A stretch of 64,000 nt of DNA from a virus. This document shows positions 1-64,000 of this stretch, piece by piece. How positions within the stretch are numbered: the first letter of the stretch is position 1; every line of letters starts with the position of its first letter. The translations under genes were made by a program, and so were the position numbers. Location: the IMG/VR virus record IMGVR_UViG_3300043411_001639, positions 1 through 64,000 of that record, one strand, 5' to 3'. The notes under the pieces were generated by a model, which saw only the letters and a list, made by a program, of their open reading frames with translations, ran no database searches and was not told the DNA's origin.

Positions 1-100
1 AGAGATTTTATTCTTTATTATAAAATTTACGTTTTAAGATCCGACAACTTAATTATATCATTAACTGTATTAAACCATGAATTAAAACTAAGTAATTGCT

Positions 101-307
101 GTGAACTATAAGTCTTGTTGGAAAACAGTTAAATATGATAGACTGAAACTCGGGGACGTTATTTATTTTACATTAGAGGGAGAGAAAAAAATAGCTATTG
201 TTTTAAACCCAAGACTTACTGAAGTGCAAGCTCTTGTTTTAACTTCAGATAATTCTGTTAGACTTTTAGCATTGCTAGAAAATGAAAGAAGATTAAGTTT
301 TGAATAA
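101..307 (+). CDS. small KOW/SH3-like paralogue (family A)
   Basis: W..V...LKLGDVI...AIVL pattern shared with >20 ORFs in the window. Confidence 0.6.
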   Translation: MNYKSCWKTVKYDRLKLGDVIYFTLEGEKKIAIVLNPRLTEVQALVLTSDNSVRLLALLENERRLSFE

Positions 308-482
308 CAGTTGGAAATTTGTTCCTTCTGTTTGGTTGAATGTTGGGGATATAATCAACTTTATGTTTAACAGGGAATGGTTTGTCGGAGTTGTTGTAGC
401 AAAAGATACTTGTATTATGATATTCTCTGTGAATCAAAAATAATAGATTATCCAGTTTGTGGCCTTGAAAAGAGATTGGTCA

Positions 483-686
483 ATGAATAGTCCTTATTGG
501 TTAACAGTAAAATCTGAAAACTTTGAAAAGGGAGATGTAATTAGATTATTAAGATCTGGTATATACCAAGTTGGTGTGATTTTGTCAATTGAAAGTTATT
601 ACGTCCCAATTGTTCAAGTTTTAACTGAGAATGATATTGTTAGTTTTCAATTGGGAGAATATGAAAGAAAATTAGTCAGTGAATAA
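483..686 (+). CDS. family A small protein
   Basis: ORF track 459..686, ATG at 483 preferred; YWLTV..FEKGDVI..VGVIL. Confidence 0.6.
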   Translation: MNSPYWLTVKSENFEKGDVIRLLRSGIYQVGVILSIESYYVPIVQVLTENDIVSFQLGEYERKLVSE

Positions 687-879
687 ACCTAATTGGTTAA
701 CAATAGACTCTAAAAATCTAAAACAAGGAAATATTATTATTGTTACTATTAGGGGGGTTAACTGTCTTGGTATAGTTTTAACTGATGCAACTCAACCGTT
801 TAAAACCATTCCATTGTTAGTTGATGGTCATGTTAAGATTATAAGTTTATTAAAAGGGGAAATAAGGTTGGAACAATGA
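679..879 (+). CDS. family A small protein
   Basis: NWLTI..LKQGNII..LGIVL. Confidence 0.6.
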   Translation: MNKPNWLTIDSKNLKQGNIIIVTIRGVNCLGIVLTDATQPFKTIPLLVDGHVKIISLLKGEIRLEQ

Positions 880-1346
880 ATAAAAACACTTTTGTACTAG
901 GATATACTGGAGTGGGGAAAACTACTCTTGGATTAAAGTTACCAGGGAATCATATAGCGGGTTCGGGTTGGTTAAGAAAATATTCACAACCAAATTTTTC
1001 TTCTAAGAAAGACAGAACAGAATTTCTAACTGATCTTACTTTAAAAGAACTGGTAAGAGAACCACTAATAGCATCTAACTGGATAATATCTCAATTAGAA
1101 ATTGGCAAGGATAATATCATAGATGGTGTAAGAAACCCAGCAGATTTTATTAACTTGTTTGACTCAACAAGAGATGAAGTTGTTTGGGTTATCAACAACA
1201 ACATCAAACCAATGAATTCATTTGAACAACAGGGTTTGGTAATAATAAGAGACTATCTGATGTTCTTGTTAGAACATGGAATCATTGAAGGAAGCCAAGT
1301 TAGAACAGTAGAAACAACACATCACCATGATAAAACTCAAACCTAA
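876..1346 (+). CDS. P-loop nucleotide/dephospho-CoA kinase-like protein
   Basis: N-terminal Walker A GYTGVGKTT and IIDGVRN motif typical of NMP/DPCK-type kinases. Confidence 0.65.
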   Translation: MNKNTFVLGYTGVGKTTLGLKLPGNHIAGSGWLRKYSQPNFSSKKDRTEFLTDLTLKELVREPLIASNWIISQLEIGKDNIIDGVRNPADFINLFDSTRDEVVWVINNNIKPMNSFEQQGLVIIRDYLMFLLEHGIIEGSQVRTVETTHHHDKTQT

Positions 1347-1809
1347 ACAAGAAATAATAGATTTATTAACGACAATAAGACCTGACACAGAAGAGAATGA
1401 ATTACTTTGTGAGGAAATAGGTGAAACTGAACATCCCTCTATGTTCTTTGAAGGGACTTATGAACATGGAACCTACAAACACATAGAAACAGGTAAAGTA
1501 TATAAAAATCATGAAATGTCAACCGCAGGACTTGACAGTGATAGTGAAAAATACAAAGAAAAATCTGATATTTGGAGTAAAGTAGACTACGTTCCATCGG
1601 ATGATGACCGTGAACATAGACGTGTTCAACTAGTTGAAGATTCAAATGACGGTGATGGACGTGAATGCAGAAGAATCTTCTATATTCCAGACTATGATCT
1701 ATATGTTAAAGCAGTCGGTACTTATTCAAGCTGGACAGCAGCTAGTTGGTATTTGTTTAAACTAGTAAAACCCAAAGAAGTCACTGTTACTGTGTATGAA
1801 GATCTCTAA
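1327..1809 (+). CDS. hypothetical protein, paralogue of 31318..31692
   Basis: shared MxLKxKQEIxDL N-terminus and GDG...F.I..Y..YV...GTYSSW C-terminus. Confidence 0.7.
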   Translation: MIKLKPKQEIIDLLTTIRPDTEENELLCEEIGETEHPSMFFEGTYEHGTYKHIETGKVYKNHEMSTAGLDSDSEKYKEKSDIWSKVDYVPSDDDREHRRVQLVEDSNDGDGRECRRIFYIPDYDLYVKAVGTYSSWTAASWYLFKLVKPKEVTVTVYEDL

Positions 1810-2011
1810 TTCTTGGGAGACAAAACAAGCTGGTTACTTAGTTCCAGGCAACATTGTTTGGATATCAAAATTTCATAGTTATGGATTGGTTTTAACCAAA
1901 CCCGAAAAAGATGAGTTTGGTCCTAGTGGTTGGTTGAACATTAAGTTTCTTGTACAAGATAAAGTTATAACTATAAATTGTTATCGTGATACTCGTATAG
2001 TCTATGCATAA
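1796..2011 (+). CDS. family A small protein
   Basis: LVPGNIVW..YGLVL. Confidence 0.6.
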   Translation: MKISNSWETKQAGYLVPGNIVWISKFHSYGLVLTKPEKDEFGPSGWLNIKFLVQDKVITINCYRDTRIVYA

Positions 2012-2282
2012 ACTAATATGGAACAAGATCAAACAGTGGTTTACTGGTATAGAATATATACAAACAGAGGCACCAACAATAGTATTTAAACAAGGTGATT
2101 ATCTTAAATTCAAACAGGGTTGGTTCCTAGTATTAGTTGTTGTATCAAATAATCAATGTACTTCACAACTTGTTTGTTTATTACCAACAGGTCAAACAGA
2201 AACTATCATGGTTGTAAATCTTAAAGAAGCTTATCATTCTTTTGGTGATAGTTTTTATTGTCTTAGCCACACCTGGATATGA
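2004..2282 (+). CDS. family A-like small protein
   Basis: FKQGDYL..LVLVV; coupled to neighbours. Confidence 0.5.
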   Translation: MHKLIWNKIKQWFTGIEYIQTEAPTIVFKQGDYLKFKQGWFLVLVVVSNNQCTSQLVCLLPTGQTETIMVVNLKEAYHSFGDSFYCLSHTWI

Positions 2283-2283
2283 A

Positions 2284-2517
2284 ATGAGAATTCAAACTAA
2301 ACTGGAAGATCTAAGACCAGGGCATATAATTGAATGGGCAAACGATGGTAAAGGGTCAATCATTTATGGTATAGTATTACAGATAAATGACTATGTTAAA
2401 CTATCTTTAAAAAATAAAAATGTTATTGTAGTTTTAGTTGAAGGTCAAGTTGAGACAAGTGGATGGTTTTCTAAAGATGAATCAGTATGTAGATTGGCAA
2501 TCACTGAAGAGAACTAA
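2284..2517 (+). CDS. family A small protein
   Basis: ORF track 2242..2517, ATG 2284 preferred; LRPGHII..YGIVL. Confidence 0.6.
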   Translation: MRIQTKLEDLRPGHIIEWANDGKGSIIYGIVLQINDYVKLSLKNKNVIVVLVEGQVETSGWFSKDESVCRLAITEEN

Positions 2518-2740
2518 AGTTCAAGATATAACTCCAGGTGATGTTGTTTGTTGGTTCATTGATGGAAATGCTCAACTGGCTGTTGTATTGAAAATAAATC
2601 ATGATTTGAAAGAATATGATTTATATGGATGTGGAACATCTTTGCCTATAACTACTTTATGCAACGGAACTGTTACAACATGTCCATGTATTTCTTTAAT
2701 TAGAGTAGTTGATAACCTTGATGTGTTGCAAAGCACGTAG
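2477..2740 (+). CDS. family A small protein
   Basis: ORF track 2438..2740, ATG 2477 preferred; ITPGDVV..LAVVL. Confidence 0.6.
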   Translation: MNQYVDWQSLKRTKVQDITPGDVVCWFIDGNAQLAVVLKINHDLKEYDLYGCGTSLPITTLCNGTVTTCPCISLIRVVDNLDVLQST

Positions 2741-2754
2741 AACCATGTTAGTGT
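2726..2754 (+). promoter_or_regulatory. phage early sigma70-type promoter (leaderless)
   Basis: TTGCAA-17-TAGTGT with extended TG; ATG at 2762. Confidence 0.8.
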
Positions 2755-2761
2755 TCTAGCT

Positions 2762-3109
2762 ATGCTAACAACAGAAGAACAGTTTGATCAACATCTTCAA
2801 CAATTTAGTTCAATGCCTGGAGCAAGGGTAGTTGTTTCCCATGTTTTTAGACATTATGATTTTCAAAGGAAACTTGTTGAAAACGGAGAACACTATTCAA
2901 CACAAATCTATCCTTGCAGTCCTTCAACTAAACATCCAGTTGGTGATGTAGCAGGTTTTCATTCCCCTGAACGTATGTTCAGATATCACTGTTCTACAAA
3001 CAAAAATCCTGGCATTCCATGCCAAGTAAGACTTGAAACCTACAACTCTGTAACGAGCAAGTGGGAACTAGTAAAGAAAGAAACATATGAACCAAAAACT
3101 AACGAGTGA
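2762..3109 (+). CDS. hypothetical protein
   Basis: ATG directly after promoter; 115 aa ORF. Confidence 0.7.
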   Translation: MLTTEEQFDQHLQQFSSMPGARVVVSHVFRHYDFQRKLVENGEHYSTQIYPCSPSTKHPVGDVAGFHSPERMFRYHCSTNKNPGIPCQVRLETYNSVTSKWELVKKETYEPKTNE

Positions 3110-3374
3110 TAAACAAGCACAACAACTTATAAAACAATTTGATACTATTAAAGTAAACCTAGTCCATGAAGAGGGAAATGAAGGTATTTGGGCAGTACCT
3201 TGCTCTGAAGAAGATAAAAAACTGTATGATAACGAAGCATCAATGCATGAAAAATTCAACTGTTATCTTCTAAATCAACCTCTTGGTTGGGGTGATAAGG
3301 AATGGGGAAGTAAAATAGTTGCTAGAACCAATGGGGACGAACGCCCTTATGCAAATCTTATTGACAATGTATAA
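3087..3374 (+). CDS. hypothetical protein
   Basis: 95 aa ORF coupled to neighbours. Confidence 0.65.
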   Translation: MNQKLTSDKQAQQLIKQFDTIKVNLVHEEGNEGIWAVPCSEEDKKLYDNEASMHEKFNCYLLNQPLGWGDKEWGSKIVARTNGDERPYANLIDNV

Positions 3375-4190
3375 ACTGTTCAGTGCTTCACTAGATCATA
3401 TCCAGTTCTCTGAGACTAACAGTCTTGAACTAGCAATGTATGAAGCTAGATGTTTTGCTGTTAATCTCAGAGTTAGAACTATTATCCTTACTCCTTCTGG
3501 AAGAACCGTTCAGTTTGACAAACAAGGAAAACTAGTATGACACACAAAGAAGCACTAGAGAAGATTCTTGAGTTTGAGAAGAATCCTATCAGACGTAACC
3601 AATATGCAGGAACTAGCTATAAAGCTCCTGATTGGATTCAAACAAAAGAAGAGATTTTTAAGATTGTTAAGGAAGCACTTAATGAAAACGGTTGAACAAC
3701 AAAGAACAGAACTAGTAGAACTGGAACAGAAAACCAAAGTTAAACTAGCTCAACTAGGTTTAGTTAAAAACTGGTTAGGTCTACTTGACCATAGTAAGAT
3801 CAGATATCCAGAACCAGACTTCACTAGGTTTATGGAAATAGGGGGTGTTAGGTTTTATCCTGTTCAGGGATATAACCAAAACAAACTTTATCTAGTATGG
3901 TATGTTGTTGGAGATCAAGTTGAATTCCACATTCCTTCTCTTTGGGAAGAACAAGGTGACAGCCATGATCAAGTTACCTTTGAAGAGTTTGCTCAGTTTC
4001 TAAAAAACAATCAAGAAAGGTATGTAAAAACAAAAGATGTCTGATACAACAATTAACCGTGGGATTGATGTGTTTGCTAACCTAGTATATTTCTGGATAG
4101 GACTAGAAGTGGTAGGAGTAGTTCTAGCAGTAGGATTTATGGTCTGGATAGTCAAAAAATGGATGTGATTCTATCTCAAAGGATTCTTGA

Positions 4191-4565
4191 ATGCTAGAAG
4201 CTCATAAACAAAAACTTGTAAAACAATATAATCAGATTCTAACTGAATTTGTAGCTATTGATAAAATCAACTCTTTCCTTGGAAATGGTAAACAACAACT
4301 TCCAGAACCTACTTCTTGGGTTGATCATACAGATAAACATGGTTTTCATGTTACTTTGTTCTGGAAAATCAAGGACTATACAAGACAAGATCTTGCTCTG
4401 ATGATTGAAGAACGAAACAATGAACTTGTTTGTACTTGTGTGATTCCTCAGTTGTTGTCTGAAGATCCGAAGTATGTTTCTTTAAGAACCTTCAAAGAAA
4501 CTCTGTTAAAACTAGATCCTCACCTTATTGATAGAAGTTCTTCTGATAGTGATAATGATTTTTGA
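4191..4565 (+). CDS. hypothetical protein
   Basis: 124 aa ORF; weak similarity to 3568..4044. Confidence 0.6.
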   Translation: MLEAHKQKLVKQYNQILTEFVAIDKINSFLGNGKQQLPEPTSWVDHTDKHGFHVTLFWKIKDYTRQDLALMIEERNNELVCTCVIPQLLSEDPKYVSLRTFKETLLKLDPHLIDRSSSDSDNDF

Positions 4566-4581
4566 AAGACGATAAACTATA

Positions 4582-5076
4582 ATGCAAACAGAAAAAATTA
4601 GATCAGATCATCCAACAAACAATCATATAAGACAAGTTCTAAGAGGAACTTCTGATGATGAATGGATTGAGAGGTATGGTTCAACCACCGTCAGAAAAGC
4701 TAAGAGATTGGGTGCTAAATATAGAAATCAATACCTAGTTGAAAGAGTAGCTTTTGAGTTTGGATATCATTGGAAAATGATACCCGCGTCAAGAGTAGTT
4801 TTTGGTGATGTTATGTCTGAAGGAGACTGTCATCAACTAACAGAAGCTATCTGGTTATCTGATTGTTATATTGCTAAAAACAATTTTACGGAAGATAAGT
4901 TTGAGTTTAAATATATCATCGTTACAAACTCAGATGATTCCATAACAGAAGGTGTGGGTCTAGTATGTAGGCAAGTAACAAACTGCTCTTGGATTCCAGA
5001 TGGACAAATATTATACTGGATTCAGGCGGAATATGATAAAAAACTTAAATGTTTTAAAGAAAATATCAACCCATGA
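4582..5076 (+). CDS. hypothetical protein
   Basis: 164 aa ORF, ATGA overlap with next gene. Confidence 0.7.
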   Translation: MQTEKIRSDHPTNNHIRQVLRGTSDDEWIERYGSTTVRKAKRLGAKYRNQYLVERVAFEFGYHWKMIPASRVVFGDVMSEGDCHQLTEAIWLSDCYIAKNNFTEDKFEFKYIIVTNSDDSITEGVGLVCRQVTNCSWIPDGQILYWIQAEYDKKLKCFKENINP

Positions 5077-5672
5077 CTATACCATCTATCTGTCATTTTA
5101 ATCTTCCAGTTCCTATCAAAACTTTAGTTGATACTGAGTTCTTAACAGGTCAACCAAGACCACAAGGAACAGAAAAATATTCTGAATGTTTACTCCTAGC
5201 TCTGTCCTGTTATACAGGTCACTATCCTACATTTAAAATCTTAGTTCTTTCAACGGGAGCAGTGTTTGAATATGTTGGTCTTGATGTTTTATATTGGAAA
5301 CATCCAATCACACAAACTCAACAGGTTGAACCAAGACTAAAACTTCAAGATATAAAACTACTATGTCCTATAGTATGCCCGTCAAACACACAGGTTGCCC
5401 TTGTAGAGCCACCGGAATATTTCAAGGACAAAACCTTCAAAGTATTTTTTATTCAAAAAGGAAAGAACTATGGTTCATTACAATCTCACAAACTACTCTT
5501 TACAGTTGACTGGATGGAAGACAATGAAAACCTGAACTTCATGAAACTAGAGAACGGACAGTTTGCGTTTGTTCCTAACCATAAACTAGTGATGTTGTTA
5601 TCAGGAGATAAACCTGTTAGTGAAGTTGTGTTGCCCTGTTATGTTAAAAACAGAAAGATCTATAAACCATGA
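5073..5672 (+). CDS. hypothetical protein
   Basis: 199 aa ORF, ATGA overlaps at both ends. Confidence 0.7.
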   Translation: MTIPSICHFNLPVPIKTLVDTEFLTGQPRPQGTEKYSECLLLALSCYTGHYPTFKILVLSTGAVFEYVGLDVLYWKHPITQTQQVEPRLKLQDIKLLCPIVCPSNTQVALVEPPEYFKDKTFKVFFIQKGKNYGSLQSHKLLFTVDWMEDNENLNFMKLENGQFAFVPNHKLVMLLSGDKPVSEVVLPCYVKNRKIYKP

Positions 5673-6004
5673 GTAGTAAGCAATTTGATTTTATTCGGTC
5701 GGAACTAAGTCTTGATCTGTTAACAAAAATAACAGCTAACCCTCCAAGTGATAGAATGATGGATACAGCATTAATTAACCTGATCAAAACTAGGTTGACA
5801 AACGTTCCTATTACTCTTAGAGAAGTATTTGTTTGGAATCTTTACAAAGAAATATTGGATAACATCGTAAGATATAGTTCTGCGGCTCCAGCCATTCAAA
5901 CACTTATGGATCTTGAATCCTTCAATGAACCTCCAGATAGTCCTGATGCATTTAGTATCAAAGCTGGAAACATGAATCAAGCACCATGGAGAATAAATTG
6001 TTAA
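5669..6004 (+). CDS. hypothetical protein
   Basis: 111 aa ORF. Confidence 0.65.
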   Translation: MSSKQFDFIRSELSLDLLTKITANPPSDRMMDTALINLIKTRLTNVPITLREVFVWNLYKEILDNIVRYSSAAPAIQTLMDLESFNEPPDSPDAFSIKAGNMNQAPWRINC

Positions 6005-6888
6005 AAGATTTATTTAGTATTTTAGGTGTATTGTCAGTTCTGATTTCACCAATATTGTTGATTAGTTTGATTGCTTCTTCTGAATTCAAGAAATAGTTAT
6101 GTTCGTGTAAAAAGATTAAATTAAATCCTAGAATAGTTTTTCCATCAGAAAGATCTTACCAAGAGTTTTTAATTTTTTGGTCTTGCAGAGGAGAAGAACT
6201 TTACAGAGAATGGTTAGATATTAATCTTATTGAACAAAAACATCCTGACTGTTTTATGTTTTGTGCTAAACCTACAAAAATAGGTGCCAAACATAGTTGG
6301 ATAAAAAACAACAAGTTTGTTAACTCAGAACTAGATGATAAAACTCTTGATCAACTTGAACCAGGAACAACTTATTTAGTAGGTTTGTTTGGGGTTAATG
6401 AACCTGTTGTTATGACCCTTGATAAAATCATACTAGGTCCAGCTTTGTCTGAGACAAAGTCAGTTACAACTTATGAATTTCTATCCGACAATGATACTGT
6501 TCGTGTTACTAGAGAAGACATAAAAACAATAGCTTTATATAATGAAAATAAGAATCCATAATGTGGAAATTTAAAAACTATACCTACTCAACAAGAATCA
6601 ATGCTCTGAAAGACTTTGGAGCATATGTGTTTGACCTATGTTTATCTCATGAAAACAACTACACTCATGAACAGAAACTATTTTATGCTCTGAATGTTAT
6701 AGAAAATAAAACTTCTAAACAATGGGAAGAACTATATACACTTGGTTTAACCATCTGGAAATCTGAGGATAGACCTGTATCAGAGATCAGAGTTGAAGAA
6801 ACAACACAAGCAGATAGTTTTATGTTTGATCATGAATCTCCTTGGGAAGATCCAGATAATCAAATACCAGAAATGTTAAGATACTACC

Positions 6889-7236
6889 ATGAATACCATA
6901 CTCAAAAACAACATAGTTGAAGGTTTGATATCGGTTATCATTTGGACAGTTGTTTTGTTTTTCACTGCTCCAATCTTGTTTGTTATGGCAGTTGCAGTGT
7001 TCATAGGATTGTTGTTTAGTTATTTAATAGTGGGAGACCTTAAAGGTTTAAACGGTTTTATCAAACAAACTAAGTTGTTTGCTTTGCCGGTTGTTGTAAG
7101 TTTTATTGTGGGATATGGAGTTGGTGATATAGTCTATGTTAGTTTTGATAATCCATCACTACTAACTTTATTAAAGATTTATGGGGTTGGCTGTATAGCT
7201 GGATCTATGTATTTCAATTTCTATAATAAGAAATAA
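6889..7236 (+). CDS. membrane protein
   Basis: 3-4 hydrophobic segments. Confidence 0.6.
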   Translation: MNTILKNNIVEGLISVIIWTVVLFFTAPILFVMAVAVFIGLLFSYLIVGDLKGLNGFIKQTKLFALPVVVSFIVGYGVGDIVYVSFDNPSLLTLLKIYGVGCIAGSMYFNFYNKK

Positions 7237-7573
7237 GAAACTATGACAACAACAGTCTATAAATTCAAGAACAAATTATATTCAACCTTTGATTTAGCTA
7301 TGCAGGATTTTATCACGTTTGTGATAGAAAACTGTATGGGATATGAAACAGAAAATGAACATTGTTTTGATGACCGAGATCCAAGGTTTGAACATGATGA
7401 GATGATGTTCTACGGAGCTTGGTATAGTGGGGATTGTCCGTTGCAACATCTCTACGAACTTGGTATGGTGCTTGTTAGGAAGTTTACGTACAACAACACC
7501 ATAAATAATAATCATTACTCTATCAGGGAAGTTAAACTAACAGACAATCCAACTGTTTGTCAGTTTAATTTAT

Positions 7574-7831
7574 ATGAAAAAGACAAGTATGCAGAGTATT
7601 TTAAAGCCAATAAATAATCTACCCAAACCAGGAATGTTGTTTGCTAACTCTTTGTTCGGAAGGTTATATCTGATTGTAGATGTACAGTATCGTAAACGTG
7701 GTTTGTTTGATGAACGAGGTTACTATGTTGTTTATGCGTTAGGTTTTAACAATAAAATAACAGGTTTTAATGTCTCAAAACAAGAAATCACCAATTTATT
7801 TAGTTTTTTAAACTGGAAGTTTGTACAATGA
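7574..7831 (+). CDS. family A small protein
   Basis: PKPGMLF..LYLIV. Confidence 0.55.
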   Translation: MKKTSMQSILKPINNLPKPGMLFANSLFGRLYLIVDVQYRKRGLFDERGYYVVYALGFNNKITGFNVSKQEITNLFSFLNWKFVQ

Positions 7832-8196
7832 AGCCTTTACAACATGCCAAGATAAGTGTTCATAACCACGGAGGAAATATCACTGACTACCTTGATATTC
7901 ATGTATGGTTTGATCAGACTAAATCACACCATGCTTCTATGAAACACAGAGCTATCTTACATAATAGTTTGGGTATCTTTCTATGTTCTCAGGTTTTTGG
8001 TGAAGTTAGAACTAACTCCTCTGGAAGAGAATACTCTGTTAGAGATATTGCAGAACAACATGTGCTAGATGATCTTGGCTCAATTCCCAGCTTTGATAAA
8101 GTAGTTGAACTGCTTGACACAGACAAAACCTTAGCTTTGTTTGGTGGCAAACCAGCTAAAAAACTTACAAGATTTGGTAATTATGTTGTGGATTGA
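7828..8196 (+). CDS. DUF6915-like His-rich phage protein
   Basis: recognised pattern P..HA..S....GG...DY..IH.WFD..K......HRA..H...GIF....FG....NS.G....VR.IAEQHV..DLG.IPS. Confidence 0.65.
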   Translation: MKPLQHAKISVHNHGGNITDYLDIHVWFDQTKSHHASMKHRAILHNSLGIFLCSQVFGEVRTNSSGREYSVRDIAEQHVLDDLGSIPSFDKVVELLDTDKTLALFGGKPAKKLTRFGNYVVD

Positions 8197-8386
8197 AACG
8201 GTTAAACCCGGAGATGTATTATTAAATAAACTTCATGGGATATTATTTATAATTCTCCAAATAAAATACGATGTTCATTTTGATGATGTATATATTTTGT
8301 GGTTAAACTCAGTTTATAAAATACGTGTTGCTAACCATCAAGATATGAGTCATTGGAAACATTGGAAACTCATAGATGCTGTTTAA
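8183..8386 (+). CDS. family A small protein
   Basis: VKPGDVLLN..LFIIL; ATG 8183 preferred over 8141. Confidence 0.55.
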   Translation: MLWIETVKPGDVLLNKLHGILFIILQIKYDVHFDDVYILWLNSVYKIRVANHQDMSHWKHWKLIDAV

Positions 8387-8573
8387 ACCTGGAACAGTGT
8401 ATCTTAATGAAACATTGAACAACATTAATCTGATTTTAAAAACAGAGATTGTTGATCTTGATCATTCACAGGTATGGATAATGAATCCCTTGGGGAAAAT
8501 CATAAAACTATCAGTTAAAAACTATATCTTAAAGGGTGACAACCAAGATTCTTGCACTTGGAAAATAATATGA
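8376..8573 (+). CDS. family A small protein
   Basis: FKPGTVYLN..NLIL. Confidence 0.55.
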   Translation: MLFKPGTVYLNETLNNINLILKTEIVDLDHSQVWIMNPLGKIIKLSVKNYILKGDNQDSCTWKII

Positions 8574-8800
8574 AACCTGGGACTTTGTACTATGAAAAAG
8601 AAATGAAATATTATGGTATTGTTCTTGAAATAAATATTGTAGAAAAAACAATAGTATCTGCAACAAACATAGTGATTTCAAAACATGAATATCGTGTAAT
8701 CTCTTTAACCGAACAGGGTTTAAAACTAAATAAATTCTGGACATTAGATGAACATGATAAAAATCTAAAAAGAGAGTTTTCCTGGAGAATCATTTGTTAA
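8570..8800 (+). CDS. family A small protein
   Basis: MKPGTLYY..YGIVL; ATG 8570. Confidence 0.55.
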   Translation: MKPGTLYYEKEMKYYGIVLEINIVEKTIVSATNIVISKHEYRVISLTEQGLKLNKFWTLDEHDKNLKREFSWRIIC

Positions 8801-8966
8801 AACCCGGTCTAATATTTATTCTGGATATAAAACAATGTCCCGAACACTATGAATTAAAGATTCTAAGATGTCAAGACAATGTTGTATCAGTTTTTACCCG
8901 TGAAATTTTAGACTATCAATTCAAAAATGTTGGGGTTTATGAAAACTATTGGGGTTGGAAACTTGT

Positions 8967-9140
8967 ATGTTAACTCTTAGACCTGGAACAATATACCTCA
9001 ACAAGTTACAAGGAAAGTTAAATCTAGTGTTATCAGTTAGATCTACTCCTAAAGGATATCACAGCCTGATGATATTAGGCTGTGAAGGTCAGGTATATGA
9101 TTGTAATGTTGAAGAATTAGAAAATCTTATAACTGGATAA
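8967..9140 (+). CDS. family A small protein
   Basis: LRPGTIYLN..NLVL; ATG 8967. Confidence 0.5.
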   Translation: MLTLRPGTIYLNKLQGKLNLVLSVRSTPKGYHSLMILGCEGQVYDCNVEELENLITG

Positions 9141-9146
9141 TATTAA

Positions 9147-9632
9147 ATGGCAGCAATTGAAAAAATAAAACAACTCTGTGTTCAAGAACAACAAAACCTG
9201 TTAACAGAATGGTCAGAGTTCTTAACAACTCTAGATCAAGAAGAAACTGAGTTTGTCAACAAGATGGTGGAGTGGAGATTAGATAAAAATCACACACTGC
9301 TGTACAGGATGTTTAATGAAAAGATTCAGTATGCCTCTTCCTACCAAACGTTCATAGAAAACCTGATGCACTTTATCAGATATGATATACATGATGATGG
9401 TGGATGTAAAATCAGATGGGTTAAGTACAAGTTCTATCTAAAAGAAACAGATCCTGATGATGAAACAGGTACAGACCTAGTTGATTGTGATCCAGACGAT
9501 GAACAGGGTTATCCTCTAGTTGTTGATCATGAAAACTATACCTCTCTGGAAGATCTATTAAAAGCTATGACCGTAGCAGAACAAAGAGATTTAAAACGTA
9601 CTAAAGAAATTGATGAATCACAATGGGAGTAA
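9147..9632 (+). CDS. hypothetical acidic protein
   Basis: 161 aa ORF. Confidence 0.7.
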   Translation: MAAIEKIKQLCVQEQQNLLTEWSEFLTTLDQEETEFVNKMVEWRLDKNHTLLYRMFNEKIQYASSYQTFIENLMHFIRYDIHDDGGCKIRWVKYKFYLKETDPDDETGTDLVDCDPDDEQGYPLVVDHENYTSLEDLLKAMTVAEQRDLKRTKEIDESQWE

Positions 9633-9829
9633 AGCCTGGGATGTTATTCCGTTCTTTTAACTGTAATAATGTTTATATAATTCTTGCTGTTCAATCACTG
9701 AAAACTCCAAACTTCTTCCGTATTTGGTTTGCTGATTCAAAAAATCAAGTAGATTCGTGGCCTGTATCAAATGAATATCTTTTGTCAAACAGATTTGAAA
9801 GTTGTATGGGTTGGCAACATGTCTTATAG
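9623..9829 (+). CDS. family A small protein
   Basis: VKPGMLF..VYIIL. Confidence 0.55.
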   Translation: MGVKPGMLFRSFNCNNVYIILAVQSLKTPNFFRIWFADSKNQVDSWPVSNEYLLSNRFESCMGWQHVL

Positions 9830-10711
9830 AACAACTTGGACACCTGAACAATTGACCCACGAACAAGAGAAAAACAGTGTTGGTTATTATTGCCGTATCC
9901 TTGGGCATGATATAAAACATGAGTGGATGTTAGAAGAGTATTCATCTACAACTACAAGGTATGAACTACGTGAGAGTTTAATCTTTGTCTGTGCAAGATG
10001 CAAGTCGGTTGTGGTAGACTCTGAGTTAGATGTAGCAGACAAGTTACTAGTAGACAACATAGTAGAAAAAAAACTGAAAGAACTGAGAGATAAACAATGA
10101 AACCTAATAAACTATTTGAGTTAAGATTAACAGAAACAATCAACAGGATTATAAATGAGATTGTCCATCCAATGTTTCAGAAATGGGATTGTCAATCTCC
10201 TGTTGTTATAGGATATCGTATTGATAGTTGGTTAGAAAAAGTAGCACTAGAACAAGTATTACAAGATCTAGCTGATAACTGGAAAGTTGAAGTGGAACCA
10301 ATAATAATTGCACAATATCCAGGTGTTGAAATAACGCTTACAGCATTACAGTTAGAAGAGTTCCCAGATGAAGCTTTCAAATATCTTAAAGATATAAAAC
10401 CATGAATACACCTCTTCAGTTAAAAACCTTAAAAATTAAAAAACAATTTGACATTTACTTTTCTAATATAACGGGACTAATAGAAAATTGGGATTTAACA
10501 ACTCCCATATATTATGTTTCAAGAGTATCACCTAAAGATGAGATTCTGCTCAGAGCTTTAGACAATGTGGTTACAAAACTAAAACTTAACTCTTGGAATG
10601 TTGATGTTATTATTGAAAATCTTAGAGAAGATTTCTGTGAATTAAAACTAAAAATAACTCCAAAACACCCTACTAACTCTGAAGACCCTTATGTTAATTT
10701 CAAACTAGGAG

Positions 10712-10740
10712 TTGCAACCACTACTGCAACCTGCTAGTGT
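10712..10740 (+). promoter_or_regulatory. phage early promoter
   Basis: TTGCAA-17-TAGTGT; followed by AGGAG and a small CxxC ORF at 10765. Confidence 0.8.
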
Positions 10741-11214
10741 CAGGTACGAACAGGAGACAGTTACATGAATAAAAACAAGTGTGTTGTCTGTGGTGGAATG
10801 ATTATCTGTCGTGTTGTATATTCAACAACCGTTAAAACCAACAGGTTCAAGTATTCCGTTAAACATTCCTGCACTCGCTGTGGAACTTTTCAATGAACAA
10901 TAGAAAATGTATTGTTTGCGGAAGTTCCGTTCATGTTGTAAAATTAATTCCAAAAACAACTCTGAAAACCACTAAGTTTAAATGGTATGTTCAGTGTAGA
11001 TGTAATTCAACAAGTTGCGGAGTTACGCAATGAACTGTCCTGAAAACTATGATCGGTTTAATCCTGACCTCTGTAAAATAGTTTATATCTATTGCTGGGA
11101 GTGTAAAGGTAGAGATTTTATATTTCTCAATACAACCACTATCATTGATTGTTTGCATTGTAAAGCAACAGGGTTTGAACCTATGGATGATGTTGATAAA
11201 AAACGTGAACACAC

Positions 11215-11242
11215 TTGCAATTCACTCTATCTGTGATATAAT
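11215..11242 (+). promoter_or_regulatory. sigma70 promoter for tRNA-Arg
   Basis: TTGCAA-16-TATAAT, 10 bp upstream of the tRNA. Confidence 0.6.
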
Positions 11243-11252
11243 TATTTGATAC

Positions 11253-11330
11253 GCCCCTATAGTCTAATCTGGATCAGGCACCTGCCTTCTAAGCAGTAAT
11301 ATGCAGGTTCAAATCCTGCTAGGGGTACCA
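11253..11330 (+). tRNA. tRNA-Arg(UCU)
   Basis: GCCCCTA/TAGGGGT acceptor, CT-TCT-AA loop, GCAGG-TTCAAAT-CCTGC T arm, encoded CCA. Confidence 0.93.
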
Positions 11331-11359
11331 CGTCTCTATTCTCTCTATTCTATCTACAA

Positions 11360-11587
11360 ATGAAAAATATTTTTAGTTCATTAAAAAGAACTTTAGTAAA
11401 AGATATCAAACCAGGAGACATAGTCGTAAGTCCCGGTTCTGGGACTAAAGAACTTTTAGTTGTTCTTGTTATAAAGTTATTAGACAACAATAAATCGTGT
11501 GCAATAATAACCTTTCTTAATTCAAAAAACAAAGTTATACAATCTAGTGGTTGGGTCGCGTTACATAAAATAGGAAACAAACAATGA
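11360..11587 (+). CDS. family A small protein
   Basis: IKPGDIVV..LLVVL. Confidence 0.55.
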   Translation: MKNIFSSLKRTLVKDIKPGDIVVSPGSGTKELLVVLVIKLLDNNKSCAIITFLNSKNKVIQSSGWVALHKIGNKQ

Positions 11588-11940
11588 ATAATAAAATTAA
11601 AGTTAGTTTTGCAGGCGCAGTGTTTGAACTAGAAACAGATAGTAGCTTTGTTGAAGTTCAAGGTGTTATGATTAGTTTCAGTCGGTTTAACAACAGTCAA
11701 CCAGTGGTTGTAGAACCAAAAAAATATAAAGTTACGTTTGATCATGGTTATGGTCTTTACAAAGATGGCTACTCAGTTAAGATTGCCAACATTAAAGCGG
11801 TTAGGACTCTAAAAGACTGCGGACTTAAGGAAGCAAAAGAACTAGTTGAAAGTTCCTATCCAGTTGTGTTTGCTACCAAACAACAGGTTGATACCATCAA
11901 AGATATTCCTGGTGTAACATACAACCTGGAACTTCAGTGA
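11584..11940 (+). CDS. protein with ribosomal bL12 (L7/L12) C-terminal domain
   Basis: KIANIKAVRTLKDCGLKEAKELVES matches the bL12 signature K(I/V)xVIKxVRxxTGLGLKEAKxLVE; N-terminus is not bL12-like. Confidence 0.7.
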   Translation: MNNKIKVSFAGAVFELETDSSFVEVQGVMISFSRFNNSQPVVVEPKKYKVTFDHGYGLYKDGYSVKIANIKAVRTLKDCGLKEAKELVESSYPVVFATKQQVDTIKDIPGVTYNLELQ

Positions 11941-12037
11941 TGATATTTGTTCTTTATGCACTGTTAGTGACAGTCTTTCTTGTTAAATTAACATATTACA
12001 TTATTCACTATAGAAAAATTATGAGAAGTGAAAACCA

Positions 12038-12502
12038 ATGAGTTATTGTTATTCAGACACTAGTTTTGATGAACAAGGAAAACCTGTTTCTTCAGCAGAA
12101 TTTCTTGAGTTTAGAAACAAAGAGTTTTCTGTTGAGACATATAAGCAATGGTTGTATCTTAGAGTAACTGAAACTAATGAAGGTGTAAAAAACAAGATCT
12201 TCGTAGAAGAATATCCAGATTATTACAAACATCCTGGCAACTCTTACAGAGAGTTCTATGGGTTCAAGATCTATGCTTATAAATCATCTAACTGTCTAGG
12301 ATTCTGTGCTGTTATCCAAAACCCTGACTTGAGTTGGTGGTTTACTTCTGGATATTATGATGGTGATGATTGCACCGATGAGCAGGATCTTCTTGAAGAA
12401 TTCTTGTACAAGTCCAAATTCTTTGAAGAACAAGTTAACATACCCAATTCAATCAAAACAACATTCAAACAACTAATAAAGGAACACATAGAAAGACCAT
12501 GA
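12038..12502 (+). CDS. hypothetical protein
   Basis: 154 aa ORF. Confidence 0.7.
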   Translation: MSYCYSDTSFDEQGKPVSSAEFLEFRNKEFSVETYKQWLYLRVTETNEGVKNKIFVEEYPDYYKHPGNSYREFYGFKIYAYKSSNCLGFCAVIQNPDLSWWFTSGYYDGDDCTDEQDLLEEFLYKSKFFEEQVNIPNSIKTTFKQLIKEHIERP

Positions 12503-13179
12503 CAGTATATTATCAACAACAACAAGCAAACAGATACCTAACAAAAATTGAACAACTCTTAGATCCTAATGCTGTTTTAGCTGGCGGGGCTCCTAGAGAT
12601 TGGTTCTTTAACCGAAACGCTAAAGATCTAGACATCTTTGTCTATCTTGGTGAACAGAACAAAAAACCTAGTTACTGGAAACAGAAACTAGAAGACGTTG
12701 GGTTTAAGGTTAGTGCCATAAAAAACAAATATGGTCCTAAAGACGGTATGTTTGCTCAGTGTTTTGAGTGGACAAAAAATATATTTGCAAGTTGTAAACT
12801 TACTAAGTCTACTAACCAAGAAGATTACATTCTATCAATGAATCCTTATCTTGAGTGTGTAGTTGATATTGAAGTTGAACCAGGAGAGAATCCTGTTCAG
12901 ATCATGATCATGAATCAACCTGTTGATCAGTGTACTTACACTAAATTTCCAGTATCAATCTCACAGATCTGGTACAAGAATGGAAAGTTTAATAAAACTC
13001 CTGATTTTCTTGTAGGAATCAAACACAACATCATCTATCCAACTGGAATTGATAACAGTATGGATGGTAAGTACACAAAGAAAGTACGTGAGAAGTTTCC
13101 TGAGTTTGAATATCTAGACTCAAAAGATAAAGTTATTCACTTTTTGTCTGATAAACTATCTTCTACTCCTTTTCGCTGA
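12499..13179 (+). CDS. CCA-adding/poly(A) polymerase-like nucleotidyltransferase (head domain)
   Basis: LAGGAPRD...KDLDIFV = class II NTase motif A (GGxxRD...DxD). Confidence 0.75.
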   Translation: MTVYYQQQQANRYLTKIEQLLDPNAVLAGGAPRDWFFNRNAKDLDIFVYLGEQNKKPSYWKQKLEDVGFKVSAIKNKYGPKDGMFAQCFEWTKNIFASCKLTKSTNQEDYILSMNPYLECVVDIEVEPGENPVQIMIMNQPVDQCTYTKFPVSISQIWYKNGKFNKTPDFLVGIKHNIIYPTGIDNSMDGKYTKKVREKFPEFEYLDSKDKVIHFLSDKLSSTPFR

Positions 13180-13186
13180 AAACTGA

Positions 13187-13205
13187 GAGTTAATTCAGTT
13201 AACTC
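13187..13205. promoter_or_regulatory. palindrome with TTCAG core (type A)
   Basis: GAGTTAA-TTCAG-TTAACTC immediately upstream of the ileS promoter -35. Confidence 0.6.
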
Positions 13206-13206
13206 G

Positions 13207-13235
13207 TTGCATCTTCCGTACAGTTCTGGTAGTGT
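13207..13235 (+). promoter_or_regulatory. phage early promoter (ileS)
   Basis: TTGCAT-17-TAGTGT; ATG at 13248. Confidence 0.8.
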
Positions 13236-13247
13236 TGCCAGACTGCC

Positions 13248-16214
13248 ATGAAAACCCTCAATCAAAAACTATTTGTTGAAACAGAACTAAAGTGGCTGAA
13301 GCATTGGGAAAAAACCGATGTATTCAAGAAAACACTAAGGGGCGAGAAAACCTATGTTTTCTATGATGGTCCTCCTTTTGCTACAGGTTTACCTCATTAT
13401 GGACACTTGTTAGCTTCTGTGGTAAAAGATGTTGTACCACGTTACTTTGCAATGAATGGTTTTTTGGTTGAAAGACAGTTTGGTTGGGATTGTCATGGTG
13501 TTCCAGTTGAGAATGAAGTACAGAACCAACTAGGTTTGTTTTCAAATAAACAAGTTGTTGACTATGGAGTTGACAAATTTAATGAAACATGCCGTTCTGT
13601 TGTAAGACGTTATACTCAAGAATGGAAAGAAACTGTCCATAGAGTAGGACGTTGGGTTGATATGGAAAAACCGTATCACACAATGGACTTTGATTTCATG
13701 AATTCAGTCTGGTGGGTTTGGAAAGCTCTCTATGATAAGAACCTAACCTATCAAGACTATAAAGTTGTACCATATTCTGTTGGACTAGGTTCAGGTCTAT
13801 CAAACTTTGAGGCTGGACAGAACTATAAAACAGTTCAAGATCTTAGTTTAACAGTTGAGTTTGAAACAGATAACGGATATACTTTACTAGCTTGGACAAC
13901 GACACCTTGGACACTTCCAATGAATGTTGGCCTTGCTGTAAATCCAGAACTAAACTATGTTGTAGTTGAACAAAACAACAAACAATATGTGGTAGCAGAG
14001 AATCAACTAACAAACCAGTTTGTTGCTGGAACATCAGTCAAACAAACTCTAAAAGGTACTGATTTAGTAGGACTAACCTACAAACCTCTGTTTGGTTTTT
14101 CCTGTAAAAATCCCGAAGTAGTAGCAGGATCATTTGTTACTGATAGTTCTGGTACTGGAGTTGTTCATTTAGCTCCTTGTTATGGAGAAGAAGATTTTAG
14201 TTGTGCCAAAGCTAATGATCTTCCTTTGTTTCATGGTGTAAATGATGAGGGAAAATACTATCCTGGATTTGGTGAATTGTCGGGCAAACTAGCCTTTGAT
14301 TCAAACAACCTAGTAGCAGAACTTCTAGGAGATAAAGTTTATAAACAGCAAGTTTATGAGCATGAGTATCCTTTCTGTTACAGAACAGATACTAGACTTA
14401 TGTACCGCGCTGTAAATAGCTGGTATGTAAAGGTAGAACAGAATAGGGGGCAACTTCTAAAAAACAACAAGTTAACAAACTGGAATCCTGAATCTCTCAG
14501 GGATGGAAGATTTGGAAACTGGCTAGAAAACTGTAGAGATTGGTCTGTTTCACGTAGTAGATTTTGGGGAACTCCTCTGCCTGTATGGTTAAACAAACAA
14601 GGAGAAGAAGTTTGTTTTGGTTCTGCTAAAGAACTAGAGGAAGCTACAGGAGTTGTTTTAACAGATCTTCACAGTCATTTCTTAAAAGACGTTGTGGTTA
14701 AATCTAAACAAGGTGGCGATGATCTTGTTTGGTGTGGTTTTGTGTTTGATTGTTGGTTTGAAAGTGGAGCTATGCCTTATGCTAAGGTTGGTTTCCCTTG
14801 GAAAACCCAAACACTTAACACTCCAGCAGATTTTGTTGCCGAAGGACTTGATCAAACAAGAGGTTGGTTTTATACCCTTAGTGTTCTTAGTACACTGTTG
14901 TTTGACCAACCACCGTTTAAAAACGTAAGTGTTAATGGACTTGTTCTTGCTGAAGATGGCAAGAAGATGTCAAAAAAACTAAAGAACTATCCAGATCCTT
15001 CAGAAGTTCTTGAAGCTTATGGTGCTGATGCTCTAAGACTTTATTTCATGAGCAAACCAGTTGTTTGTGGGACTGAAATGAAGTTTTCTAAGAAAGAAGT
15101 TGAAGAACAAGTTAAGAAAAACGTTCTTAGACTTTATAATGCCTATCACCTGTTTGTTACCTATGCAAATCTACATGATCTTAAACCAACTGGAACAGTT
15201 CAACCAACTAAGTTCTTAAACAAATACTTGGTTGAACTTACTAATAACCTTACCTTTAATCTTTCTCAAGCTGTTGAATCATATCACCTTGAAAAAGTAA
15301 CAGGGTTTGTTACTGAGTATGTAGAGAACCTAGTAAACAACCATGTCAGACTAGCTAAACCGTTACTAAAACAAGGTGATGTTGAAACATTAAACGTAGG
15401 TTATCAGTGTTTACTCCAACTAGCTGTTAGTTTAGCACCTTTTACACCTTTCATGGCAGAAGAGTTTTATCAATCACTTGAAGGTCCACTAGAGAGTGTT
15501 CACCTTGAGAGTTATCCTAAACCTGAAAACCTGTTTAGTGTTTATGAAAAACAAATGGTAAGACTAGTAGAGGTTCTGGAGTTAGGGAGAAACTACAGAG
15601 AAAAACACAAACTTAGTTTAAAACTACCTCTTAAAACAATGGTAGTTTATGAGAACAACCTTGATGTTCTTGATGAGTTAAGAGAACTGGAAGATTGTTT
15701 AAAACAAGAACTAAACTTTGAACAGGTGTTGTTTAGTTCTGATGTTGAGTCTGTGTTTGATTTTAAAGTCAAACCCAACTTTAGCCTTCTTGGAAGAAAA
15801 CTAGGGCCTGAGATGAAATCATTTGTTGTTTATTTGGCAACTCTTGATACTCAAACAACACTCAATCTTGTCAAGACAAGAACAGGATTACAGTTTAAAG
15901 GAGTTGAAGTAACGTTTGATGAACTGGTTGTTGAAAAATTATCAAAACTCCCAGATGTTCTTACAACACCAAAGTATTGTTTAAGGTTTGATCTAACAGT
16001 AGATGAAAAACAACTTGAACAAGAACGGGAAAGAGAACTGTTCAGAGAAGTACAGGAACTACGTAAACAACTAAAACTAACTCCGGGTGATAAAGTAGTT
16101 CTGTGTTCAACAGAAGTTCCATCAGAAAGCCTTAGAAACAAACTAATGACAGAAGCTTTTGTTGTTGGGTTCAACACTGGTTCAGAAACAATGATGTTGC
16201 AACCTGTCCCGTGA
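13248..16214 (+). CDS. ileS: isoleucyl-tRNA synthetase, type II (eukaryote/archaea-like)
   Basis: YDGPPFATGLPHYGH, GWDCHG, WTTTPWTLP (CP1 editing), DWSVSRSRFWGTPLP, EGLDQTRGWF, KMSKK; long type-II C-terminus without the Zn finger. Confidence 0.96.
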   Translation: MKTLNQKLFVETELKWLKHWEKTDVFKKTLRGEKTYVFYDGPPFATGLPHYGHLLASVVKDVVPRYFAMNGFLVERQFGWDCHGVPVENEVQNQLGLFSNKQVVDYGVDKFNETCRSVVRRYTQEWKETVHRVGRWVDMEKPYHTMDFDFMNSVWWVWKALYDKNLTYQDYKVVPYSVGLGSGLSNFEAGQNYKTVQDLSLTVEFETDNGYTLLAWTTTPWTLPMNVGLAVNPELNYVVVEQNNKQYVVAENQLTNQFVAGTSVKQTLKGTDLVGLTYKPLFGFSCKNPEVVAGSFVTDSSGTGVVHLAPCYGEEDFSCAKANDLPLFHGVNDEGKYYPGFGELSGKLAFDSNNLVAELLGDKVYKQQVYEHEYPFCYRTDTRLMYRAVNSWYVKVEQNRGQLLKNNKLTNWNPESLRDGRFGNWLENCRDWSVSRSRFWGTPLPVWLNKQGEEVCFGSAKELEEATGVVLTDLHSHFLKDVVVKSKQGGDDLVWCGFVFDCWFESGAMPYAKVGFPWKTQTLNTPADFVAEGLDQTRGWFYTLSVLSTLLFDQPPFKNVSVNGLVLAEDGKKMSKKLKNYPDPSEVLEAYGADALRLYFMSKPVVCGTEMKFSKKEVEEQVKKNVLRLYNAYHLFVTYANLHDLKPTGTVQPTKFLNKYLVELTNNLTFNLSQAVESYHLEKVTGFVTEYVENLVNNHVRLAKPLLKQGDVETLNVGYQCLLQLAVSLAPFTPFMAEEFYQSLEGPLESVHLESYPKPENLFSVYEKQMVRLVEVLELGRNYREKHKLSLKLPLKTMVVYENNLDVLDELRELEDCLKQELNFEQVLFSSDVESVFDFKVKPNFSLLGRKLGPEMKSFVVYLATLDTQTTLNLVKTRTGLQFKGVEVTFDELVVEKLSKLPDVLTTPKYCLRFDLTVDEKQLEQERERELFREVQELRKQLKLTPGDKVVLCSTEVPSESLRNKLMTEAFVVGFNTGSETMMLQPVP

Positions 16215-16225
16215 CGTGGTAGTGT
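16197..16225 (+). promoter_or_regulatory. phage early promoter
   Basis: TTGCAA-17-TAGTGT overlapping the ileS 3' end. Confidence 0.8.
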
Positions 16226-16266
16226 CAGGTTGTCAGTAGGGCAGAGTAACACGGGAGACACTAAAG

Positions 16267-16464
16267 ATGGCAACAATCAAGTTTTCAGAGGGTGGTTCAC
16301 TCAAGAAGGTAATTGTAACTCTCTGTTGTCCTGAATGTGACAACTCAGAGGAATATTACGTAACCGAACTGATGGATCTTGGTTATCCACGTTGCGTTGA
16401 CTGTGACAAGTTTAAGAATGTTCTAACAGAACTCGTAGCTGTGGAAGGATATGTAGATCCATGA
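16267..16464 (+). CDS. small Zn-ribbon protein
   Basis: CPEC...CVDC; GGGAG RBS. Confidence 0.6.
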   Translation: MATIKFSEGGSLKKVIVTLCCPECDNSEEYYVTELMDLGYPRCVDCDKFKNVLTELVAVEGYVDP

Positions 16465-16783
16465 TTTCAGACGTAGAAAAATGGATTGTTGTTTCAATCT
16501 TTCTAACTCTAGCAATGTTTGCAGTTGTTATTTTCCTGGTGTTCTGACATGAAAAAAAAAACATGTGATGCATGTGGCAAAGAAACCTCAACGTTTGTTA
16601 CAGCAGTAAAACTTGGAGAGGTTAAAGTCTTTTGTCAAGAATGTGTTGTAAACTATCTCCAAGTTTCTGTTGATAGAATTGTAAATCTCATGTGGTGGGC
16701 TAAAAACAACGGTCCAAATCCTGGTTGATTATCTATGTCTCAAGTTGGGCGGCAGTCCTCAAAAAACCTACTTTAAGGGTTTT

Positions 16784-16857
16784 GCGCGAGTCGGATAGGT
16801 TGTCCGGTTTGGCCTTATAAGCCAATAGGCTGAGTTCAATTCTCAGCTCGCGCACCA
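16784..16857 (+). tRNA. tRNA-Ile(UAU), atypical D arm
   Basis: GCGCGAG/CTCGCGC acceptor, TTGGC-CTTATAA-GCCAA anticodon arm, CTGAG-TTCAATT-CTCAG, encoded CCA. Confidence 0.88.
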
Positions 16858-17829
16858 ATAAAATGAAACCTGTAAAACTATTTGGAAATGTTTTTTTGGT
16901 TCAGTCACGCAGTTCTGATGAACTGTTTGATCTGGTTCTATGTAAAGAAAACAGGGAGCTTCCACTGGTTGAAGAAATTCCAGACCCATGTTCATATCAT
17001 GAAACTGATTCTCACGTTCTTGATGACAAATATCTTGATCTTGTTGAACATTGTTTGGATGTTTGTACTTATCAGCAAACAATTGCTCTGCTAGAAGAAA
17101 TAAAATCAGAACAAGTTGATCCAACTAAAATAGCTGCATTTTTAACCAATCAAATGCTTGCGTGGTTTGAATCTTAACAAAAAGGTAAAACAATGATGAT
17201 TCTTTCTGTTGAACAAGGGCAAGCTCTGGTAGATAAATATTTTGGAAAGTATAATGAATTAAGAAAACAGTGTACAGTTTATTACAGTCAAGGTAAACAA
17301 CCTCCTGAATCTCTTGACTTGAAAGAAATGGAACTTTCTTACATGTTGAGACACATCAAAGAACTCCTTGAAGCAGAAGGTTTTGATTGTGTGTTTGATA
17401 TGGAACAGCCATTTGCAAGTTCTAGTGGGATTGTTCGGGTAAAACAATGACACGAAATGATATCAAAGACTGGAAAAGTATTAAAAGATTTTTCTACCCA
17501 GGTTCAAATCAAAGAACTGCTCTGATCATGGGAAGTTTTATTCTAAGCCTCTACCTGATGATGATTCTAACAATGATACTCAACGGTAGGAAACCATTAT
17601 GACAACTGTTCTTGAACAACTAATCAAAGCAGGTGGAAACAGTTATGGAATTCGTACAATTGCTGGGTTTTTGCTAACAATTGAAGATTGCAATGAAATT
17701 GGCAATTATGATAATTCTCCTATCCTCCAGGCAATGGAAGTTATGAAAGTCATTAAGAAGGTTGATCATAAAGCTTCTGATGGAAGAACTAAACTATGGG
17801 AACTTCAACAACTTCTAAAGATGTTTGAC

Positions 17830-17913
17830 GCCAAACTAACTTAACAGAGAAAAGCGGCCCCGTTGAAGGGGTGATAATTCTAGACGTTCCAGGTGCAATT
17901 CCTGGGTTTGGCA
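17830..17913 (+). tRNA. degenerate tRNA (Ser-UGA-like), possible pseudogene
   Basis: GCCAAAC/GTTTGGC acceptor, CCAGG-TGCAATT-CCTGG T arm, 6-nt GTTGAA loop, long variable region. Confidence 0.5.
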
Positions 17914-18172
17914 CTATAAAAGAAAACAACAATGAAAAACAAGTTAAAGTTTGGTTGGAATGTTAGTTGGTTGTTTTTTTTAACGTGGTTGAATCTAAGC
18001 CTTAGAGTGGTGGTTTTACTACTTGTTCCTGTGTTGATCATGTTACCTTTTACGACCAGATATTTACCTGTTCTTTATGTTTGTTATTTGTTTTATACTT
18101 TTGTTTGTAATTTAGCAGCATTTTTGATTGAATGGGGCAGTGTTTTATATCTTTGTAGAATCAAATAATCAT

Positions 18173-18249
18173 TGCAATGGGCTGGTTAAGTCATCAGTAA
18201 TGGACAAGAAACCCTAAACAAACAGGTGCAATTCCTGTCATTGCAACCA
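18173..18249 (+). ncRNA. tRNA-like RNA without a recognisable anticodon arm
   Basis: perfect TGCAATG/CATTGCA acceptor, ACAGG-TGCAATT-CCTGT T arm, ACCA end. Confidence 0.6.
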
Positions 18250-18344
18250 ATGGGTGGAAACAATTGCTGCAACGGAGTAAATAGTGATCTAATATAATAG
18301 TTCATCATCAATGACCCAATAAGACAGACAGGAACAATTCCCAT
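18250..18344 (+). ncRNA. putative structured RNA between tRNA-like elements
   Basis: ATGGG/CCCAT and AATTG/CAATT closing stems with a one-sided bulge; same architecture as 45248..45314. Confidence 0.4.
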
Positions 18345-18349
18345 AACAA

Positions 18350-18379
18350 CCTGCTAAGAGTTAAAAGCCTTAGCAGGTA
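18350..18379. repeat. 10-bp perfect inverted repeat
   Basis: ACCTGCTAAG-N10-CTTAGCAGGT. Confidence 0.8.
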
Positions 18380-18386
18380 TCAGTCT

Positions 18387-18545
18387 GAGAGAAAGTTAAG
18401 CGGTAACTGTTTTCATACACAAGTTTGCAGATGACTACGGTGATGGGTATTTCCAACAACAAGATCAGGGACGGTCTTAAGCTAAACCAGCAATGGTACT
18501 TGTGTCACTGTAAACAACTAGGTTCAAATCCTAGTTCTCTCACCA
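18387..18545 (+). ncRNA. 159-nt tRNA-like RNA with a long helical insert in place of the anticodon arm
   Basis: GAGAGAA/TTCTCTC acceptor + ACCA, CTAGG-TTCAAAT-CCTAG, AGTT/AACT D-like stem, nested GTTTTCA/TGTAAAC, ACACAAGT/ACTTGTGT, TTGC/GCAA helices. Confidence 0.7.
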
Positions 18546-20137
18546 AAGGAATACTATGACTATAACACAGTTTATTACTGGAATAACAATAATTTTATTG
18601 GTATTTATCACTGTTTCTTATATGATAGAGCACTAACCATGTTTATTCCAGATAAAACTCTAAGGTATAGCGGGCTATCCTTAGCCTGTGTATTGCCCGA
18701 AAATATTCAGATGAGTAATCTCCTTGAGAAATATTCGGAGGGTGTTGTAGACGAACCTGGAGATCCTGAAGATGGTTATGGATCAAAGATGATCTGTTTC
18801 CGAAATGACAAAACAGGTCGTTGTTTAACGGTTTATGAGCGGCACGGCCGTCTTCGTATTGGGTGTAATCCCAAATATCTTTATGAAGCAACGGAACTAT
18901 TGGAACAATTAAAACAATTATGAAAACTATTGAAACAATGACGGTTGAAAACTGGAGTGACAACTACATGACTACAAGAGGTGAAATTCTTGCCGATAGT
19001 TTTGTAGGATTGCTTCTTAAACTAGGTGAAGAGGGTTGGTGGTTTAGTTGTTTTAATCCAAAAACAATCGTTGAGACACTTGTATTTCAAAGGGAAACAC
19101 CATGACAATTTCATTTCCAGGTATTGTTGAAACAAAGTATGTTAAGTATGAATCTAAACTAGCTGAACAAGGAACTTATCATTACATCAATGACAATGGT
19201 GTAAAAATCAATTTTGATACCTTTGAGGGAGTTGTTGAACATTTTGGTTCACAAGGTTGGTGGTACAGTGAACCAACTGGATATAATGTTTTTATATTCC
19301 AGCGTTTTGAACCAAAACTAGTTGATGTTCCGGCAACCATCTGAATAATAACAACCATGTATAACACAATCTTTCTAAGAGTTGGTTCTGCTAAACATCA
19401 AGCTAATGCTATTCTTCCTTATTGTAGTTTTAGTCGGAGTAACTTTTGAAGGTATTGTAGAAGTAGTAAAGATTTTTATAAAAGGATAATAAAAACAATG
19501 ATTAAAGATGTATTTAAAATTCTCGGTGTGGCTGTACTATTCCTTCTGTTTGTAGCCTTGTTTTTAGCTGTGTTCTTTGGAATACCTGCACTAGTTCAAT
19601 GGTGTATTAACAGTATTGCTCAGAACGCTCATTCAGACTTTAGAATGGATTATTGGCTAACTTTTGGTTGCTGGATTGTACTAGGTTTAATTGGTGGAAT
19701 GTTCCGCAATTCTAACAAATCAAGTTCAACATGACATATAAAACTCTTAAATTTATACGATTAACTATGTTTTTTGTTTTTGTAGGATTTATTCCAGGTA
19801 TTTTTTGTTGGTTTGTATTTGATTTACCACTGTTAAAAACCATGGTGCTTGGATTGTTTGTTTTAAATATGGTTTTATTAAAAACCTTTATTCTTTCATA
19901 TGTTGAAGATTATTGGTATAATAACAAAAAATGATCATTGTAATATATCTTTGTTTAGTGCTAGGTGTCTTGTTTATTATAGCAGTTTTAGCAATGTTGT
20001 TAGGTATTTTAGTTGATATCTGGATTCATAAATGACAACTACAATTATATATTTTATCTGTGTGTTTATAACTTGGTGTGTTATTGATATTCTATAAATC
20101 AGTTGCAACCATCTTCCAACTCTGCTAGAGTTCCCAT

Positions 20138-20959
20138 ATGCCAAAAAAATCTGAAATGGTTGAAGGCTATCTAAAACCAAAAAAAATCTTTCTTGAGGGG
20201 TATAAATCTCAAGTTGAATCTGGGTGTAGACTTCTTGATATTCCTACTCAATGTTTTTATGAAAGGGATATTCCAAGGCTGGTTAAGTCAGGCGAAATGA
20301 CACCCTTTACTCCAGTTAAAGGAACTGTAAAAACTGTTAGAACCTACTTTCACCACGTAGGAATCAAACAACCTAAGAACGTTGATATTCCTGAAGAACT
20401 CCGTACCATGAAGTTTTGTGGACGTAAGTTCTATGACGGAATGACTCTTGGTAAAATCAGGAGAATGCCAGAGAAGGAACGTTCTAAGCTATTCATCAAA
20501 GCAAGAGATATTCAAAAAGCTTGGAGTGGATCAAATGCTGCTGATGATCTTTTACAAAACACAGGACTGTTTCCTGATAGCACTCCTGTGTTTTGTTGTG
20601 ACTACAAAGAGAATCTTAACGAAAACTATTATTGTCATGTTAGAGAAGGAAAAATTATAGACAATGTTGATCAGAAAATTGAAAAATTTATTGAACAAGC
20701 AATTAAAACTTGGACAAAGAATGTTCATTCAGCATATCGTATTGATATCGGCGAAATAAACGATAAACTAGTAATCACAGAACTAAATGAAGTTTGGTCA
20801 AGTGGAAGATCTGTTTTCTCTAAAATAGAACAGAACTGGGATCACTTTGATTATTATAATCCAAAAAGACAAGAACTAGAAAAAAACTGGCGTAACAAAA
20901 CAAACACCGAAGCTGTTCTTCTGCTTTTGGCACGTTGGAAAGATTTTAAGCTAGTATGA
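20138..20959 (+). CDS. ATP-grasp domain protein (R2K/DUF4343-like)
   Basis: G(T/S)V..V, LFIK...K.WSG, AYRIDIG....LVITELNE..SSG ATP-grasp motifs. Confidence 0.65.
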   Translation: MPKKSEMVEGYLKPKKIFLEGYKSQVESGCRLLDIPTQCFYERDIPRLVKSGEMTPFTPVKGTVKTVRTYFHHVGIKQPKNVDIPEELRTMKFCGRKFYDGMTLGKIRRMPEKERSKLFIKARDIQKAWSGSNAADDLLQNTGLFPDSTPVFCCDYKENLNENYYCHVREGKIIDNVDQKIEKFIEQAIKTWTKNVHSAYRIDIGEINDKLVITELNEVWSSGRSVFSKIEQNWDHFDYYNPKRQELEKNWRNKTNTEAVLLLLARWKDFKLV

Positions 20960-21432
20960 GTGAACTGTTACAACACACTGTCTGTTACACAAAACATTCT
21001 TTTTCTAATTTTGAACCCAAAGATCCTGTTCTTGAGATGATTTATAAACTGTGTCCATTGTTTGGATTAACATTTGAACAAACAGATGGAACAGGAATTT
21101 GTTCTGTTATAGGATATCACAACAGCACAGCTTTAGCCTGCCCAATTATCCAGATTAAGACAAACCAGATATGTTTTACATTTGGGTATAACTTTGATCA
21201 TTGGACTGTATCTTATCAAGGTCCAAAGTTTAATCCAGAACCCATGAGTTGTTTAACCTACAATGGTTTGGAGCATACAGGACATCCTGATATCAGTTAT
21301 ATAATGCCAAAAGAGTTAGTGTTTAAGAATATCAGTAAAACTAACACTTCTAAGTTTACTGTTGAGATAGGTAATAAATTCAACTTATACATGTTCGTCT
21401 GGTTGTTAACAAAACAACTGAAATTACACTAA
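20956..21432 (+). CDS. hypothetical protein
   Basis: 158 aa ORF, ATGA overlap. Confidence 0.65.
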   Translation: MSELLQHTVCYTKHSFSNFEPKDPVLEMIYKLCPLFGLTFEQTDGTGICSVIGYHNSTALACPIIQIKTNQICFTFGYNFDHWTVSYQGPKFNPEPMSCLTYNGLEHTGHPDISYIMPKELVFKNISKTNTSKFTVEIGNKFNLYMFVWLLTKQLKLH

Positions 21433-21437
21433 ATCAG

Positions 21438-21466
21438 TTGCATCTACCTCTGGAACCTGCTAAGGT
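21438..21466 (+). promoter_or_regulatory. phage early promoter (leaderless, mnmA)
   Basis: TTGCAT-17-TAAGGT; ATG 6 nt later. Confidence 0.85.
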
Positions 21467-21472
21467 TCATCT

Positions 21473-22552
21473 ATGTCTACCAACAAGAAGATTCTCGTGG
21501 GAATGTCTGGTGGTGTGGATTCTGCTGTTGTTGCGGCTATTCTTGCAAAACAGGGGAATGAAGTCATCGCCTATACTCTGAAACTTCTTGAATCTTTTTC
21601 TGTTGATGAAGAAGGTGAAGAGGATAACACCAAGGGATGTTGTTCTTTTGAAGACATCAAAGATGCTACTCGTGTCTGTGACAAGATTGGTGGAATCAAC
21701 CACGTTGTTCAGAACTGGAAGAACCAGTTTTATCAGACTGTTATCAAGCCTTATATTGATGGTGCTCGTGAAGGTGTAACTACCAATCCTTGCATCACCT
21801 GTAATTCTTCTATTAAAATCCCTGTTTTGATGGCTGTTGCTGCAAAACTTGGATGTTCAAAAGTAGCAACAGGGCATTATGCCCGTGTTTCCAGTGATGG
21901 AAAACATATCATGCGTGCTGCTAATCTCAAAAAAGATCAATCTTATTTTCTCTGGGATCTTACTCCCGATATCATCTCACGTCTTGAGTTTCCTCTTGGT
22001 GAAGTTTCAGACAAAGAAGATACTCGGGAAATGGCTCGTGAGTTTAATCTTCATATTTCTGAGAAGAAAGATTCAACCAATCTCTGTTTTCTAAAGGGAG
22101 GAACAAAGGAAGAGTTCCTTTCTAAGAATGGCGTAGTATCTGAACCTGGGAACTTCGTTGACACCAACGGAACTATTCTAGGAAAGCACCAGGGATATAC
22201 AAAATATGTTCCTGGGCAACGTACAGGTTTGAACTCTAGCAACGGTGCAAGGTTTGTTCTTAACGTAGTTGCAGATACTAATACTGTTGTAGTAGGCGAC
22301 AAGTCTACTGATGGAATTTCAACCGTAACTATTAACAAAGCTAAGTGGGTTGATGGAACTAAGCCTTCACTTGATGCTCTTGAAGGTGTTTGCAGGTATC
22401 ATTCTGCACCTGTTGGAATCAAGTCTATCACTGAAAACTCTGATAACACTTGGACAGTTGAGTTTAATACTCCTGTGTTTGGTATCACCAAAGGTCAACA
22501 TCTTGTGTTTTATCAGAATGACTGCGTGATGGGTGGTGGAGTGTTTGTTTAA
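21473..22552 (+). CDS. mnmA: tRNA U34 2-thiouridylase
   Basis: PP-loop SGGVDS, NPCITCN, ATGHYAR, KDQSYFL, FPLG, KKDSTNLCF, GQR.GL, GQ..VFY...GGG. Confidence 0.95.
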   Translation: MSTNKKILVGMSGGVDSAVVAAILAKQGNEVIAYTLKLLESFSVDEEGEEDNTKGCCSFEDIKDATRVCDKIGGINHVVQNWKNQFYQTVIKPYIDGAREGVTTNPCITCNSSIKIPVLMAVAAKLGCSKVATGHYARVSSDGKHIMRAANLKKDQSYFLWDLTPDIISRLEFPLGEVSDKEDTREMAREFNLHISEKKDSTNLCFLKGGTKEEFLSKNGVVSEPGNFVDTNGTILGKHQGYTKYVPGQRTGLNSSNGARFVLNVVADTNTVVVGDKSTDGISTVTINKAKWVDGTKPSLDALEGVCRYHSAPVGIKSITENSDNTWTVEFNTPVFGITKGQHLVFYQNDCVMGGGVFV

Positions 22553-23107
22553 TAATATAAATGTAGCCCATCTAGTTCCAGGTAATTTAATTCTTTATTG
22601 TGAAGTAATACATGTTGTTTTAACTCAACCAACCCGAGGATTGGGTGATTATACCAGTTATTGGTTTTTTCAAACATTGAACTCAAAATAACTCCCACAT
22701 GATAATATTAGGCAGCTATTTTAAAGTTCTATGTTAAGAACTGTATTAGCTAAAAATTTAAAACCCGGAATGATTATCAAGTGTGGGTTTATGGTATTAA
22801 CAATCAACAAAGGTATTACTGTCTGGTTTTTAATGGAATATGAGATTCAGAAAAAATATATCCTTAAGTGGGAAGTACGCCAAACAATCTAACAAAAAAG
22901 AAAAACAACGACAATGACATTCTACATCCTAGTGCTAAACGGTCTGTTTTATGTTGAAAATCCACAGGAAAGAATTTCTTTCTATGCTCTGGACTATGAA
23001 GATGCCTATGACCGTATTGAGTTTGAACTAGAAGAAATGGTTGACAGTGGTTATATTCCAGTTGAAACCAGTGTTCAGGTAGTTGAAATGTTCCTTCCTT
23101 TCCCACT

Positions 23108-23320
23108 ATGACTAGAGCTATCTTAGCAAGAGATCTAAAATCAGGAGATATTATTAAATGGAACAATTCCTTGATGTTGGTTTTAACTGAAGAAATGGGA
23201 AACAATCAAACCATAGTATTTCGGTTGTTATCTGGTACTAAGATTAAAACTCAAACATTCTGGAAGGATGTAGATCTAGTAAATGTCTATGATCCAGCAC
23301 TGGTTGATCTATGGCAGTAA
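23108..23320 (+). CDS. family A small protein
   Basis: LKSGDII..MLVL. Confidence 0.55.
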   Translation: MTRAILARDLKSGDIIKWNNSLMLVLTEEMGNNQTIVFRLLSGTKIKTQTFWKDVDLVNVYDPALVDLWQ

Positions 23321-23514
23321 AAACTATTCACCCATCACACCTAAAACCTGGAATGGTAGTTGTATCAAACAACATTTTGCTTATTTTATTGGTATTAATT
23401 CCTAGAGATATTCATTTTAAGGAATATTTTATTGGTTTTAGATGCTTAACATTAAAAGGTGTTGTAGGTTGGGTATGGGATTTAGAAGAAGATCTAGTAC
23501 AGATACAAGTATGA
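23311..23514 (+). CDS. family A small protein
   Basis: LKPGMVV..LLVL. Confidence 0.55.
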   Translation: MAVKTIHPSHLKPGMVVVSNNILLILLVLIPRDIHFKEYFIGFRCLTLKGVVGWVWDLEEDLVQIQV

Positions 23515-23529
23515 ATTACAACAAATCAG

Positions 23530-23558
23530 TTGCATCTCCCCTCGGAACCTGCTAAGGT
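23530..23558 (+). promoter_or_regulatory. phage early promoter
   Basis: TTGCAT-17-TAAGGT. Confidence 0.85.
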
Positions 23559-23590
23559 TGGATCGTAGACCACCACCAAACGGAGTTGTT

Positions 23591-24019
23591 ATGGGGACTG
23601 GTAAGCGGTTTTTGGATCTTGCTATCAGAAAGTGTAGAGAGCACAAGTTTGATTCCGCGATGGAATTTACTCTGTGTGCTATTCTCGTGAAGAGTGGACG
23701 TGTTCTGTCCATTGGTTTTAACCGTTCGGGTTATTCAGCAATGATGACAAAGCACAAACACCACGATGGTGTTTGTTCCGTACACGCCGAAGTTGACGCT
23801 TTACTTCAGGCAAGAATGTGTGGTGTTACTGACGCAACCATCTATGTTGCCCGTGTTCGTAAAAAGGGTGATCTTGGATTGGCAAAGCCCTGTCCTATGT
23901 GTCAGTCAATTCTCCATGAACAGGGTATCAAGACTGCTTTCTTTACCTTGATTGGTTCAGATAATGCGTTTGGTACCCTTAACCTTCGTATTCCTCCAAC
24001 CTTCAAGAGAATGGGATAA
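23591..24019 (+). CDS. cytidine/deoxycytidylate deaminase-family protein
   Basis: HAE...PCPMC Zn motif; start moved to ATG 23591 (GGAG RBS, downstream of the promoter). Confidence 0.85.
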   Translation: MGTGKRFLDLAIRKCREHKFDSAMEFTLCAILVKSGRVLSIGFNRSGYSAMMTKHKHHDGVCSVHAEVDALLQARMCGVTDATIYVARVRKKGDLGLAKPCPMCQSILHEQGIKTAFFTLIGSDNAFGTLNLRIPPTFKRMG

Positions 24020-24324
24020 CAGTGAAATATATCATCAAAGATCTCTATAAGCGTTTTCTTCTACTGTTTGTTTTAACAGTTCGTTCTGAACAAAGGAATG
24101 AAGTAGAGTTCAAGCATTTTCTTTGTCTCTACTTTTTAACAGTGAGCCATCATACAAAATTCTTCTCTGTTACCTGGAGAACAGGTCCAGATAATCTTCA
24201 TGATGGTTTTGGAACAAGTTTTGGTAGGTTTTTTGATAACGCTTTTACTTTAAGTGGTATTGGTGTGAGCAAACAACAAGATACACAAGGATGTTTGACT
24301 CCTATAACGGTTGTTTCATAGGTT

Positions 24325-24361
24325 AGTGTAATCCTATTCATATAGGAAGAGGAGAGGGGTA
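24325..24361 (+). repeat. dispersed repeat, copy 1 (hairpin + purine tract)
   Basis: AGTGTAATCCTATTCA..TAGGA.GAGGAG.GGGGTA; second copy at 39760..39796. Confidence 0.7.
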
Positions 24362-24362
24362 T

Positions 24363-24866
24363 ATGTCTTCAGATCTGTATATTGATGGTTTTGTTAGTTC
24401 AGATAGAACTTATGATGAAGATAATATTGAAACCAAATGGATTGGTCATCTAGGAACTTGTACTTACTTTGGTTTTCACCTAACAGATAGAATCAATGAT
24501 TATCGTCATAGGAACTGTCTGAGATATTCAGAAGTAAAGTTTTTGACTGATGAACAAACAAGTGAAATCTATTCCGATTATTATAATCAACTACGTAGGT
24601 TTCAAGAAAAATTAGGCAATGATCATTGTAGTTGTAATCAACCAATGTCTGATGAAGATGTTGAAGCACTTGTTTCTATCTTTGATGGTCTGGATAAACA
24701 CTGGCAACATCTAAACAGTTTAACAGATAAAGAGTTTGATGCTCTTGGTTATGCATATGTAAGACCAACTCCTGAGAAAGTTAGGGAGGATATCTTTTCT
24801 GGTGAAGAGATCAGGGATAGTTTGGTTGATATGATTGGCTTTTACTGGAATACAAGGTGTGACTGA
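24363..24866 (+). CDS. hypothetical protein
   Basis: 167 aa ORF with strong GAGGAG RBS. Confidence 0.75.
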   Translation: MSSDLYIDGFVSSDRTYDEDNIETKWIGHLGTCTYFGFHLTDRINDYRHRNCLRYSEVKFLTDEQTSEIYSDYYNQLRRFQEKLGNDHCSCNQPMSDEDVEALVSIFDGLDKHWQHLNSLTDKEFDALGYAYVRPTPEKVREDIFSGEEIRDSLVDMIGFYWNTRCD

Positions 24867-25272
24867 CATGAATCAAAGATATTTCAACGGTACATTCATC
24901 TGTTACAGGGTTCCTAACCCACAGAATCCCAACAAAACAAACACAGTGTTTTATTTCTGTTGCATTGATGGTATTCCAGCTAATGTATCAGAAGAGGTTT
25001 GGGAGAACTGTAATCCTGAACATCAATGTCTTAGAGTAACCATCTCTCCTACCAAGGGATTTATTAGAGAATGGTTTAATGGTGCTAATGAGGCTGTGAT
25101 CAATACTCCAGCTAATCATTTTCAAACAACAAACATCTGGGGATAGGATAGTTATGAATACTACCAGAGTGCAACCCAATTACAATCCCAACACAGATCC
25201 AATTGAACTTGCTGTTATGGGTTTTGTGTGTTTGTTTGCGTTGTTCTCTCTGTTCTTTGTAATGATTGAACA

Positions 25273-25301
25273 GTGCAACTAGTCTAGGACTGTGTTAGAG
25301 T
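25273..25301 (+). promoter_or_regulatory. phage early promoter (variant)
   Basis: GTGCAA-17-TAGAGT. Confidence 0.65.
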
Positions 25302-25311
25302 AGGGTATCAA

Positions 25312-26007
25312 ATGCACGGTAAATACTCAACTCTTGTACTTCAATCAAAAAACATAAAAACTGGTCTTGTATCTGCTACCTATTCCTCTATTGATGCAAC
25401 CTGTCCTAAGTCTTGTCCCTTCATGGGAGAAGGTTGTTATGCGCAGATAGGAATGGTAGGAATTCACACTGTCAGATTTAATAAAAAATACCATAGAGCT
25501 CGCTCTGTTGTTACCCCCGAAGACGTAGCAAGGGAGGAAGCAGTTTTAATTAAAAAGGCAATCTGTGAATCTAAAAACAACCTTCCTCTCCGTCTTCATG
25601 TGGCAGGAGATAGCAGGACAAACAAAGCTGCTAAACTACTAAGCAACTCAGTTAAACACTGGAATCAACCTGTTTGGTGTTATACTCACGCTTGGAGGAA
25701 TGTTCATAGAGAGTCATGGGGAACAAAGGTTAGTATCCTAGCTTCCTGTGAATCTATAACAGATGCTAAGATAGCAATGAACAAGGGATATGCGGTTGCA
25801 ATAGTAACTCCTCCACATCCTTCTCCTAAAGCTTATATGCAAGATGGGGTTAAAGTTATCCCCTGTCCAGCACAAACCCATGACAATGTTACTTGTGTTA
25901 CCTGTAAACTATGTTGGAATGATCAGAAACTCCTGAAACAAAACGCTGTTATAGCTTTTGAAGCTCATGGAGTTATGAAACGTAGAGTATTGAATGTACT
26001 ACAATGA
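25312..26007 (+). CDS. Gp88-like Cys-rich (putative Fe-S) phage protein
   Basis: TCP.SC.....CYA, RLHVAGD, W.YTH, ASCES, CPAQ....TCVTCKLC. Confidence 0.65.
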   Translation: MHGKYSTLVLQSKNIKTGLVSATYSSIDATCPKSCPFMGEGCYAQIGMVGIHTVRFNKKYHRARSVVTPEDVAREEAVLIKKAICESKNNLPLRLHVAGDSRTNKAAKLLSNSVKHWNQPVWCYTHAWRNVHRESWGTKVSILASCESITDAKIAMNKGYAVAIVTPPHPSPKAYMQDGVKVIPCPAQTHDNVTCVTCKLCWNDQKLLKQNAVIAFEAHGVMKRRVLNVLQ

Positions 26008-26219
26008 AAATAAGAAAACAGATCCAAGAGATAAAACCTGGAGACTTGGTTTATTCTATCTTTGATAAAAGTTACTTAGTGTTAGACAATAAATTTATTG
26101 GATTGTCTTGTTTTAACAACGAAATTTTTAAAATGATCTGTCTTTCTGCTAAAGGAAATATTGTGGACATACAAGCTAACGCAGATAAATGTTATACTCT
26201 TTTAAATGATAGAAGTTAA
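26004..26219 (+). CDS. family A small protein
   Basis: IKPGDLV..YLVL. Confidence 0.55.
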   Translation: MKIRKQIQEIKPGDLVYSIFDKSYLVLDNKFIGLSCFNNEIFKMICLSAKGNIVDIQANADKCYTLLNDRS

Positions 26220-26427
26220 AAAGATATCCGAGTTAATACCTGGAGATTTAGTGTTTATATATAACAAATTTCTTTGTATTCTATTATCAAAAAAAACTAA
26301 CACTGTGAAAAGTCTTACTATTCCTAGCTATGAAACTACAGGTTATGAACTAACATGTTTATGGCCCACAACTTTAGTTAAAACAACTTTTCATTCTGGG
26401 AATAAAGATATTCAGGTTTTAAAATGA
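26206..26427 (+). CDS. family A small protein
   Basis: LIPGDLVF; close paralogue of 26424..26633. Confidence 0.6.
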   Translation: MIEVKKISELIPGDLVFIYNKFLCILLSKKTNTVKSLTIPSYETTGYELTCLWPTTLVKTTFHSGNKDIQVLK

Positions 26428-26633
26428 TTTCCTATAAACCAACAGCTAAAACAGTTCCAGGTGATTTAATATTTGTTAAAAATAGATTTTGTGGAATGCT
26501 GATGTCAAAAACATCAGAAATAAGTCAAGTTTGGGGACAAGTAGAAACAATCTTTAAACTAACCTGTTTACATCCTGTAACTGGAATTACTGTCGTTAGT
26601 TATGCTTTTTATTCAATTCAGGTATTAAAATGA
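26424..26633 (+). CDS. family A small protein
   Basis: TVPGDLIF; ends IQVLK like its upstream paralogue. Confidence 0.6.
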   Translation: MISYKPTAKTVPGDLIFVKNRFCGMLMSKTSEISQVWGQVETIFKLTCLHPVTGITVVSYAFYSIQVLK

Positions 26634-26914
26634 AAACAACTCTAGAACCCGTATATCAATGTGAAACTTGTAACAACAGATCACTGGACAAACATCAGAT
26701 TGAACAGTGTGAAGCTAAAGGAAACCTCTTTGTTGGAAGAAAAGTAATGTTAAAAGAGTACCTAACCACCTGTAATATTATCAGTCACAGCACTGAGTTT
26801 ATGAACGGACACAAACCTTCAGAAATAACAGTACAATTCCCTTGGCAAGTATTACCAACTAAGATCTATCCAAACACTACCTGGGAATTTGTTAGTTACG
26901 CTGGAACATGGTAA
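26630..26914 (+). CDS. CxxC..CE family protein
   Basis: YQCETC...QCE; paralogues at 27376 and 38394. Confidence 0.6.
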   Translation: MKTTLEPVYQCETCNNRSLDKHQIEQCEAKGNLFVGRKVMLKEYLTTCNIISHSTEFMNGHKPSEITVQFPWQVLPTKIYPNTTWEFVSYAGTW

Positions 26915-26920
26915 TGATAG

Positions 26921-27004
26921 GAAGCATTATAACCAATCTTGGTACAGCAACAACGAGTAACCGAAGCATTATAACCAATCTTGGTACAGCAACAACGAGT
27001 AACC
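26921..27004 (+). repeat. exact 42-bp in-frame tandem duplication
   Basis: GAAGCATTATAACCAATCTTGGTACAGCAACAACGAGTAACC x2 inside ORF 26908..27153. Confidence 0.95.
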
Positions 27005-27375
27005 AACTTGGTATAATTTTAGACAGGACTTTTGTAAGAACAAATGTTTACCAAGTTGATGTTTATCAGAATATTGTCCTTCTATCAAGTGGTAAAATAG
27101 TTAAATTAACTTTTGTTGATGCTGCGTTGGATGTTTTAACTGAAAGATATTAATGGTTGGAATAATCATAACCAATTTTAGTGATGGATTAAGAGACAAT
27201 CTAGTTGGTATAGTTCTAAGTCAAACTTTTGTTGGGAAAGGTCGGATGTCAAATCAAGATATCTGGCGTATTGTTGTTCTTTTATCTGATGGTAAATTGT
27301 TTGAACAAGTGTTCACTGAACATTTGTTAATGATGTATAACGTTCTAAAATCCAAAGAAACGGAATAATAAACCA

Positions 27376-27729
27376 ATGCCCTATCAAGTCTGGAAATGTA
27401 GTATTTGTGACAAAGAGTGTGAAACAAAAAAAGAAGCTGTTAAGTGTGAAAAACAGAAGGTAGATCCACCACAACACAAGGTAGGAGATGTTGTTTTGGT
27501 TAAAACTGAGTACGAAAAAGAACCACATGGTATTATCCAAGAAACTGTTGAGAGAACAGTTATAGGAGTTGAGTTAGGTTGTTCCCCATATGCTCCTAAT
27601 GGTGGTATGCATGACTGGTATGTTATTCTTAATGAAGAGATATCAGAGCTTCTAACAGATAATGAAGGCAATGAATACCTTGATACTACAGATCAGATCT
27701 TAGAACACCGTGCAACTAAAAAACCATGA
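27376..27729 (+). CDS. CxxC..CE family protein
   Basis: WKCSIC...EAVKCE...KVGDVV. Confidence 0.65.
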   Translation: MPYQVWKCSICDKECETKKEAVKCEKQKVDPPQHKVGDVVLVKTEYEKEPHGIIQETVERTVIGVELGCSPYAPNGGMHDWYVILNEEISELLTDNEGNEYLDTTDQILEHRATKKP

Positions 27730-27946
27730 AGTTCCTCTATACTAATCCAAGAGACATAAACCTTGGTGATATAGTAATAAATATTCAACAAAGTAAAATC
27801 TGGATAATTCTTAACAAACAGCCTACAAAACATGAAAACCTACATATGTTTTCATACATGAGTTTTGATGGCAAGGTTAAAGTTGATATTTTTGGACAAG
27901 AGATTAAAGTATTAAACAATGGCAACAGTTAAATGATTATATCATG

Positions 27947-27975
27947 TTGCAACCTCCCCTCTAACGTGCTAAGGT
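27947..27975 (+). promoter_or_regulatory. phage early promoter (leaderless)
   Basis: TTGCAA-17-TAAGGT; ATG 27982. Confidence 0.85.
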
Positions 27976-28588
27976 AAAACTATGATCAAATATCATTCTC
28001 ATCCTGTGTTTGTATCATTGCTTGATGCTATTGCATATCATCAAATCAGAACGGAGAAATCTGCTGATTGCCTGTTTAATTCAAAGTGGCTCTATGACAT
28101 TTTGATGAACATGTGTGAAACAGAAACAGAAGAAGAGATGATGGAACAGAGAAAAGAATCATTCATGTTTGCTGTTCAAAAAACACAGGAGATTGAAGGT
28201 GTTACCTTTTCTCAGATTGAAGTTAACAATAAACTATACTGGACGTGGAACTATAATGGCTAACAATGACTTGTTAAAGTTTGTAAGAAACATATCCGAT
28301 ACTTTTAAATCAGATCCTAGTGATGAAAATGAAACCTACTGTGACTGTGTTGTTAGAACAGTCCAAGATTTAGTTAAAACTGGATCTATTATCATATCTA
28401 ATCAACCTGGATATGACAAAGCAGTTAAATCTTATTGGAGTTCTGGCAAACCTGCCACTTATGATAGTTCCTATGAAGGCAAAGCAGCATATATGAGAGA
28501 TGTTGTTGCTTACGCAGAAACAGGTAATGATCAAGAACTAATTCTTGAAGCTGTGATTGATGAACTAGATCTATTGCTACAAAACCCG

Positions 28589-28617
28589 TTGCAACACCCG
28601 CTGGAACCTGCTAAGGT
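28589..28617 (+). promoter_or_regulatory. phage early promoter
   Basis: TTGCAA-17-TAAGGT. Confidence 0.8.
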
Positions 28618-30129
28618 TGGGTTGCAAGTCAGTCAACGATCTAACAAGGGAATCTAAATGATTTTCAACATCGCTCTTCATCAAATGGTTGGCAAGAACA
28701 ACCCAAACAAGGTTCTTGAATACAAGAAGGCTCTGAAAGCAGCTTTTCTAGATGATGATATTCCTAATGCTCTTTCAGAGCAGATCTTTAAGCAGGCTTA
28801 TGATGGTGCGGACGGCGTTTATATAAATCTTGAGGAGAATTATGAGAAGCTGGCAACCCTTGTCAATTCTGCTTTTGCTTATGGTTGCCAGCATGTAGTT
28901 CAGAAATTTTAACATGACAATCACAACCAGACATATCAACGATCTTCTTTCTGAGTTCAATGTCTACGTGATGCCTGATGGAACAATTCTAACAACAGAA
29001 GACTCTGATATTCCAGGGGCTTTTGAAGCTCTGGATACTCTGAGAATGGGGATTAAGACAGTGTTTCAGGAAGTGAAAGGTCAGATTCTTACAGAACTTT
29101 CACTTATGGGACAATTCCGTATGATTACTTCAATGTCCATTCATCTAATTCATGGTGATGGTTTCTATCATCATTTCTAAGGAAAAATATCAATGATCAT
29201 CGTAAAAAACTTGGTAATGGATAGTCCTCGTGTTGATGCTGTTGATGAGAAGACAGGGGAAACTCTGTTTACTATCAAGATCTCCAAGGAAGGTTTGTTT
29301 CTGTGTGTTGGTTCTATTAGTGAGGTATGTATCAACGATCAGATTCCAAACTTTAGCTTTGATCTTCTGGTAGCTATCATGCAACTTATCGTGAACTGGT
29401 ATCAAGTTCCTGAGTCTGTTAAAGTAAATCCTAGCAACAAGGTAATGTCGTGAATAACAATAAAACGAGTTTTCCAACTAATACATTACTTCCACATTCA
29501 AACAACCTTGGTATTCCAATTGTTGAAGGAGTACGTATGTTTTATGATTCCAGTATTTGAATCTAAAAAAGAATCACAAGAATTTTTTGATCAATCTGCA
29601 AAACTTTACATCAAACAACATGAATAACACAAAAACAACTACATCAGAACGTCTCAAATGTCTGTTCCTCATCAAAGGGAACAAAGCCTATGTCAACCTA
29701 GCATTCTATGCTCTTGACTATCTGAAATATCATAGTTTTCTAAGAGCATGGATGAACAGAAAGGGAATGATGGTTGAGTTTGAACTAACCACCTCTCCAG
29801 AGAAAGTAGAAAACGTTCTTCTTGCTATTGGAATGCAACGTGGATTGTTTAACGAAGAGAACCAACAGTTTCTTGCAACATATCAAGCTGCTCCAATGCA
29901 GTATGAATCAAAACTGGACTGACATCATGTTAAAAGAAGTATCAAACTGGTTTAAGATCCTAAAGGCAATCAACCAAGGATTGATCATTGATACTAAACA
30001 CTTCTCTATAGCAGACAGACGCGGTTGTTTGGTTGATTCAACAGGTAAAAACTGGTGGATCTATAACATGAGAGATGATGTCTCAGTTGATAACATCATC
30101 AATTCTATCAAGAAATAAATAAAAATCTG

Positions 30130-30158
30130 TTGCATCTCCGCTCGGAACCTGCTAGTGT
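30130..30158 (+). promoter_or_regulatory. phage early promoter
   Basis: TTGCAT-17-TAGTGT. Confidence 0.85.
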
Positions 30159-30430
30159 CGGGTTGAGGGCTGAACATGGATAACAATAAAATCCGAGATT
30201 TCAACAAACTCAAAATCATCCACGAAATTACAACTCTCCTGCTTTCTTCAAAACGGAAGAAGTTTTTCTATTATTATCCCACGGTTTTTTCTGGGAGTCG
30301 CCATTTTGTGGAAGAATTTCTTCATGAAATCGGATTTCAAATTGATGAAGATCGTAGTGGTGTGAAAAAGACAGGCCCCGATACTTTTCAATCGTTTTTT
30401 GTTTTTAAGCGTCTATAACAAACAAACCAG

Positions 30431-30459
30431 TTGCAACCCACCTCTGAACGTGGTAGAGT
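30431..30459 (+). promoter_or_regulatory. phage early promoter
   Basis: TTGCAA-17-TAGAGT; ATG 30469. Confidence 0.85.
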
Positions 30460-30468
30460 CAACCCATC

Positions 30469-31146
30469 ATGGAAGAAAACAACACCATCAGGGTTGCACA
30501 CTTTAGTGACCTTCACGGCATGTGGAGGTTCATTGAACAAAAACTCCCTTATCTGGAAGATCAGAACGGGGAAGTAGAACTTCTCATCAACACAGGTGAT
30601 TTTCTTCCTAACATCGGTCGTCCTGTTAATCCTGAGCAGGAGATGGAGTTTCAGGCAAACTGGTTCAAGCAGAACAAAGATGGCATGTTTGCTGCTTTTG
30701 GTAACAGACCTATTGTTACCGTAGATGGAAATCATGATTTTCTTTGCCTTGGTGATCTTCTCAAGGAGAATGATTATCAGGGTGAAGTTCTTATCATTCG
30801 TCCTGGTGAGATTGTTAGCTACAAAAACAAAACCTTTGCCGGATTCAGTGAAATTCCCTATATCATGGGGGAATGGAACAGAGAAGTTCAGGGAGAAGAA
30901 CTAAAGCGCCTGAGCCATTTAACGCTTCAGCAGGGCGCGGAAATATTGCTAACTCATGTTCCGCCCGCTGGAATTCTTAGCGGCCCTTATGGGGCTAATG
31001 AGCTGACTAACGCTTTGTTCTATACTGAGCATAATACCAAGGTTCATATGTTTGGTCATGTCCATCCCGCGGGTGGAATGAAAATTATTGAATGCGGTAT
31101 GTTTTTTAGTAACGCTGCTTGTAGCATTAGTATCATTGAGATCTAA
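30469..31146 (+). CDS. calcineurin-like metallophosphoesterase
   Basis: SDLHG, TGD, GNHD, THVPP, GHVH motifs. Confidence 0.9.
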   Translation: MEENNTIRVAHFSDLHGMWRFIEQKLPYLEDQNGEVELLINTGDFLPNIGRPVNPEQEMEFQANWFKQNKDGMFAAFGNRPIVTVDGNHDFLCLGDLLKENDYQGEVLIIRPGEIVSYKNKTFAGFSEIPYIMGEWNREVQGEELKRLSHLTLQQGAEILLTHVPPAGILSGPYGANELTNALFYTEHNTKVHMFGHVHPAGGMKIIECGMFFSNAACSISIIEI

Positions 31147-31317
31147 AACAATGCAAACAAAACAACAACTTGAAATAAAATTTGATTCTGATTATTCAAA
31201 ACTTGGTATTTATTTTGAGGGAGAATACATTGCTTATATCCCTCAAAATCTAGACTGTTTTGAACTGTTGTATATCATGATTGTTATTTTGAACAAGTTA
31301 ATTTTAACAAAACATAT

Positions 31318-31692
31318 ATGAGACTTAAAACAAAACAAGAAATAACCGACTTAATAAACAGTGGTCTTGAATCAGAAGAAATAGGAAACCTGTATTACAG
31401 TGAAGATCATCTGGGACATCACATATTCTTTGATTATGATGAGTTCAGTGCTCAACAACCAAACCACTTTGAATCAAAAGCTATTTTAGAACAGAACTTA
31501 GAACAAGTATATGATCAAGAAGGTGGTGATGGACAGTTAATCACCAGAACTTTCTGGATTAAACCTTATCAGATGTATGTTACTGTTGAAGGAACTTATT
31601 CTAGTTGGGAAGGTCATGATTTTTATGATTGTTATATCTCTGAACCTTTCTGTTTTCAAGAAGTAAGATATAAAAAGAAAACTGAACAATGA
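31318..31692 (+). CDS. hypothetical protein, paralogue of 1327..1809
   Basis: GGDG..RTFWI..Y.MYV.VEGTYSSW. Confidence 0.7.
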   Translation: MRLKTKQEITDLINSGLESEEIGNLYYSEDHLGHHIFFDYDEFSAQQPNHFESKAILEQNLEQVYDQEGGDGQLITRTFWIKPYQMYVTVEGTYSSWEGHDFYDCYISEPFCFQEVRYKKKTEQ

Positions 31693-31722
31693 CAAACACC
31701 GTACATAATATTGAAATTCCTG

Positions 31723-31751
31723 TTGCAACTCTCCTCCGACTGTGGTAGTGT
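31723..31751 (+). promoter_or_regulatory. phage early promoter
   Basis: TTGCAA-17-TAGTGT; ATG 31780. Confidence 0.8.
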
Positions 31752-32664
31752 TGGATTTAGAAGAGAGGGATCAACGACCATGAGTAGTTCATTTTTGGAT
31801 CAAATCCGTTGGCAGATGAAAGATCCTGATGTTTCTGGGATCACTCCTGAAAAGATTCAACAACTGGAGGATCTGAACAACAGAACCAATAATGGTCGTG
31901 GTAGTTCTGTTTGTAGGAGTGTTCTTGCATTCCTCAAGAGGAATCAACTGGAACTTGGAGCAAGGTACTGGTCAAATGAATACGGGACAGTTCATCAATA
32001 TCCAGAACTTATGAACTTCATGAATGATCTGTTCCAAACCAACTACTACAAGAAAATGTTCAATGACCCTTCTGTATAAAAACAAACCAGTAGAGATTCT
32101 ATCTCCAAGACCAATGGGTAGTTTCTATGATTACAACGTCCGTATCATTAAAACTGGTACAGTTGTTGCAGTGAGAAAACATGAGTTACTCCAAAAAGAC
32201 TAGTAAGTTCAACAAGAAACTAGCTGGAAAAACAGTCAGGGTTTAAGAAAAAGAATCTGGACAACTATTCCTGATTAAAATCATCAGTGTAAAACGTGGT
32301 TGTAGTCCAGGTAATATTATCTGGCCTGAATTTGCACAAGTGTTTACAGTTAAAAGAGATGGTAAGATGGCTAAACAGCCATACAACCAAATCAGAACAG
32401 TAGTTAAACAGAATTGGTATGTAAACTATACTGATGAAAACAATGAAATCTGCGAACAGTTCCTAGAAGAATCTACTCTAAAGAAATTCATCAAACAAAA
32501 ACCATGAACCACACACTAGAACATTATCTAGCACTATCTGAACAAGAACTTGAAACTCTCAGAGGTTTGTTTAAACGTCTACCTGCTTTCAGTGAAAGTA
32601 ATCCCTGTACAAAACTGGAAGAAGAATTATTAACTCTGATCTTTGAACACAGAACAAACGAACA

Positions 32665-33147
32665 ATGACTAATAAAAAACGCTGGAATCCTGGCAACATG
32701 TTTGGTGATATGGACTCTGATCTAACCAAACAACCACACTATAACCTTGCTGTTGATATTGGACAGTTTGTTGTTGAACTAAGTTCTAAACTAAAAAAAC
32801 TGGATATTTGGGAAAAACACCTAAAGTTTCTTGAAGAAACAAAATCAGTAGACAACTGGAGTTTTGCTTATGCAGAGGCAGTGTTGAGAAGCCGACAAAA
32901 TTCATTGAAAACAATTCAGTTTTATACTGATATGCCTATTCTTCTTGAATTTGCACCTAACCTGTTTGTGAAGTATGGTGTTGAAATTCTGTCTGTTCAC
33001 AAACATCCCAATGCTCCAATTGATTATCTATCAGATGGAACGTGTACAGGAAACACTAAACCTGAAAACTATAAACTAGCCCGTAAACATGAAGTTGAAA
33101 CCAGAAACTGGTGGAAATGTAATAACAAGAAAGAAATGTTAAACTAA
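32665..33147 (+). CDS. hypothetical protein
   Basis: 160 aa ORF. Confidence 0.7.
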   Translation: MTNKKRWNPGNMFGDMDSDLTKQPHYNLAVDIGQFVVELSSKLKKLDIWEKHLKFLEETKSVDNWSFAYAEAVLRSRQNSLKTIQFYTDMPILLEFAPNLFVKYGVEILSVHKHPNAPIDYLSDGTCTGNTKPENYKLARKHEVETRNWWKCNNKKEMLN

Positions 33148-33257
33148 AATGCATCCTAGAATTAAATTTTTAATGATTTTACTAACTGCATTATTTATAG
33201 CAGTCCCCTTTACTGTTATGTATTATAACCGTCATAACTCTGTTAAAAACAACACAG

Positions 33258-33286
33258 TTGCAACCCACTACTGTCCGTGCTAATGT
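33258..33286 (+). promoter_or_regulatory. phage early promoter
   Basis: TTGCAA-17-TAATGT. Confidence 0.8.
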
Positions 33287-33510
33287 CGGACCATAGATCA
33301 ACAAATGAGAAACCCAACAAATGAAAAATTCCAGATAGGACAAAAGTATTCATTTCAAGACTGTCCCACAATTGTTTATCAAATTCTTAAAGTTGAAGAA
33401 AATGATAAAATCATTAAAATGATGAGAATTACTAACGGCGGCGGCATTTTTGCTGATCATCCTTGGTATGTTCCGTTTTCTGATATGGATCTTTTTGTTA
33501 GGGTGGATCA

Positions 33511-33939
33511 ATGACTCCTATCATCGTTGATAGTTTTGGTATGTTCCTTTCTGCCATTCAACGGGGAGAATCCTTTGTTGATTCTCCTGAAACTTTCTAC
33601 TGGTTCGGGTGCCCCCTGAACGATTTTGCTGTTGAAAAAACCTGCAAAAACAGAAACATAACCCCAGAAACCTTCAACAAAGTAATGGATATTCTCCTTC
33701 CTGCTTTTCAGGATGGACGTGTTTGGTTCAGTGAATACACTGATGAAAGTAAGTTCCAACTTCAACGGGAATATTTCCAAGATTTCCTTGACACGGTCTC
33801 ATCTCGTACTGGAAACTCTCGGATTGTTTTTGAGCGTTTTGCCAACAAATATTGGGAAGCACACCTCATTGTTCCTGTAATGTGTGAACTTCTAAAAGAA
33901 AACGGTTGGCAGGTTTCCTATCCATTCAGGAGATACTAA
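33511..33939 (+). CDS. hypothetical protein
   Basis: 142 aa ORF. Confidence 0.7.
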   Translation: MTPIIVDSFGMFLSAIQRGESFVDSPETFYWFGCPLNDFAVEKTCKNRNITPETFNKVMDILLPAFQDGRVWFSEYTDESKFQLQREYFQDFLDTVSSRTGNSRIVFERFANKYWEAHLIVPVMCELLKENGWQVSYPFRRY

Positions 33940-33943
33940 ACCA

Positions 33944-34642
33944 ATGAGTGATTATTATCAAGGTGAACACGGCAAACAACGTTGGTTAAGCAAAAGTATT
34001 GAACAACGTGCCCGATTTTTAACTGCTCTTTATCATAAACCTGATAGTTGGGTTCATAAAGCCACTGGTCAAATTTTCTTTGTAGAAAAAATAGAACTAC
34101 ACTATGTCTCTCTGTCTAATGAAAGAAAAGGGGTTGTTTGTGATACCTGGAAAACCAGTGGTCATAGTTTTGAAGAGTTTACCGATCAACCTGAATGGTA
34201 TCTTTCAGATGTTTGCTTGGTTCCAGTGGATGATGAAACCATTCAGTATTCACTCCAATATGAAGTGATGGAAAAAAGATTTAGAACTGAAAAAAACACT
34301 GAATATTTCTTCAAGGGTGAACAAGGTAAGAAACGTTGGTTAACTCATAGTCCACAACAACGAAGTTTGATTATACAAATTTTCAACCGTTCAGAAACGG
34401 TTAAATACCGCACTAAAACAGGTGAAATCCTTGACCTTGAATCTGTTGAACTAAACTATCTGTCTCTAACAGAAATAGGACATGATAATCCCTATTGGAT
34501 CAGTAAAGAACTGTTTAAATACATGCCTGATAATACTGAGACTGAATGGTACCTGCACGACATCTATCTAATTCCAGTTGGATCAAATAAAATCAAACAT
34601 TCAATTCACTTTGGAGAAGTAACGGAGATGTTTAATCAATGA
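33944..34642 (+). CDS. hypothetical protein with an internal two-domain duplication
   Basis: two repeats of Y..GE.GK.RWL...(I/V)EL.Y.SL...EWYL.D..L.PV...I..S. Confidence 0.75.
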   Translation: MSDYYQGEHGKQRWLSKSIEQRARFLTALYHKPDSWVHKATGQIFFVEKIELHYVSLSNERKGVVCDTWKTSGHSFEEFTDQPEWYLSDVCLVPVDDETIQYSLQYEVMEKRFRTEKNTEYFFKGEQGKKRWLTHSPQQRSLIIQIFNRSETVKYRTKTGEILDLESVELNYLSLTEIGHDNPYWISKELFKYMPDNTETEWYLHDIYLIPVGSNKIKHSIHFGEVTEMFNQ

Positions 34643-35521
34643 CAGACATTCAACTTTCCAGTGGTAAACGTGGTGATAAACACATCAAAAACAGAGGTAA
34701 AGCTCAGATTGAATACATGACCTGGGCTCTTGAACAAAAACCTGGAATTCAATATGAGGGTTGTGATGGGAAAGTCCACACTCTCAAACAAGTTCTAGTT
34801 AGCTACGGGGTGTTTGATAAAAAAGCTAAGAATTCAGGAGATTGGGATACTTCTGATACTAAACCAACAGATCCAACTGTTAGCTGGTTTATCTATGACA
34901 TTACTTTTGTATCAACAGATGGCATCAGTTGTTTTAGTTCTGGAGGTTGTTTTCAGCCACTAGGAACAGATTGGTAAAATCATGCCTGACAGAGAAGATT
35001 TCATTGTTAGTTTCTTAAATCTATGTACCTTCCTCGGTTATTTCTTTGTCATGGTAGGACATGGAGTTCTTTGGTGTATTTTAACTGGTAACAACTATGT
35101 TGGAACATCAATAGGTGTGGTTTATTTCTTCTGGTTTGGATATCAACTTTTAAAAGATTAACACAAAACGACGAGTAAAACAATGACAACTAAAATCTAT
35201 TCCCCAGAAGATTTCAAACGTGATAACCACGAAGCAAAAGTAAAAGCTGAAGGTGCAAAACTAAAAGCTCAAAAAGAATTCCAGGCTAAAGTTGAAAAAC
35301 TTGTTGAAGAGTTTAATGTTCAGGCAAAAGATATTGCAGAAGATCCATTTCATGTTCAGCATAAAACCTTTCCTGTTATAACTGATACAAAAGAACTAGC
35401 TGTTGAACTAGCATCACGTCTTAGTTCTGTTGGATGGAAAACAACAAAGCCAGTTTTGTTTGATGATCTAGCAATGAGTCACTGTAAACATCAGTTCTGG
35501 GTATCAAAACCCTAAAACCAG

Positions 35522-35550
35522 TTGCATCTCGCTCCGTAACCTGGTAGTGT
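35522..35550 (+). promoter_or_regulatory. phage early promoter
   Basis: TTGCAT-17-TAGTGT. Confidence 0.85.
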
Positions 35551-36216
35551 CGGGTTGTCAGTCGGGCACCACAACCAACAGAACCAGGAGTACCATTTAG
35601 TTATGGCCCTGGTTGTTCTGTGGTAATCTACAAACAAAAAATCTCCAACTTCATCATCAAAAAGGACTGAAACACCATGACAATCGGCATTCCTCAGATC
35701 GGTGACAGTGTTCCTTGGAATGAGATTCCTGAGTTCTACAACGATTCTTATCATCGTGAATTTCCTCCTCCTGATGGGATTGTTACTGATGTGTTTCTTG
35801 ATAGCAACTACTGCATTGTTCAGTGTGATGGTTATTTTATCCATTTTGATCTTGATGGTAGTTCCTGGGATTCAACTGGACAGTGGAAGCGTGATTTTCA
35901 GTGGGGTTATCAGCGTGAACAGGTAAATCAAGAACAGGATGAAGTTCTTGATGGTTTTGCTGAGATGGGTTGATTTTCAAGTTGTTTTGTTTGTACATTT
36001 GCAGTAAAAAAACCATGAGTGAACCTAAATATAAAATCGGTGACAACGTAGTTCATCAAACCAAGATTTCTCTTGGTCCAATAGGAGATCCTTTTTCTGG
36101 TAAAGTAACAGGTGTAAACTTCTATTCTGGCTGTTGGAGGTATACAATTCTAGCAGCTAACAACAAAAGCCTTGTAGGCGCTGAAGAATTCTATATCACT
36201 AAACAATAGGACAATC

Positions 36217-36669
36217 ATGGAACGTCTAACCAAGACAGGTTTTCCAGTTTCAACTAGTACATTCTGTTTCTGTCAGATCTGTGGTAAAGGAGCTATCACA
36301 GATATCTGCCACTATACAATGTGGCAAGAGATGGATGATAAAGATGTTCCTGAACCTGGAAACTTCATAGTTGTTTGTAAAGATCCAGCATGTAACAAAG
36401 TAGTTGATGATCATCCAAGAGGTTATCAAGAAGTCCCTTGGAGCTTGGGTGGTCCTGGTGCCTTCATGCTGACTTGTGGTGATTGTGAATACCGCCAAGG
36501 TTTTTCCTGTACAAATCCAGGGCTGACTGCTAACGGTGGTTCAGGACTTGAAGTTGGTTTTAGAAACATGTTCGTGGATAACATGATTTATTGTTTCAAT
36601 GATGGTAGAGGTTGTAGAAAACCATTTGGGGACCGACCAGTTATTAGTTGTGTAGGAAACCCAAAATGA
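36217..36669 (+). CDS. Cys-rich hypothetical protein
   Basis: multiple CxxC pairs; AGGA RBS. Confidence 0.7.
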   Translation: MERLTKTGFPVSTSTFCFCQICGKGAITDICHYTMWQEMDDKDVPEPGNFIVVCKDPACNKVVDDHPRGYQEVPWSLGGPGAFMLTCGDCEYRQGFSCTNPGLTANGGSGLEVGFRNMFVDNMIYCFNDGRGCRKPFGDRPVISCVGNPK

Positions 36670-37558
36670 TGATAGCAAATGTTAGTAGCATTGAGTTGTT
36701 TACTAGAATTCTAGATGGTGGTTTTACAATCAAATGTAATTGTGGTCATATTCACAGGGTCGTTGAACCTTTTCCGAAAACCAGAAAGCATAACAACCAT
36801 GTTTAAAGTTGAAGTAGGTTTAGTTGGTATTGTTTACTCAGGGCCTTCTAACACTGAAGCTGAAACAACCTATGAAGAATACTGTGAACAGTCTCATAGT
36901 CTGGTTGGTAATGCTGCAAACCAACCTGTAACCATGTGGTTTATGAACGAAGTAGTTCACTCATATCAACCTGACTCAGATGATTTTGGAATTAGTGATT
37001 GCAATGACTAGAAACTATGCAGTAGTTTTGAAATTCTTTGATGGTTATATCCAGGTAATAGTTCGGGCCAAAAGTTTAGTAGAAGCAGAAACCAAAGTAT
37101 TAGCAATCAAGCCTGGAAAACTACTCAAACTCTGGTTTGAACAAAACCCACCTAGTGTTGTAATGATTAGTACAGCAGATGAGGAACCTGTAACAAAACT
37201 ATGAAAATCAATGCTAACACCAACTGTTTTGATGAACTAGAAGAAGCTATTACTCATCAATATGTTCTTCGTACTTCTGGATATGACTACAGTGAACGTG
37301 TAGTTCCAGAAAGAACAGATCTAGGAAATAGATTGGTTGATGCTGGAGTTTGGGATGGTGATAAACGAGATGATGAACGTTCAAAACTAGAGCTTGAAAG
37401 ACAGAGTGAGCCTTATGAAGAACAATCTAACCATGAAGTTAAAGTTCTAACAACTTTCAATGTTTCAGGGCATCTTTATGCTAATATCTCAATCCCTGAG
37501 ATTCCAGGTTCAGATTATTGGATTAGTATCTAACCAAAGTTGTTTCAGACAAACTCTG

Positions 37559-37587
37559 TTGCATCTCCCCTCTCAACCTGCTAAGGT
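37559..37587 (+). promoter_or_regulatory. phage early promoter (leaderless)
   Basis: TTGCAT-17-TAAGGT; ATG 37594; preceded by TTGT-TTCAG-ACAA at 37540. Confidence 0.85.
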
Positions 37588-38393
37588 ACATCTATGAGTG
37601 CGAGATACTACTGTCCTCAAGCGTGTGATTCCCGTAAAGGGTGGGTTGATCTTCCCTCTTTGGCTTCAACCAAAGAAAAAGAAGCAGAAAAGAACGTCAT
37701 GGAATGGCGGGAACAATCCCCCTCAAACAACACCCTCCAAACCCGTGTTATTCGTAAACCTCATGGATGGGAGCCCTGAACATCATGGAATTCAACAAAT
37801 CAAGCCTGATTCATCGTCTCAAGCATATTCTCCAGATGAAGGGACAGATCGGACATGATCTGAAAGCTGGAGATGTTCACTACGAATCCATGTACGAGAT
37901 CTTCGTAAAAGAAGGTGGAAGGGAATACAGGTTCATCGGAACTCTGGGTTTTGGAGGTAAGATCTATTACTCCATTTCCAAGGGATTTTGGGTGGATTGT
38001 TATCCCGAAGATCTGACAGATGAACGGGCAGAGACAATCAAAGAGATCAACAGGTCACTGGACATTCTCGCGAACAAATCCGACAAGTTCGGTTTCCTTC
38101 AACACTGAAAGCAATCATTACCATGCAAAACTCTGAAGAACTCATCAAATATACCTTGGGTCTGATGAATCAGAACATCAAGGTAGTAAACGAAAACAAG
38201 ATTGCTGCCTATGAGCACATGGAAATGATGGAAGAAAAGTTTTCTTTCGTATTGTCTGAGGGTTATTCTGATGAAGAAACTGCCAGAGCTGAAAATGATA
38301 GGATTGAAGCACTTAAATCCTATAAAGATCTCTGTGATGAAGAAACTGCCTGTCTAACAGATCGTAATGCTTTTCTAAAAGAAACAGCATAAC

Positions 38394-38750
38394 ATGCCTA
38401 TCAAAAAAGAAACATATCTCTGTTGTTCCTGTATGACTGAATATCCAACAGAACAAGAAGCTAGTAAGTGTGAAACACAACTGCCAGGAACACGTAGAGC
38501 TACGAGAATCTACAATCCTGATGAAATTTTAACAGTTAAATCATGGACACCTTGTGAAACCTTTGAACTGGTTACTGTTAAAGTAATCCGAACAGAAATT
38601 GGTCCTGCAAGCAGTGGCACTAGAGGTTTGCATGAAAACTACGTCATAGTTGATAAATGGATTGATATCCTAGATTACTATGACCACGCTAGAGACTGTT
38701 GGGAAACTGAACATACAACTAGAATTCCAGCTTCAAAAATTGATGATTGA
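38394..38750 (+). CDS. CxxC..CE family protein
   Basis: YLCCSC...EASKCE. Confidence 0.65.
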   Translation: MPIKKETYLCCSCMTEYPTEQEASKCETQLPGTRRATRIYNPDEILTVKSWTPCETFELVTVKVIRTEIGPASSGTRGLHENYVIVDKWIDILDYYDHARDCWETEHTTRIPASKIDD

Positions 38751-39054
38751 ATAATCATATGAGTTATCAACGTTTGATTTCTACAATTTCAGATCTATCA
38801 GTTCCACTTAAACCAGCACCATTCACACAACGGGTTGTTGCTTGGTTCTTTTCAACCTATGCTAACAAATGGAAATGGCATAGACAGAAACAAGGTGGAA
38901 GATGGGCAAGAATCTTTAAGAGAGAATTTTTAAATAAACCCTATCAACTAAAAGGCTGGGAACAGGTTCCCAAATGCATATTTCTGTTATATCCAGAAGG
39001 AACATTTAGTTATATAACTGGGGAATGCACTAAAGAACAATGTAACTGTGAAGT

Positions 39055-39705
39055 TTATGGTTCTTGATGATCTGGTGTATGATCCCAAACACTGTCTTTG
39101 AATTTAATGTTCTTGTTATACCAGATATTCATCTCTCCAAGATCTTCTTGGAATCCCTCAAAAGTTAAATAATCTAAAGCAGTCTGAGTGTCAATTTGTT
39201 TGACTACTTTGACTGTTTCTGGATCTAACAATGGTTCACCGTCTGAACCAACATCATACGTAATAAAAACAAACTCACCATCTGAGTTTTCTTGTAAACT
39301 CTCCACAGGCAGTAGTTCTCCCGTGACTATATATACCTCATCGTTAGCTATGGGTTTGATAAAAAGCTCCCAAAGCATGTGCTGAAAGTATTCCCTGCTC
39401 CCACCTGTTGAATATCTAGCACGGCTATGGTTAGGTGCTTGTATCTCATAATACTTCCCATATTTCTTAACAAAATAAACAGATAGACCGTTTTCTTTTG
39501 TTTTACCCCACATCATATCATTTCTAAATTCCGAGTCTAACCCTACCCTGCTCCTAGTAGTCTCATCGTATCTCCCAAATCTAATAAATAAGTGTGCTTT
39601 ATTATCAAGCATCTCAGAGTTCCTGACTCTAGGGAGTGACTTGATGTAGTTGGAGTATTCCTCATGATCTTGTTCAAACAACCAGTTAGCTAATACCAAA
39701 CTCAT
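39055..39705 (-). CDS. putative virion-internal protein (capsid-targeting-like N-terminus)
   Basis: the only long minus-strand ORF in the early region; starts MSLVLANWLFE; upstream TAATTA. Confidence 0.65.
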   Translation of the reverse strand: MSLVLANWLFEQDHEEYSNYIKSLPRVRNSEMLDNKAHLFIRFGRYDETTRSRVGLDSEFRNDMMWGKTKENGLSVYFVKKYGKYYEIQAPNHSRARYSTGGSREYFQHMLWELFIKPIANDEVYIVTGELLPVESLQENSDGEFVFITYDVGSDGEPLLDPETVKVVKQIDTQTALDYLTFEGFQEDLGEMNIWYNKNIKFKDSVWDHTPDHQEP

Positions 39706-39759
39706 ATCTTGTTAATTACTTCCTTGTTCTAAGTAGTTCCAGCAACTTACTAGTTAGTC

Positions 39760-39796
39760 AGTGTAATCCTATTCAAGTAGGAGAGGAGGAGGGGTA
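39760..39796 (+). repeat. dispersed repeat, copy 2
   Basis: AGTGTAATCCTATTCAAGTAGGAGAGGAGGAGGGGTA, matches 24325..24361. Confidence 0.7.
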
Positions 39797-39852
39797 GGTT
39801 CTTATCAACGAATAAATAACTGGATCATACTCAACTTGTTCAGACAAACTAG

Positions 39853-39881
39853 TTGCATCCTGCCCTGTAACCTGCTAGAGT
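39853..39881 (+). promoter_or_regulatory. phage early promoter
   Basis: TTGCAT-17-TAGAGT. Confidence 0.85.
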
Positions 39882-39905
39882 CATGGGTAGAGAAGGAACA
39901 GAACA

Positions 39906-40124
39906 ATGCAGCACGTACTTTTTTCATTCAGTGAAAAAACTGACAATGAAACCCATTTCATCCATGAATGGGAGAACTGGAATGGAACTGTTCCTGTGAT
40001 CGGAGACATTGTTGTTGTGAAGGTAAATAAATATTATAGACGAGGTGAGCCATTTCAAGAAACTTACTTGGTGGTTGGGAGAACCATTCTCTCTGAAACC
40101 ATTACTGTGTGCTACGTAGAATAA
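39906..40124 (+). CDS. small protein, family B
   Basis: H.I.EW...P.IGD.VV...Y.V.GR; paralogues 40235 and 40459. Confidence 0.7.
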   Translation: MQHVLFSFSEKTDNETHFIHEWENWNGTVPVIGDIVVVKVNKYYRRGEPFQETYLVVGRTILSETITVCYVE

Positions 40125-40179
40125 AAGGAGTTAATTCAGCTTGTTTCAGACAAGTCTGATTTATTTCAGACAAACTCTG

Positions 40180-40208
40180 TTGCAACACCCGCTGGAACCT
40201 GCTAGAGT
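40180..40208 (+). promoter_or_regulatory. phage early promoter
   Basis: TTGCAA-17-TAGAGT; three TTCAG-core elements upstream. Confidence 0.85.
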
Positions 40209-40234
40209 CATGTGTAGAGAAGGAGAACTGAGAA

Positions 40235-40462
40235 ATGAAGACCGATCTGCTTTTCTGGTTCAAAGACTCAATCAGTAACACAACCCACTCTATTACAGAA
40301 TGGGAAGATCCTCAGTTTATTCCTAACGTCGGGGATACTGTTGTTCTTGAAGTATTTGAACTTAATTCTTCTATCTGGAAGCCTTCTTTTCGCCGTACAT
40401 ATGTTGTTACTGGTAGACTCATCAATTCAAATGGTTGTGGCGTTGAAATCTTCGTAGAGTGA
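40235..40462 (+). CDS. small protein, family B
   Basis: HSITEW..P.VGDTVV..YVVTGR. Confidence 0.7.
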   Translation: MKTDLLFWFKDSISNTTHSITEWEDPQFIPNVGDTVVLEVFELNSSIWKPSFRRTYVVTGRLINSNGCGVEIFVE

Positions 40463-40707
40463 TAAAGAAAGAACAAGTTCCCATGAACGTCATGTTTGGT
40501 TTCAGTGATCCTCACAAACAAGAAAACTATTCAATCAAAGACTGGAAAGGATACAACAGTCCTTTTCTTCCTGGTGTTGGAGACCGTGTTTGGATTGCAG
40601 TCTATAAAGGGGAAGAAGTGAGCGACAAAAGAAAATACTGCAAAGTAGTTGAACGTTCTTTCTATCCAGACGGTGATGTTTTTATGGAAGTTCTCTGGGG
40701 AGACTGA
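40459..40707 (+). CDS. small protein, family B
   Basis: SIKDW..PGVGDRV..KVVER. Confidence 0.65.
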   Translation: MIKKEQVPMNVMFGFSDPHKQENYSIKDWKGYNSPFLPGVGDRVWIAVYKGEEVSDKRKYCKVVERSFYPDGDVFMEVLWGD

Positions 40708-40730
40708 CAACAACAAAGGAAACAATCTCA

Positions 40731-41090
40731 ATGAGCTACATTCTCTGGATTGATGATCTTCGTGATCCCAACAACCATCACTACGCAAGAAAAGTCAATA
40801 TGTATGCTCATAGGAAAAATCTTCCTGTGGTTTGGGTGAAAACCTCTCAGGAAGCAATCCAGTATGTTCAGAACAACGGTCTTCCTTTTCTTATGTCACT
40901 TGACCATGATCTGGGAATTCTGCTCAATGGTGTGGAGGATACCACCATGTATTTTCTCAAGTGGCTTGCTTATGAATATACGAATCTTACATCTGATAAT
41001 TTTCCTATCTGGATGATCCATTCAGATAATGGTCCTGGTAGACTTAACATGGATAGTTTTCTTGCATCACTGAAGAAGTCAATGGAATAG
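40731..41090 (+). CDS. cyclic-phosphate-processing receiver-domain protein
   Basis: LWIDDLRDP...SLDHDLG...IHSDN.PG..NM pattern. Confidence 0.75.
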   Translation: MSYILWIDDLRDPNNHHYARKVNMYAHRKNLPVVWVKTSQEAIQYVQNNGLPFLMSLDHDLGILLNGVEDTTMYFLKWLAYEYTNLTSDNFPIWMIHSDNGPGRLNMDSFLASLKKSME

Positions 41091-41908
41091 AAATGACAAC
41101 CATAAAAACAATCGTTGTTATGATCGTAGATGACAAAGAAGTAGCCTCATGCTGGCATCTAAACAAAACCTCTGAAGGAAAATATGAAATCCTTGGAGGA
41201 AAAGGAGAACTTGAGAATTACCTAATTGAATCTCTCAACAATCCAGACTATCAACTTCCTTCTTTTGAGGATAAGTGACCATCAGGTTTTCTTAGTCCTA
41301 AACCATCTTCGTTACTAGGAACACCTAGAACAAGAAACCTTTATATTCAATGTTCTAGTCCAATGGACAAGCAGAATTCAACTACAACGGTTTGATAAAA
41401 ACTAAAGTTAAAACTCATGAAACTCAAATATTTTACTAGCTTTGGTGATATTAAACATCTGTTTGAATATAACTTCAACACTGTTGCAACAATCTGGTAT
41501 TCTGATTCTCAAACAAAGGTAAATGTTCTAGTAAAAAAACTAGGTGATAGGTTTGATGAGATAATTTATGATAAACAGTGGATGAATAATCTAGCAAACA
41601 TGTTAGTAGTTGAACATGTTGAGGTTAGTGATCAACCAAATTATTTATTGTTTAAATTTGATAAACTGGAGTAATAAAATGGAAATGTTTCCTTTTGATG
41701 ATACTCTCTGGCTTCCAGTAGTTTCAAAAATCTCTGATGTTGGGATTTTAAAACCACCAAAGTTTGATGAAGAAAACAATATGTGGGTGTGTACATTTAC
41801 ACATAATGAAACAAAAGAAACCAAGAAAACTTGGGGCGATGATGCTCCAACTTGTATAATCAGATTGTTTAAATTTCTATTCCCAGGCATTAAACCCTGG
41901 TAAAACAG

Positions 41909-41937
41909 TTGCAACCTGCTCTGGTACCTGCTAGAGT
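41909..41937 (+). promoter_or_regulatory. phage early promoter
   Basis: TTGCAA-17-TAGAGT. Confidence 0.85.
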
Positions 41938-41959
41938 TGGAACTAGGGAGTACATCACC

Positions 41960-42304
41960 ATGTCTGTTCATCCTAAACACGCTTTGGAACGTGCTTCTGA
42001 AAGATATGGAATAGTTCTCAACAACCAGGATATTATCAACATGGAAAGGTTGATCATGGAGGGGAAAGACAAACCTTACTGGTTTATTCGGGATGGAATC
42101 AAAACCAGATTTCTTCCTCCTATTCATGATTTTCTCCGACGTGGTGATAAAAGTACCAACCAGCGGATTGCTGGTGAAGTGTATTACCGTGGTAAGTGGT
42201 TTATCTATATCTTTCGTACTTCTGTGAATGAGATTGTTACTCTAATGCATCCTAAAACCAAGTTCAACTCTGAGGGTTGTACTATCACCAAAAACCTGCA
42301 CTAA
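41960..42304 (+). CDS. putative BECR-fold (HAxxR) RNase-like protein
   Basis: KHALERASERY N-terminal helix and C-terminal IVT strand; start ATG 41960 after GGGAG. Confidence 0.45.
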   Translation: MSVHPKHALERASERYGIVLNNQDIINMERLIMEGKDKPYWFIRDGIKTRFLPPIHDFLRRGDKSTNQRIAGEVYYRGKWFIYIFRTSVNEIVTLMHPKTKFNSEGCTITKNLH

Positions 42305-43314
42305 CATAAAAAAGAACACACAAATAATTGCTTAGTATAGTGTTTCAAGGTTTTTGTAAACAGGTTACTACTCACATCAAGATTGGAAACTATTGATCAT
42401 GTTTATGGCAGGGGTGAGAAATGCAGGAAAACTTCAATCAACTTCAATCAGAGTGTTTGATGTAGTTGAGCAAGCTATTGAATATGGCAAAGATAAACCC
42501 TCATTCATGTATCAAGGGTTTATCTGGGAATTGTTTACAAACAGAAAACCCAAACTAATCTATTCCTTCTACAAAAAGAAATTCATGAAAAAGAATCATG
42601 TATAAAATTATCAGGTTTTATTCAAATCCTTCAATCCCTAATAGAACAGTTCAAACTGGCCTAACTCTAGAACAAGCACAACGCCATTGTTCCGATCCCA
42701 ATTCCAGTTATAAAACCTGTACTACTAAAACAGGAAGAGCAAGAACAAAAGCTAATGGACCTTGGTTTGATGGATATACAAGACAATGACATATTGTTAT
42801 GAATTTGAAAATCAATGTGATGGAGTTGAAAACATCTGGATAACCACTGAGAGCTTCTGGAATACTCACGGATATTTCTCCGATCAGGAAAGAGGTAAGG
42901 AATTTCCTCTGGCAATACAACACCTCCTAGTGAATATTAGTGAGGCATGTTTTGAACTACGAAAACCGTATACCAAACAAGAGTTTATTAACCTAGCCAA
43001 CCTCTTAGGATGGAAACATGTTGGTGTTTGAACTAGAACTATTCCAGCATGTAAACAACCAACAGAAGTTCTCCGTTGAACTATGGGGAGATGATGTTCT
43101 TGATAAAGCTAAGTTTTGGTATGATACCATGAAACTAAATGGTCCTGTATATGTTACAGTTAAATCAGACTGTAACTGTATAACCAAAACACCTATTCAA
43201 CTAAAAATACTTCCAGGTAATGTTTGGTGTACTAGACGTCAGTTGCATACCTGGACTGTATCAGTCTAATCAACTTTGTTTCAGACAACCCAACGATTAG
43301 CTGAACTAATCTCG

Positions 43315-43343
43315 TTGCAACCCTCTGTGAGTCGTGGTAGTGT
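43315..43343 (+). promoter_or_regulatory. phage early promoter
   Basis: TTGCAA-17-TAGTGT; both palindrome types upstream (43276, 43295). Confidence 0.85.
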
Positions 43344-43383
43344 CAGGTTGTCAGTCGGGCAGAGCAACAGAGGAACTAATTCA

Positions 43384-43800
43384 ATGATCACTCCTGCACA
43401 GCAAAAGCGTATTGATGAGAAGCTCGCGCGTCAGGAACGAATCCGTAAGGAAGAGGAGAATCAGAGAATCGCAAAAGAAAAGCGGATGTCTGAAGAAACT
43501 CAACGTCTTCAGGCAATCGTAAGGTTTACCGAAAAATGCAATGGTATGGGAGATTTCAAGTTCTCCCATCACAGCATTCAGCGCGTGATGGAATTTAATG
43601 ATTTTGGGAATGGTTACGGAGAGTTTTATTTTTCATGCGATGATAAACCTGTTGTTGGGTTTTCTGATATCAAGCGTATTTCTGAGTTCCTTGGAACTGA
43701 AAACATCAGCATCAAGACCAACTGCGTACTGATTTCTCTGGATGATGACGATTCTTATAAGAAGGTATATACCCTTTGTGTTGAAGTGGGCTGGATCTAA
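43384..43800 (+). CDS. family C protein (coiled-coil + alpha/beta domain)
   Basis: G.F.F.CD..P...F.D...IS..LGT..I.I; paralogues 47205 and 47942; start ATG 43384. Confidence 0.7.
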   Translation: MITPAQQKRIDEKLARQERIRKEEENQRIAKEKRMSEETQRLQAIVRFTEKCNGMGDFKFSHHSIQRVMEFNDFGNGYGEFYFSCDDKPVVGFSDIKRISEFLGTENISIKTNCVLISLDDDDSYKKVYTLCVEVGWI

Positions 43801-43808
43801 CAAACCAG

Positions 43809-43837
43809 TTGCAACGTGTCGGAGAGTCTGCTAGAGT
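43809..43837 (+). promoter_or_regulatory. phage early promoter
   Basis: TTGCAA-17-TAGAGT; drives a small ORF starting at 43893. Confidence 0.85.
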
Positions 43838-44059
43838 CAGGGTGTAGCAGGGCAGTGAGAGATAAGACACCAACCAACAAGAGGAAAACATCATGGAAAC
43901 CACCACCATCCGTTTCAAGTTCAAGCACCAGAACAACGTTCGTATCGTGGAAACCTCTTCTGTCAATGGTTTCAAGGGGTGTCTGGAACTCGCAATTGGT
44001 GAACTCGGCTGGAGCAATCCTTCAATCGTGTGGTTCGTGGAGAAGAACTAAAACCAGAG

Positions 44060-44088
44060 TTGCAACCCTTCGGCGAGTGTGCTAGAGT
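44060..44088 (+). promoter_or_regulatory. phage early promoter
   Basis: TTGCAA-17-TAGAGT; ATG 44127. Confidence 0.85.
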
Positions 44089-44405
44089 CTGAGTGTAGCA
44101 AGGCAACCAACCTGGAGACAAGAATCATGCAGGTAAACATCAAGCACGGTTACTGGACTTATCAGGGTTCTGTCAGTGATATTGGTGAAGTAACCAACGT
44201 CAAGGTGTTCAACGGTCGTGAACCTTATGTTTCTTCTGAAGAGGAGCTCACCGAAATTCAGGATCTTCTCTTCTCTGCTTCTAAGGGATCACGGTTTGCG
44301 GGAATGACCGTAACCCTGACCTAGAGAGGAAACAACACCATGAAGATGGCAACTGGTCCTCCCTGAACTAACAAGAACTCAAGGCTGATAGATATATAAA
44401 CACAA

Positions 44406-44490
44406 GCTGGGATGGTGGAACGGTAGACACCGGGGCCTTAAAAGCCCTTGCTCTGAAAAGAGCGTGCGAGTTCAAGTCTCGCTCTCAGCA
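44406..44490 (+). tRNA. tRNA-Leu(UAA)
   Basis: GCTGGGA/TCTCAGC, GGGGC-CTTAAAA-GCCCT, long variable arm, GCGAG-TTCAAGT-CTCGC; no encoded CCA. Confidence 0.93.
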
Positions 44491-44726
44491 CTATATTCAA
44501 AACCCGAACGAACAAGGAGAAAAACAATGAGTCATCCGCGCGAAAACGTCATGGTCGTCACAGTTCTGGTTTTCTGCAATCCCGCAGACAAGTCTCAAAC
44601 CTCCGAACACGCGGTTTACGGGGATAGAGCCTACGAACGGGTAAAGAAGGAAATGGCAGATCTGGGTTGGGAAATCAAGGAAGAATTCGGTCGCGCAGTA
44701 GAATTCCGGTAATAGTTTGATCATAT

Positions 44727-44798
44727 GCAGGGAACCCTCTGGTTGGGGGAGCGACTCTTATAAAGTCGTCATGGTGGGTTCAATTCCCACTCCCTGTA
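44727..44798 (+). tRNA. tRNA-Ile(UAU), atypical D arm
   Basis: GCAGGGA/TCCCTGT, CGACT-CTTATAA-AGTCG, GTGGG-TTCAATT-CCCAC; no encoded CCA. Confidence 0.85.
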
Positions 44799-44805
44799 CT
44801 AATAA

Positions 44806-44842
44806 ACCCTAAGTCGGTGGTTCAAATCCACCCTGGCGGACT
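44806..44842 (+). pseudogene. 3'-half tRNA remnant
   Basis: isolated T arm GGTGG-TTCAAAT-CCACC with no 5' half. Confidence 0.5.
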
Positions 44843-44858
44843 AAACAAAAGAATAGAG

Positions 44859-44887
44859 TTGCAACCTGTCTCGTGACCTGCTAGAGT
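44859..44887 (+). promoter_or_regulatory. phage early promoter
   Basis: TTGCAA-17-TAGAGT. Confidence 0.85.
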
Positions 44888-45109
44888 CTGAGTGTAGCAA
44901 GGGAGACAGACAAGATGACAAAAGAAAAGGAACTGGAAGTAGAGTGTACTTCATGTGGGTGTGAGCTTCTCATCACTCCAAGTCTTCAACCTGGAACTAC
45001 AAAGAAGGGACACTGTTGGTTTTTTGGTGAATATGACCCTGTTCTGATTCCTCTCGGTTCATATCTCTGTGACTTCTGCGAAGATCACTTTCATAGAGAT
45101 TAGATAGAC

Positions 45110-45243
45110 TTGTGACAGTGCGGACCCAATGATCTTGGATAAGACGCTCCTTAACCGGAAGTTTCTTTAGGTGATCTAGCATCATCCCTCAACTAAGTCA
45201 AACTAGCTGCGACTGAGGTTGAGTGTTAAGAAACATGTCACAA
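45110..45243 (+). ncRNA. putative multi-stem ncRNA
   Basis: nested TTGTGACA/TGTCACAA, GTTTCTT/AAGAAAC, CTCAAC/GTTGAG, AGTC/GACT. Confidence 0.5.
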
Positions 45244-45247
45244 AACC

Positions 45248-45314
45248 TCAATGGCGAGAGGGATACTTAAAAGTTGTGTGGTTTTAGCCCATCTAACCCA
45301 CCAACTGCCATTGA
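45248..45314 (+). ncRNA. putative bulged-stem ncRNA directly 5' of tRNA-Arg
   Basis: TCAATGGC/GCCATTGA, 16-nt one-sided bulge, AGTTG/CAACT. Confidence 0.5.
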
Positions 45315-45319
45315 ACAAT

Positions 45320-45393
45320 GCTCCCGTAGCCTAGTGGATTCAGGCGCCTGTCTTCTAAACAGGTCTACGTAGGTTCAATTCCTACCGGGAGTG
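45320..45393 (+). tRNA. tRNA-Arg(UCU)
   Basis: GCTCCCG/CGGGAGT, CCTGT-CTTCTAA-ACAGG, GTAGG-TTCAATT-CCTAC. Confidence 0.93.
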
Positions 45394-45431
45394 CTAACTG
45401 CTAATCCTCATAAACAACAGGAGTCTGTTCA

Positions 45432-45893
45432 ATGAATTACGCCCACGCTGTTCTGTCAATGGATCAATTCATGGCAACTGAGAACTTCCTTTCTCTCCCT
45501 GCTGAGAAGCGGATGAAGATTCTCCAGAAGCGTAATGTCTATCAGGTAAAGGCTGAAAAGGTTGCTTTCCTTCATGCTCAGGAAAAGGCACGATATGAAG
45601 CAAACAAGATCAGAGCTCTGAACATCGTAAACATCCTCAAGATGAGGGAAGGTCTTCAGGATAAACTTCGGGCTACACTTAACAAGTGTGTTCGGGTAAA
45701 CTTCTGGAACTCACCCGAAGACGCAGAACAGAACGGTCATTCTGGGGTTGTTGAGATTGACGCTCCAATGTTGTTTAAGAGTGATTTCACTACCCTGAAT
45801 GATGTCTTTGAAGATTATGATTTTGTTACTGCGGGGAATGATAGTTTTGTTGTTGAGTTCAAGAACAGTCAGATCTTTGATTGGGAGCTGTGA
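45432..45893 (+). CDS. hypothetical protein (N-terminus like family C)
   Basis: AGGAG RBS; F..TE.F..LP helix shared with 47205 and 47942. Confidence 0.7.
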   Translation: MNYAHAVLSMDQFMATENFLSLPAEKRMKILQKRNVYQVKAEKVAFLHAQEKARYEANKIRALNIVNILKMREGLQDKLRATLNKCVRVNFWNSPEDAEQNGHSGVVEIDAPMLFKSDFTTLNDVFEDYDFVTAGNDSFVVEFKNSQIFDWEL

Positions 45894-46916
45894 AACATGA
45901 AACCCACTACCTGTTATCCCGACTATGGTTGTTTCTGCACTGGATTGTGTGATTCAGCAGAAACCCTAACTCCTGATTGCCTTGACTGTCAAGGAGAAAA
46001 GAAAATCAACAATACTTGGTGTCGTAGTTGTGATGCAGCAGGTTATTATTGGATAGAACAATGGTTCCCCTGTGGAACAAACAACAAACAGTGCAATGAT
46101 TAATAATAACAAGATTAGCTACTTTAAACAACTTGACGCATTCAGTCCGTTTACTAGTGAAGACAATGTTCCATTACTTTCTCTAGAAGAAAGAATTTTT
46201 CTTGATAAAAAACACTATCAAGTGGTTGATATCAATGAGTATGATGATTGTGTGATCTATACTGTAAAGCTCATTAAATGTACTGGAAAACCATGACCAA
46301 ACAAGAATATATCTATGTGCTCGTAGTGTTGTTTCTAACACTGGTTACTTGTGTAACAGTTAGTATTACTGGAGTTGATGGTCTTCCAGTTCAAGTTCTA
46401 ACTGTTCTTGTTTTTATAGCTCTGTTCAATGGTCAATACCTGATTAGTTTGGTTTTGAAGTATCTAAAACTATGGAAACATACGACCCAAGAGAACGTGC
46501 TAGAGAAAAACAAAGATCAAGAGATCAAGACGCTGAAGATCTAAGAACTGGAAAGAAAACTAGAGAACAGCTAACCAAAGAAAACTCACCGTTCTCAGGT
46601 TTAGTTCTAAAGGTTGATTTCACTAAAACAGGACTACCAGGATATAGGAAAACAAAATGATCAAAGATCTTCTCCCAGGTTATTCATTTCCAAGAATGTC
46701 TTGTTACAAGTTTGTTGAGGAAAACGCAAAACAAGGTTCAATCATTTTCACCTGTTTTAATGAAACAGGTAGAGTTGAGATTAGTTTATCAGACCTAAAA
46801 CGTCTAGCGGAACATATCAACGCTGAACATCTTGCTGTTTCAAGAATTCACCTTGAAGACAACTACCATGGTGAATGGCAGATTGTAGTTAAATACCGTC
46901 TTTACTAACAAACCTG

Positions 46917-46945
46917 TTGCAACCTACTCCGCAACCTGTTAGTGT
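46917..46945 (+). promoter_or_regulatory. phage early promoter
   Basis: TTGCAA-17-TAGTGT; ATG 46975. Confidence 0.85.
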
Positions 46946-47204
46946 CGGGTTGTCAGTCAACCAGGAGTTATTCAATGACAAACAGAAACTCTGATAAGTC
47001 CTCTGAAACCGCAAGTCTGATCAAAAACATTCTTCAGGCGTTTAAAGATCAGGGTCTTGACGAGGGTACTTTGGGGAATTTTGAGGTGTTTCTGGAGTAT
47101 TCAAATCTGGAAGATCCCAGCATTCCTCCCACTGGTCTTTCTATGACCATGATGGGAAAGTATATTCAGGGAAGTCTGTTTGCTCTCAATCTCGTTCAAA
47201 ACTG

Positions 47205-47705
47205 GTGGTAATCATGGCTCAATCTCTGAAAGAACTTCTGGCATTCTCTGAAACTGCGGAGTACCTCACCCTTCCCAACAAGAACCAAGGTGCTATTCTT
47301 TCAAAGATCACACGTCTTCAAACACAAGAAGCTCATAATCTGCGTGAACAAGAAAAAGAGAAGGCAAGGATTCTTCGCCAAAAAGCAGAAGATGATGTTT
47401 TTAATGCTCTGAGAACCAAGAGCATTCAAGAAATCTCTTCTGTGATGAAAGGATTTATTCCGATCTATTCCTTCCATAATCCCGTTCCGTTTACTGTTAA
47501 TTTTCTTAGAGGTAACAACGGAAACGTTACATTTAACTGTGATAGCGAGCCTCATTTCTCATACAAAGATCTTCGGGAACTTTCAAAGAGACTCGGGACT
47601 GATACCATTACCTTCTCTAGTAAAAAACACACCACCAGATATGATCTGGACTATGACAACAACTGGACGTTTACTATCTGTTTCCCTTGGAACAAGGGAG
47701 TGTAA
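47205..47705 (+). CDS. family C protein
   Basis: GNVTFNCDSEPHFSYKDLRELSKRLGTDTI. Confidence 0.7.
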   Translation: MVIMAQSLKELLAFSETAEYLTLPNKNQGAILSKITRLQTQEAHNLREQEKEKARILRQKAEDDVFNALRTKSIQEISSVMKGFIPIYSFHNPVPFTVNFLRGNNGNVTFNCDSEPHFSYKDLRELSKRLGTDTITFSSKKHTTRYDLDYDNNWTFTICFPWNKGV

Positions 47706-47941
47706 AATAACTAAACATGGCTAAAATAGTACAAGAAGAAAGAAACCCTGTTATCCGTTGTTGTCAAGCTGTTGGACATAGAGTTAGAGGTTGTTTCTGT
47801 TTGTTTGAAGTTGAACCAGGAGATATTAAAACATCAACTGATAGTGATGGAGACACAACCCATTATTGTTATTGTCCAAACTGCAAAACAACTCTGTATC
47901 CAGCTTGGCAACTTCCAAACATCGGTTAAACCAAAGAAACA

Positions 47942-48514
47942 ATGATCATGGCTAACGAAGCTTTTCTGATCAAAAGAATCTCAGAACTTGAAGAGTTTAC
48001 ACAGACTACTAAGTTTAAGGATAATCCTCAAGAGTTCAAAGATAAAATCTTTGGTGCTCTAGAAACAATGAAACAGAAACTGATTAAAGAAAAAGCTCTA
48101 GCTCCCGTACGTGCTCTCCGCCGTGCTGAACAGGAGAGGATTGATAAAATCCGTTCTGAACAGTTAGAAAAACAAGACAAAGAGCGTCAACAGCTTGAAC
48201 TGTCATACAAAGCTAATTTGATCAATGTAAAAAAAGACGTTGAACGTCGTATGGAAGGATTCACATTCCAAGGGATGGAATCCATGAAAATCGTACCAGA
48301 AAGCTACACAACACAGTATGTCGGGAATATTGTGTTTAACTGTTATTCTGAACCTGATTTTAACTTTGAAGTTCTTAGTGAGATTTCTAAGAGACTTGAA
48401 ACCCGCAAACTGAACATCAACAACTCTTTTGTTTCAAACCCTGGTTGTGATAGTTGCCATCATGGACGTGAATGGGAATTCTCTGTTTCATTTAGCTGTG
48501 AACATCAACTATGA
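47942..48514 (+). CDS. family C protein
   Basis: GNIVFNCYSEPDFNFEVLSEISKRLETRKL. Confidence 0.7.
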   Translation: MIMANEAFLIKRISELEEFTQTTKFKDNPQEFKDKIFGALETMKQKLIKEKALAPVRALRRAEQERIDKIRSEQLEKQDKERQQLELSYKANLINVKKDVERRMEGFTFQGMESMKIVPESYTTQYVGNIVFNCYSEPDFNFEVLSEISKRLETRKLNINNSFVSNPGCDSCHHGREWEFSVSFSCEHQL

Positions 48515-48772
48515 AACTAACTCTAAAAGAAATAACAGATCAGTGTTATGTTGAAACTACTAGGATTTTTAGAGTTCAGTGGTTAAAAGATTCAGCTCTT
48601 GATCTTAAAGAAGTTGTTGATTTTGCTAAGAATATAGCAATTCCAAAACAGTTTAAACTAGAAAACTGGACTGATTGTACATTTGTTCGTGGGGCCGATT
48701 CTCAAGATATTGAAGTGTTTTATATAACTTATACTTTTAAATGAACAACTCAGTTGTTTCAGACAATTTCTG

Positions 48773-48801
48773 TTGCAACCACTGCCCGAACCTGCTAAGG
48801 T
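48773..48801 (+). promoter_or_regulatory. phage early promoter (leaderless)
   Basis: TTGCAA-17-TAAGGT; ATG 48808; TTGT-TTCAG-ACAA at 48754. Confidence 0.85.
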
Positions 48802-50302
48802 AGGACTATGAAGCTGACCAAGACTGAATCGGCAATCATCATGGCACTGAAAGGTATGCTAGAACCTTTCGTGGGAAAGTCAGGTGTGCTTTACTATCTC
48901 CGACAGATCGTTTGTTGTGTGGAAAACAACGATCGTCATGGGATGAAGTGCAGTGTTGGATACTTGTCCAACATAGACGATGAACGTAAAAATCCCGCAA
49001 ACAACTGGAAGGAAGACTATGAAGCCTGATCCAAACAAATATCTCGGTCCTGTTGTTGACTTTCAGGTCAACACCAAAAAACAACTTTCCAACACTGAAA
49101 AGATGGTTCTCAGTGCTGCTATTGGGGCATTGACAGGTGCTCGTTACTATGCGGGTGAATCCCGTGTTCTTTCTTTCACTCAAGAGCTTCTCTGTAACAT
49201 TCGTGACTCCGATGTTGAAGGTGCAAAGCATCACTTCAACAAACTGATTTCTCTTCTCTAGAAGGAATCAAGCCATGATCGTAGAACACGGCAAAGAAAA
49301 CGGTTATCCTCAGATCACTGTTTTCAAGTATGATGTGGACGGGAACAAAGTTCCTGTTCTTACGGTCTATGAATTCGGAAACGGGATGAGGTTCAATCAT
49401 TCTGGAGGAACTGGTAACAACTTCTATCATCCTCGTTCTGTTTGGCCCTGTGATTGGGCGCATCTTTTCCGTTGCCGCTATCCCGGTTGTGAAGTTGAAA
49501 CAAAGGAATAAATAATGCTCGTACCTACTCCTGAAATGCTTAAACAAGCTCTGGAAATCATCAACAAGTTTTCGCCAATTCCAGAGGGCGATGTTGTTAA
49601 CAACCTTCCTGAAGGAAAGATTAACTTCAGCAACGGTGGTCGTTTGCTTTATAGTAACGCTCACGGTTTCAGGTTTGATTTTGTTCCTTTTGATCTGGTA
49701 GAAGGCAAAGGTTTCGTTCGTTATTTTCCAGATGAACAAACTAACTTCTACTGTGATGTTGTTTATATGATCAACAACAGGTTTCTCAACAAACAACTCT
49801 CCTGGTAATAAAACAATGACTGAACCTAAAACTCTTCAAGAAGTTGAACAAGAACTAGCAGAGATCTATGAAAGAACGTTCGGGATTTACAGGGATCTGA
49901 TGAAACACTCAGAAACTAAACTCCCTGACGCTAAACCTTTCATCGCAATGCGTCAAGCTATCTCTGCAATTCAAATGGAAACAATCAGACTCAGGAACGG
50001 GAAGTAGAAACAATGGTGGTTAACCGCACACAAGAACTTACTGATTACTTGGATCAACACGTAGTTGAGATGGTTTATCCGCCTGGATTCAAGTCAAGAG
50101 GTAGGATCTTCATTATGGCTTATAATGAGTGTTTCCCTGATGTTTCAAGATCTTGGCTAGAAACTTATATCAGGGCCACTTATCTTCCTGAGAAATATGG
50201 AATCAACGAAGAGAAAGTTGATACAATCTATGGATCTATGACAGCAACAGAAGTTGTAACTTGGTTCAAAGTTTACTGAAAACACAAGAAAGATAAAACA
50301 TC

Positions 50303-50680
50303 ATGTACGGGATTAAGAACAACAACGGTAAAACCATTCGTGGTATGTGGACAAATCTTTTGGATGCACGCGCCAGGGCTTGTCAACTTAGCCATTTAGA
50401 CAACTATATCTGGAAAGTAGTTAGTGGGGATCAAGTTCTGTGTTTGTTCCAGAATGGAAAAGAGATTATCCAAGATCTGTCTAAAGAAGAACGTGAACTA
50501 GCAACTGCTATTCATGGAAAACTCTGCCGCTACAACCATGAAGATCAGTGTGATTGGTTTTATGGTGATAGATGGGATCAAGAGTTTACTGCAAAACATG
50601 AGTATCTAAAGAAAGCTCGTGCTATGCTTGATAACGGTATTGAGCTTAATCAAGCAATGAAAGTTATCACCAACCTGTAA
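50303..50680 (+). CDS. hypothetical protein
   Basis: 125 aa; N-terminal domain paralogous to the ORF ending at 51084. Confidence 0.65.
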   Translation: MYGIKNNNGKTIRGMWTNLLDARARACQLSHLDNYIWKVVSGDQVLCLFQNGKEIIQDLSKEERELATAIHGKLCRYNHEDQCDWFYGDRWDQEFTAKHEYLKKARAMLDNGIELNQAMKVITNL

Positions 50681-51115
50681 CAACATCATGACAACTATAT
50701 CTCAGTTAAATCAAATCAGAAAACAACTTGACATTACTTGGGGAGATATCTCAAACAGTTTTAGGATATTAACCAACAGAACAGACCTGAATGAAATCTT
50801 TGTTGAGAATGTTTGTAGAAGGGTTGAAGATCCAATGAACTTTGAAGTAACTTGGAAACAATTCCTTAAAACAATGATCCATGCCTCTGAAAACAACTGG
50901 AGAAAATAAAACAATGTTCAAGATTGTAAACAGTGAAGGCGAAACCCTCAAAGGTCGTTGGAAATACTTGCTCAAAGCAAAAGAAAGAGCACTAAAAGAA
51001 AGTAACGAACACGGTTTTATTGTATTCGCAGTGATGGAACATGACACGGTAATTTATCGTTTTTGTTGCGGCAAACGAATCTAATAGTTCCAGTTTTCTT
51101 AACTTAGTCTCATAT

Positions 51116-51189
51116 CTCGTCATCTCCTAACTGGATAAGGAAGCAGTCTTCTAAACTGCGATATGGGGGTTCAAATCCCTCTGACGAGG
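51116..51189 (+). tRNA. tRNA-Arg(UCU)
   Basis: CTCGTCA/TGACGAG, GCAGT-CTTCTAA-ACTGC, GGGGG-TTCAAAT-CCCTC. Confidence 0.92.
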
Positions 51190-51209
51190 CTCAAGGAACA
51201 AATAATAAA

Positions 51210-51545
51210 ATGAGTAAACCATTGGTCTTTGTTGAATACTACATGGAGTTTGGTGATGGTGATGCTACAACAACAGGCTTTGTTGTTCTTCTAAAAACTA
51301 CCTGGGAGGAACAGAAACAGAAGTTCAACCAATATCTTGAAGACAAAGGTATTGAGTCTGTAACTGTTGAACATGATAACATGGAAGAAGAAGTAAACCT
51401 TGAGATGTATGAAGAGAAACCTTGTTCTCAAAAAGAACTTGAGACTCTAACCAAGTTCTTTGGTGACTGTCCTGAATATCGTAAACAAGAAGGTTATCTC
51501 TATTATCATGGACAGTTTCAACCACTAGAAGAACTGATGTCCTAA
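51210..51545 (+). CDS. hypothetical acidic protein
   Basis: 111 aa ORF. Confidence 0.65.
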   Translation: MSKPLVFVEYYMEFGDGDATTTGFVVLLKTTWEEQKQKFNQYLEDKGIESVTVEHDNMEEEVNLEMYEEKPCSQKELETLTKFFGDCPEYRKQEGYLYYHGQFQPLEELMS

Positions 51546-51755
51546 TGACAAAACAAGAAATTGAACAACAACTCAATAGAATCTATGAAGAAACAAAGAA
51601 TCTTAACTGGAGCTTAAAAGCATTAAACATAGATTCCAGCGAAGAACTTCACAAGATAAGAAACAATATTACTATCATTAAGTTCCAACTTGGAAAACAC
51701 AACTAATCCTGGTTATTAAACTACCGGAACAAACTCCACCTACTCTATCCAGCTA

Positions 51756-51929
51756 AAAGTCATGCCAAATCTACTATAGACTAGGGAGGGTTAAAGTCAT
51801 GCCAAACTACCCATATCCCCTACCCAAAAGTCATGCCAAACCAGAGTTGTTAGAAACCACCAGAAGTCATACCACGCACACCCGCACGAGACACAACAAC
51901 TGTTTTAGATAAACTCATGACATGCCAAA
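51756..51929 (-). repeat. array of 14-bp direct repeats carrying a sigma54 -24-like element
   Basis: AAAGTCATGCCAAA at 51756, 51793, 51827; degenerate copies at 51863 and 51916; minus strand reads TTTGGCATG. Confidence 0.85.
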
Positions 51930-52012
51930 CAAACCTTACCAGCGCCTCTACACTGCCCGCGGATATTCAAACCAACCATTTCCATCAACTGAATATAAAT
52001 CCAGCAAACCAG

Positions 52013-52041
52013 TTGCAACCACTGCCCGAACCTGCTAGAGT
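52013..52041 (+). promoter_or_regulatory. phage early promoter
   Basis: TTGCAA-17-TAGAGT; spacer identical to that of 48773. Confidence 0.85.
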
Positions 52042-52070
52042 AGGATCATCAAACGGGAAAGGAACTGACG

Positions 52071-52322
52071 ATGAGTGTCCTGAGAATCAAAGGTGTCAAG
52101 TTCGTAAACCGTCAACACCTGAAAGATCAGAAACAGATCCTCCTTCCCAATGAATACTATGAGAAACTGATCGGTGTTATCAACACACCAACCAAAGTAA
52201 CTCTGGCTTTCAAGTGTGGAAGACGCTGGAAGATGTACAGAGGATTCATCTACTCACAGACAGAAAGTAACTTCCGTTCAGAGTCTCAAACTCGCTGGTC
52301 TTGGCTCACTGTTGAAAAGTAA
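52071..52322 (+). CDS. hypothetical basic protein
   Basis: ATG after promoter and AAGGA RBS. Confidence 0.65.
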   Translation: MSVLRIKGVKFVNRQHLKDQKQILLPNEYYEKLIGVINTPTKVTLAFKCGRRWKMYRGFIYSQTESNFRSESQTRWSWLTVEK

Positions 52323-52549
52323 CATCAACTGACTCTCTCATAAAAGAAAAACAAAACAATGCATAACAAACTTGACCCCCGTGATCCCCGTTTCATTGAG
52401 TTTTACCTTTCTGGAGGAGATGTTCCGAAAGAGGTAAACGACAAAAACCCCAGTACTTCTCTTAGTTCAGAGGAGTCTGAGGTGCTTCTTAACCAGGGTT
52501 TCTATAAGCCTGTTGCTACAAAAGAAGGCGTTGGATTCAAGAACAACTG

Positions 52550-52729
52550 ATTGACACTCATAGTCTGAACAGTTAGGTGAACCCTTCAACAACCCAACGG
52601 AGCGTTTTCCTAACTGTTCAGGCAATGAACTACTGTCCGCGCTTCATTCATAGAGCGCCCGTCGTTGATTGCCTGAAACCCTCTCAAACCGGAATAACCT
52701 GGAATCTTTGGAAAACCCTAGAGGCAAAA
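52550..52729 (-). ncRNA. putative antisense-oriented structured RNA
   Basis: downstream of the only minus-strand promoter; hairpins CTGAACAGTTAGG/CCTAACTGTTCAG (52565-52621) and TTCAGGCAAT/ATTGCCTGAA (52617-52677). Confidence 0.55.
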
Positions 52730-52735
52730 CAGTTG

Positions 52736-52764
52736 ACACTAGCAGCTCTCACAGAGGGTTGCAA
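52736..52764 (-). promoter_or_regulatory. phage early promoter, minus strand
   Basis: reverse complement reads TTGCAA-CCCTCTGTGAGAGCTGC-TAGTGT. Confidence 0.85.
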
Positions 52765-52780
52765 CAGAGAAGTTTCATCT

Positions 52781-52796
52781 AGCAACCTCCGTGCCA
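52781..52796 (-). promoter_or_regulatory. sigma54 (RpoN) -24/-12 box
   Basis: minus strand TGGCACGGAGGTTGCT, perfect TGGCACG-N4-TTGC. Confidence 0.75.
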
Positions 52797-52802
52797 AAAC
52801 TG

Positions 52803-52821
52803 AGATTAGCTGAACTAATCT
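52803..52821. promoter_or_regulatory. palindrome with CTGAA core (type A) at the divergence centre
   Basis: AGATTAG-CTGAA-CTAATCT. Confidence 0.7.
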
Positions 52822-52826
52822 AGCTG

Positions 52827-52855
52827 TTGCAACCTCTCTTGGAACCTGCTAGTGT
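52827..52855 (+). promoter_or_regulatory. phage early promoter
   Basis: TTGCAA-17-TAGTGT. Confidence 0.85.
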
Positions 52856-52906
52856 CGGGTTGTCAGGTGAGGGATAGCAGGGCAGAACGAACGAAGGAAA
52901 AAAACC

Positions 52907-53050
52907 ATGATGGAACTCTCGCTCAACTTCTCCGTTTCTCTGGAAACCATCACGGGCTTCACGCCGGTTTTCGTGAGCATCATGGCCGCGTGTTTCGTCA
53001 TGGGAGCGTCTCTCCGGTTCCTGGTGTGCAAGGTCCGCGCCAACTTCTAG
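52907..53050 (+). CDS. small membrane peptide (47 aa)
   Basis: MMELSLNFSVSLETITGFTPVFVSIMAACFVMGASLRFLVCKVRANF; own promoter, AAGGA RBS; not in ORF track. Confidence 0.6.
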   Translation: MMELSLNFSVSLETITGFTPVFVSIMAACFVMGASLRFLVCKVRANF

Positions 53051-53070
53051 AAGTTAGCTGAACTAACTTC
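53050..53070. promoter_or_regulatory. palindrome with CTGAA core (type A)
   Basis: GAAGTTAG-CTGAA-CTAACTTC. Confidence 0.7.
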
Positions 53071-53075
53071 GGGTG

Positions 53076-53104
53076 TTGCAACCTCTGAGAGAACCTGCTA
53101 GGGT
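53076..53104 (+). promoter_or_regulatory. phage early promoter (leaderless)
   Basis: TTGCAA-17-TAGGGT; ATG 53111. Confidence 0.85.
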
Positions 53105-53110
53105 AAGAGC

Positions 53111-53221
53111 ATGAAAAAGGCGAACAAGGGCAAGCGGTGGAACAAGCGGGAAAAACGCCGCAACGAATCGCTGGACGGTCGCAAGCAACGGCGCAAGTTT
53201 CTCGCGAGTCTCACTGACTGA
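53111..53221 (+). CDS. 36-aa highly basic peptide
   Basis: MKKANKGKRWNKRENARNESLDGRKQRRKFLASLTD; leaderless start; not in ORF track. Confidence 0.6.
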   Translation: MKKANKGKRWNKREKRRNESLDGRKQRRKFLASLTD

Positions 53222-53222
53222 C

Positions 53223-53238
53223 TGGCATAGAGGTTGCA
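53223..53238 (+). promoter_or_regulatory. sigma54 -24/-12 box
   Basis: TGGCATAGAGGTTGCA. Confidence 0.7.
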
Positions 53239-53253
53239 ACGGAAAACCAACTG

Positions 53254-53282
53254 TTGCAACCTCCCCGAAAGGGTGCTAAGGT
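53254..53282 (+). promoter_or_regulatory. phage early promoter (tRNA pair)
   Basis: TTGCAA-17-TAAGGT. Confidence 0.85.
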
Positions 53283-53309
53283 AGAAGAGTAGGTAACAGA
53301 AGGAAGAAA

Positions 53310-53392
53310 GCTCTAGTGGCGGAATGGTAGACGCGGGGGTTTCAAAAACCTCTTCCCGCAAGGGAGTGAGAGTTCAAGTCTCTCTTGGAGCA
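53310..53392 (+). tRNA. tRNA-Leu(CAA)
   Basis: GCTCTAG/TTGGAGC, GGGGT-TTCAAAA-ACCTC, TCCC-GCAA-GGGA variable arm, GAGAG-TTCAAGT-CTCTC. Confidence 0.92.
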
Positions 53393-53435
53393 CAAAAGCC
53401 ACAAACGGCGCGGCAGTGTCGTTGGCTTGTCTCTT

Positions 53436-53508
53436 GCAACGGTAGCTCAACTGGCAGAGCATTCGGCTTTTAACCGAAGGGTTGAGGGTTCAAGTCCCTC
53501 CCGTCGCA
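53436..53508 (+). tRNA. tRNA-Lys(UUU)
   Basis: GCAACGG/CCGTCGC (one mismatch), GCTC/GAGC D stem, TTCGG-CTTTTAA-CCGAA, GAGGG-TTCAAGT-CCCTC. Confidence 0.9.
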
Positions 53509-53515
53509 CCGTGGT

Positions 53516-53531
53516 CGGCACCAGTCTTGCA
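53516..53531 (+). promoter_or_regulatory. sigma54 -24/-12 box
   Basis: CGGCACCAGTCTTGCA (GG-N10-GC spacing kept). Confidence 0.6.
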
Positions 53532-53546
53532 AACAAAAAAAGGCTG

Positions 53547-53575
53547 TTGCAACCAACCCCGCAACCTGCTAGTCT
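53547..53575 (+). promoter_or_regulatory. phage early promoter
   Basis: TTGCAA-17-TAGTCT. Confidence 0.8.
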
Positions 53576-53610
53576 AAGAATGTAGCAGGAAACAACCAAC
53601 GGAGTCAAGA

Positions 53611-54003
53611 ATGGCAAAGCGCACGACGGAAGAAACCATCGCTCACACCGTCAAGGTCAAGGGTATCGTCGCCGACCGCTCCGGCATCAACAACACGCGT
53701 GGCGCGCGTGCGATCATCGCGTCGGAAGTCTTCGGCGTCTCGCAGACACTCCGCAACCACGGCGCCGCCGCCGTCTTCGCGCTCCGCAACGGGGATAACG
53801 TCGTGGTGCTGTCCCGCGTCGCCCGCAAGGGCCGCCCGCGCTGGAGGCAAGTCGGGCACGGATCTTCCACGGTCATCACGTTCGCCCGCGTGCTCTCCGG
53901 TGGCAAGGTTTCCAAGGTCGTCAAGGCGTCCACGCTTGCGGAGCTCTGCAACAAGGGTGCCCGCTACATCGGGACGCGCGCCAACCTCTACGGCAACGGC
54001 TAG
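53611..54003 (+). CDS. GC-rich basic hypothetical protein
   Basis: GGAG RBS, G/C-ending codons in this frame, own promoter. Confidence 0.8.
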   Translation: MAKRTTEETIAHTVKVKGIVADRSGINNTRGARAIIASEVFGVSQTLRNHGAAAVFALRNGDNVVVLSRVARKGRPRWRQVGHGSSTVITFARVLSGGKVSKVVKASTLAELCNKGARYIGTRANLYGNG

Positions 54004-54010
54004 AACCCGC

Positions 54011-54026
54011 TGGCACGAAGGTTGCA
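54011..54026 (+). promoter_or_regulatory. sigma54 -24/-12 box
   Basis: TGGCACGAAGGTTGCA, perfect consensus. Confidence 0.75.
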
Positions 54027-54051
54027 AGGGCAAGGCAAAGAAAACCCGCTG

Positions 54052-54080
54052 TTGCAACCTGTTTCGGAACCTGCTAGAGT
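54052..54080 (+). promoter_or_regulatory. tandem early promoter 1 of 3
   Basis: TTGCAA-17-TAGAGT. Confidence 0.85.
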
Positions 54081-54136
54081 CTGAATGTAAGGTGAGAGGT
54101 AGGGAAGACAGAGAACCGGAAGGAAAAAGAATCCGG

Positions 54137-54165
54137 TTGCAACCCTCCCCGAAACCTGCTAGAGT
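54137..54165 (+). promoter_or_regulatory. tandem early promoter 2 of 3
   Basis: TTGCAA-17-TAGAGT. Confidence 0.85.
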
Positions 54166-54214
54166 CAGAGAGTGAGAAAAGGAACGGGGCCAGAAACTAG
54201 ACGAAACAATCTGG

Positions 54215-54243
54215 TTGCAACCCTCCGAAGAGTCTGGTAAGGT
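54215..54243 (+). promoter_or_regulatory. tandem early promoter 3 of 3
   Basis: TTGCAA-17-TAAGGT. Confidence 0.85.
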
Positions 54244-54314
54244 AAGAGTCAGAAAGGGAGTCAGGGTGGCAATGTCGCCTAGCCCACTCCCAAACCAGGA
54301 AAGAAAAAAGAATA

Positions 54315-55034
54315 ATGAACTCCATCAACGCCACCTCGCCCGTCGTTTCCTCGGATTCCATCGTCGCCGACCCCAACGCCTCGCAGGAGAACACCATGCA
54401 CACCCCCGACAACTCCGCCGACGCTTCGCCCCTGTCCATGCGCCCCGCGGATCGCGCCGCCCGCGGCGAGTCCCTCACGCCCGACGAGGAGGGCGCGCTC
54501 GCGGCCAGCGACGCGGCGGAGTTCCTCGCCTACCTCCGCGCACAGCGCGCGTACCTCGCCTCCGCGCTCGCGGCGGCGAAGGCCCCCAAGGTTCCGGGGA
54601 AGCGCGGGCCGCAGGGTCCCCAGCGCGGGAAGGTGGTCACGCTGGCCGACGGCCGGATGATGATCGTCGGCGCGGGTCTCGGCAAGCGGGCCGCGTTCAA
54701 TTCCGCGAAGGGTGCGCTCGGGGCGCGCGCGGAGCTCCTCCCCGGCGACGCGCTGAACATCGCCCTCGTGACGTTCGGGGCGGACGGGAGCGGCGTCCTC
54801 TACACCGTCAACGGTGTCGCGGGCGAGACGCCCCGCGGGAAGGGTTCGCCCGGTGTGTCGCTCTCTTGCACGCGGGCGGACAACGGCGAAGAGGTCGTGT
54901 TGTTTCCGACGATGGATTCCATCGTGGACGCGGTGTGCATCACGGGTTCCGCGGCGCTCCTCGCGGTGCTTCCGGTGCTTCAAGCGCAGAAGGTGCGCGC
55001 CGCGCGCGCAGCGAAGACGCCCGCCACGGTCTGA
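54315..55034 (+). CDS. very GC-rich Ala-rich hypothetical protein
   Basis: third codon positions almost all G/C in this frame; behind three promoters; possible internal start at MHTPD (AGGAG RBS). Confidence 0.8.
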   Translation: MNSINATSPVVSSDSIVADPNASQENTMHTPDNSADASPLSMRPADRAARGESLTPDEEGALAASDAAEFLAYLRAQRAYLASALAAAKAPKVPGKRGPQGPQRGKVVTLADGRMMIVGAGLGKRAAFNSAKGALGARAELLPGDALNIALVTFGADGSGVLYTVNGVAGETPRGKGSPGVSLSCTRADNGEEVVLFPTMDSIVDAVCITGSAALLAVLPVLQAQKVRAARAAKTPATV

Positions 55035-55062
55035 CGCCTCACCCGCCAGAATCCCACCTAAA

Positions 55063-55119
55063 GAAACCCCCCGCGACGACCCTAGAGAATAGGGAACCGT
55101 CCGGGGGTTTCCCCGTTTT
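55063..55119 (+). terminator. terminator-like hairpin
   Basis: GAAACCCCC/GGGGGTTTC stem with inner CCCTA/TAGGG, followed by GTTTT. Confidence 0.55.
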
Positions 55120-55184
55120 ACAACTTTGACCCCCTCTAGCCCCTGTACCCCCCCACCTCTACCTACCCGGACCCAGGAGGTGGT

Positions 55185-55200
55185 TGGCATGGAGGGTGCA
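55185..55200 (+). promoter_or_regulatory. sigma54-like box (one mismatch)
   Basis: TGGCATGGAGGGTGCA. Confidence 0.45.
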
Positions 55201-55225
55201 TGACCCACGAGATTCTAAACCAGAT

Positions 55226-55247
55226 AAAATTTTTCTGGGAATTTTTC
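55226..55247 (+). repeat. 22-bp direct repeat, copy 1 (phased T-tracts)
   Basis: AAAATTTTTCTGGGAATTTTTC, followed by TATTTA. Confidence 0.85.
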
Positions 55248-55264
55248 TATTTATGGGGACCTTT

Positions 55265-55903
55265 ATGTTATATTTTTCTAAATGGTTGTTTGAAAACGAC
55301 AATATAATTGATGATTTAAATACAGTGTTTTCAATTCAAGAAACTATAAAAACTGTTGAACAACATGGTTTAGAGCAGCTTGGTTTAGGAAACAACGAAG
55401 GAACAACAAGAATTGTTTTTAAACATCCAAATAACAAACAAGTGATTAAAATACCAAGACAAACAACATATCTCAAATATAATTTTAATGAGATTAAATC
55501 ATTTGCTTGTCTTGGAAAAGAATATGCTGCTGAGATAACAGAGTTTCATCCTAAAGGTTATTGGTTGATAATGGAACTTGTTAAACCATTTAAAGATCAT
55601 CAAGAGTTTAATCAGAAACTCCAACAAGTTTTAAACTTACCAGATACTATCAATGACGAACGTTTTTTATATAAAGCAGTGGTTCAGTTTAAAGAACAAG
55701 AAAGATTAAAACTTTCAACTAAACTATGTCATTCAAGTGAATGGTTTAGAAAACTTACAACCAAACTTTCCAGTTGTGAAGTAGGAGGACAAGATTTAAA
55801 CTGGTTTAACTTTGGATTAAGAGAATCAACAGGTGAATTGGTTATGTTAGACTATGCTGATTTATTAACAAATCCGGCTGTTCAACAACCTTGTTCCATT
55901 TAA
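55265..55903 (+). CDS. minimal protein kinase-like paralogue 1
   Basis: EGTTRIVF, VIK, NE, WLIME, DLNWFN, LDY; start ATG 55265 (MLYFSKWLFE) preferred to 55184. Confidence 0.8.
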   Translation: MLYFSKWLFENDNIIDDLNTVFSIQETIKTVEQHGLEQLGLGNNEGTTRIVFKHPNNKQVIKIPRQTTYLKYNFNEIKSFACLGKEYAAEITEFHPKGYWLIMELVKPFKDHQEFNQKLQQVLNLPDTINDERFLYKAVVQFKEQERLKLSTKLCHSSEWFRKLTTKLSSCEVGGQDLNWFNFGLRESTGELVMLDYADLLTNPAVQQPCSI

Positions 55904-55944
55904 AACTAAAAAAGGTTCATAAAATAGGGCGGGTAATGCCTCTG

Positions 55945-55966
55945 AAAATTTTTCTGGGAATTTTTC
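55945..55966 (+). repeat. 22-bp direct repeat, copy 2
   Basis: identical to 55226..55247, followed by ATATTTA. Confidence 0.85.
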
Positions 55967-55984
55967 ATATTTACCTCTAGTCTG

Positions 55985-56491
55985 ATGATAACATTACAAG
56001 AGTTTATATTTCTTCAAGAGGGAGACTTAAAACTAGTATCTCTTCATGGATGTGGGGAAGATAGTTTTGATATTGAACTTGATAATGATGAGGTTATAGA
56101 TTGCAATGATATAGCATCTAGTGTTGAGGAATTGTTTTACGATTCAAAGATTAGAATCATGAGGAATGAGAATCCTTATAATGCTATAATTGATTCTGGT
56201 ACTGGAAGGGTGATAGGGGCTAGTGTTATATCTTATGAACTACCAGAGGATTATGATGAATTTGAGCATGGTAATGGGGTTGTAACATTTAGTGTTGTGG
56301 TTGATCCAGAGTTTAGGGGACAGAGATTAGCTGAGAAGTTAATAAGGGATATAGTGAATAATCATAGGAGACAAGTTATCAAGGCTCAGGTTATTAATCC
56401 TATTATGGAGAAGATACTTATTAACTTAGGATTTGTTAAGGTTAGTGAATCAGGTTCTAGAGAAGGATTGGTTTATCAGTTAAAGAGATGA
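55985..56491 (+). CDS. GNAT-family acetyltransferase
   Basis: SVVVDPEFRGQRLAEKLI (motif A), N...LGF; N-terminus MITLQEFIFLQE. Confidence 0.85.
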   Translation: MITLQEFIFLQEGDLKLVSLHGCGEDSFDIELDNDEVIDCNDIASSVEELFYDSKIRIMRNENPYNAIIDSGTGRVIGASVISYELPEDYDEFEHGNGVVTFSVVVDPEFRGQRLAEKLIRDIVNNHRRQVIKAQVINPIMEKILINLGFVKVSESGSREGLVYQLKR

Positions 56492-57204
56492 ATAGTTTAT
56501 TTATGTTTGATCGGTTTTTGTTTGAGACTACTATTAATATCAATCCAGATAAAGTTATTTATGATCTTAAACAGGCAACAAGTTTTGGTGAGATTCAAGA
56601 GATAGGATATAAACTTAAACAGATAGGTGATGGTACTACTAGGAACGTGTATGACTTAGGAAGGAACCTTGTTCTCAAACTAGCAAAGTATCCTAATAAT
56701 AGTATCAGTAATTTAAAAGAGGTAGATTCATATCAGTGTTTAGGAAAAGAATACGCAGCACAGATAGTTGATTTTGATACAGAGAACTATTACTGGTTGG
56801 TTATGGAGAGGGTTAAAACTATAACAGCTAGAGAATTTCAGTCAAAGTTAACAGAGCTTATAGGATTTCCATTAACTCCAGAAGATATAGCATCTAGGTT
56901 TAAGACTGTTATTAGTAAAGAAGTTTATGTGGTGGGCGGTTATTATTATCTTCCACAGGTGTTACAACCTGGAAGATATCATTCCGGTACAGAGAGAGGA
57001 AGAGGATTAAGACAGTTACATGGTTTGTTATGCGGTCATAGTTCTTGGTTTAAGGAATTCAATAATAGATTAGTTAAGTGCAGAATTATGGCTGGTGATC
57101 TTGGATTTGGTAACTTTGGATTAAGACTGTCAACGGATGAGTTGGTGTTACTTGATTATGGGTTTGAGATGATTGAAGGGGATCAGATTGAATGTCATTC
57201 TTGA
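56488..57204 (+). CDS. minimal protein kinase-like paralogue 2
   Basis: IGDGTTRNVY, VLK, KE, WLVME, DLGFGN, LDYG. Confidence 0.85.
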   Translation: MNSLFMFDRFLFETTININPDKVIYDLKQATSFGEIQEIGYKLKQIGDGTTRNVYDLGRNLVLKLAKYPNNSISNLKEVDSYQCLGKEYAAQIVDFDTENYYWLVMERVKTITAREFQSKLTELIGFPLTPEDIASRFKTVISKEVYVVGGYYYLPQVLQPGRYHSGTERGRGLRQLHGLLCGHSSWFKEFNNRLVKCRIMAGDLGFGNFGLRLSTDELVLLDYGFEMIEGDQIECHS

Positions 57205-57869
57205 TGAAGATATTGTTTTTTGAGGATAGGAACAGTGATGTTTTTGATGGTATTACTGAGTTTAGTTCTATTAAGAAGACATTGTTAGTTAACAAGTTTA
57301 AGTTGATAGGTCATGGTACTACTAGGGATGTTTATTCTGTTCCAGGTGATGATAGTATTGTTTTAAAGGTTCCAAGGTATCCAGATGCATTTGAGGTTAA
57401 CTTCAGTGAGTTTAAGAATTTTGGTTGTTTGGGGGAGGAGTATGCAGCTCGTGTAATAGATTGTGATACAGTTAACGGTTTATGGTTATTGATGGAGCGT
57501 GTTATAACATTTAATCATTCTGATAAATTTGATATTGAGGTTAGTAAAAGGTTAGGGTTTGAGTTTAGTAAAGGTGGAATGATTAAGAAGTTTGGATTAT
57601 CTCCTGATAGTATTGCGAGGTTTCCTTTATTATCTTCGGCATTTGCTCCTGGTGATTATGACAAGGGTATTAATTTAAAGGAATTACTTTGTAAGAACAG
57701 TAAATGGTTTAGGGAATTGAACAACAGGTTAATTGATTGTGATGTTTACGCGGAGGATCTTGATTTTAAAAACTTTGGATTAAGAAGAGATACTGGAGAG
57801 TTAATATTACTTGATTATGGATTTAGTGCTAGTAAAGATAGTACATTAGGGGTACAGTCAAAATGCTGA
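57204..57869 (+). CDS. minimal protein kinase-like paralogue 3
   Basis: IGHGTTRDVY, VLK, SE, WLLME, DLDFKN, LDYG; TGATG-coupled start 57204. Confidence 0.85.
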   Translation: MKILFFEDRNSDVFDGITEFSSIKKTLLVNKFKLIGHGTTRDVYSVPGDDSIVLKVPRYPDAFEVNFSEFKNFGCLGEEYAARVIDCDTVNGLWLLMERVITFNHSDKFDIEVSKRLGFEFSKGGMIKKFGLSPDSIARFPLLSSAFAPGDYDKGINLKELLCKNSKWFRELNNRLIDCDVYAEDLDFKNFGLRRDTGELILLDYGFSASKDSTLGVQSKC

Positions 57870-57939
57870 TGAATCTGAATGAGTTTATATTTTTAAAGGA
57901 ACTAAAGAGTTACTTGGTTAGACCTAAAAACTATCAGTA

Positions 57940-58362
57940 TTAAGAGTTGATGAATTGATTTAATTTATTATTAAACTCAGTATCTTCTGGAAGTTTTGTT
58001 ACTATGATTTCTGTTGGATTGGGTTTGAATCTCTTCTCACCTTTGTTTACTAGTTGGTTATAAGCTAGGAACTCAGTGCTGCTTAGAGCTGTTAAAATAG
58101 TTTCCAGTGCTGTTTTAAGATAGACTAGTACCTTTGGATTTTTATAATCTAGCAAAGAAAGATCTAGTGTTAGAGCGGACATTAATCTAAAGTTAAAGTT
58201 GATAGGATTGATATTTTCTTCTATTAGTATCAGGTTTTGACTGTTTAAATCTTTGATGTTGTTAGGGAAGTTCCTGTTTAAGAAACCTACCAAACCAAGA
58301 ACTAGGAATAGTCTTAGTTTTAGTGACAGCACTGACAGTTTGTTTTTTATTGAAGTTATCAT
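57940..58362 (-). CDS. hypothetical protein with N-terminal hydrophobic segment
   Basis: 140 aa ORF, divergent from the amidase. Confidence 0.5.
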   Translation of the reverse strand: MITSIKNKLSVLSLKLRLFLVLGLVGFLNRNFPNNIKDLNSQNLILIEENINPINFNFRLMSALTLDLSLLDYKNPKVLVYLKTALETILTALSSTEFLAYNQLVNKGEKRFKPNPTEIIVTKLPEDTEFNNKLNQFINS

Positions 58363-58373
58363 ATCTATAGTAT

Positions 58374-59183
58374 ATGAGTATTATAGCTGGTAACACAAAA
58401 CATGAAATTCCTGGTCTGAAAACAATCTGTTGGGAAGACAGTGCTACAGATCAGATTAAATATATCACAGATAAATCTGATAGAAAACAATGGATCAGAG
58501 GTATTGTATGTCATACTAACAAAGGGAAGACAGGAGTTGTTTTACCTGGAGTTGGTAGTGATAGCGGTCAAGCTGTTAAACTTGCTAGATATCAGACAAA
58601 CACAGACAGACAAGTAAGCTGGGATTTTACAGAAGAACAGGATGGTGTTTGGTATATTCAGAACGATGTATTAAAACACTATAGTTGGCAAGCTGGAATG
58701 GTTAACGGGGTTACTTGTGGATTTGAGATGGTACAAGGAGAAGATGGATCTGTCTACGAGATACAGATAAAGAATGCTGTATTGTTTATAGATTTTCTTA
58801 CTGCACGTCTTGGGATACAGAGACAGATACCATGGGACAAGAAAAAGGATAAACCTGCTAGTAAACCTATAAAGAGAATCAGTGAAGACAACGGAGTTGA
58901 TGTTGTGGGTATTTATGGACATAGAAACCAAACAGACAACAGAGGTTTTGGTGATCCAGGTGATCATATATTTTATGCTCTAAGAGATGCAGGTTATGAA
59001 CTGTTTGACTATGACAACCAAGAAGATCTTAATACCTGGAAAACAAGACAGACAGAGGTTCTTAGTTTAACTTCTGGAGTTGATGGTGTTTGCGGTCCTA
59101 AGACTGTTGAACTGTTAAAACAACATGGTTATAAACACGGTATGTGGGTTTCAAGACCTATGGATAGTTTGATACAGTTATAA
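58374..59183 (+). CDS. N-acetylmuramoyl-L-alanine amidase (Amidase_2) with C-terminal peptidoglycan-binding motif
   Basis: GIVCHT, GFE, YGHR...DPG; VDGVCGPKT. Confidence 0.8.
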   Translation: MSIIAGNTKHEIPGLKTICWEDSATDQIKYITDKSDRKQWIRGIVCHTNKGKTGVVLPGVGSDSGQAVKLARYQTNTDRQVSWDFTEEQDGVWYIQNDVLKHYSWQAGMVNGVTCGFEMVQGEDGSVYEIQIKNAVLFIDFLTARLGIQRQIPWDKKKDKPASKPIKRISEDNGVDVVGIYGHRNQTDNRGFGDPGDHIFYALRDAGYELFDYDNQEDLNTWKTRQTEVLSLTSGVDGVCGPKTVELLKQHGYKHGMWVSRPMDSLIQL

Positions 59184-59204
59184 CAACTAGGGTAAACTAT
59201 AATC

Positions 59205-59456
59205 ATGATACCCAACACTAAGATAAGAAGAGAGTTCCAGAGAGTTAGTACAGATCCTCTGTTGTTCCAAGAAGTTATAAACCACCTGATAGTTTGGAAG
59301 GATTTAGCTACTGGTTTAACAGAAGAAAAACTTGATAAATCTATTAGGAGAAAAATCTACAAACCAGGATCTGATATTGAGAGAACGATGAATGGTGAAG
59401 AATACTGGACAGATCCAGTTACAGGAATTGAGCATAGATTGGTAGCGGTGAATTAA
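59205..59456 (+). CDS. hypothetical protein
   Basis: 83 aa ORF between the hydrolases. Confidence 0.55.
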   Translation: MIPNTKIRREFQRVSTDPLLFQEVINHLIVWKDLATGLTEEKLDKSIRRKIYKPGSDIERTMNGEEYWTDPVTGIEHRLVAVN

Positions 59457-59458
59457 TA

Positions 59459-60229
59459 ATGATGACTCAAGATGAACAAAAACTATTATCAACCTATGCA
59501 GTGCCTAGTTGGTTAGATCCTCTAACAGAGATCAAACAACCTGATCAACCTGAATGGTTTAGTGAGTTAACCAAGGAAAGAAAGGCAGTTGAGTTTATTC
59601 ATTTGTCTTTGTTTTGTTTATATCCATTAGTTAGCCACAATATTGAAAGAGCATTCCAGGTTTGTTCTAATTCAATCTCTGAAACTGGATGGGGTAAAAC
59701 CTGGAGAGGTTGGAATTTTGGTGGTTGGAAAGTAAGACAATCTTGGGTTGAACAACACAGACAAGATCATCAGGGTAAAAACCCTAGTTGGTTTAGAGCT
59801 TTAGGACACGTTAAAAGTGGTGATGCTCCTGTTGTGTTTTATAGAGGGTTTAACTCTCCAGAAGAGTTCTATCAAGAGTGGGTTGACAAATTTATTCCAA
59901 GAATATCTCCTATAGATCATAGATACCATAAAACAGGTAAACAGTTCTGGTCTACAGAAGATGAACAATGGTTTCTTGAGTTATGTTTAGCTGGATATAA
60001 AGGTGAAGTAACTCAGGCAAAACCTGAAAAATCTTATGGTGATTTTAAACAAATAGTTAAAAGAGCAAAAACTCTGTTTGTACAAGATGTTTTAAACTTA
60101 GAAACTGATGGCAGTTGGGGTAAGATATCCAAACAAACAAGCAAAGAAGCTAATCTTGTTGATTTATTGCAAGGACACTGGTTGAGTGTTAATGAATTTA
60201 AACTGTTAGTTGATGAACTGAACAGCTAG
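59459..60229 (+). CDS. glucosaminidase/GH73-like peptidoglycan hydrolase
   Basis: SETGWG...NFGGWK...YR.F.S.EE...AGY; C-terminal DG.WG motif. Confidence 0.7.
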   Translation: MMTQDEQKLLSTYAVPSWLDPLTEIKQPDQPEWFSELTKERKAVEFIHLSLFCLYPLVSHNIERAFQVCSNSISETGWGKTWRGWNFGGWKVRQSWVEQHRQDHQGKNPSWFRALGHVKSGDAPVVFYRGFNSPEEFYQEWVDKFIPRISPIDHRYHKTGKQFWSTEDEQWFLELCLAGYKGEVTQAKPEKSYGDFKQIVKRAKTLFVQDVLNLETDGSWGKISKQTSKEANLVDLLQGHWLSVNEFKLLVDELNS

Positions 60230-60510
60230 GCTAGGAGAATTTTTTTCTTAGGAATGTTTTGTTCTGATATTTGAACAGGTACTTTTGATCTATGTTTACC
60301 CACTACAGCAACTAAATCTCTCATGAATTCATTGTTCTCTAGTTCTAGAGACAAGCAATAAATCAAATAAACCATCTGTCTTTGTGACACACCAAAGTTT
60401 TTAATTTCTTTTATTATTTCCCTAACAACTTGTCTTTTCTCTGCTGATAGTTCCATTTCAATGTTAGGTTTTATGATATTGTTATCATCTTCGTTGTTGT
60501 TATCAATCAT
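60226..60510 (-). CDS. hypothetical protein
   Basis: part of a minus-strand operon. Confidence 0.7.
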   Translation of the reverse strand: MIDNNNEDDNNIIKPNIEMELSAEKRQVVREIIKEIKNFGVSQRQMVYLIYCLSLELENNEFMRDLVAVVGKHRSKVPVQISEQNIPKKKILLA

Positions 60511-60512
60511 TA

Positions 60513-60959
60513 TCAGTCTTCCTCTATGGTTGTTGTTCTAACTTGGAACAACTCTTTTCCAGCTATTAACAAGTATTTTACTAGTGTTTTCCCATCAAAC
60601 TGTTCTTTCTTAAGAACTATTAATTTGCCCCATAGTTCATGTTCAAAGATATATTTTGCTTCTTGCCATTCTACCAATGAAACTTTGTTGTTTTCTAGAA
60701 GCTTTCTTACTTGTTCTGGAAGTTCTAGTTTCATCTCTTCAATATTTGGGAGCATAGGAAAATCTTGTGTATCTTTTCCTATTTTTACAGATTGAAATAT
60801 TTCTATTATTTTATGAATGTTGCCACAGTTAGGACATTGAACATAGGAAGGAACCACTTCTCCCTTATTATCTATTAGAGATAATACTATAAATTTAAAC
60901 AGGTCTTGGTGTTGAGGGAGTATACAAACACACCCAACAGAATGTTTGATGAAATCCAT
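60513..60959 (-). CDS. Zn-ribbon hypothetical protein
   Basis: CVC...CPNCGNIH. Confidence 0.7.
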   Translation of the reverse strand: MDFIKHSVGCVCILPQHQDLFKFIVLSLIDNKGEVVPSYVQCPNCGNIHKIIEIFQSVKIGKDTQDFPMLPNIEEMKLELPEQVRKLLENNKVSLVEWQEAKYIFEHELWGKLIVLKKEQFDGKTLVKYLLIAGKELFQVRTTTIEED

Positions 60960-60964
60960 AACAA

Positions 60965-61279
60965 TTATTTGGTGGGTTTGGTAGTTTTAGCAGAAGGTAG
61001 TTCTTCTTGTAGTTCTTTAACGAAAGAAACAATAGTTTTGTCAATGTTTTTTTGGAAAGCATCTAGATTGTTAACTAACATAGTTTTATTTGAAGTTTTT
61101 ACCATTTCAAGAACATCAGAAATCAAGTTTCTTTGAGCTGGATCTGTATATTTTCTCTCTGTGATGGTTTTAATGTTTACAAAATCAAACGTACCTTCTG
61201 TTATTTGGTTTGTTAGTTTAAAGATCTCTGCTTCAATTTTTGATTTTAGTTGTTGTTTTTGTTGTTCTAGGGTTGACAT
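60965..61279 (-). CDS. hypothetical protein
   Basis: 104 aa helical ORF in operon. Confidence 0.7.
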   Translation of the reverse strand: MSTLEQQKQQLKSKIEAEIFKLTNQITEGTFDFVNIKTITERKYTDPAQRNLISDVLEMVKTSNKTMLVNNLDAFQKNIDKTIVSFVKELQEELPSAKTTKPTK

Positions 61280-61287
61280 AGTTTATA

Positions 61288-61812
61288 TTATCTTGTGTGT
61301 TTGTCAGCAATTGTAAAGGCTGCAATGCTATCAGGCTTTAATTTACAGTCAAAACCTGAACTTACAACATAGGATTTTAGGTTGTCTGAAAATCCAGAAG
61401 TAAATTGTTTTGCTTCTTTTGGTGAAGCATCAATATGAATCTCTGATTTAAGTCCTATTTGGTCTTGTATTTGAGTTGCTAGATCAATACTGATAGTAGC
61501 TTCTTCAAACATTCTTGCTTGTTGATTACCTCTATATTGTTCCCTTGGTTTCCAGTTGACAGAGTAGAAATAGTTTCCTCCTTTACCTACCGTATACAAA
61601 CAAACAACAGAAATAAACCTGAACCTTAATCCCATGATGTTACTATCTGTACCAACATAAAGTTTTAAGTCTTCTTCATGTTTTAGTTTTGTTTGAGTTT
61701 TCAACCATTCAAACAGTTGAGTTTTGGTTATAGTTTCACTATCAGGATTTAACCAGATACTCAAACTTTCTATTGGAGGCTCTATGATTACTGGTTTTTT
61801 AGTGTTCTTCAT
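61288..61812 (-). CDS. RNase H-like YkuK/DUF458-family protein
   Basis: YVGTDS, RMFEEA..S, EIHID, KPDS.AA..IAD. Confidence 0.8.
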   Translation of the reverse strand: MKNTKKPVIIEPPIESLSIWLNPDSETITKTQLFEWLKTQTKLKHEEDLKLYVGTDSNIMGLRFRFISVVCLYTVGKGGNYFYSVNWKPREQYRGNQQARMFEEATISIDLATQIQDQIGLKSEIHIDASPKEAKQFTSGFSDNLKSYVVSSGFDCKLKPDSIAAFTIADKHTR

Positions 61813-62476
61813 TGGTTTTACTGCTATCTGTTTTTAAATTTACGTAGGTATTTGGATTTTGTCTTGTTCTAACTAAAAAATTACTTTTGATATATTGACA
61901 GTAATAATCTTTGCACATGTTTGGACGTTGTGAATAAATTGTACATACTCCTGATTTAACATTCAAGAATTTACAAACAAACCTCTGTCCATATACTTGT
62001 ATACGTAACATTGGATAAGATTTTTCATTTCTAAACACTGGATGATCATTGAACCATGTTTCACCTAGTAACTTACCTTCTTCATAATCTATTACTATAT
62101 CTTCTCTTGACAAGAACATTTTCTTGGTTGTTTTAAACCATTGTCTTATGTCTTCAATCCATTGTTCGTCTACTTTACCTAAAACGTGTTCAAGATCATT
62201 TGGATCTAGCATACAACAAGCACATTTTAATCCTTCATAACCACAACAGTTTTCTAAACATGTTTTCTTTGCTACCTCATCAGTAAATCTTTGTTTGTGA
62301 GGATTGTTTTCCCATTGAGTTGCATCATTAATATAAAGAACAGGTAGGTGATATTTGTTTAATACTTTTTGTGGTTGTTCAACTTCATTAACAACTTCTA
62401 CAGGTTGTGATTCAGGAATTTTCCTAATTATCCTGTCTGTTGAGATTAACAATTTTCTTTTTTGAACATCAGGCAT
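61799..62476 (-). CDS. YkgJ-family Cys-cluster (Zn/Fe-chelating) protein
   Basis: C...CC......CC and CKFL....CTIYSQRPNMCKDY.C. Confidence 0.75.
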   Translation of the reverse strand: MPDVQKRKLLISTDRIIRKIPESQPVEVVNEVEQPQKVLNKYHLPVLYINDATQWENNPHKQRFTDEVAKKTCLENCCGYEGLKCACCMLDPNDLEHVLGKVDEQWIEDIRQWFKTTKKMFLSREDIVIDYEEGKLLGETWFNDHPVFRNEKSYPMLRIQVYGQRFVCKFLNVKSGVCTIYSQRPNMCKDYYCQYIKSNFLVRTRQNPNTYVNLKTDSSKTNEEH

Positions 62477-62498
62477 TTCTCACCACGATACTTATAGC

Positions 62499-63854
62499 AT
62501 GAATAACATGCAACTACAAGAAGAGATAAATTTAAACAGACTAAAACAAGAAACAGAGTTCAACAAAGTTTTCATAGAAAACAACTTGTTCTTTCTTGAT
62601 AATATTGAGGAACTCCAACAGAGTTTAACAGAACAGATAGAAACTGCTGAACAAGCTCTTGAATTTTATAATCTTCCAAAGATAAAAAATCATACTCAGA
62701 AACTTTGGGAACAACTAGCTGAATCTATTGCTCAAGGAGAACAAGAAAAAACCATAGGTTCTATCTGTGAGATATTTAATACTTATGCTTGTATAGCAGA
62801 TGAATTAGATGAAGAAAGAAAACTAGTTCTTGAAAGTAAAAACAACTGGTTTAAATTCAGCCTAAAACCTGAACTAGTACAAGAGTTAACTTCTACACTA
62901 GATTCCAGCCAGAAGCAACAACTGTCAGAACAACTAGAATCAGTTAAGCATCCAGTTTTAATGGAACAACTAGAGTTCTTACAAGAAAAAGTAACCACTG
63001 AAAACATTCAAGAACTACAACAAGCTGTTGCAGCATTAACCAAACTTGTTAAGAGTTTTCCTAAACTTGGTGAAATTAACAAACTTGTTCAGAAAACAAA
63101 TGTTGAGGTTGTTAACATGATCAGAAATAAAGGGTTTTTAAGCTCATTTAATCTTTCTGCTACAAGACTTGCTGGGAAAATAACATTTGTTTATGATGGT
63201 TTATATGAATTTTTTGTTCAAGATTTACCTTTAATACTAAATCTTCCTGATATGGAAGCAACAAAATTAAATCCAGATCAAGATTTATTAACATCTCTAG
63301 GCCAGAATTCAAAAAAAGTTGAAGAGATGATAAAAGGAAGAATTGAACCAACAACCCTATCAAAACTTCTACAATTTGTTGGTTCAGGTGGGACTAAACC
63401 TTCAATTGGATCAATGATTAATTTAAATCAATTTGCTAGAGAGATGCTAGAACTCACATACACTGAGATAGAGAGTTTAACAAAATATGGTCAAGCATTA
63501 CCAAAACCCCTAGCTGCTCCTAAACCAGAACAACCAAAGCCTGGAGAAACTCAACAACCTAGTGGTCAAGAACAACCCCTACCAACTATTCCTCCAGAAT
63601 GGAGTAATCAACCCACAACACCTGATAAACTTGAGACCATTAAAAAAGCTACCAAAGAAGATTCTGGACAGATGATCATTAATTTTAGAGATAATAAGGG
63701 TCAACCTCTTCCAGATAATGAAATGGTTAAATTATTAAAACTTCCCAAAGAACAACTGGTACAAATTCTTGATAAACTAGCAGAGAAGAACAATACACCA
63801 ACCCCCCCATCTTCACCACCTACCCCTAATGCTCCTGGTTCAACAGGAAACTAA
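62499..63854 (+). CDS. probable late/virion protein (helical, Pro-rich C-terminus)
   Basis: 451 aa; many L-x-E sites; upstream TACTTA. Confidence 0.6.
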   Translation: MNNMQLQEEINLNRLKQETEFNKVFIENNLFFLDNIEELQQSLTEQIETAEQALEFYNLPKIKNHTQKLWEQLAESIAQGEQEKTIGSICEIFNTYACIADELDEERKLVLESKNNWFKFSLKPELVQELTSTLDSSQKQQLSEQLESVKHPVLMEQLEFLQEKVTTENIQELQQAVAALTKLVKSFPKLGEINKLVQKTNVEVVNMIRNKGFLSSFNLSATRLAGKITFVYDGLYEFFVQDLPLILNLPDMEATKLNPDQDLLTSLGQNSKKVEEMIKGRIEPTTLSKLLQFVGSGGTKPSIGSMINLNQFAREMLELTYTEIESLTKYGQALPKPLAAPKPEQPKPGETQQPSGQEQPLPTIPPEWSNQPTTPDKLETIKKATKEDSGQMIINFRDNKGQPLPDNEMVKLLKLPKEQLVQILDKLAEKNNTPTPPSSPPTPNAPGSTGN

Positions 63855-64000
63855 ATATTTTCTAAAACTATAGCTCCACCAGTCTGATCAATCAACAATT
63901 TTTTAAGTTTCTCTCCAAACAACCAACCCAACTTTAAACTAACAACGGGAACTATCTTCTTGATAGATTTCAAGTATCCTGGTTTCACAACTCCATAGTG

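Follow-up and report, generated by a model that had tools for sequence, protein, structure and literature searches.

Kinase-like enzymes and an acetyltransferase with probable T4-style head-loading peptides, likely injected with the DNA of an uncultured freshwater phage

The cassette and its enzymes

The window analyzed here is a stretch of 64,000 nucleotides (positions 1 to 64,000) from the 156.7-kb record of an uncultured, T4-like freshwater phage. A cassette of leader-bearing genes occupies 55265-57943 on its plus strand and comprises kinase A (55265..55903, 212 aa), a GNAT acetyltransferase (55985..56491, 168 aa), kinase C (56488..57204, 238 aa), whose start overlaps the GNAT stop codon (ATGA), kinase D (57192..57869, 225 aa), and a remnant of 26 codons (57863..57943). 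The cassette adjoins the early region, outside the head module, and it is bordered in the window by a lysis-like gene and by an early block that is rich in GC. An Rfam search over 50000-58500 returned only tRNAs.

The initial annotation had listed these open reading frames and described three paralogous kinases with recognizable motifs, and both the coordinates and the paralogy are confirmed. Kinases A, C, and D share 35-36% identity and 49 invariant alignment columns, and they all match phrog_4301, a family that carries no assigned function, with E values from 1e-11 to 8e-15 (4e-13 for A, 1.3e-11 for C, and 7.6e-15 for D). The motifs conserved in the family are the Gly-loop GxGTTRxV, Lys59 in VLK, Glu73, D189-L-x-x-x-N194, and L-D208-Y. 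Across 114 family sequences, K59, E73, and D208 never vary, and conservation is at least 90% for D189 and N194; kinases A, C, and D keep the full catalytic set, namely the Gly-rich loop, the β3 Lys, the αC Glu, the Asp..Asn pair, and the metal-binding Asp. A fourth phrog_4301 paralog (genome 81426-82187), spotted through its N-terminal motif alone, carries His or Glu where the others have the catalytic-loop Asn. The whole family amounts to 864 representative clusters at 50% identity.

Sequence profiles place these proteins only distantly. No Pfam kinase family scored above its cut-off, the best being YrbL-PhoP_reg with 19.3 bits against 31.5 and over the Gly-loop only, and the best profile match was to SteC (E 0.015). 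The initial annotation had proposed a structure comparison as a check. The AlphaFold model of kinase D (pLDDT 89.6, pTM 0.85) gave OspG, PRPK/Bud32, and APH(2'') as its top Foldseek matches, with probability 1.0, and VIA Z scores of up to 8.4 over 140-150 residues; NleH2, CDK2, and PknB were also matched with a Foldseek probability of 1.0. By modeled fold, kinases A, C, and D are minimal protein-kinase-like enzymes, for which phosphotransfer is predicted.

The phage kinases carry extra helices between the hinge and the catalytic loop, and their domain ends about 15 residues past the DFG-equivalent Asp, so that they have neither an activation loop nor the customary lobe for peptide binding. This truncation bears on the nature of the substrate. 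Packaged or not, the kinase-like proteins might phosphorylate small molecules, such as aminoglycoside-like compounds, nucleotides, or lipids, rather than host proteins, as would also fit the APH profile match (E 0.047) and the APH(2'') structural matches, which are about as close as those to protein kinases (Foldseek 1e-4, VIA Z 8.2-8.4). However, OspG (the top Foldseek hit), NleH2, SteC, PRPK/Bud32, and RIO match as well and lack the same parts, and the large helical substrate lobe of the APH type is absent from the phage family. We regard action on small molecules as a serious possibility, albeit one that we lean against.

The two other genes of the cassette also correspond to what had been proposed for them, an acetyltransferase and the trace of a lost gene at 57869. 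The GNAT product passes the Pfam Acetyltransf_1 cut-off marginally (21.1 bits against 20.7), and its model matches RimI/RimJ, SpeG, PAT, and Naa60 with a Foldseek probability of 1.0, which together confirm the GNAT fold. Motif A, the segment that serves to bind the pyrophosphate of acetyl-CoA, reads R-G-Q-(R/K/Q)-L-A in this GNAT family, where Q/R-x-x-G-x-G/A is expected, and its fourth position is never Gly. As for the remnant, the window lacks 360 bp that are present in a relative, L007, with the junction at about 57896, directly past the remnant leader. L007 retains N- and C-terminal pieces of the parent gene, and another relative, L012, has an intact version of 418 aa with an identical start. 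Judged by this sequence comparison, the remnant is a genuine decayed cargo gene.

A portable leader peptide

Each cassette gene opens with a hydrophobic peptide of 10-13 residues with a final Glu, of the form Φ-x-x-Φ-Φ-Φ-(x)-E. It reads MLYFSKWLFE in kinase A (55265-55294), MITLQEFIFLQE in the GNAT (55985-56020), MNSLFMFDRFLFE in kinase C, MSFLMKILFFE in kinase D, and M(LM)NLNEFIFLKE in the remnant, where an unrelated tail of 13 residues follows. All five N-termini match the pattern Φ-x-x-Φ-[LI]-[FAY]-x(0-2)-E within their first 17 residues. Throughout the 156.7-kb record this pattern is found at 9 of 209 ORF N-termini, where about 0.5 would be expected from its frequency in internal 17-residue windows (0.25%), an enrichment of about 17-fold. 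Four of the nine ORFs are adjacent genes of the cassette, and a fifth is the fourth phrog_4301 paralog. The leader motif scan also revealed a further gene in the window (39055..39705, minus strand, 216 aa), which starts with MSLVLANWLFE and whose product has no match in Pfam or PHROGs and no lead in the ESM Atlas. Searches of Pfam and PHROGs were likewise empty for a tagged gene at genome 142356-143069.

Several observations set the leader apart from the proteins that it precedes. Its mean pLDDT is 35 in the GNAT model, the rest of which is folded, and 57 in that of kinase D, and it is thus predicted to lie outside the folded domains of both. In metagenomic loci that harbor an ortholog of the GNAT, a single leader type precedes at least 13 bodies unrelated by BLASTP. 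The tagged bodies in related loci include the kinase, the GNAT, NUDIX proteins (PF00293, 55-62 bits), and a legume-lectin domain (52.8 bits). Ten tagged genes stand side by side in L013, and ten again in L017; homing endonucleases and replication genes border the L013 cluster. Leaders are also exchanged on the same body: GNAT orthologs have either MITLQEFIFLQE or MKLSKLLFEE, and homologs of the gene at 39055-39705 start with MMLSFNQFLFE. The leader codons differ synonymously, which indicates that the peptide, rather than the DNA, is the target of selection.

Searches farther afield yielded little. Neither blastn nor tblastn with the cassette and kinase D matched any of 50,697 phage records, and two distant kinase-family queries against the same records yielded, at most, a homolog in Yersinia Eneladusvirus phages; this jumbo-phage homolog is entirely devoid of a leader. 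With kinase D, the three paralogs, or the 114-sequence alignment as the query, no usable related loci were found in viral contigs.

Since three of the five leaders belong to paralogs, their N-termini could simply have been inherited, and the cassette products might then be ordinary, unpackaged enzymes whose likeness at the N-terminus reflects descent or a chance amphipathic helix. The occurrence of the leader on folds as different as GNAT, NUDIX, and lectin and on at least nine more unrelated bodies, its replacement on orthologous bodies, its disorder in the models, and its enrichment over internal windows all argue against this explanation, which we disfavor as very improbable.

Head machinery, timing, and the proposed route

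The capsid-targeting sequence (CTS) of T4 is MKTYQEFIAE, in which targeting is governed by residues 4 and 7 and processing by residues 8 and 10 (PMC8442874; PMC9026906). When the leaders are aligned on their Glu, they are hydrophobic at T4 positions 4, 7, and 8 and keep the Glu, and the GNAT leader has M-T-QEFI in common with the T4 sequence. The record also encodes a prohead protease of the gp21 type at genome 135063-135683 (Peptidase_S77, PF03420, 76.7 bits against a cut-off of 27; phrog_207, E 5e-47). Its head genes follow a T4-like order, with the portal, the protease, small core proteins, and a gp23-like major head protein; small core proteins that adjoin the protease lie at genome 134177-135058 and 135688-136086. 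Small proteins beside the protease have the leader motif near their N-termini, and the propeptide of the head protein ends in VLQE, to be compared with FLQE in the GNAT leader. The proposal that these are capsid-targeting leaders of the T4 type is supported by the positional match to the CTS, their portability, their place outside the folds, and the protease and head module.

A tag with some purpose other than head loading has also to be considered. The leader might be the site of a common modifying enzyme or partner, or a short amphipathic helix for membrane attachment or localization, in which case the enzymes would act in the infected cell. The position of the cassette, near early rather than head genes, would be in keeping with such a role, as would the acidic character of the cargo, which is unlike that of the T4 internal proteins; the mature cassette proteins have pI values of 4.4-6.1. 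On the other hand, no modifying enzyme, of the radical-SAM kind or any other, was found beside the tagged clusters of L013 and the window, and the hydrophobic run, at just 3-4 residues, falls short of what a membrane anchor or a signal peptide needs. The terminal Glu, which is invariant, and the P7/P4/P3 pattern fit the T4 CTS and the cleavage rule of gp21, and the protease is encoded. A non-capsid tag therefore appears unlikely.

Elements upstream of the cassette genes might indicate when they are expressed. A 22-nt repeat, AAAATTTTTCTGGGAATTTTTC, followed by TATTTA, is present on the plus strand at 55226..55253 (TATTTA at 55248-55253) and at 55945..55973 (TATTTA at 55968-55973), 17 nt before the ATG of kinase A and of the GNAT, respectively, and these are the only two exact copies of the repeat in the 156.7-kb record. 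Of 207 genes, 11 carry TATTTA, a short AT-rich hexamer, at a distance of 12-40 nt upstream, where 2.5 would be expected. The hexamer precedes kinase A and its fourth paralog, the GNAT, and also the terminase, portal, and tail tube genes; in L013, a similar GGGAATTTTT..TATTTA lies ahead of the first tagged gene. This distribution makes it a candidate late promoter. The canonical T4 late motif TATAAATA was not enriched (2 + 6 copies), a scan for sigma-70 promoters and terminators gave chance-level results, and the longer pattern TAT(A)TTTA was too scarce for its enrichment to be estimated.

In our opinion, the leaders are probably CTS peptides of the T4 kind, and the kinases and the GNAT are packaged into the head, released by cleavage after the Glu, and injected together with the DNA. 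The leaders would dock onto the scaffolding core while the prohead assembles, such that the three kinases, the GNAT, and the other tagged proteins would be built into the head, where the gp21-type protease would cut after the terminal Glu of each leader. The freed enzymes would remain beside the packaged DNA and accompany it into the next host, to act by phosphoryl and acetyl transfer ahead of any phage gene expression, much as T4 Alt does by ADP-ribosylation. They might modify host signaling or defense proteins. We infer packaging, cleavage, injection, late expression, and the enzyme targets; what the analysis itself shows is that the enzymes have the folds and complete catalytic motifs described above, that the leader is portable, that the protease is encoded, and that cargo genes decay and turn over.

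A broader proposal, to which we give an even chance, is that minimal kinases of this widespread family are standard head-packaged cargo of uncultured T4-like phages, which would deliver a premade set of protein-modifying enzymes, made up of several diverging kinases, an acetyltransferase, and a NUDIX hydrolase. No packaged phage kinase would have preceded them, and the rapid turnover of paralogs would reflect an arms race with host defense or signaling proteins. If kinases, an acetyltransferase, and NUDIX hydrolases are loaded as T4 Alt is, the injection of enzymatic effectors would be a far broader strategy in environmental phages of the T4 type than T4 itself suggests, and phosphorylation and acetylation would join ADP-ribosylation among the chemistries of the first minutes of takeover. 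The leader might also serve as a simple sequence rule to predict virion cargo in metagenomes, and its variants as natural alternative CTS tags for protein-packaging technology based on T4.

Comparison with known systems

T7 gp0.7 is a phage-encoded kinase used in host takeover, and the initial annotation had cited it as a parallel. It is made early from the injected DNA and is not a component of the virion, and none of the searches in this analysis detected any specific similarity to it. As gp0.7 is expressed early rather than packaged, the analogy is functional only.

One close parallel is with the internal proteins of T4. There, the CTS of IPI, IPII, IPIII, and Alt is cut by the gp21 prohead protease, and Alt is a precedent for a packaged enzyme that modifies the host (PMC3012670; PMC9026906; PMC8442874). 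The phage described here has in common with T4 a short N-terminal peptide with hydrophobic P7, P4, and P3 and Glu at P1, unrelated cargo behind one leader, a gp21-type protease, and a quick turnover of cargo genes. It differs in its putative cargo, which is kinase-like (four paralogs in this genome) and GNAT here and includes NUDIX and lectin in relatives, and in the consensus of its leader (Φ-L-F-E against F-I-A-E in T4); clusters in related loci hold up to ten tagged genes. T4 IPI-III are highly basic, unlike the acidic to neutral mature proteins of the cassette. The new part is the kinase, GNAT, and NUDIX cargo: the literature searched describes no CTS-tagged or otherwise packaged phage kinases, and none of its papers reports kinase-like, GNAT, NUDIX, or lectin proteins as head cargo of the T4 type.

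The giant phages phiKZ, 201phi2-1, and SPN3US offer another parallel, as many of their head-internal proteins have propeptides, which are removed after Glu by a diverged homolog of gp21 (PMC9026906; PMC5694885; PMC10052503). Propeptides, a gp21-like protease, and cleavage after Glu would be shared with their ejection (E) proteins. However, the giant phages use S/A/G-x-E sites and long propeptides, with virion RNA polymerase subunits among the cargo, unlike the short, portable, T4-style leader of 10 residues found here, which represents a different mechanism.

With regard to fold, the closest matches are OspG, NleH, SteC, Bud32/PRPK, and RIO (Foldseek probability 1.0, VIA Z 7.3-8.4). The phage kinases resemble these minimal effector and atypical kinases in their core of about 170 residues, with a Gly-loop, β3 Lys, αC Glu, D..N, and a DFG-like Asp but no activation loop. 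They differ from them in that sequence identity is just 15-20%, the chain stops right past the DFG-equivalent, and extra helices are present. Like the effectors OspG, NleH, and SteC, they would be delivered into a target cell, by a phage head rather than by a type III secretion system.

The cassette and its decayed last gene

The cassette at 55265-57943 lies entirely on the plus strand and consists of kinase A (55265-55903, 212 aa), the GNAT (55985-56491, 168 aa), kinase C (56488-57204, 238 aa), whose ATG overlaps the GNAT stop, kinase D (57192-57869, 225 aa) and an ORF of 26 codons (57863-57943), in agreement with the three kinases, GNAT and short remnant described in the initial annotation. 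DNA identity to the close relative L007 (compared over window 55919-58500) is 77.5% for the cassette and 94.9% for the adjacent downstream flank. Divergence or exchange is locally concentrated in the cassette, which evolves faster than its surroundings.

A 360-bp segment of L007 is absent from the window, with a junction at ~57896, directly 3' of the leader of the remnant. In L007 itself, all that is left of the protein is its first 48 and last 31 residues; the related locus L012 has it intact (418 aa, with a start like that of the remnant). Because of the loss after the leader, the pieces in L007 and the intact gene in L012, the 26-codon ORF is the last trace of a decayed cargo gene, in line with its description as a remnant in the initial annotation.

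GNAT and kinase genes are neighbors in four kinds of locus, namely the window, L007, the metagenome loci L013 and L017, and L006. In the latter, from a distant phage, the GNAT (41% identical) lies tail-to-tail with a kinase homolog split into two ORFs (L006:7431-9459); the GNAT ORF reads through from an upstream 190-residue region and has an internal Met, after which comes a leader-like EFLFE.

A family of minimal kinases, and a GNAT

The paralogy proposed for the three kinases is borne out by their pairwise identities of 35-36% and their common match to phrog_4301 (E 1e-11 to 8e-15), a family whose function is unknown. Pfam searches of the kinases gave sub-threshold matches only, between the Gly-loop region and the protein-kinase-like family YrbL-PhoP_reg. 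A three-paralog profile searched against 1.84 billion proteins yielded 864 representative clusters (E <= 1e-3). Across 114 aligned single-domain members, K59, E73, W98 and D208 are invariant, and conservation is 90% or higher at G42, R45, N70, D189 and N194. This set covers the Gly-loop, β3 Lys, αC Glu, catalytic Asp..Asn and DFG-equivalent Asp; it is kept in full in kinases A, C and D, confirming the motifs ascribed to them. A fourth paralog, encoded at another place in the genome, has lost the Asn.

AlphaFold gave a confident model of kinase D (pLDDT 89.6, pTM 0.85). Comparison of the model with the PKL fold, proposed earlier as a check, was run with Foldseek and yielded matches at probability 1.0 to OspG, PRPK/Bud32, APH(2''), NleH2 and many eukaryotic-type kinases; VIA-align scores reached Z 8.4 in alignments of 140-150 residues, and the sequence profile matches SteC, APH and MST4 weakly. 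The chain stops ~15 residues past the DFG-like Asp, and the activation loop and classical substrate lobe are therefore absent. Protein and small-molecule substrates of the kinases are not separated by the sequence and fold evidence here.

Many relatives consist of 2-4 kinase modules in tandem on one polypeptide, with four modules in P0030 and P0078. In four of these proteins (P0009, P0017, P0046, P0148), a leader-like Φ..ΦΦΦE motif is found exactly at the module joint, as if these were prohead-protease cut sites separating the modules.

The GNAT assignment also stands, with a marginal pass for Pfam Acetyltransf_1 and Foldseek matches of its model at probability 1.0 to many GNATs, no subfamily being singled out. 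Its motif A reads R-G-Q-R-L-A, and the fourth-position Gly is absent in every ortholog.

The leader as a portable module

All five cassette genes start with a peptide fitting Φ-x-x-Φ-[LI]-[FAY]-x(0-2)-E, so that the hydrophobic, Glu-ending start claimed for every gene is found in 5/5. The capsid targeting sequence (CTS) of T4 is MKTYQEFIAE (PMC8442874), in which mutational work has assigned targeting to residues 4 and 7 and processing to residues 8 and 10 (PMC9026906). A Glu-anchored alignment places the conserved leader positions exactly on residues 4, 7, 8 and 10.

The pattern occurs at the N-termini of 9/209 ORFs of the record, versus 0.25% of internal windows. An N-terminus-only scan recovered the fourth phrog_4301 paralog (genome 81426-82187, MKFNKFIFLE) and two function-unknown proteins (window 39055-39705 and genome 142356-143069), whose homologs have, ahead of the same body, a hydrophobic leader that differs in sequence and likewise ends in Glu. 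ORFs at window 47214-47705 and genome 155795-156244 fit the strict pattern (MAQSLKELLAFSE and MNDEILLLTELLFVE). A 988-aa ORF at window 13248-16214 starts with MKTLNQKLFVE, a likeness that may be coincidental.

The leader is a portable module, separate from the enzyme bodies. GNAT orthologs at least 87% identical start with M(I/T)TLQEFIFLQE, and those 53-64% identical with MKLSKLLFEE, MRLYPILFEE or similar, the body being unchanged in kind. The kinase homolog of Yersinia phage fHe-Yen9-04 begins directly before the Gly-loop, without a leader. In the models, the leader is predicted to be disordered, with mean pLDDT of 35 (GNAT residues 1-12) and 57 (kinase D residues 1-10) beside confident domains.

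Metagenome loci with a GNAT ortholog hold many more tagged genes. L013:2014-8189 and L017:3031-10078 each contain ten adjacent genes, all starting MKL(S/Y)xILFE. Their bodies, 136-279 aa long, include kinase, GNAT, NUDIX, a three-paralog family and unknowns; the L013 cluster has GIY-YIG and HNH homing endonucleases on both sides and adjoins replication genes, among them that of a family-B DNA polymerase. Over all these loci the tagged bodies form at least 13 BLASTP-unrelated clusters, among them a NUDIX hydrolase (PF00293, 55-62 bits), a legume-lectin domain (PF00139, 52.8 bits), the kinase and the GNAT. In L013 the codons of the leader show synonymous differences (Lys AAG/AAA, Leu TTA/CTA/CTT/CTC, Ser TCA/AGC/TCT/TCG, and others), so it is the peptide that is under selection and not a DNA or RNA element. 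By our patterns, the leader is present in ~55% of single-domain kinase-family members, and most of the remainder have other Glu-terminated hydrophobic N-termini, as would be expected if the leader of each lineage co-evolved with its own core.

Head module, a candidate late promoter and probable packaging

The AT-rich record (156.7 kb, ~35% GC, estimated completeness 43%) includes the window as its first 64 kb, with eight tRNA genes. Its head module is T4-like in order: portal (phrog_213), two small proteins and then the gp21-type prohead protease (Peptidase_S77 PF03420, 76.7 bits, cut-off 27; phrog_207, E 5e-47), beyond which come further small proteins and the major head protein, which is gp23-like (phrog_138, E 2.5e-67). 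The N-terminal region of the latter resembles the T4 gp23 propeptide and ends in VLQE followed by Ala. Small proteins beside the protease show the leader motif close to their N-termini (LKAIIKE, LVNLIAE), which, together with VLQE, is consistent with a T4-like core. At genome 135688-136086 and 134177-135058, around the protease, and 153774-154334, near the tail tube gene, the starts MKITESSLKAIIKE and MKITIKELKAIIKE and LVNLIAE at residues 17-23 are found; these small proteins may be core or scaffold components that bear targeting or cleavage sites of their own. Directly 3' of the major head protein gene lies a 584-aa homing-endonuclease-like gene with GIY-YIG and HNH/Mom-like matches (genome 140620-142374; L003:10620-12374).

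The 22-nt sequence AAAATTTTTCTGGGAATTTTTC has exactly two copies in the record, upstream of kinase A and of the GNAT, each followed by TATTTA 17 nt 5' of the ATG (window 55248-55253 and 55968-55973). TATTTA lies 12-40 nt upstream in 11/207 crude gene calls, versus 2.5 expected, including the large terminase, portal, tail tube, an adaptor-like protein, a scaffold-region gene, the GNAT and the fourth kinase. As (A/T)TATTTA, it precedes the ATG by 12-31 nt in the large terminase, portal, tail tube, adaptor-like and other late genes (genome 122267, 132219, 136131, 143100, 154375, 97722), and a similar GGGAATTTTT..TATTTA stands upstream of the first tagged gene in L013. No enrichment of the T4 late-promoter consensus TATAAATA was found. 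TATTTA, a short AT-rich motif, is a candidate late promoter differing from that of T4.

The initial reading of the cassette as CTS-tagged enzymes packaged in the head is supported in silico by the match to the T4 CTS positions, the portability of the leader and the presence of Peptidase_S77. The evidence is comparative throughout, and a shared N-terminal tag can mean something other than capsid targeting, such as recognition by a radical-SAM enzyme; a search of the surroundings of the tagged clusters turned up no enzyme of this type. The position of the cassette outside the head module counts against packaging, as does its acidic to neutral cargo (mature pI 4.4-6.1), whereas the T4 internal proteins are highly basic; the latter point is offset by the ability of the T4 CTS to load GFP and nucleases too (PMC3012670). 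On balance, the enzymes are probably targeted to the prohead, processed and delivered.

A literature search for packaged phage kinases or CTS-tagged kinases found no paper describing them. The CTS concept is published, as is the variety of internal proteins that T-even phages place behind a conserved CTS, and the CTS has been suggested to be an evolutionary device to load varied proteins (PMC3012670; PMC9026906). What is new here is the cargo: a large minimal-kinase family, of which a genome has several diverging copies, together with a GNAT, a NUDIX hydrolase and a lectin.
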